This document shows, piece by piece, positions 1 to 23,988 of a stretch of 23,988 nucleotides of DNA. Source of the DNA: a bacterium. Its GTDB lineage: Bacteria; Cyanobacteriota; Vampirovibrionia; Gastranaerophilales; JBAXKC01. Position 1 is the stretch's first letter. Each line of letters opens with the position of its first letter. A program made the translations under genes and the position numbers. The notes under the pieces were generated by a model that saw only the letters and a list, made by a program, of their open reading frames with translations, ran no database searches and had not been told where the DNA came from. The stretch is from positions 1-23,988 of the forward strand of contig JBAXKC010000037.1 of NCBI GenBank assembly GCA_037137535.1, read 5' to 3'.

Positions 1-73
1 TATTGTGTAAATTTAATTTCTATCTGAATCAGGAAAGTTTGTTAAGAACCCGTTTTAAACTAGAGTTTTTTTA

Positions 74-670
74 TTACATTTCTCTTCTATCTTCTAAAGC
101 CTTAACAATAGTTACTTCATCAGCGTAATCGAGATCACCGCCGATTGGTAGACCGAATGAAATCCTTGTAACTTTTATACCAAGCGGTTTTAATAGCTTA
201 CTTAAATATAAACTTGTTGCTTCACCTTCAATTGAAGGATTTAAAGCTAAAATTATCTCTTTAACTTCAATGTTACCGCAACGTTCTAAAAGCTCTTTAA
301 CACGCAAATCCTGAGGACCTATTCCATCAAGAGGAGAGATTAACCCCTGTAAAACATGGTATTTGCCTTTAAGTTCTTTCGTTCTTTCAAGAGCAATTAA
401 ATCTCTTGTTTCAGCAACTACACATAAAATATTATCTTCTCTTCTTTCATCCGAGCATATTTCGCAAGGAGATTGAGAAGACATATTAAAACAAATTTTA
501 CAGTATTTAATTTTTTCTTTTGCATCCAAAATAGAGTTACAAAAATTCTTCACCTCTTCATGAGGCATTTTTAATAGATGAAACGCCATTCTTTGAGCTG
601 ACTTAGGACCAATTCCCGGCAACTTTTGAAATTCTTCGATAAGTTTTGCCAAAGGCTTGGTATATTGCAT
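74..670 (-). CDS. recR: Recombination mediator RecR
   Basis: N-terminal HhH (LPGIGPKSAQRMAF), C4 zinc finger (CKIC...CEIC), Toprim (GKYHVLQGLISPLDGIGP, NPSIEGEAT, DYADEVT); directly follows ybaB. Confidence 0.98.
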   Translation of the reverse strand: MQYTKPLAKLIEEFQKLPGIGPKSAQRMAFHLLKMPHEEVKNFCNSILDAKEKIKYCKICFNMSSQSPCEICSDERREDNILCVVAETRDLIALERTKELKGKYHVLQGLISPLDGIGPQDLRVKELLERCGNIEVKEIILALNPSIEGEATSLYLSKLLKPLGIKVTRISFGLPIGGDLDYADEVTIVKALEDRREM

Positions 671-1012
671 CTAGAATAACCCCGGAATATTTAATCCACC
701 TGTTAATGTGCTCATTTTATCTTGAAGTGCAGATGAAACTTTATTGTTAACATCGCTGATTGCACTTAAAATCAAATCTTCAAGCATCTCAACTGTTTCA
801 TCATCAACGCTTTCAGGATTTTCAGCATTAATAGCTTCTTTTTTAAGTTTAATTGATTTTATTTCATTTTTCCCGTTAAATACAACGGTTACTGCGCCAC
901 CGCCTGAAACACCTGTATATTCAGCTCTTTCAAGGTCTTCTTGCATACCTTGTGCTTTTTTTTGCATTTCCTGAGCTTGCTTCATCATTTTTTGAAGATT
1001 GAATCCTTGCAT
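671..1012 (-). CDS. ybaB: YbaB/EbfC family nucleoid-associated protein
   Basis: MMKQAQEMQ...GVSGGGAVTV...EMLEDLILSA...TGGLNIPGLF signature; abuts recR; SD GGGGAGG upstream. Confidence 0.96.
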   Translation of the reverse strand: MQGFNLQKMMKQAQEMQKKAQGMQEDLERAEYTGVSGGGAVTVVFNGKNEIKSIKLKKEAINAENPESVDDETVEMLEDLILSAISDVNNKVSSALQDKMSTLTGGLNIPGLF

Positions 1013-1048
1013 TTTATTAACCTCCCCTAAGAAATTTCATTAAAATAA

Positions 1049-1077
1049 TTGCCAATATCTTGCTAATACAGTATAAA
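1049..1077 (+). promoter_or_regulatory. Putative sigma70-type promoter for the matrixin gene
   Basis: TTGCCA (1049-1054), 17-nt spacer, TATAAA (1072-1077), about 40 nt upstream of ATG 1117; the AT-rich background lowers certainty. Confidence 0.35.
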
Positions 1078-1116
1078 ATAAATATAGGAAAATAGAAAGT
1101 TACGTGCCTTTAAAAA

Positions 1117-1947
1117 ATGCAATACACAACATATGTAGAACAATGTTTAAGAAATAATAAAATCATTCGCTGGCCTGACTCAGCAATGCCTTTGACTGTC
1201 TATATAGCACCTTTCAGGTGGTATAACAAATCTCAAGGAGATGTTTATGCTTACAGACAAATGGTCTTTGATGCGCTCAAACTATGGGAAAAAGCCTCTG
1301 ACGGTTTAGTTTCTTTTCAAATAGTAGGAACTTTAAACGCATCTCAGATTAACCTTGAATGGAGAAGAGTAGACAGAAGTTCTTTGGGTGATTGCAATTT
1401 TAATTTTGATAATCAATCAAGACTTTTTTCGGCAGAAATAACCATAGGAATCTCTGACGGTGTTTTACATGCCCGCTATCAAGATAAAAATGAAGTTTAC
1501 CACACAATAGTCCATGAAGTGGGTCATGCTCTAGGATTAGGGCATAGTCCTTTCAAATCTGACATAATGTATGTCCCTCATCAGTTTGGGGTTGAAACTG
1601 CTTCTGAAATAGATAAAAACACTTTAAGATGGCTCTACAAATTCAATTACGGCTTAAATTCAGAGGAAATTTTATCTTCCTATAGCTCATACAGAGCCAC
1701 AAATCTTGATGATCTGGTTTTAAAGATAGAAAAACCACAAAAGATAAAAGAAGAGGTTGCCTCATTTAAACCGCCTCAACCGCAAAAATTAAGCCCTGCA
1801 CAATTAGATGAGCAACAAAAAATACTTGCCGATATAAATAAATATAATTTGTCTTTGCAAAATATTGGTCTTTCGCAAAAACATCAAAGTTTTATAAAAA
1901 AAATTCATATTGAAGAGTCCACGAAAAAAGACGATAAAAAGTTTTAA
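1117..1947 (+). CDS. Matrixin (M10-like, metzincin) zinc metalloprotease without an evident signal peptide
   Basis: HEVGHALGLGHS (HExxHxxGxxH) followed by Met-turn DIMY; N-terminal IRWP..PLTVYI segment. Confidence 0.9.
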   Translation: MQYTTYVEQCLRNNKIIRWPDSAMPLTVYIAPFRWYNKSQGDVYAYRQMVFDALKLWEKASDGLVSFQIVGTLNASQINLEWRRVDRSSLGDCNFNFDNQSRLFSAEITIGISDGVLHARYQDKNEVYHTIVHEVGHALGLGHSPFKSDIMYVPHQFGVETASEIDKNTLRWLYKFNYGLNSEEILSSYSSYRATNLDDLVLKIEKPQKIKEEVASFKPPQPQKLSPAQLDEQQKILADINKYNLSLQNIGLSQKHQSFIKKIHIEESTKKDDKKF

Positions 1948-2150
1948 CTTATGGCGGTATAAAAAGCTATTGCCGATTTTAAAACGGTTATTTCTTGACC
2001 TGTATCGGTTTTAACATGAAAGCAAAATACATCATGCCAGATTATATTACCTGTTATTACTTTATCGTTTAAGAGATGAAAACTGACAATTTTTTTATTT
2101 ATTATAAAGTTTTTAAGTTCAAATAGAGAAGGTCCTTGATTTTCGCTCAT
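1944..2150 (-). CDS. hfq: Hfq-related Sm-fold protein, cyanobacterial type
   Basis: 68 aa: PS-helix, VSFHLLNDKVITGNIIWHD (Sm1), ITVLKSAIAFY (Sm2); matches the cyanobacterial Hfq pattern (G-x-I-x-W-Q/H-D, AIAY/F) rather than E. coli YKHAI. Confidence 0.8.
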   Translation of the reverse strand: MSENQGPSLFELKNFIINKKIVSFHLLNDKVITGNIIWHDVFCFHVKTDTGQEITVLKSAIAFYTAIS

Positions 2151-3073
2151 TTCTTCTTCTCCTCACGCTTGATTTTCAAGGTTTTATTTATTTTTAATAA
2201 ATTAATAATTTTTTCTATTCTATCTTTATCAAGTGGATTTTTTTCAATAGAAATATATTTTTCATAAGTTTGTAAAGCTTGTTCATTATTATTCAATTTA
2301 TAATATGCATCAGCAAGATGAAGATATATCTCACTTAATGATGGATCTAACTCTATTGCTTTTAAATAATATTCAACGGCTTTTTTGTAATTGCCGATTC
2401 CGTAATATGCAAAACCTGTACTATCAAGAGTAGGTGCGCTTTTAGGTTGCAACTTCAAAGATTTTTCACAATAAGAAATAGCTTCTGAAGGCTTTCTTAT
2501 ATTCGCTAAGCCAAAACACATATTATTAAGTGCTTCAGGAAAATCAGGTTTATAACTGACCGATATTTGTGTATATTTTACTGCATTTATATAGTCACCT
2601 TTTTGTGCATAAATCACACCGATATCATAGTTGATATAAGCATTATAAGGCATTAAAGACGAGGCTTTAATCACATAAGATAAAGATTCATTATTTCTAC
2701 CCATTTTGCCTAAAAATAATGAATAATAATAATTAGCTTTTTTATTTTCGTTATCAAGCTGTAATATTTGTTTGTACTGAGCTTCAGCTTCTTGATTGTA
2801 ATTTAATGCTTCATATATTGCAGCAAGGCTTAATCTTGCTTCAATATTTTCAGAATTCAAAGCAACAGCTTTCTCAAAATGCTCTTTTGCTCTATTGTAA
2901 TTTCCCTGCAATAAAAAACTTTCTGCAATCATTTTTGACACATCAGAGAAATTTTTATCAATTGATTGAGGACTTTTAAGCATAGTATTAAATGCAAAAG
3001 CAGGACAAGAGATTAATCCGATAAATGAAATCAGAAGAGTTTTAATCGCAATTTTTTTTGTATTTAAAAGCAT
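2147..3073 (-). CDS. Secreted/periplasmic tetratricopeptide repeat protein
   Basis: Sec signal peptide (KKIAIKTLLISFIGLISCPAFA); about 7 tandem TPRs (e.g. GNYKKAVEYYLKAIELDP); its stop overlaps the hfq start (ATGA). Confidence 0.9.
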   Translation of the reverse strand: MLLNTKKIAIKTLLISFIGLISCPAFAFNTMLKSPQSIDKNFSDVSKMIAESFLLQGNYNRAKEHFEKAVALNSENIEARLSLAAIYEALNYNQEAEAQYKQILQLDNENKKANYYYSLFLGKMGRNNESLSYVIKASSLMPYNAYINYDIGVIYAQKGDYINAVKYTQISVSYKPDFPEALNNMCFGLANIRKPSEAISYCEKSLKLQPKSAPTLDSTGFAYYGIGNYKKAVEYYLKAIELDPSLSEIYLHLADAYYKLNNNEQALQTYEKYISIEKNPLDKDRIEKIINLLKINKTLKIKREEKKK

Positions 3074-3264
3074 ATACCTAATTAATCCAATATTGATACT
3101 ACGTCAGTTATTATATAAAATTAGTTTAATAAAAGATAGAAAATAATTTCACCTTTATAAAGATTTTACAGTAAAAATAGTTCTCTGTAATTAAACAATT
3201 AACTGGTATATTAACAGAGTTTTAGTGTAGAATTATGAAAATAAGCTTGATGGAGATTAAAGTT

Positions 3265-4572
3265 TTGTGGGATTTAATAGTTGCAGGAAGCGGTATGGCA
3301 GGTGTCGGAGCAGCAATTTCAGCCTCGAAAAACGGATGTAAAACCTTGCTGGTTGAGAAATTAAGTTTTTTAGGCGGAACAGCAACAGCAAGTCTTGTTA
3401 CTCCTATGATGAAAAATATGTTATCCAATGGAGAAAGCCTAAACACTCCACTTTTTGATGAATTAACCTACAGGCTTCGAAAAAGCGGCAATGGCGGAAC
3501 TCATGAAAACTTAAATTCCGGCTGGTTTAATCCTGAAATAATGAAATACGTATTAGATGACATGTGCGAAGAAGCAGGTGTAGAAATATTATTTGACAGC
3601 ATTGTATCTGATGTAACTGTTTCCGAAAACAAAATCACATCAATTGAAGTTGTAAACAAGGCAGGTAAACAATTTTATAACGCAAAATATTTTATCGATG
3701 CGACAGGAGATGCTGACCTAGCTGCCTTTGCAGGAGTAGAATACGTCAGAGGAAACGAAAACGGTATAAATCAAGCAGTAAGCCTAAGATTTATGATGTC
3801 AGGCGTTGATATAGAAGCATTAGCTAAATGGATAAAACACATTGATCCAAGTGATCATGTTTCACCTGTTTGCAGAGATGAAAACGGAAATATACTTTTA
3901 ACAACAGCCTATACATCAGAAGACAAAGATTGGAAATTAAAACCTATCTTTGAATTAGGGTTGAAAGAAAAAATAATAAAACCCGAGGACGTTGAATATT
4001 TTCAGATTTTTTCCGTCCCCGGACAAAAAAGCACAATTGCCTTTAACTGCCCTAGAATCTCCTCAAAAAAAGAATTAAATACCTTAAATCCTCAAGATTT
4101 AAGTTATGCCTATATAATGGGAAGAAAACAAATATTGAGAATTGCAGAATTTTGCAAAAAATATTTTATAGGTTTTGAAGATGCTTTTATCTCAGAAATA
4201 GCTCCACTTATAGGTGTTAGAGAATCAAGAAGAATTGTAGGTAAATATACATTAACTGAAAAAGATATCGTATCAGCAAAGAAATTTAAAAATAGTGTAG
4301 CGAAGTCTAATTATCCTGTAGATATACATTCGCAGGAAAAAAATAAAAGTGTATTAGAAATGCTACCCGAGAATGATTATTATGAAATTCCGTTAGATTG
4401 TTTATTACCAAAAAATATAGATAATTTACTGGTTGTTGGAAGATGTATTTCTGCAACATTCAGAGCGCAGGCTTCATTGAGAATTCAGCCGACTTGTCTT
4501 GCAATGGGAGAAAATGCAGGTATTCATATATCACAACTGTTAAATAAAAGTGAAAAGCTATTAAAGGGATAA
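3265..4572 (+). CDS. FAD-dependent oxidoreductase (FAD_oxidored/PF12831-like)
   Basis: Rossmann DLIVAGSGMAG, LGGTAT, FIDATGDADLA, GVRESRRIVG, YEIP..CL, LLVVGRCISA. The ORF is open from 3235, but TTG 3265 after SD GGAG (3252-3255) fits the domain start better. Confidence 0.9.
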   Translation: MWDLIVAGSGMAGVGAAISASKNGCKTLLVEKLSFLGGTATASLVTPMMKNMLSNGESLNTPLFDELTYRLRKSGNGGTHENLNSGWFNPEIMKYVLDDMCEEAGVEILFDSIVSDVTVSENKITSIEVVNKAGKQFYNAKYFIDATGDADLAAFAGVEYVRGNENGINQAVSLRFMMSGVDIEALAKWIKHIDPSDHVSPVCRDENGNILLTTAYTSEDKDWKLKPIFELGLKEKIIKPEDVEYFQIFSVPGQKSTIAFNCPRISSKKELNTLNPQDLSYAYIMGRKQILRIAEFCKKYFIGFEDAFISEIAPLIGVRESRRIVGKYTLTEKDIVSAKKFKNSVAKSNYPVDIHSQEKNKSVLEMLPENDYYEIPLDCLLPKNIDNLLVVGRCISATFRAQASLRIQPTCLAMGENAGIHISQLLNKSEKLLKG

Positions 4573-4576
4573 AAAA

Positions 4577-5374
4577 ATGACAATAAATAACCTTTTAATG
4601 ACGGCAATTATGCCACATCCGCCAATTATGCTTGAAGAAGTAGGCGGCAAAGAAATTCCCAAAGTACAAATAAGTATAGACGGTGCTAATCAGCTTTCTC
4701 AAAAAATTGTTTCGCTAGAACCCGAGTTGATTGTTATAATTACGCCTCATTCTGTATTTGATAGAAATAAATTCGGAATTTATTATACAGATAGAATAAT
4801 TGGCAATATGGCAAGATTTGGAGTTAGCGGATTAACTTTAAATTTTCCCGGTGATAAACAATTTGCAGATAAATTAGTTGAATCAGCAAAAAATGAACAA
4901 CTTGAAATGCAAAAATTCCCTGAAAATTTAGGACTTGATCATGGTAGTTTTGTTCCTTTGTATTTTTTAAATAAGGCCGGCTACAAAGCAAAAGTTTGCG
5001 TTATAAATTATTGTGGACTTGATAGACAATCACATCTTAAATTTGGCAGAATAATAAAAGAAACTATAGAAAATTATGGCGAAAAAGCTGTATTTATAGC
5101 AAGCGGTGATTTAAGCCATAAAGTGACAATTAATGCCCCTGCCGGTTATTGCCCCGAAGGAAAAATATTCGATAATAAACTTATTGAATTAGTGAAGCAA
5201 GGAGATTACAAAGACATCATAAATTTAGATCAGACATTAAGGCATCAGGCCGGTGAATGTGCCTATAATTCACTTATGGTAGCATTCGGAATATTAAACG
5301 GACTACCTGTTCATAACCATATTTATTCATACGAAGCTCCTTTTGGAGTGGGTTACCTTGTTGCGGAGCTATAA
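4577..5374 (+). CDS. AmmeMemoRadiSam system protein B-like / LigB (class III extradiol dioxygenase fold) protein
   Basis: MPHPP, IITPH, LDHG, ASGDLSH, GEC and YEAPFGVGY motifs; directly upstream of an AMMECR1 gene. Confidence 0.88.
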   Translation: MTINNLLMTAIMPHPPIMLEEVGGKEIPKVQISIDGANQLSQKIVSLEPELIVIITPHSVFDRNKFGIYYTDRIIGNMARFGVSGLTLNFPGDKQFADKLVESAKNEQLEMQKFPENLGLDHGSFVPLYFLNKAGYKAKVCVINYCGLDRQSHLKFGRIIKETIENYGEKAVFIASGDLSHKVTINAPAGYCPEGKIFDNKLIELVKQGDYKDIINLDQTLRHQAGECAYNSLMVAFGILNGLPVHNHIYSYEAPFGVGYLVAEL

Positions 5375-5389
5375 AAAGGATTATTCATT

Positions 5390-5902
5390 ATGAAACCTCA
5401 AGAATTAGCAAAACTTACCGTAGAAATGATGATAAAAGAAGGTAAGAAACCGACATTACCAATTCAACTTGATGACGTAAGTATCGATAAAGCAGGAACA
5501 TTTACTTCCATAAAAACCAAAAATGATCAACTGCGAGGTTGCATTGGAACAATATTTCCTACACAAAATTCAGTTACAGAAGAAATTATCAGCAACTCTA
5601 TTTCAGCAGCAACAAAAGACCCTAGATTTCCTGCTATTCAAAGACAAGAACTTGCTGATTTAACTATTTCAGTTGATATACTTCATGCACCTGAACCTGT
5701 AGCTCATATCTCAGAACTTGATCCAAAAGTTTACGGACTTATTCTTGTAGGGGTATCAGGCAGACAGGGGCTATTATTGCCCGATTTAGAAGGAATTGAT
5801 ACAGCCGAAAAACAAATGGATCACTGTAGACTTAAAGCAGGAATTCAAAAAAATGAACCTGTAAAACTTTACATATTTAAAGTAGATAGATATAAAGATT
5901 AA
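5390..5902 (+). CDS. amrA: AmmeMemoRadiSam system protein A (AMMECR1 domain)
   Basis: LRGCIGT, AATKDPRFP, ISVDIL, GLLLP and KAG motifs; SD AAGGA upstream. Confidence 0.93.
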   Translation: MKPQELAKLTVEMMIKEGKKPTLPIQLDDVSIDKAGTFTSIKTKNDQLRGCIGTIFPTQNSVTEEIISNSISAATKDPRFPAIQRQELADLTISVDILHAPEPVAHISELDPKVYGLILVGVSGRQGLLLPDLEGIDTAEKQMDHCRLKAGIQKNEPVKLYIFKVDRYKD

Positions 5903-6019
5903 TTACATTTTTATACCAATCCAACTTATTTTTTAATAATTGAATTTAAAAAGCACATTACCCGATAGATTATATTGCTTACTGACAAAAGTAAAACTAG
6001 TGAAAAAGATAAAAAATTA

Positions 6020-6049
6020 GTCGATGGCTGAATCCATCGACCTTTTCTT
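6020..6049 (+). terminator. Intrinsic terminator after the FAD oxidoreductase-amrB-amrA operon
   Basis: Perfect 8-bp stem GTCGATGG / CCATCGAC with a 6-nt loop, followed by CTTTTCTT. Confidence 0.65.
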
Positions 6050-6143
6050 GAAATAGATGAAAAAATTTAGTCAATATTGAAACAAGTTTCGCATGACGTT
6101 TTATCAATTATTTTGTTGGAGAGGAATAACGGAGAAATATATT

Positions 6144-6659
6144 ATGGATGTTTTTAAGGCAATAAGTGAAAGAAGCAGTATTCGTTCATATGTAGATAAA
6201 GAAGTAGAACAGGAAAAGATCGATAAAATTTTAGAAGTAGCGCGATTATCTCCATCAGCAAGCAATAAGCAGAGATGGAAATTTATTGTGGTTAAAAACA
6301 AAGAAACCATTAATAAACTGGCTATTGCCTCTCGAAATCAATTATTTATTGCGGAAGCTCCTATAGTTATTGTGGCATGTGCAGTTGAATCAAGCCATGT
6401 AATGACCTGCGGACAACCTGCATATACTGTTGATTTATCAATAGCTTTCTCTTATATGCTTTTAGAAGCACATGCATTAGGCTTAGGGGCTTGTTGGATA
6501 GGTGCATTTTTTGAAGAGCCTGTTAAAGAGATATTAAATATTCCGCCATCAATAAAAGTTGTGGCTTTGACTCCGATAGGATACGCTAAGGGAGAGCTGG
6601 TTGTCCCTAAAAAACGTAAAACTTTAAGTGAAATAGTTTGTTATGAAGAATATCAATAA
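6144..6659 (+). CDS. Nitroreductase family protein
   Basis: [39 protein letters not shown] 6144 follows SD GGAG (6131-6134) and is preferred over 6093. Confidence 0.95.
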
Positions 6660-6683
6660 TTTATAAAGATAGGAGCTAAAATA

Positions 6684-7256
6684 ATGAAAGTTGTTGGATT
6701 TAACGGAAGTCCGAGAAAAAATGGGAATACTTCAATATTAATCAATTATGTATTTGAAGAATTAAATAAAGAAGGAATAGAAACTGAATTATTCAATATT
6801 GCTCAAAAACCTTTAAGAGGCTGTATGGCTTGCGGGAAATGCAAAGAATTAAAAAATGGCAGATGTATTATTGAAAACGATGATCTTAATTTTTATCTCG
6901 AAAAAATGATTGAAGCAGACGGAATTATCTTGGGTTCTCCAACTTATTTCAGCAATATGTCAGCAGAAATGGCCGCACTAACTCAAAGGGCAGGGGTTGT
7001 TGCAAGAGCAAATAATCACTTACTTCAGAGAAAAATAGGTACTTCTGTTGTTGCAGAAAGAAGAGCAGGAGCAACATCGGTTTTTAGCGCATTGAATTAC
7101 TTTTTCCTGATTGCTCAAATGGTTGTTCCAGGCTCATCTTATTGGAATATGGGTATAGGTATGGGCGAAGGTGATGTGGAAAAAGACTTAGAAGGTGTTC
7201 AAATAATGAGAACACTAGGACAAAACATGGCATGGATTTTGAAAAAAGTTAATTAA
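6684..7256 (+). CDS. Iron-sulfur flavoprotein / NADPH-dependent FMN reductase (flavodoxin family)
   Basis: NGSPRKNGNT, CMACGKC...C Fe-S motif, ADGIILGSPTYF, GSSYWN; SD AGGAG. Confidence 0.94.
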   Translation: MKVVGFNGSPRKNGNTSILINYVFEELNKEGIETELFNIAQKPLRGCMACGKCKELKNGRCIIENDDLNFYLEKMIEADGIILGSPTYFSNMSAEMAALTQRAGVVARANNHLLQRKIGTSVVAERRAGATSVFSALNYFFLIAQMVVPGSSYWNMGIGMGEGDVEKDLEGVQIMRTLGQNMAWILKKVN

Positions 7257-7308
7257 CTTGAGTCGCTAATTTTAATTATAAAACTCTTCATTATTTGGCG
7301 ACTCAAGT
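7256..7308 (+). terminator. Long-loop inverted repeat after the Fe-S flavoprotein gene (probable terminator or 3' stabiliser)
   Basis: ACTTGAGTCGCTAA (7256-7269) / TTGGCGACTCAAGT (7295-7308): 14-bp stem with one U-G pair and a 25-nt loop; no clear U tract. Confidence 0.5.
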
Positions 7309-7476
7309 GAATTAAGAATTAATCTCTTAATTATGGATAATACCCTTACTTCCAATGTGGAAAACAATAATACATATTAAAATCTGAATAAAATATTATG
7401 AATCTTTGTTCTGATATTTTTAAATTTCCTACTATCTTGATAAATAAAATTAAGACAAAGGAAAAAGGTTTTAACT

Positions 7477-10400
7477 ATGATTTTAAGCAATATTTTTATG
7501 AATATAAATAACTATGCTTATTTTGCCGTTCAAAATATTTATGGTTTTTATAATCTTTTAATTTTCAAACTTTTTATACTTTATTTTTTATTTGCAATAT
7601 CAATAAAATCATATAAACTGTTTAAAAATAAAAATTCCATAAAAATGTTGCTTATTGGAGTAGGTTTTTTATTTGCGAGTATTTTTCATTTATTCCATTT
7701 ATACTATTTTATTTCAGATCAATTTTTATTAGTTCATAATTCAAATTATCAAATCTTAGAATATATATATCCTGTATTGTCAGATATATTAATGGCTTTT
7801 TCTATTTTACTCAGCTTAATTCAACCAAAATCAGTCGAAACAATTCAAACTATTTCAAAGACAAAAAAGAATTTTATAGCTTTTTTAAGTTTATTTGTCT
7901 TGTTTATTATTTTAAGTTTGGAAACACTCAGTCGTGTGTCCCCTGAGTCTTTTAATTTTTATATTTCAAGATTTCTTTTATATAATCCTGCCTTTGATGT
8001 TATTGATAATGCAGTATTTTTCTTATCCGCTTATATTTATTATGATTTAAAAAAGCAAGAAGAAAAACCATTTTTCACTCCTGTTTTTAGTGTGTTATTA
8101 CTAATATCAATGCTTAAATTTTATTTTGTCACTCCTGAATATCGAACCTTACTTGAAAGTTTAATTGTAACTTATTCAAAATTAATCTTTTCTTTTATTT
8201 TATTTATAAATCTTGAAGATTTAGATTTTACAAATAAATTTTTTGGAATAAGACAAAAAGTATTAATTTATACCTCTCTGTTATTAACTTCATTTTATTT
8301 TATTTTATTGCTAACAATAACCGCTTTCACTAACGTTATATTTAACTTTTCCATTGAATATGTATTTGCAGCTTTCTATATTATTGCACTATTTATAATT
8401 TATATTTTTACAGCTAGTATCACAACACAATTTGATAAACTTATGAAAAATCTTGAAAATATTACTCCTAATCAAAGACATTTTACTTTAAATATAAAAA
8501 ACTCGGATGAAGTAGGTATTCTTGCAGATAAAATTAATAGTATATTTAACATGATAGAGTCTTATGCTAATAAAGAAGAAGGTATAAGAAATTTATTGAT
8601 TTCATTGGTTCGTTCTGTTGATAAAAAAGATGTAATAAGAAATATTGTTGTACAGACGGGTCTTTTATTTAATGCTGATAGAGTTTTCTTTGTAGAATAT
8701 GATGCTGAAAATGACAATTATTTACCTGTAAATGATTATCAGATTTTTGTTAATAATTTACAGGCAAAAAAATTAAAAGGAATAGAATTTTTAAAATCAG
8801 AAATTAATCCATTTACATTGAATCTGTTTTACAGGAGAGAAGTAATTGCTGTAAATAATGTAGATGAAATCTCTTTGCCTGATATTACTTTAGAATTAAT
8901 AAAAAAATTAGAAGTTAAATCGTTTATAATTGCTCCTCTAATTTATATGGAAAAACCTTTGGGTTTTTTATTTATTAATTTTATAAAAGAACAAAAAGAA
9001 TTTTCTACGAGTGATATTGAATTAATGAGAACAATATCAAGCCAATCAGCTGCGGCAATTAAACAATCCTCATTATTTAATGAAATAAGCGAAAAAATTG
9101 AAACAGAAAATTTTCTGAGAAAAATTATAAATGAAGTGTTACAGAGTAAAAATATTAATAATGCTTTAGAAAATATTGTAAAAGAAGTGGGTACTTATTT
9201 GAATGCAGATAGAACTGTTTTCAGGTTTTTTGATAAAAATTTAAGTGTTTTTTCTGATGTTATTGCAGAATATGTTAAAGATGTCTCAATTCCTTCTCTT
9301 CTTGGAAAAAATTCTAATAGCAAAGATTTAGACAATTGTATTATAAAAGCTATTTTAGCAAAAGAACAAAGCATTATAATAAATAATATTGAAGAATATG
9401 AAAAATTTTGTCATTATAAAGAAGACTTAGAACTTAGAGGGGTAAAATCAGCAATTATCTTACCTGTTTTAAATAAAGAGGATGAACCAGTAGGTATTTT
9501 AATAATATCTACAATAAAAAATCATAGAGAATGGAAAACTGAAGAAATAGAACTCTTAAAGCCTGTTGTTCAGCAAATTTCTATCGGTATTGATTTATTC
9601 AAATTGCATTCACTTCTTGAAAGTTCACTTGATTCAGAAAGAACTATTAGAGATTTGATTTTACATTCAAGAAATGTTAATAATCATGATGATATATTTG
9701 ATTATTTTCTTAAAAAAGCATTACATTTATATAATGCGGATAGATTGCTTCATTTACATTATACGCCCAATAAGATCGTTAATGTCATGAATGAGGCATT
9801 AAAAGATAATTCTCATAACTCATTATTAAACAAACATTTACCCTTATTAGAATATTTAGACGATATTTATTCACAACGAAATGAAAACGTAATAGTGGTA
9901 AAAGATATTGAGAATGACGATCTAAATGAAGAGCTTAAGGTCTTTTTCAGGCAAAATAAGATATGTTCATTTATTCTTTATCCACATATTAACAGGGATA
10001 ATCAATTTATAAATATAGACCCTAATAACCCTTTTACTTCAAGTAATATGATTTGTTCTTCAACTCCAAGATTTTGGACAGATGAAGAAATTGATGTACT
10101 TAAATTAATGATTGATAATGTTACACTTATTTATTTTGAAAATCAAAAACGTATAAATACAGAAGAAATAAGAAAAACATTTTTTGCCACGCTGACACAT
10201 GACCTGAGAAGTCCAATTATCGCAGAACAAAAAGCATTAGAATATATGATGTCAAAAGGCTCTGCTCTCAATAGTGCAACTTATATTGAATATTTACGTG
10301 ATATTTATAAAACCAATGAGGATTTACTAAGAATTGTCAACAATATTCTCTCTGTTTATCACTATGATACTGAAAAACATGAATTAAACAGACAAAAAAT

Positions 10401-10830
10401 AAATATTGGTTTAATTGTAGATAAATCTATAAGAACTGTAAGGCATTTAGCGGCAGATCAAAATGATGAATTAATTATTAATATTCCTGATAATTTGCCT
10501 CAAATTGCAGTAGATGAAAATGAGATAAGCAGAGTTATTTCAAATTTAATTTATAATGCAATAACTCACAATCGCAAAGGAATTAAAATTACCGTATCCG
10601 CAAGGCAAGAAGGGACTAATATCATAACTTCAATATCAGATACAGGCGAAGGTATTTCTGTAGAAGATCAATTTAAGATATTTCAACGCTATCCTACAGA
10701 AAAAAGAAAAATTGGAACAGGTTTGGGTTTATATTTATCTAAGCAAATTATAGAAGCGCATGGTGGGACAATATGGTTTGAGTCAGAAGTTGGCAAAGGC
10801 ACAACCTTTAGTTTTAGTCTTTCAGCCTAG
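7477..10830 (+). CDS. Membrane sensor histidine kinase: multi-TM (MASE3-like) - HAMP - 3x GAF - HisKA - HATPase_c
   Basis: Hydrophobic N-terminal ~310 aa; HAMP SDEVGILADKIN; three NADR-initiated GAF repeats; H-box TLTHDLRSP (H908); N-box NLIYNA; G1 DTGEGI; G2 GTGLGL; GKGTTFSFSL. Confidence 0.95.
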   Translation: MILSNIFMNINNYAYFAVQNIYGFYNLLIFKLFILYFLFAISIKSYKLFKNKNSIKMLLIGVGFLFASIFHLFHLYYFISDQFLLVHNSNYQILEYIYPVLSDILMAFSILLSLIQPKSVETIQTISKTKKNFIAFLSLFVLFIILSLETLSRVSPESFNFYISRFLLYNPAFDVIDNAVFFLSAYIYYDLKKQEEKPFFTPVFSVLLLISMLKFYFVTPEYRTLLESLIVTYSKLIFSFILFINLEDLDFTNKFFGIRQKVLIYTSLLLTSFYFILLLTITAFTNVIFNFSIEYVFAAFYIIALFIIYIFTASITTQFDKLMKNLENITPNQRHFTLNIKNSDEVGILADKINSIFNMIESYANKEEGIRNLLISLVRSVDKKDVIRNIVVQTGLLFNADRVFFVEYDAENDNYLPVNDYQIFVNNLQAKKLKGIEFLKSEINPFTLNLFYRREVIAVNNVDEISLPDITLELIKKLEVKSFIIAPLIYMEKPLGFLFINFIKEQKEFSTSDIELMRTISSQSAAAIKQSSLFNEISEKIETENFLRKIINEVLQSKNINNALENIVKEVGTYLNADRTVFRFFDKNLSVFSDVIAEYVKDVSIPSLLGKNSNSKDLDNCIIKAILAKEQSIIINNIEEYEKFCHYKEDLELRGVKSAIILPVLNKEDEPVGILIISTIKNHREWKTEEIELLKPVVQQISIGIDLFKLHSLLESSLDSERTIRDLILHSRNVNNHDDIFDYFLKKALHLYNADRLLHLHYTPNKIVNVMNEALKDNSHNSLLNKHLPLLEYLDDIYSQRNENVIVVKDIENDDLNEELKVFFRQNKICSFILYPHINRDNQFINIDPNNPFTSSNMICSSTPRFWTDEEIDVLKLMIDNVTLIYFENQKRINTEEIRKTFFATLTHDLRSPIIAEQKALEYMMSKGSALNSATYIEYLRDIYKTNEDLLRIVNNILSVYHYDTEKHELNRQKINIGLIVDKSIRTVRHLAADQNDELIINIPDNLPQIAVDENEISRVISNLIYNAITHNRKGIKITVSARQEGTNIITSISDTGEGISVEDQFKIFQRYPTEKRKIGTGLGLYLSKQIIEAHGGTIWFESEVGKGTTFSFSLSA

Positions 10831-10839
10831 AATTTCAAT

Positions 10840-10876
10840 AAAAATGACCTTTGCTTTATACACAAAGGTCATTTTT
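10840..10876. terminator. Bidirectional intrinsic terminator between the convergent kinase and OFOR beta genes
   Basis: AAAAATGACCTTTG / CAAAGGTCATTTTT perfect inverted repeat giving T tracts on both strands. Confidence 0.85.
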
Positions 10877-10900
10877 TATAAGCTATAAACTTAATATTAT

Positions 10901-11761
10901 CTATGCAAATTGCTTCATAATATCTTGAATTGTGTAACTTCCTGTCGGAGATTGAGCTTGACACTTATTTCTTACATTTTCAAGTTTTTCTTCAAAAGTT
11001 GGTTTTACAACATCATAGAAAAGACCTGTATATAAGTAATCATCGGTAAATGCCAGTTTCATTCCTGAAATTTTATCTTTTGTATCATGATCTTCAGGAA
11101 GTTTTTTAATTCTCTCTTTAACTGATTCATAAGTAACTTTTTTATTGTACTGAACACAAGGCGAAATAATATGAACAAAAGAGAATCCAGGATGATTAAG
11201 AGCTTTTACAATTAATTCTTTCATCTGAGGAAGATCGCTTGAGAAACTTCTTGCTACAAATGACGCATCAAACGAAAGAGCCATAAGAACAGGGTTTATT
11301 CTCTCTTCAATTGATTCATAAGGGTTAATTTTTGTAAGAAGATCGCTGTGTGAAGTCGGAGAGTTTTGTCCTTTTGTAAGACCGTAAATCTCATTATCCA
11401 TAACGATATATGTGATATTAGGGTTTTTTCTTGCTGCGTGAATAAAGTGGTTTCCGCCAATGCTGAATCCATCTCCGTCACCACCAACAACTACAACATT
11501 TTTAGCACCTTTTGAAGCCGCTTTTACACCTGTTGCAACGGGTAAAGCTCTTCCATGAATGGAGTGAAAACCGTAGGTATTAGCGAAGTATGGCAGTCTG
11601 CTTGAACAACCGATACCTGATACTAAAACAGTATCATCTGGTTCATATTCTAATTCGGCAAAAGACTGAAATAATGCAGTCAATACGCCATAATCACCGC
11701 AACCTGGGCACCAGCTCGGTTTAATATTACTTTTATAATCATTTGCTGTTTTACTAGACAC
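10901..11761 (-). CDS. korB: 2-oxoacid:ferredoxin oxidoreductase beta subunit (TPP-binding)
   Basis: WCPGCGD, SGIGCSSR, HGRALP, GDGDGFSIGGNH, DNEIYGLTKGQ, SPC; substrate specificity cannot be determined from sequence alone. Confidence 0.95.
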   Translation of the reverse strand: MSSKTANDYKSNIKPSWCPGCGDYGVLTALFQSFAELEYEPDDTVLVSGIGCSSRLPYFANTYGFHSIHGRALPVATGVKAASKGAKNVVVVGGDGDGFSIGGNHFIHAARKNPNITYIVMDNEIYGLTKGQNSPTSHSDLLTKINPYESIEERINPVLMALSFDASFVARSFSSDLPQMKELIVKALNHPGFSFVHIISPCVQYNKKVTYESVKERIKKLPEDHDTKDKISGMKLAFTDDYLYTGLFYDVVKPTFEEKLENVRNKCQAQSPTGSYTIQDIMKQFA

Positions 11762-11812
11762 TTTTATAATCCTTTCTTAAAATTAGTTCTTTAATGATCT
11801 AATAATAAATTT

Positions 11813-13603
11813 CTATAACGAAGTTCCATGTTGATGAACGGTAAATTTAAGAGATTGTCCTCTAATAACGAGTTCAATTTTGTTATAAATTTCTCTTGAG
11901 GTAAAAGGTTCACCGTTATATTTCTGGAAGTTATAGATTTTAAGGTCTTTATTCATACAAGTACATCTATAAACGATGGTATTAGCAAACTGTGCACTAT
12001 AGTTTCTTTCAAGAATTATTAAAATTTCTTTATCTTCAATAAAGTCATTTATCCACTTATTAGGGAACGGATAAACTGTTCTTGGGTATAAAGCCTGAAT
12101 GCTGTAACCATTTTCAGCAGCCATGTCGATAGCTTCAAGAACAGGAGCAGAAGTGCTTCCCCAACCGATAATACCGATTTTTGCATCGTCAGGACCGTAT
12201 TTTTTAGCAGCTCTAAAATCATGAGTCGCTGTCTCAAGTTTTTTAAACCTTTTCTCAGTCATAGCAGCGTGAATATCAGCTGCATATGATGGAGATGAAC
12301 CTTCATTATGCTCGAGACCTGTCGCAATATATGCTCCGCCTTTGACACCAGGTTCTGACATTGGTGAGACACCACTATGTGTATGACAATATCTTGTATA
12401 TTTTTTAGTTTCATCAGTTTGAGTATATTTTTGTCTGTCGATAATTTCAAGATTTTCAATATCAATCATATCAACACATTCTCTTCTTTGACTTAATGAA
12501 GCATCAGAAAGAAGAATTACAGGAACTTGATATTTTTCTGCAAAGTTAAAAGCGTTAATTGTCTGATAGAAGCAATCTTCAACATCAATAGGAGCAATAA
12601 CGATTTTTGGTGTATCGCCATGAGTTCCGTATATCGCCATATTTAAGTCAGATTGTTCTGTTTTTGTCGGTAATCCTGTACTTGGACCGCCTCTTTGAAC
12701 ATCAACAATAACAAGTGGAATTTCAGCCATTGACGCAAGTCCGATAGCCTCAGACATTAGTGATAGCCCAGGTCCGCTTGTTGCAGTAAAAGCTTTTGCT
12801 CCGCCATAAGAAGCACCGATTGCAGCCGTTATTGCAGCAATTTCATCTTCGCATTGAATTACATCACCACCAACTTTTGGCATTTCTCTAGCGAGCCATT
12901 CCATAATTTCAGTAGCAGGAGTAATCGGATAACCTGAGTAAAATCTACAACCTGCAACCAATGCGGCTAATGCAATAGCTTCATTTCCACTCATGATAAG
13001 TTTTTTACCAGATGGAACCATGTCAACCGATTCTAAATTATTATATTGAGCAAGATTTTCTCTGGCATAATCATAACCTGCCTGAAGAGCAGTAATGTTA
13101 AGATTAATAACATCTTCGCCTTTAGCGGCATATCTTGTTCTTACATCGTCTTTTAATTGGTCTAAGAATTGAACTTTAGGAAGTAATCCAGCTAAAACAC
13201 CAAGTGAAACCATGTTTTTTGCTCTAGCATTATTACAATCCTTAGCAATTTTAGCTATTGGCACAAAGTGTTTTGTTATATTTCTGTAATCATCAAGATT
13301 ACAAGCTTCTTCGGAGTTGTCATAAATAACAATACCGCCTGTTTTAAGCTCGCCTATATTGTCCATTAATGTTTTTTCATTGAGAGCAATTAAAACATCG
13401 CAAACATCAGAAGGTGTAAGGACTTTTTTGTCACTCATTCTAAATTGAAATAAACTTTGTCCGCCACCGCGAATTTCTGCGGGGAATGATCTGTATGTAG
13501 TTACATACAATCCATGTCTTGCTGTTGCAAGTGTAAATATGTCACCTGCGCTAATGACTCCGTCACCTGCTGTTCCTACCAGTCTTACTACTAATTCAGG
13601 CAT
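11813..13603 (-). CDS. korA: 2-oxoacid:acceptor oxidoreductase alpha subunit (gamma-alpha fusion)
   Basis: GTAGDGVISAG, SFPAEIRGG, GNEAIA, GYPITPATE, EDEIAA, TATSGPG, QRGGPSTGLPTKTEQSD. Confidence 0.95.
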   Translation of the reverse strand: MPELVVRLVGTAGDGVISAGDIFTLATARHGLYVTTYRSFPAEIRGGGQSLFQFRMSDKKVLTPSDVCDVLIALNEKTLMDNIGELKTGGIVIYDNSEEACNLDDYRNITKHFVPIAKIAKDCNNARAKNMVSLGVLAGLLPKVQFLDQLKDDVRTRYAAKGEDVINLNITALQAGYDYARENLAQYNNLESVDMVPSGKKLIMSGNEAIALAALVAGCRFYSGYPITPATEIMEWLAREMPKVGGDVIQCEDEIAAITAAIGASYGGAKAFTATSGPGLSLMSEAIGLASMAEIPLVIVDVQRGGPSTGLPTKTEQSDLNMAIYGTHGDTPKIVIAPIDVEDCFYQTINAFNFAEKYQVPVILLSDASLSQRRECVDMIDIENLEIIDRQKYTQTDETKKYTRYCHTHSGVSPMSEPGVKGGAYIATGLEHNEGSSPSYAADIHAAMTEKRFKKLETATHDFRAAKKYGPDDAKIGIIGWGSTSAPVLEAIDMAAENGYSIQALYPRTVYPFPNKWINDFIEDKEILIILERNYSAQFANTIVYRCTCMNKDLKIYNFQKYNGEPFTSREIYNKIELVIRGQSLKFTVHQHGTSL

Positions 13604-13651
13604 AGTTTCATAGTTCCTTTAGCTATTAACTCTAACATTGGTGTTTAAATA

Positions 13652-13680
13652 GTTGTACTGCTACTATAAAAATATTTCAA
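13652..13680 (-). promoter_or_regulatory. Putative sigma70 promoter of the OFOR operon
   Basis: Minus strand TTGAAA, 17-nt spacer, TACAAC, about 50 nt upstream of the korA ATG. Confidence 0.3.
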
Positions 13681-13729
13681 CCTTTTTTTATAAGTTCTTA
13701 ATAAAATAATTAATATTATAAAAAAATTT

Positions 13730-14833
13730 TTATGGCTTTGTTTTTTCAAGTATTTCAGGATTTTCTACCCATATCACAAGATAAGGAATAGAGCTTTTAT
13801 TTTCTTTCATATAAAGAAGAAACGGTTTATTAAAGGTCAAGTTTTTTATTTGTCGTGAAATTAAAGCACAACCCGCTTTTACCTCTATTTTTGATTCAGA
13901 TTTTAATATTGCGCCCTTTTCATCAAGCTTAAACTTTGTGTCCTGTGTTGCCTTAGCTATGAAATATTTAATATTTTTATTTGGTTTAAAATTAGTATTT
14001 AAAAGCTCCTTGCCTATAAATTCTTTATAGCTGTGACCTATATTAAATTTTATTATAGGAATTTTAACGGAATCACCTTCTGTTAAATAGGTTTCTTTGT
14101 TTTGAGAAATTAATCTTTGAGAATAATTCAATGTAGCGGATAAAGTTTCTTTTTTAGGTAATTCTGCTAATAAAATATCGTCTTTAGCTGTTTTTAACTT
14201 TAAAATGAATTCATTATCATTTTTATAATATGGAATTGAAACTTGTTCTGCCAATTTATTATTTGTTGAAGAATCAAAGCTGTTTATTCCAAATGCTGAC
14301 ACATAAGACTTTTTATTATTTGATTTAAACTCAATAGGGTTAATTAAACGTTCAAAAGCTGTATTAAAATATAATTCTTTATATAGAAAGGAATAAGCAA
14401 ATATATCATAATAGCCAATTTTTTCATTTACTACAGGGGCATTATTTTTAAATTTCATTCTTAATTCATTATTTATTTTTTTTACAATATCATCTTTGCC
14501 AAACCCTGCCATAGCAACATAACTACTTTCTTCCAAAGCATTTTCAGGAAATTCTTGTTTATTTAAAATAGTTGCAGTAGTGGGAGGTTGAAGAAGTTTT
14601 ATTTCTTCTTTAATTATATTCTTTTTAAGCGAAGCCCATGCCATTTGAAAAGTAGAGCAGTAAATTATATTTTTATCATTTATTTTTTCTAATAAATGTG
14701 GAGTTATTTGTGTAGAAGAAAGTTTAGTTGAGTCTATTTTTTCATCTTTAGCTATTTGAGAAAAAGCATTAGCCGAAACACCAACAATAAAACAGAATAA
14801 CAAACTTCCCGTTAATAATTTATATTTATTCAT
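13730..14833 (-). CDS. Secreted hypothetical protein with divergent serpin-like features
   Basis: Sec signal (MNKYKLLTGSLLFCFIVGVSANA); C-terminal serpin-like segments VKIPIIKF, FKLDEKGA, LTFNKPFLLYMKE, WVENP; size (367 aa) fits a serpin. Confidence 0.65.
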   Translation of the reverse strand: MNKYKLLTGSLLFCFIVGVSANAFSQIAKDEKIDSTKLSSTQITPHLLEKINDKNIIYCSTFQMAWASLKKNIIKEEIKLLQPPTTATILNKQEFPENALEESSYVAMAGFGKDDIVKKINNELRMKFKNNAPVVNEKIGYYDIFAYSFLYKELYFNTAFERLINPIEFKSNNKKSYVSAFGINSFDSSTNNKLAEQVSIPYYKNDNEFILKLKTAKDDILLAELPKKETLSATLNYSQRLISQNKETYLTEGDSVKIPIIKFNIGHSYKEFIGKELLNTNFKPNKNIKYFIAKATQDTKFKLDEKGAILKSESKIEVKAGCALISRQIKNLTFNKPFLLYMKENKSSIPYLVIWVENPEILEKTKP

Positions 14834-14879
14834 TAATTTATCCCTTTTACTTAAATAACTTAGATTGACTAATTAAAAA

Positions 14880-16484
14880 TTATCTTCCAGAAATTTCTTC
14901 ATAGCTTCCATCAGGTAATTGTATATTTCTTTTATGTGGATCATCAGCATTAAATTTAGTAATTAAATCAGTTATTTTAGGATTATTTGTTTTTATAGCC
15001 TCTAAAGAATCACCTGTCTTATTTTGGAATAAAGACTTCTGATATAAATATCTCATGTCATTTAATGTAATTCCAGAATTTTGCTCTAATGTTTTAATTA
15101 TAGAATTATCTATATCATTTAACTCTAACTTTGAATCTGATAATATCTGTTTAATTCTCTCATTGTATGGAATTAATTCAGGTTGCTCTTTTTGAATATA
15201 CAAATTCAAATTTTTAGCGTGCTCTGCAAAAGGACTATAAATCATACATGTTAAATTTTCTTCAGTAACGCCTAATCTTTCTTTATAAAAATTTAAAACT
15301 TTTTGCTTCATATTATTTATTTTTTTGGGAGAATTGTATAACTCAGTTTGAGCTTTAATTAAGTCTTGAGGGAATTCTTTAGATTTCATCACAGGTAATG
15401 CTAATTGATCTATATATTCCTTTACTCCTTCCTCATAACTACGATTATGTAATTTTTCAACTCTTATTCCTCTTAAAACAGCCATTAATGCTGGAGCGGA
15501 ACAATCACTTTCGGTAAATGAAAAACTTAAATCATCAGAATTGAATTTAAAGCCAAGAAATTCATCTAACAATTTTCTATGAGAATTCAAGTCATATTTT
15601 GTATCACCATAAATTGTATAAAGAATTGGAATTTTTTGTCCTTTTGCAAGTTTAGGCATTTCATATCTATTAAGCCCGTTTTCACCATGGATTTCTTCAT
15701 TATATTTCTTTGAAACAGTATTAATGTCATCCATGTAATCCATAAAGCCTTTTTTCCTCTGAGTATTTTCTTTCCCCGTAACAAATTCAACTAAATTATT
15801 AATCCATTTTTTATAGTGGACTATTTCCTTTAATGAATCCCCTGTTATTATTAAATCCACACCGTTTCCATGTGTTATTGCATGTGCTTCGCCTTTTTGC
15901 ATATATCCGTTACAGAAATCGCAATAAAGTCTTCTACCTTCTCCGTTAGTTAGATTTCCTGCCATTAAAAGGTCTTTTCTGTCCCTTTGTATAACATTTT
16001 TAGGTATAGGTAATTTTATTATAGGTAACTTTTTAGTAAGTTGAGTTAATTGATCATCATCAGCAACAAATAACTCGACAAATTTATCTTTATACATTCC
16101 TAACTTTATAAAGACATTATGCACATTATTCATAACAGTATCAGGCATATGTGATTGTCGATTTGTAATTGTTCGAATATTAAAAGTTTTATTATTTTCA
16201 ATTGGCTTTAACAGTTTTAATTGAATATAACGTACAAAGGCAGTCATGTAAGAACTGTCTTTACCTCCACCATAAGTAACAAGAACCGTTTTTTGATCAA
16301 TATTTTCTTTTGTTGCATGTAAAGTGTCCATTAATTTTTTCAGTGATAAATCAGCTTCATTAATGCCTTTTTCTCCAAGATAATGCTCAAGTTGATTAAA
16401 CACCTTTTTTTGTGCTGAATTTAGTGCTTTAAAACCCATTTGAGACTTTAAATCAGTTCTATTAGAATTAATTGTATTTAACAT
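14880..16484 (-). CDS. Uncharacterised PP-loop (adenine nucleotide alpha-hydrolase) superfamily protein
   Basis: VLVTYGGGKDSSY (SGGKDS-like), YCDFCN CxxC, VDLIITGDS, ESDC; polar N-terminal extension; SD AAGGA. Confidence 0.7.
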   Translation of the reverse strand: MLNTINSNRTDLKSQMGFKALNSAQKKVFNQLEHYLGEKGINEADLSLKKLMDTLHATKENIDQKTVLVTYGGGKDSSYMTAFVRYIQLKLLKPIENNKTFNIRTITNRQSHMPDTVMNNVHNVFIKLGMYKDKFVELFVADDDQLTQLTKKLPIIKLPIPKNVIQRDRKDLLMAGNLTNGEGRRLYCDFCNGYMQKGEAHAITHGNGVDLIITGDSLKEIVHYKKWINNLVEFVTGKENTQRKKGFMDYMDDINTVSKKYNEEIHGENGLNRYEMPKLAKGQKIPILYTIYGDTKYDLNSHRKLLDEFLGFKFNSDDLSFSFTESDCSAPALMAVLRGIRVEKLHNRSYEEGVKEYIDQLALPVMKSKEFPQDLIKAQTELYNSPKKINNMKQKVLNFYKERLGVTEENLTCMIYSPFAEHAKNLNLYIQKEQPELIPYNERIKQILSDSKLELNDIDNSIIKTLEQNSGITLNDMRYLYQKSLFQNKTGDSLEAIKTNNPKITDLITKFNADDPHKRNIQLPDGSYEEISGR

Positions 16485-16542
16485 TGAAAGTTCCTTGATT
16501 TTAACAAACTAAATTGAATTACATAATAATTATTAATTAAAA

Positions 16543-16574
16543 AACAAGCCCGCAATGATTTTTGCGGACTTGTT
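16543..16574 (-). terminator. Intrinsic terminator of thrS
   Basis: Minus strand AACAAGTCCGCAA-loop-TTGCGGGCTTGTT followed by TTTT, just after the thrS stop. Confidence 0.8.
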
Positions 16575-16580
16575 AAAAAT

Positions 16581-18527
16581 TTATTCGCCTATTTTGGTTT
16601 TTCCTTTTGATCGGACTTCCTCTAATATCTGAGCAAGGAACTCTTCAGCCGTAACTGTGCCTAAGTTTCCTTTTTCTTTTGATCTTATAGCGACTTTTTT
16701 ATCTTCAACTTCTTTATCGCCCATAACAAGCATATAAGGGACTTTTCTTACCTGTGCTTCACGAATTTTATAATTCATACTTTCGCTTCTGTCATCAAGA
16801 TTAACTCTTATTCCTGCATCTCTTAGCATCGAATGAACTTCTTCTGCGTATTCAACGTGTCTTTCAGAGATTGGAACAAGTGTAACTTGTTCAGGAGCAA
16901 GCCATGTCGGGAAAGCACCTGCATAGTGTTCGATTAATATACCGATAAATCTTTCCATAGTTCCGAAAATAACTCTGTGAATCATTACAGGAGTTTGCAA
17001 AGAACCGTCTTTGTCGGTGTACTTGAGGTCAAATCTTATAGGAAGGTTAAAATCAAGCTGAATGGTAGCTCCTTGCCATGTTCTTCCGATAGCGTCAGTT
17101 AATTTAAAGTCAATTTTAGGACCATAAAAAGCACCGTCAGCTTCGTTGATTTCGTAAGAAATATTTTTTGAATCAAGAGCTTCTTTTAGTCCTGCTTCTG
17201 CTTTATCCCAAACATCCAGCGTACCTACATAGTTATCTGGTCTTGTTGAAAGTTCAACTGAATATTTCATACCAAACATGCTCAAAGTATCATCAACAAA
17301 ATCAATAATTCTATTAATTTCACTTACGAATTGGTCAGGAGTACAGAAAATGTGAGCATCATCCTGAGTAAAGCCTCTTACTCTAGTCATACCGTGTAAT
17401 GCACCTGAACGTTCATATCTGTAAACAGTTCCAAGTTCTGCCATTCTGATGGGCAAGTTTCTGTAACTGTGTCTTTTTGCTTGATACATAAGTATATGGA
17501 ACGGGCAGTTCATTGGTTTAAGAACATAATCCTGTTCATCAACGGTCATATAGAACATATTTTCTCTAAAATGCTCGTTATGTCCTGATATATCCCATAA
17601 TTGAGATTTTGCGATATGTGGAGAATAAACGATATCATATCCTCTTTTTCTATGTTCGGTTCTCCAGTATTCTTCAATACTTTCTCTGACCACGCTAAGA
17701 TTGGCATGCCATAAGATAAGCCCTGAGCCTACTTCTTCTCTTATGCTAAATAAATCCAGCTGATTTGCAAGTTTTCTGTGATCTCTTTTTTCAGCTTCTT
17801 CAAGTCTTAAAAGGTGAGCATCAAGCTCTTCTTTTGTCCAAAAAGCAGTAGCATATATTCTTTGAAGCATTTTATTCTGCTCATTACCACGCCAGTAAGC
17901 TCCTGCAACGGTTAAAAGTTTAAAAGATTTAACAAATTTAGATGACGGTAAATGTGGACCTCTACAAAAGTCATTCCACACTATATTTCCATCTTTGGAT
18001 TTATTCATATATAAAGTAGGATTATGCTCGGCATGTTCGGTCATAAGTTCTGCTTTATATATTTCGCCTTTGTTTTTAAATTCTTCAATTTGAGCATTTA
18101 CATCTTTAACATCAACTTTTGCAAAAATCTGATCTTCTTTTATTATTTTTTTCATTTCATCTTCAATTTTAGGAAGATCTTCAGGCTTTAACTGATGATC
18201 AGCAATATCAAAATCATAATAAAATCCGTTTTCAATGCTCGGGCCAATAGCAACTTTTGCATTAGGATAAAGTCTTTGTACTGCCTGAGCCATAATATGT
18301 GCCGTTGAATGTCTTAAGACTTCTAAAGAAGCAGGATCTTTTGAAGTTAAAATTCTAACTTCGTCATTATCCTTTAATATTGTGCCTATATCGGCAATTT
18401 GACCGTTTACTTCAGCAGCAACAGAATTTCTTTTAAGACCTTCGCTTATAGAACCTGCAAGATCAGCTACAGTTGAGTTATCTTCCAGTTCTTTTATACT
18501 TCCGTCAGGCAATTTAACATTTATCAT
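16581..18527 (-). CDS. thrS: Threonine--tRNA ligase
   Basis: TGS domain, LRHSTAH, DFCRGPH, RDHRKL, KPMNCPFH, YRYERSG, RVRGFTQDDAH, FYGPKID, HRVIFG, anticodon-binding domain. Confidence 0.99.
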   Translation of the reverse strand: MINVKLPDGSIKELEDNSTVADLAGSISEGLKRNSVAAEVNGQIADIGTILKDNDEVRILTSKDPASLEVLRHSTAHIMAQAVQRLYPNAKVAIGPSIENGFYYDFDIADHQLKPEDLPKIEDEMKKIIKEDQIFAKVDVKDVNAQIEEFKNKGEIYKAELMTEHAEHNPTLYMNKSKDGNIVWNDFCRGPHLPSSKFVKSFKLLTVAGAYWRGNEQNKMLQRIYATAFWTKEELDAHLLRLEEAEKRDHRKLANQLDLFSIREEVGSGLILWHANLSVVRESIEEYWRTEHRKRGYDIVYSPHIAKSQLWDISGHNEHFRENMFYMTVDEQDYVLKPMNCPFHILMYQAKRHSYRNLPIRMAELGTVYRYERSGALHGMTRVRGFTQDDAHIFCTPDQFVSEINRIIDFVDDTLSMFGMKYSVELSTRPDNYVGTLDVWDKAEAGLKEALDSKNISYEINEADGAFYGPKIDFKLTDAIGRTWQGATIQLDFNLPIRFDLKYTDKDGSLQTPVMIHRVIFGTMERFIGILIEHYAGAFPTWLAPEQVTLVPISERHVEYAEEVHSMLRDAGIRVNLDDRSESMNYKIREAQVRKVPYMLVMGDKEVEDKKVAIRSKEKGNLGTVTAEEFLAQILEEVRSKGKTKIGE

Positions 18528-18542
18528 TTTTTTTTCCTTTGA

Positions 18543-19379
18543 CTAACTTAGTAACTGTTTTCTTATTTTTAATATATCCCGAACACGAGATTTATATTTC
18601 AGTCCCGATTTTTCAACCCATTCAACCATGTGTTGTTTAAGGTTATTATACTCCCATCGACTATTATTTATATCACTTTCGTCAAATAATATCAAAGCTC
18701 TGTTATTTTCATAGGAAATAATTTCCCCTTTGATATCGCAAATAGAACATTTTATTTGATTTTGTCCTGTTATTGCAAATTTATCCGTCTTACATAAAGG
18801 GCATTGTGCAGAAGGGTTTTGAACCGTTTTTTTTCTAAACATCTCTTTTGTGAATAATTCGATTTCATTACTAATATTATCAGTTAATAAGACTTCAGAG
18901 GGTCCTTGAGCGTAAAATATTTTCAAATCATTGAGATAGAACCCTGAAGATAATAAAAATCTTGCTATTTCTTCAACAACATTACCCAGCCAACCATTAC
19001 GTCCAGCAGTAATAATAATTTTTGCAGGTTTAGGATTAGCAAAGTCAATAATATTATGATAATAAAGCATTCTATCAATTAAAGCTTTTAAACTCGAAGG
19101 TGCGCCAAGAAAATAAACAGGTGAAGCAATTATAAGGCTGTCACATGCGGAAATTTCATCCGTAAACTGCTTAAAATCATCCTCTAAGAAACAAAAATTA
19201 TTATTAATGGCACAGGACATGCAGCCGATACAATTTTTTATATCCAAATCTTTTATATTTAATCTTTTAAGTTCTTTATCAGAATAAGTTTTGTTTATGG
19301 ATTTTTCCACAAGCGACAATAAAGAATCACTATTCCCCTTCATTCTATGCGAAAAATTTATTGAAAGTATTTTGTCCAT
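18543..19379 (-). CDS. Flavodoxin-family Fe-S flavoprotein with an extra C-terminal CxxC...CxxC domain
   Basis: [15 protein letters not shown]....[17 protein letters not shown]-terminal CPLC and CSIC. Confidence 0.88.
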
Positions 19380-19469
19380 CAGCTTAATATCTTAACTTTT
19401 TTTTCATATATAATATCTTATATTCATTATATTAAAAAAAAGAGATTATTTCATTGGAGATATAAAATA

Positions 19470-20183
19470 ATGGTAACTTTAGGTGTAAATATAGATCATG
19501 TTGCAACATTAAGACAGGCAAGAGGCGGGGTTGAGCCTGATCCTGTCACAGCTGCGGCAATTGCTGAATTTGCGGGAGCTGATGCAATTACAGTCCATCT
19601 TCGTGAAGACAGAAGACATATACAGGATAGAGATTTAAACCTTTTAAAACATACCGTTAAAACAAGAATAAACCTTGAAATGGCAGCAACAGAAGAGATG
19701 AGAGAAATTGCCCTTGAAGTTAAGCCATACAGCGTAACTCTCGTTCCTGAAAAAAGACAGGAAGTAACGACAGAAGGCGGTTTGGATATTGTTGGACAGG
19801 AAGAACACTTAAAACAATATATTAAACCGTTTCTTGAAGAAGGAATAATTGTAAGTTTGTTTATTGATCCAGATTTTGCACAGGTCGAAGCCTCTGCTAG
19901 GATTGGGGCTCATTTTATTGAACTTCATACAGGTCAATATGCAGAAGCGTTTAACACAAATGATGAGGAAATTGCATATAAAAGTTTAAAAGAAGCAGCC
20001 AAACATGCTCATCACCTTGATCTTAGAGTTAATGCAGGACATGGGCTTAATTATAATAATGTAACAAGAATTTTAAATATTAAATGTTTAGAAGAACTGA
20101 ATATCGGGCATAGTATTATTTCAAGGGCAGTTTTTACAGGTCTTGAAGTTGCTGTAAGAGATATGAAAAAACTTATATCTTAA
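19470..20183 (+). CDS. pdxJ: Pyridoxine 5'-phosphate synthase
   Basis: [69 protein letters not shown]. Confidence 0.99.
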
Positions 20184-20418
20184 AAAAGAGTTAGACAATT
20201 GTATGATTACAGGACTATTGATTTTAAAGATAAACTGTTTTAGTATTTAAACTTCATTCAATTAGTTCATGAGAGGCAGCATGTAAAAAATATAAAATAC
20301 TGTTAATATAGTATTTTATTAAATATTTATTAAATTTTTTTAAAGACTATCAATTTTTTTAAAATGATGTTTTTAAACATGTAGAAGAAGAGAATCATAC
20401 AATAGGAGTTCAAAAAAA

Positions 20419-20802
20419 ATGCCAAAATTTCCTCAAAACGATGGAGTGAGGAGCGCAAATATAAATAATTGCCCTAAATATAAAAAAGCAGAACATAACG
20501 CTCAAGCCACTCCGCAACAATATGAAGACAAAAATATCAACTTAGGAAATTCTCCAACTAATTTCCTTGGAAGATCTCAGGTTCAAAAAGCACAAAGATT
20601 AAACCTTAAAAACTTTGATGCTCAAATGGTAGAAAATATCAAAAAAGATATGCTTGCTTTCAGTGCGAATAAAAACGCTCATGTGGCAGCAGATGCAGTT
20701 TTTGAGAAATCTTACAATAAAGAATCTAAAGAAAATAATCCTAATGCTTATGAACATGCTGTAAAAGTTCAATCTGAATTTATTAACGAATTTCAGAAAT
20801 AA
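20419..20802 (+). CDS. Hypothetical protein (polar N-terminus, TNFLGRSQV motif, helical C-terminus)
   Basis: 127-aa ORF with SD AGGAG and a downstream terminator; no family recognised. Confidence 0.8.
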   Translation: MPKFPQNDGVRSANINNCPKYKKAEHNAQATPQQYEDKNINLGNSPTNFLGRSQVQKAQRLNLKNFDAQMVENIKKDMLAFSANKNAHVAADAVFEKSYNKESKENNPNAYEHAVKVQSEFINEFQK

Positions 20803-20822
20803 ACTTTAATCACTGATTCAAA

Positions 20823-20867
20823 TAACAATATCCCCCTATTACATAAAGTAATAGGGGGATATTGTTA
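20823..20867. terminator. Perfect 20-bp inverted repeat between convergent genes (probable bidirectional terminator)
   Basis: TAACAATATCCCCCTATTAC - ATAAA - GTAATAGGGGGATATTGTTA; overlaps the ferredoxin stop codon. Confidence 0.8.
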
Positions 20868-21050
20868 AAGTTCTAATGATATTTTTATTACATTTACAGG
20901 GCATAGTTCAGCAGCTGTATAGCAATCATCTTCATTCCCTATTATATTTTCTTCCTGTATATGAGCTACCGCATTTAAAAAGAAAACTTCAGCGTTAATT
21001 GTTTCACAAGCTCCACAAGCAATACAACCTTGTAATATCTCAATTTTCAT
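20865..21050 (-). CDS. Single-cluster [4Fe-4S]/[3Fe-4S] ferredoxin
   Basis: CIACGAC...EVF...AAELCPVNVI; ATG 21050 follows SD GGGGA and is preferred over TTG 21062. Confidence 0.92.
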   Translation of the reverse strand: MKIEILQGCIACGACETINAEVFFLNAVAHIQEENIIGNEDDCYTAAELCPVNVIKISLEL

Positions 21051-21282
21051 AAACATCCCCAATAATCTTAATAATTAGCTTTTAAATTATATAAGCTAAT
21101 CTTTTATTATTAATTAACCATTAGAGTAAAGATTATTTATAATCATGCAAGAAAATCATTGCTAAAGGGGTAAAGGTGGTTAGATTAGTATAAGCAATTT
21201 TTAAAGGCAATTTGTTTTTATTATCTTACAGGTAAATCAGTTATTGTTGATAATTTTTTTATATAACTAAAGGATGGAATGA

Positions 21283-22164
21283 ATGATTTCAAAACTTAAT
21301 CAGACGAATCAGATTACTACAAATTACAACGTCTCAACTCAACCTAAAGCAGAGAACAATACTTCTTTGTTAACACAAGATGCGCCAGAAGATAGTTTTA
21401 CTAAAGCTAAACCCACAGGCAAACAAGAAGTTGCTTTTTCAGGTAGATTCACAGGTATAAAAAATTTTTTTACAAAATTAATTGGAAATGAAGGCACGCA
21501 ACTTACAAAAGCAGTACAAAACACTGCTGATAACATTATGGGGCAAATCACTTCCAAAGCCTCTATTATAGAAAAAAAAGTGCTTGCTGACGGTTATATG
21601 ATTGAACGTTTTGAAAACCCTATAACTAAAAGTGTTTCAAGATTTTCTTCGCTTGCAACAAAAAGTGCAAAAGAAATTTCAAGTGAACAATTAATTGCAG
21701 GTTATGAGGCAACTAAAAGAGGAGGTTATGCTGCCGCTGAGTCTTCATTAATGTATTCAATTGCAAAAGCTAAAGAATCAGGAGCAGAAGGCAAAGAAAT
21801 TTTAATGCAGGGCTTACAGCAACTTGCTCATACCTTTGCAAAACAACCTGATAAAAAAGAATATGTAAAACCTGTACTTGATGAACTAAAAACACTTTTA
21901 AAAGAAGAAAAAGGCTCTAAAAAAATACTAGAAAACTATACATGGCTGTCAAAATGCTATAAAAGTCTAGGTCAAACCTCTTTATCAAATGAATGTCTTA
22001 ATAATGCTAAAGAAATTGGAAGTGCGGCTGCATCATCAGGTAAAATATCTTGGGTGCAGTATTTTGAATCAATTGGAGATAAGGCAGGACTTGAAAGTTA
22101 TATAAAAAATGCCAACGCAAGAGGAATTCCAATAGACAGAGCAGGAATAAATAAAAGCTGGTAA
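21283..22164 (+). CDS. Hypothetical protein with N/T/Q-rich leader ending VAFSG and helical (TPR-like) C-terminus
   Basis: 293-aa ORF with SD AAGGA; no family recognised; followed by a terminator. Confidence 0.8.
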   Translation: MISKLNQTNQITTNYNVSTQPKAENNTSLLTQDAPEDSFTKAKPTGKQEVAFSGRFTGIKNFFTKLIGNEGTQLTKAVQNTADNIMGQITSKASIIEKKVLADGYMIERFENPITKSVSRFSSLATKSAKEISSEQLIAGYEATKRGGYAAAESSLMYSIAKAKESGAEGKEILMQGLQQLAHTFAKQPDKKEYVKPVLDELKTLLKEEKGSKKILENYTWLSKCYKSLGQTSLSNECLNNAKEIGSAAASSGKISWVQYFESIGDKAGLESYIKNANARGIPIDRAGINKSW

Positions 22165-22244
22165 ACCTAAAAGCCCAAAACACCTTGCTTATACAATAAA
22201 CTGATTCTCATAAGCAAAGTAAAAGATAAACTCAAGCAATTAAT

Positions 22245-22280
22245 AAATGGTTTCTGTATTGAATAGAAACCATTTTGTTT
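22245..22280 (+). terminator. Intrinsic terminator after the 293-aa hypothetical gene
   Basis: AAATGGTTTCT / AGAAACCATTT inverted repeat followed by TGTTT. Confidence 0.65.
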
Positions 22281-22410
22281 GATTGATATAAATTATTATG
22301 AATTCTTGTTATATCGTTTTTAAAATCGTAAACACTTTTGAAAATATAAATGTTTTATATATAATAAATTTTTTAAAAAATTTGTAGCTAAAGGCACTAA
22401 GAGGATAAAA

Positions 22411-23022
22411 ATGAAAACAAATTTAAATCTAAGTATAACTCAATGTTACACTCAAAAAACACATAATGCACAAGAAACTAATAAAATTCAAAATATTAAG
22501 CCTGATAGCATTTCCTTTAAAGGTAATCATTTTGAGCCTATATTAAACCTAGTCAGAGAAGAGGTAAAAAGTATCCTTCCTGAAGTAAATAATCCTGAAA
22601 AACTTTTAATTATTCTAAACATGGAGCATCATAATATTTCAAACCCAAAAGATTTTACAAAAGCAGTTGCAGGGAAAATAGCTAAAATGGAAAAAAAACC
22701 ATTTCAAGAAATGGTAGAAGGCTTTAGTAATATTGACAATATAAAATGGCTTGAATCAATGTTTAGAGATATTGCAGAATTCCTGCCTGAAGAACGACAA
22801 AAGGAATTTACAAAACTGGCAGATAAAGCTGTTTTTGAGAAAAATAATGATTGTAATCCTTTTAAAAAATCTAAAAATCCTATCTTGTTTAATATTGGAC
22901 ATCTTTTGGGAAATGTAATGTCAGATTTTATTAGGGTTGATGTGGAAGGACGAAATTCTTTTAAATATATAGAGAGAGATCTTTGGATTAATCCTGAAAC
23001 TATAAATCAATCAAAGAAATAA
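22411..23022 (+). CDS. Hypothetical protein with polar leader ending DSISFKG
   Basis: 203-aa ORF with SD GAGGA; no family recognised. Confidence 0.8.
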   Translation: MKTNLNLSITQCYTQKTHNAQETNKIQNIKPDSISFKGNHFEPILNLVREEVKSILPEVNNPEKLLIILNMEHHNISNPKDFTKAVAGKIAKMEKKPFQEMVEGFSNIDNIKWLESMFRDIAEFLPEERQKEFTKLADKAVFEKNNDCNPFKKSKNPILFNIGHLLGNVMSDFIRVDVEGRNSFKYIERDLWINPETINQSKK

Positions 23023-23047
23023 TCGTTGAAGCATATAAAACTCAAAC

Positions 23048-23071
23048 AGGGTAAGCTATATAGCTTACCCT
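23048..23071. terminator. Palindromic hairpin between the convergent hypothetical gene and aspS
   Basis: Perfect 24-bp palindrome AGGGTAAGCTATATAGCTTACCCT flanked by AAAC and ATTT. Confidence 0.75.
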
Positions 23072-23092
23072 ATTTAAAATAACAATTAATAA

Positions 23093-23988
23093 TTACTTCT
23101 TCGGCACAACCATCTTAATATAAAGCTCTCTAAGCTGAGCTTCCGAAGCAACAGCAGGAGCATCAGTCATTAAGCATTTCGCCTGTGAGTTTTTAGGGAA
23201 AGCTATAACATCTCTGATAGACGGAGTTTTTACAATTAGTGCTACTAATCTATCAAGTCCTAAAGCGATTCCGCCATGAGGAGGTGCTCCGTATTTGAAC
23301 GCATCTATCATAAACCCGAATTTCTCTGAAATTTCTTCTTCTGCAAGTCCTAAAACTCTGAAATTCTGCTGTTGAAGAGCTGAAGAATGAATACGAATAC
23401 TTCCGCCACCAAGCTCATTTCCATTATAGATAATGTCATAAGCTTTTGCACGACACTCTAAAGGTGCTGTTTCCATAAGCTCAATATCTTCATCTAAAGG
23501 TGCTGTAAACGGATGGTGAACTGCTACAAGTCTTCCTGTTTCTTCATCTTGTTCATACATCGGGAAATCAACAACCCAAAGTAAATCATGTTTACTATGG
23601 TCTATCATTTCAAGCTTTTCACCAAAATGAAGTCTTAATCTTCCAAGTATATCAAGCACAACTTTTGCTTTATCAGCTAAGAAAAACACTACGTCGCCAG
23701 CTTTAGCATCAGCTCTTTTTTGAATAAGTCCGATTTCTTCTTCTGTTAAATATTTCAGAACAGGTGATTTAACAGTTCCGTCCTCACAATATGTAATCCA
23801 TGCAAGACCCTTTGCTCCAAAAGAAATAGCAAGATTACGAACATCGTCCATATCTTTTCTGCTGTAATTTGCAATTCCCGGAATGGAGATAGCTCTTACT
23901 GTTCCACCACTTTTTACAACATCTGCAAAAGCTGTGAAACTGCTGTTTTCCATAACATCACTTACATCAAAAAGCTCTAAGCCAAATC
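23093..23988 (-). CDS. aspS: Aspartate--tRNA ligase, C-terminal part (5' end lies outside the window)
   Basis: Frame stays open to the window edge (FGLELFDVSDV before the listed Met); GAD domain, WVVDFPMY, HHPFT, AYDIIYNGNELGGGSIRIH, YGAPPHGGIALGLDR, IRDVIAFPK. Confidence 0.98.
   Translation of the reverse strand, partial: FGLELFDVSDVMENSSFTAFADVVKSGGTVRAISIPGIANYSRKDMDDVRNLAISFGAKGLAWITYCEDGTVKSPVLKYLTEEEIGLIQKRADAKAGDVVFFLADKAKVVLDILGRLRLHFGEKLEMIDHSKHDLLWVVDFPMYEQDEETGRLVAVHHPFTAPLDEDIELMETAPLECRAKAYDIIYNGNELGGGSIRIHSSALQQQNFRVLGLAEEEISEKFGFMIDAFKYGAPPHGGIALGLDRLVALIVKTPSIRDVIAFPKNSQAKCLMTDAPAVASEAQLRELYIKMVVPKK

Follow-up and report, generated by a model that had tools for sequence, protein, structure and literature searches.

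A motif-ended polar leader on unrelated proteins of a non-photosynthetic cyanobacterial relative: a candidate sorting tag

Where a sorting signal has a readable consensus, as with Sec, Tat, LPXTG and the C-terminal domains of the T9SS, whole secretomes can be read from genomes; to our knowledge, type III-like and other non-Sec routes mostly offer no such consensus. Chlamydial Inc proteins, a class of type III substrates, account for several percent of the proteome; many of them have hydrophobic segments soon after the N-terminal signal, and we know of no defined consensus motif among them. Leaders that do have a consensus include that of the type IV prepilins (Gly, then Phe/Met-x-x-x-Glu and a hydrophobic segment of about 20 residues) and the double-glycine leader of the C39 systems (Gly-Gly/Ala/Ser at -2,-1, with hydrophobic residues at -4, -7 and -12). 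Short tags on disordered ends also direct unrelated enzymes to one structure, as in encapsulin cargo loading and the encapsulation peptides of BMCs, and some encapsulin tags read G-S-L-K-G. For the Cia proteins and FlaC of Campylobacter jejuni, we know of no shared consensus motif. These non-flagellar proteins are reportedly exported via the flagellar apparatus (PMC2764114, PMC5223770). The early flagellar signal of Salmonella combines an N-terminal hydrophobic element (FlgD 2-SIAV-5) with a gate recognition motif whose docking site is FlhB-C (FlgD 36-FLTLL-40), and the two need a spacing of 19-30 residues (PMC8983047). The CCBD, (LMIF)xxx(IV)xx(IV)x(N), which Shigella and Salmonella effectors carry within their first 25-45 residues, is read by a multi-cargo partner, a class IB chaperone such as Spa15 or InvB, and overlaps a beta-strand motif (PMC3280449).

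The DNA analysed here (the window) is a contig of 23,988 nucleotides from a member of the Gastranaerophilales. The initial annotation had pointed out four otherwise dissimilar proteins with a polar leader ending in x-x-F-x-[G/A]; counted on the translations, all four motifs sit where it placed them. The features concerned are as follows.

16425..16439, minus strand: MGFKA, aa 16-20 of a 534-aa PP-loop-like protein (14880-16484); weak instance
20419..20802, plus strand: ORF of 127 aa with two candidate motifs; doubtful member
20557-20571, plus strand: TNFLG of ORF 20419, aa 47-51; weak instance
20653-20667, plus strand: LAFSA of ORF 20419, aa 79-83; PSSM 19.0 bits, HMM A1 match 20632-20679
21192..21225, plus strand: promoter-like pair before ORF 21283, AAGCAATT at 21192-21199 and GTTTTTATTATC at 21214-21225
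21283..22164, plus strand: orphan ORF of 293 aa; leader aa 1-49 (nt 21283-21429, motif from nt 21430)
21430-21444, plus strand: VAFSG of ORF 21283, aa 50-54; PSSM 15.5 bits
22245..22275, plus strand: terminator-like hairpin after ORF 21283, a 13-pair stem followed by a T-rich tail
22411..23022, plus strand: orphan ORF of 203 aa; leader aa 1-33 (nt 22411-22509)
22510-22524, plus strand: ISFKG of ORF 22411, aa 34-38; PSSM 18.2 bits

With a position-specific matrix (PSSM) listing hits from 11 bits, only ORFs 20419, 21283 and 22411 of the window pass. MGFKA, which sits on a 20-residue N-terminal extension starting MLNTINSN, falls under that threshold and is at best a weak instance. In ORF 20419 the matrix and the HMM favor LAFSA over the proposed TNFLG; its N-terminus, MPKFPQND, differs from the usual leader start. 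Two homologues of this ORF (approximately 70% identity) have PTNFLGRSQ unchanged and LSFKS or LSFKA at the second site, and in one family of small paralogues the motif is followed by EMLAFSS, which the DMLAFSA of this ORF resembles. ORF 22411 also has an HMM A1 match (22480-22536, 19.9 bits). For both ORF 21283 and ORF 22411, protein searches (5.8 billion proteins for the former), with longer and shorter length classes left out, returned only the query itself, and neither matched a Pfam or NCBIfam family above cut-off. The Atlas gave weak TPR-like leads for ORF 21283 (score at most 0.87, below the tool's own bars) and sub-threshold structural leads for ORF 22411. The mature part of the ORF 21283 product is probably all-helical. 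Each of the three genes had been credited with its own Shine-Dalgarno site and terminator: an SD-like site precedes all three, and a simple scan of the plus strand places a terminator only after ORF 21283.

The genome of the window (2.95 Mb, 31% G+C, rated 100% complete) yielded 2843 ORFs with a simple ORF caller, 2687 of at least 60 aa, a gene set in which start codons may be off. Its top N-terminally enriched 4-mer is SFKG, with 23 occurrences in aa 5-80 against 11 elsewhere (6.7-fold, Fisher p 4e-8). When the check suggested by the initial annotation was run, [VIMTP]-x-F-x-[GA] proved enriched, occurring in the first 70 aa of 342 of the 2687 ORFs versus 234±14 in 20 shuffles. A sharper pattern, [VIL][SA]F[KSTG][GA], was found in 67 ORFs, compared with 9.4±2.7 in shuffles that preserve the composition of each N-terminus; among 1717 long ORFs it occurred 36 times at the N-terminus, eight times in an internal window and six times at the C-terminus. 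The PSSM, trained on this same genome, selected 171 ORFs, an inflated figure, against 17-26 in shuffles, and an approximately fourfold enrichment remained on held-out halves (24 vs 1-11 and 35 vs 4-11). Codons at the motif are mixed for both serine (TCT 15, AGT 14, TCA 9, TCC 8, AGC 3) and glycine (GGT 23, GGA 21, GGC 7, GGG 3), and this diversity rules out a DNA repeat as the source of the motif.

Subsequent counts refer to a strict set of 98 proteins, selected for having no 12-aa window with a mean hydropathy of 1.0 or more ahead of the motif. BLAST clustering of the mature parts divided them into 82 unrelated clusters, and 45 of the 57 members scanned had no Pfam family. The central claim of the initial annotation, a shared polar, non-Sec leader with a conserved x-x-F-x-G on otherwise unrelated and mostly orphan proteins, is borne out genome-wide. 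The tag has three parts: an opening M-x(0-3)-[ILV]-N, a leader of variable length that is acid-poor, rich in N/Q/S/T/K and probably disordered, and a short, strand-like [VIL]-[SA]-F-[KTS]-[GA] with which the leader ends; it has come to stand on many unrelated proteins, among them second copies of ordinary enzymes that arose by duplication. In the strict set, the leader covers 6-75 residues before the motif, is N/Q-rich, acid-poor and without a hydrophobic core, and sets no fixed distance between N-terminus and motif, the Phe lying at positions 9 to 78. Asparagine is increased 3.0-fold and glutamine 2.4-fold, and D, E and G stand at 0.3-0.4-fold, values that are partly circular given that the set was picked for polarity; R stands at 0.72-fold. 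The start M-x(0-3)-[ILV]-N occurs in 48/98 tagged proteins versus 275/2589 other ORFs, with I or L most frequent at position 2. The motif forms a boundary: composition is N/Q-rich before it and ordinary from about +5. Glycine occupies +2 in 54/98 and asparagine +3 in 28/98; ahead of the final Gly the tally is 37 K, 16 T, 16 S and 15 G among the 98. The P-(E)-D-S noted upstream of two motifs survives as part of a wider sub-consensus, an aspartate at position -4 in 15 of the 98 members. A membrane helix lies within 60 aa downstream of the motif in 17/98, VanY and M14 peptidases included. Several tagged proteins have AAA, NTP-transferase, PP-loop-like, DnaJ, FHA, DSP-phosphatase or DHH domains, of kinds that typically act on nucleotide substrates or take part in signalling within the cytoplasm; such proteins would make sense only in a cytoplasm, whether the cell's own or that of another cell.

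The motif lies outside the folded domain. Homologues elsewhere lack the leader: of 155 found for the PP-loop protein, the majority begin downstream of it. Among the N-termini of P0002-P0049, most start no earlier than the helix downstream of the extension, which is kept only in a query-identical fragment (P0004) and in P0006 (63% identity, ILNFKALN). The DHH phosphoesterases of four families of the order (G000, G124, G121 and G136) have leaders that vary in both length and sequence, with [VIL]-[SG]-F-x-[AG] kept directly ahead of the domain. A leaderless DHH paralogue of 324 aa is encoded in the genome of the window, and a form of approximately 330 aa, aligning from query residue 43-63, was present in 20 of 20 relatives searched; orthologues of the DHH enzyme that have no leader exist as well. 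Because the codons of the motif vary and the DHH family keeps the motif though its leader diverges, we conclude that selection acts at the protein level. The SFKG-type N-terminal tag is real, selected and modular, and we put the probability that it functions as a genuine sorting or recognition tag at about 0.9.

As had been supposed, the tag is lineage-specific: it is enriched within this order and commonest in the genome of the window, in a comparison biased toward that genome, as the counts depend on the simple ORF caller and on a PSSM and an HMM trained on it. N-terminal copies turn up in six further genomes of the order, and 400-kb samples of four other genomes gave counts too low to compare with confidence, 5/394, 1/382, 5/407 and 2/361, versus 0-3 in shuffled sequences. 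An orphan protein of approximately 495 aa consisting of an FlhA C-domain (FlhA-C) is present in 20/20 relatives of the same order and sporadic in other families of the class; the tag shows a similar enrichment within the order. A second copy of FlhA is a common feature of the class, also in families in which the tag is rare, so that the presence of an export gate does not predict the tag. A literature search found no description of this motif in Melainabacteria, which is not proof of absence.

Many tagged genes share a promoter, TGGCAATT-N13-GTTTTTATATAT, found upstream of 25/98 tagged genes versus 100/2589 others and, where the upstream gap is at least 120 nt, of 19/70 versus 81/1210 (p 4e-7), suggesting that these genes belong to a common programme. 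A promoter of this type also precedes a two-gene operon that contains one of the orphan FlhA-C genes (C2:107687). In the window, the pair before ORF 21283 scores 20.1 with the promoter matrix and lies 91 nt upstream of the start codon; ORF 20419 scores 16.6 and ORF 22411 14.0, the last having a near-canonical TTGAAA-16-TATAAT instead. The shared promoter was not found at flagellin promoters. A canonical sigma-28 promoter, TAAAGTTT-N-GCCGATAA, is present in the genome, mainly ahead of small-RNA copies; control of the tagged genes by sigma-28 was rejected, as k-mers of the TAAAGTTT/GCCGATAA type are not enriched upstream of them.

Set beside the early flagellar signal, the tag is similar in being N-terminal, unchaperoned and within a disordered region, in having a small hydrophobic residue near positions 2-5 (the start found in 48/98) and in placing a short Phe-centered motif after a polar linker; moreover, tag-like sequences, N-T-V-G-F-K-G or V-A-F-K-A, occur in the genome's own rod and hook proteins. 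The tag differs from that signal in its consensus, [VIL]-[SA]-F-[KTS]-G rather than F-x-x-x-hydrophobic, with mostly K, Q or N at +4 after the Phe, in its spacing, which is too short for 19-30 residues where the Phe lies at or before residue 23 (40/98) or residue 16 (27/98), and in its occurrence on about 60-100 non-flagellar proteins. The motif F-x-x-x-[ILVMF] shows no enrichment over the 25 residues that follow the tag (20/98 versus 24% of control windows), and Pfam PF00460 (Flg_bb_rod) matched five genes in the whole genome, all true rod/hook genes in flagellar clusters and none of them tagged. The tag does not follow defining rules of the early-subunit signal. With the CCBD it shares the nature of a short, unstructured N-terminal sequence common to unrelated substrates; it departs from it in consensus, and the CCBD system is an injectisome. 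The search for an injectisome here covered FlhA/SctV-type and FliF/SctJ-type genes. The single CesT-like match scored 17.2 bits against a cut-off of 22, and the N-termini encoded in its gene cluster resemble those of PspA, TerC and TerD. The Campylobacter Cia proteins and FlaC would resemble the tagged proteins in using a flagellar gate for non-flagellar cargo with an amino-terminal signal, whereas a handful of proteins there contrasts with dozens here that have a recognizable consensus and a promoter class to themselves. The Inc proteins are comparable in scale (2-4% of ORFs here), in being orphans and in the early membrane helix of 17/98 members; the organism of the window, however, is not known to live inside cells, and no injectisome came to light among the gene types searched.

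An h-region of the Sec, lipoprotein or Tat kind is absent from the strict-set leaders by construction of the set. Unlike in prepilins, the Phe precedes the Gly, glutamate is not enriched at +3 to +8, and only the 17/98 have a hydrophobic segment within 60 aa; genuine pilin-like N-termini of this genome, such as MRKAFTLAEIL, look different. Gly-Gly is a minority form of the tag, as given by the 15/98 with G ahead of the final Gly. The tag's [VI]-S-F-K-G does resemble the encapsulin G-S-L-K-G, and a cargo tag for family-1 encapsulins or BMCs was rejected, with no match to PF04454 or PF00936 at E up to 0.1 in this genome, rated 100% complete.

We propose that a single cytoplasmic reader would bind the invariant Phe motif, and that the tagged proteins would then be passed on, N-terminus leading, to either of the genome's two flagellar-type III export gates, perhaps through an adaptor; cleavage after the Gly would be a possible step. 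The genome encodes two FlhA, two FlhB, two FliF, two FliI-like ATPases and seven flagellin-like proteins, together with four orphan FlhA C-domain proteins. A complex prediction, run without controls, for the order-conserved orphan FlhA-C protein (A2, 23 rows) and a small tagged family (A3, 5 rows) scored 0.00, the mark being 0.32, which says nothing either way about binding. Flagellins here start MSIVVNTN, and a likely FlgM starts MVNGINGNSINS, close to a tag leader, MINGINNSINS; in composition and in its M-x(0-3)-[ILV]-N start, the tag leader would be compatible with type III signals. A VirB4-type T4SS ATPase was not found in the genome search. Three secretins are encoded; the systems they belong to, as far as is known, need Sec or Tat signals first. 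The link to a flagellar or type III apparatus is drawn only from elimination among the systems searched, the leader composition and the two flagellar export gates. Among the observations on the other side, the motif is absent from the true flagellar substrates examined here (FlgD, FliK, FlgK, FlgL and the flagellins), and the 17/98 proteins with an early membrane helix fit at least equally well the cytoplasmic tail of a membrane protein. Judged from sequence, export of the tagged proteins by this apparatus is possible; of the mechanisms weighed it is the one we favor, and we advance it tentatively.

The same data were weighed against other explanations. That the pattern might only reflect base composition, N-termini of low complexity, gene starts rich in A/T codons, misplaced start codons or a DNA repeat, and be functionless as a protein motif, is a natural concern at 31% G+C, with N, K and I frequent at all N-termini, gene calls that are crude and a loose pattern that appears in 234 shuffled N-termini as well. 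The composition-keeping shuffles, the held-out tests, the varied codons, the orthologues of four families that keep the motif despite leader divergence and the recurrence of the motif at N-termini in six further genomes all speak against it; with these controls it is close to refuted, and we give it hardly any credence. The tag could instead be a cytoplasmic short linear motif through which a single hub, scaffold, chaperone or modifying enzyme gathers soluble proteins and the cytoplasmic tails of membrane proteins, with no export involved. Docking of this kind would account for the free distance between motif and N-terminus, the helix that follows in 17/98 (the tag of VanY or the M14 peptidase would stay cytoplasmic), the cytoplasmic-type domains on many tagged proteins and, through the common promoter, their common programme; yet the restriction to N-termini (36 versus 8 internal and 6 C-terminal) serves no obvious docking need, the acid-poor leader with its M-x-[ILV]-N start resembles a threading or export signal, and a candidate hub was not found. 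We regard this explanation as doubtful.

Alternatively, the tag may be the leader of an undescribed export or processing route other than type III, such as a dedicated peptidase cutting behind the Gly and coupled to a transporter, or the loading of vesicles or phage-tail-like particles. The sharp change in composition and the Gly at +2 (54/98) and Asn at +3 (28/98) have the look expected of a cleavage site, and the tag is enriched in the order while flagellar gates occur throughout the class. No candidate peptidase or transporter is linked to the tagged genes, as seen outside a systematic screen of neighborhoods or co-occurrence, however, and the motif seems to lack the Gly-Gly and hydrophobic spacing of C39 leaders and does not have the Gly-Phe...Glu and hydrophobic segment of prepilins. 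One contractile-sheath gene (C35:10328-10858) would suit particle loading, but it lies among phage-like genes and looks like part of a prophage. On balance, such a route seems unlikely.

Whatever its reader, a simple motif marks 2-4% of the ORFs of an uncultured lineage, mostly of no assigned function, and a shared promoter joins many of them in one programme, turning hypothetical proteins of the Melainabacteria (Vampirovibrionia) into a defined set open to experiment. The tag looks like an undescribed address label of a non-photosynthetic cyanobacterial relative, and it bears on what the gut and freshwater relatives of the cyanobacteria do to their surroundings. Should that reader be one of the flagellar-type gates, or the orphan proteins with the FlhA C-domain, type III substrates would be selected here in a new manner; any other reader would point to an undescribed targeting system.

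In its most far-reaching form, the flagellar reading would have a flagellum-derived system exporting or injecting some 60-100 proteins with a consensus tag, expressed together from their own promoter class and read by lineage-specific, soluble copies of the FlhA docking domain. We consider this quite improbable. If true, the proteins would be aimed at the cytoplasm of a different cell, given that the cargo includes ATP-using and signalling enzymes, the freshwater lineage would be an undescribed effector-injecting symbiont or predator, and the tag would be the first type III-like signal readable by eye.

In our data the loose pattern [VIMTP]-x-F-x-[GA], proposed by the initial annotation from the polar leaders of four proteins encoded in the window, was present in 342 ORFs within their first 70 aa, as against 234±14 in 20 shuffles that preserved each N-terminus's own composition. 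The pattern was set before the data were seen, and its excess is about 100 ORFs. The contig under study (C37) belongs to a 2.95-Mb genome (G000; 81 contigs, 31% G+C), in which ORFs were called by a self-written procedure that takes the longest ORFs greedily and chooses starts by a combined Shine-Dalgarno and start-codon score; every count reported here rests on these simple calls (2843 ORFs, 2687 of at least 60 aa). An unbiased k-mer test, comparing aa 5-80 with the remainder of each protein, returned SFKG as the most enriched N-terminal 4-mer (23 versus 11, 6.7-fold, p 4e-8), with VSF, LSF, ISF and FKG among the leading 3-mers. The narrower motif [VIL][SA]F[KSTG][GA] was present in 67 ORFs as against 9.4±2.7 in shuffles; the 1717 long ORFs showed 36 N-terminal occurrences, compared with 8 in an internal window and 6 at the C-terminus. 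With a cut-off of 11 bits, a 14-column PSSM retrieved 171 ORFs (17-26 when shuffled), a figure inflated by training on the same genome; trained on half the contigs and scored on the other half, it gave 24 versus 1-11 and 35 versus 4-11. A fair estimate is that 60-100 ORFs, or 2-4% of the total, bear the tag.

Translation placed the four motifs of the window at exactly the positions first assigned to them:

ORF 20419-20802, + strand: TNFLG, aa 47-51
ORF 21283-22164, + strand: VAFSG, aa 50-54
ORF 22411-23022, + strand: ISFKG, aa 34-38
ORF 14880-16484, minus strand (PP-loop-like protein): MGFKA, aa 16-20

The three clustered ORFs matched no Pfam or NCBIfam family above cut-off; in a large protein search, ORFs 21283 and 22411 had no homologues, and ORF 20419 had two, at 70% identity. 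MGFKA scored below the PSSM threshold and is a doubtful instance of the tag. ORF 20419 does contain TNFLG, but the models favour LAFSA (aa 79-83) instead; because both sites are kept in the two homologues and the N-terminus is atypical for tag leaders, either site, or neither, may be the tag. Elsewhere in the window, the product of 1117-1947 (+ strand) is a zinc metalloprotease of matrixin-like type (HEVGHALGLGH; Pfam Peptidase_M10, E 1.5e-10); its C-terminal tail is long and polar, and a signal peptide is not evident.

The strict set comprises the 98 PSSM matches whose leader is polar and has no hydrophobic stretch. Its core runs V/I/L, S/A, F (96 of 98), K/T/S/G, G/A/S, often followed by N, with the Phe at position 9-78 (median 27.5). 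A start of the form M-x(0-3)-[ILV]-N is seen in nearly half of the members (48 of 98) but in only 275 of the other 2589 ORFs, and the leaders are rich in Asn (20.8%, 3.0-fold) and Gln (2.4-fold) and poor in Asp, Glu and Gly (0.3-0.4-fold), a bias that is partly circular, as polarity was the filter. Residue composition is back to ordinary about 5 residues past the Phe, which makes the motif the boundary at which the leader stops. An Asp at -4 in 15 of the 98 members accounts for the 'P-(E)-D-S' that the initial annotation had remarked upon. The codons of the motif are as mixed as those of the genome at large, which rules out an origin as a DNA repeat.

The mature parts of the 98 members fall into 82 BLAST clusters. 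No Pfam family was matched by 45 of the 57 members scanned; ten matched VanY, Peptidase_M14, DnaJ, dual-specificity phosphatase, DHH/DHHA1, FHA, NTP_transferase, AAA or CR6_interact (the last in one member, sub-threshold), and two, Mfd and IleRS, are plain false positives. A membrane helix follows within 60 aa of the motif in 17 of 98, including the VanY and M14 proteins, and 33 tagged genes lie no more than 3 kb from another tagged gene, compared with 15.5±4.7 in random sets. The observation of one polar leader and motif shared by unrelated proteins is confirmed and can be widened: some 60-100 unrelated proteins bear an N-terminal tag that is modular, under selection and order-wide. We put the probability that it is a real recognition or sorting tag at roughly 0.9.

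Homologues without the leader exist for two of the proteins. The DHH phosphoesterase offers the clearest case of selection on the protein sequence of the tag: G000 carries two copies, one leaderless (324 aa, C25) and one tagged (400 aa, C47). Every one of the 20 same-order relatives searched has a form of some 330 aa whose alignment to the tagged copy begins only at residue 43-63, and in G124, G121 and G136 a long copy is present as well. The leaders of the four long copies differ in length and sequence, and each has its pentapeptide (VSFSA, ISFAG, LSFKG, LGFSG) some 20-25 residues ahead of the domain's first conserved block. The PP-loop-like protein has 155 homologues; among the matches listed, most start no earlier than the helix downstream of its 20-residue extension, and only one relative (63% identity) keeps that extension.

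Tagged genes are partly under one promoter class. The k-mers TAGCAATT and GTTTTTAT, which stood out upstream of these genes, are parts of a promoter-like pair, TGGCAATT-N13-GTTTTTATATAT, that in most cases sits 60-80 nt upstream of the start codon. At 16 bits or more the pair precedes 25 of 98 tagged and 100 of 2589 other genes (p 4e-13; reverse-complement control, 46 versus 125); restricted to upstream spacers of at least 120 nt, the counts are 19 of 70 and 81 of 1210 (p 4e-7). Most of the other genes behind it also have polar, unfamiliar N-termini. In the window, the pair and its substitute are distributed as follows:

21192-21225, + strand: promoter-like pair upstream of ORF 21283, a good copy (score 20.1)
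ORF 20419: a copy weaker than that of ORF 21283
ORF 22411: a near-canonical sigma-70-type site in place of the pair

The pair is not a sigma-28 promoter; the canonical TAAAGTTT-N-GCCGATAA is present elsewhere in the genome, chiefly ahead of copies of a small RNA, and the flagellin genes of G000 lack the TGGCAATT-N13-GTTTTTATATAT promoter. Genome-wide, about 100-125 genes lie behind the pair, nearly all encoding products with polar N-termini and no obvious family. Many of them (for example C2:27637-28680, C3:48687-49190, C15:4759-6450, C51:10976-12370 and C45:11574-12209) start M-[GAS] and by eye show an [SA]-[SG]-[IV]-F-like triplet (SIF/SVF) 30-50 residues in, which may represent a second leader type.

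The distribution of the tag in the class was surveyed with a 21-column HMM (A1) built from 35 tags of G000, in whole-genome searches at E up to 10. G000, the sole member of its family in the genome collection, gave 36-48 matches depending on the search; among 120 further genomes of the class the number ran from 0 to 6 (69 with none), and among the 20 same-order genomes from 0 to 13 (G129, 13; G121 and G124, 8 each), a contrast with relatives that is overstated because the HMM, trained on G000, favours Asn-rich flanks. About 16 of 20 retrieved matches, from G129, G121, G124, G136, G126 and G122, were N-terminal behind polar leaders; in the other four the best site lay 116-174 residues inside the frame. 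The tag is present across the order and appears most expanded in G000. A literature search at the level of brief records found no published description of it.

To our knowledge, of the known systems searched for, only flagellar-type gates accept non-hydrophobic N-terminal signals directly from the cytoplasm. No VirB4-type T4SS ATPase, family-1 encapsulin or BMC shell was found in G000, which has three secretins and one phage-type sheath gene amid phage-like genes. It also has two each of FlhA, FlhB, FliF and FliI-like ATPases, two rod-gene sets (FlgB/FlgC) and 7 flagellin-like genes:

C36:1706-8066 and C3:62058-67096: basal-body/export-gate set 1
C13:60-10372 and C21:47278-48351: basal-body/export-gate set 2, more divergent
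C34:182-1675, C2:107687-109057, C27:25204-26991 and C60:3193-4599: four stand-alone proteins with the FlhA/SctV C-terminal domain, the cytoplasmic docking domain (L003-L006)

FlhA occurs in 95 of 121 genomes of the class, most with two matches, and two copies are usual in most families. The four stand-alone proteins, of a kind for which we know of no description, have unrelated N-termini, and one of them is anchored in the membrane. Proteins of the C34 type, about 495 aa long with the N-terminus MF..R.EY.VKTC....LLN.M..EGWELY, were found in 20 of 20 same-order genomes searched and sporadically elsewhere in the class. No convincing chaperone was found in G000. C30:89-3961, rejected as a secretion-chaperone locus, looks rather like an envelope-stress locus: the N-termini of its first products resemble those of TerD (twice), TerC and PspA, and after these come an acidic protein of 131 aa, whose CesT-like match is sub-threshold, and a protein that has a J-domain-like segment.

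Tentatively, we regard it as possible that a flagellar-type III apparatus reads the tag as an export signal. Leader composition is consistent with it, as are the likeness of the leader start to the N-termini of the G000 flagellins and a likely FlgM, rod and hook proteins with V-G-F-K-G or V-A-F-K-A at a similar N-terminal distance, and several tagged proteins with domains that typically use nucleotide substrates. Against it, the true flagellar substrates of G000 lack the tag, Pfam Flg_bb_rod matches none of the tagged genes, the tagged-gene promoter is unlike the flagellar late promoter, and gates are widespread in families that seldom carry the tag. Early flagellar subunits of Salmonella carry an F-x-x-x-hydrophobic motif with a minimum N-terminal spacing (PMC8983047); tagged proteins, in contrast, lack this motif, and in 40 of 98 the tag lies too near the N-terminus. 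A precedent for a conserved motif recognised by one chaperone with many cargoes is the CCBD found in effectors of Shigella and Salmonella (PMC3280449); its consensus differs from that of the tag.

Also against the flagellar reading, members with a membrane helix suit a cytoplasmic tail as well as they suit a substrate. That the tag is a cytoplasmic docking motif we think unlikely. A leader for another export or processing route is fairly improbable, and an artefact scarcely credible. The balance falls to some further explanation.

The likely FlgM (C15:17617-17934, 105 aa) starts MVNGINGNSINS and lies between FlgJ-like and FlgN/FlgK/FlgL-like genes, all named from position and N-terminal sequence only; its N-Q-A-F-K-K is close to the tag, but scores about 0 with the PSSM. 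Among the tagged genes, C24:41704-41970, C4:15806-16084, C45:12604-12870, C12:53026-53286 and C50:3413-3673 form one small family (86-92 aa) with a conserved G-L-[ND]-[LV]-I-[GA] at the extreme C-terminus, and share an 'MLAFS' element with ORF 20419 of the window. C25:29127-30881 encodes a tandem array of five paralogues (111-115 aa), each with a near-identical leader, MQLTTRTTANYPTYQK...VAFSG, and a hydrophobic segment at the C-terminal end.
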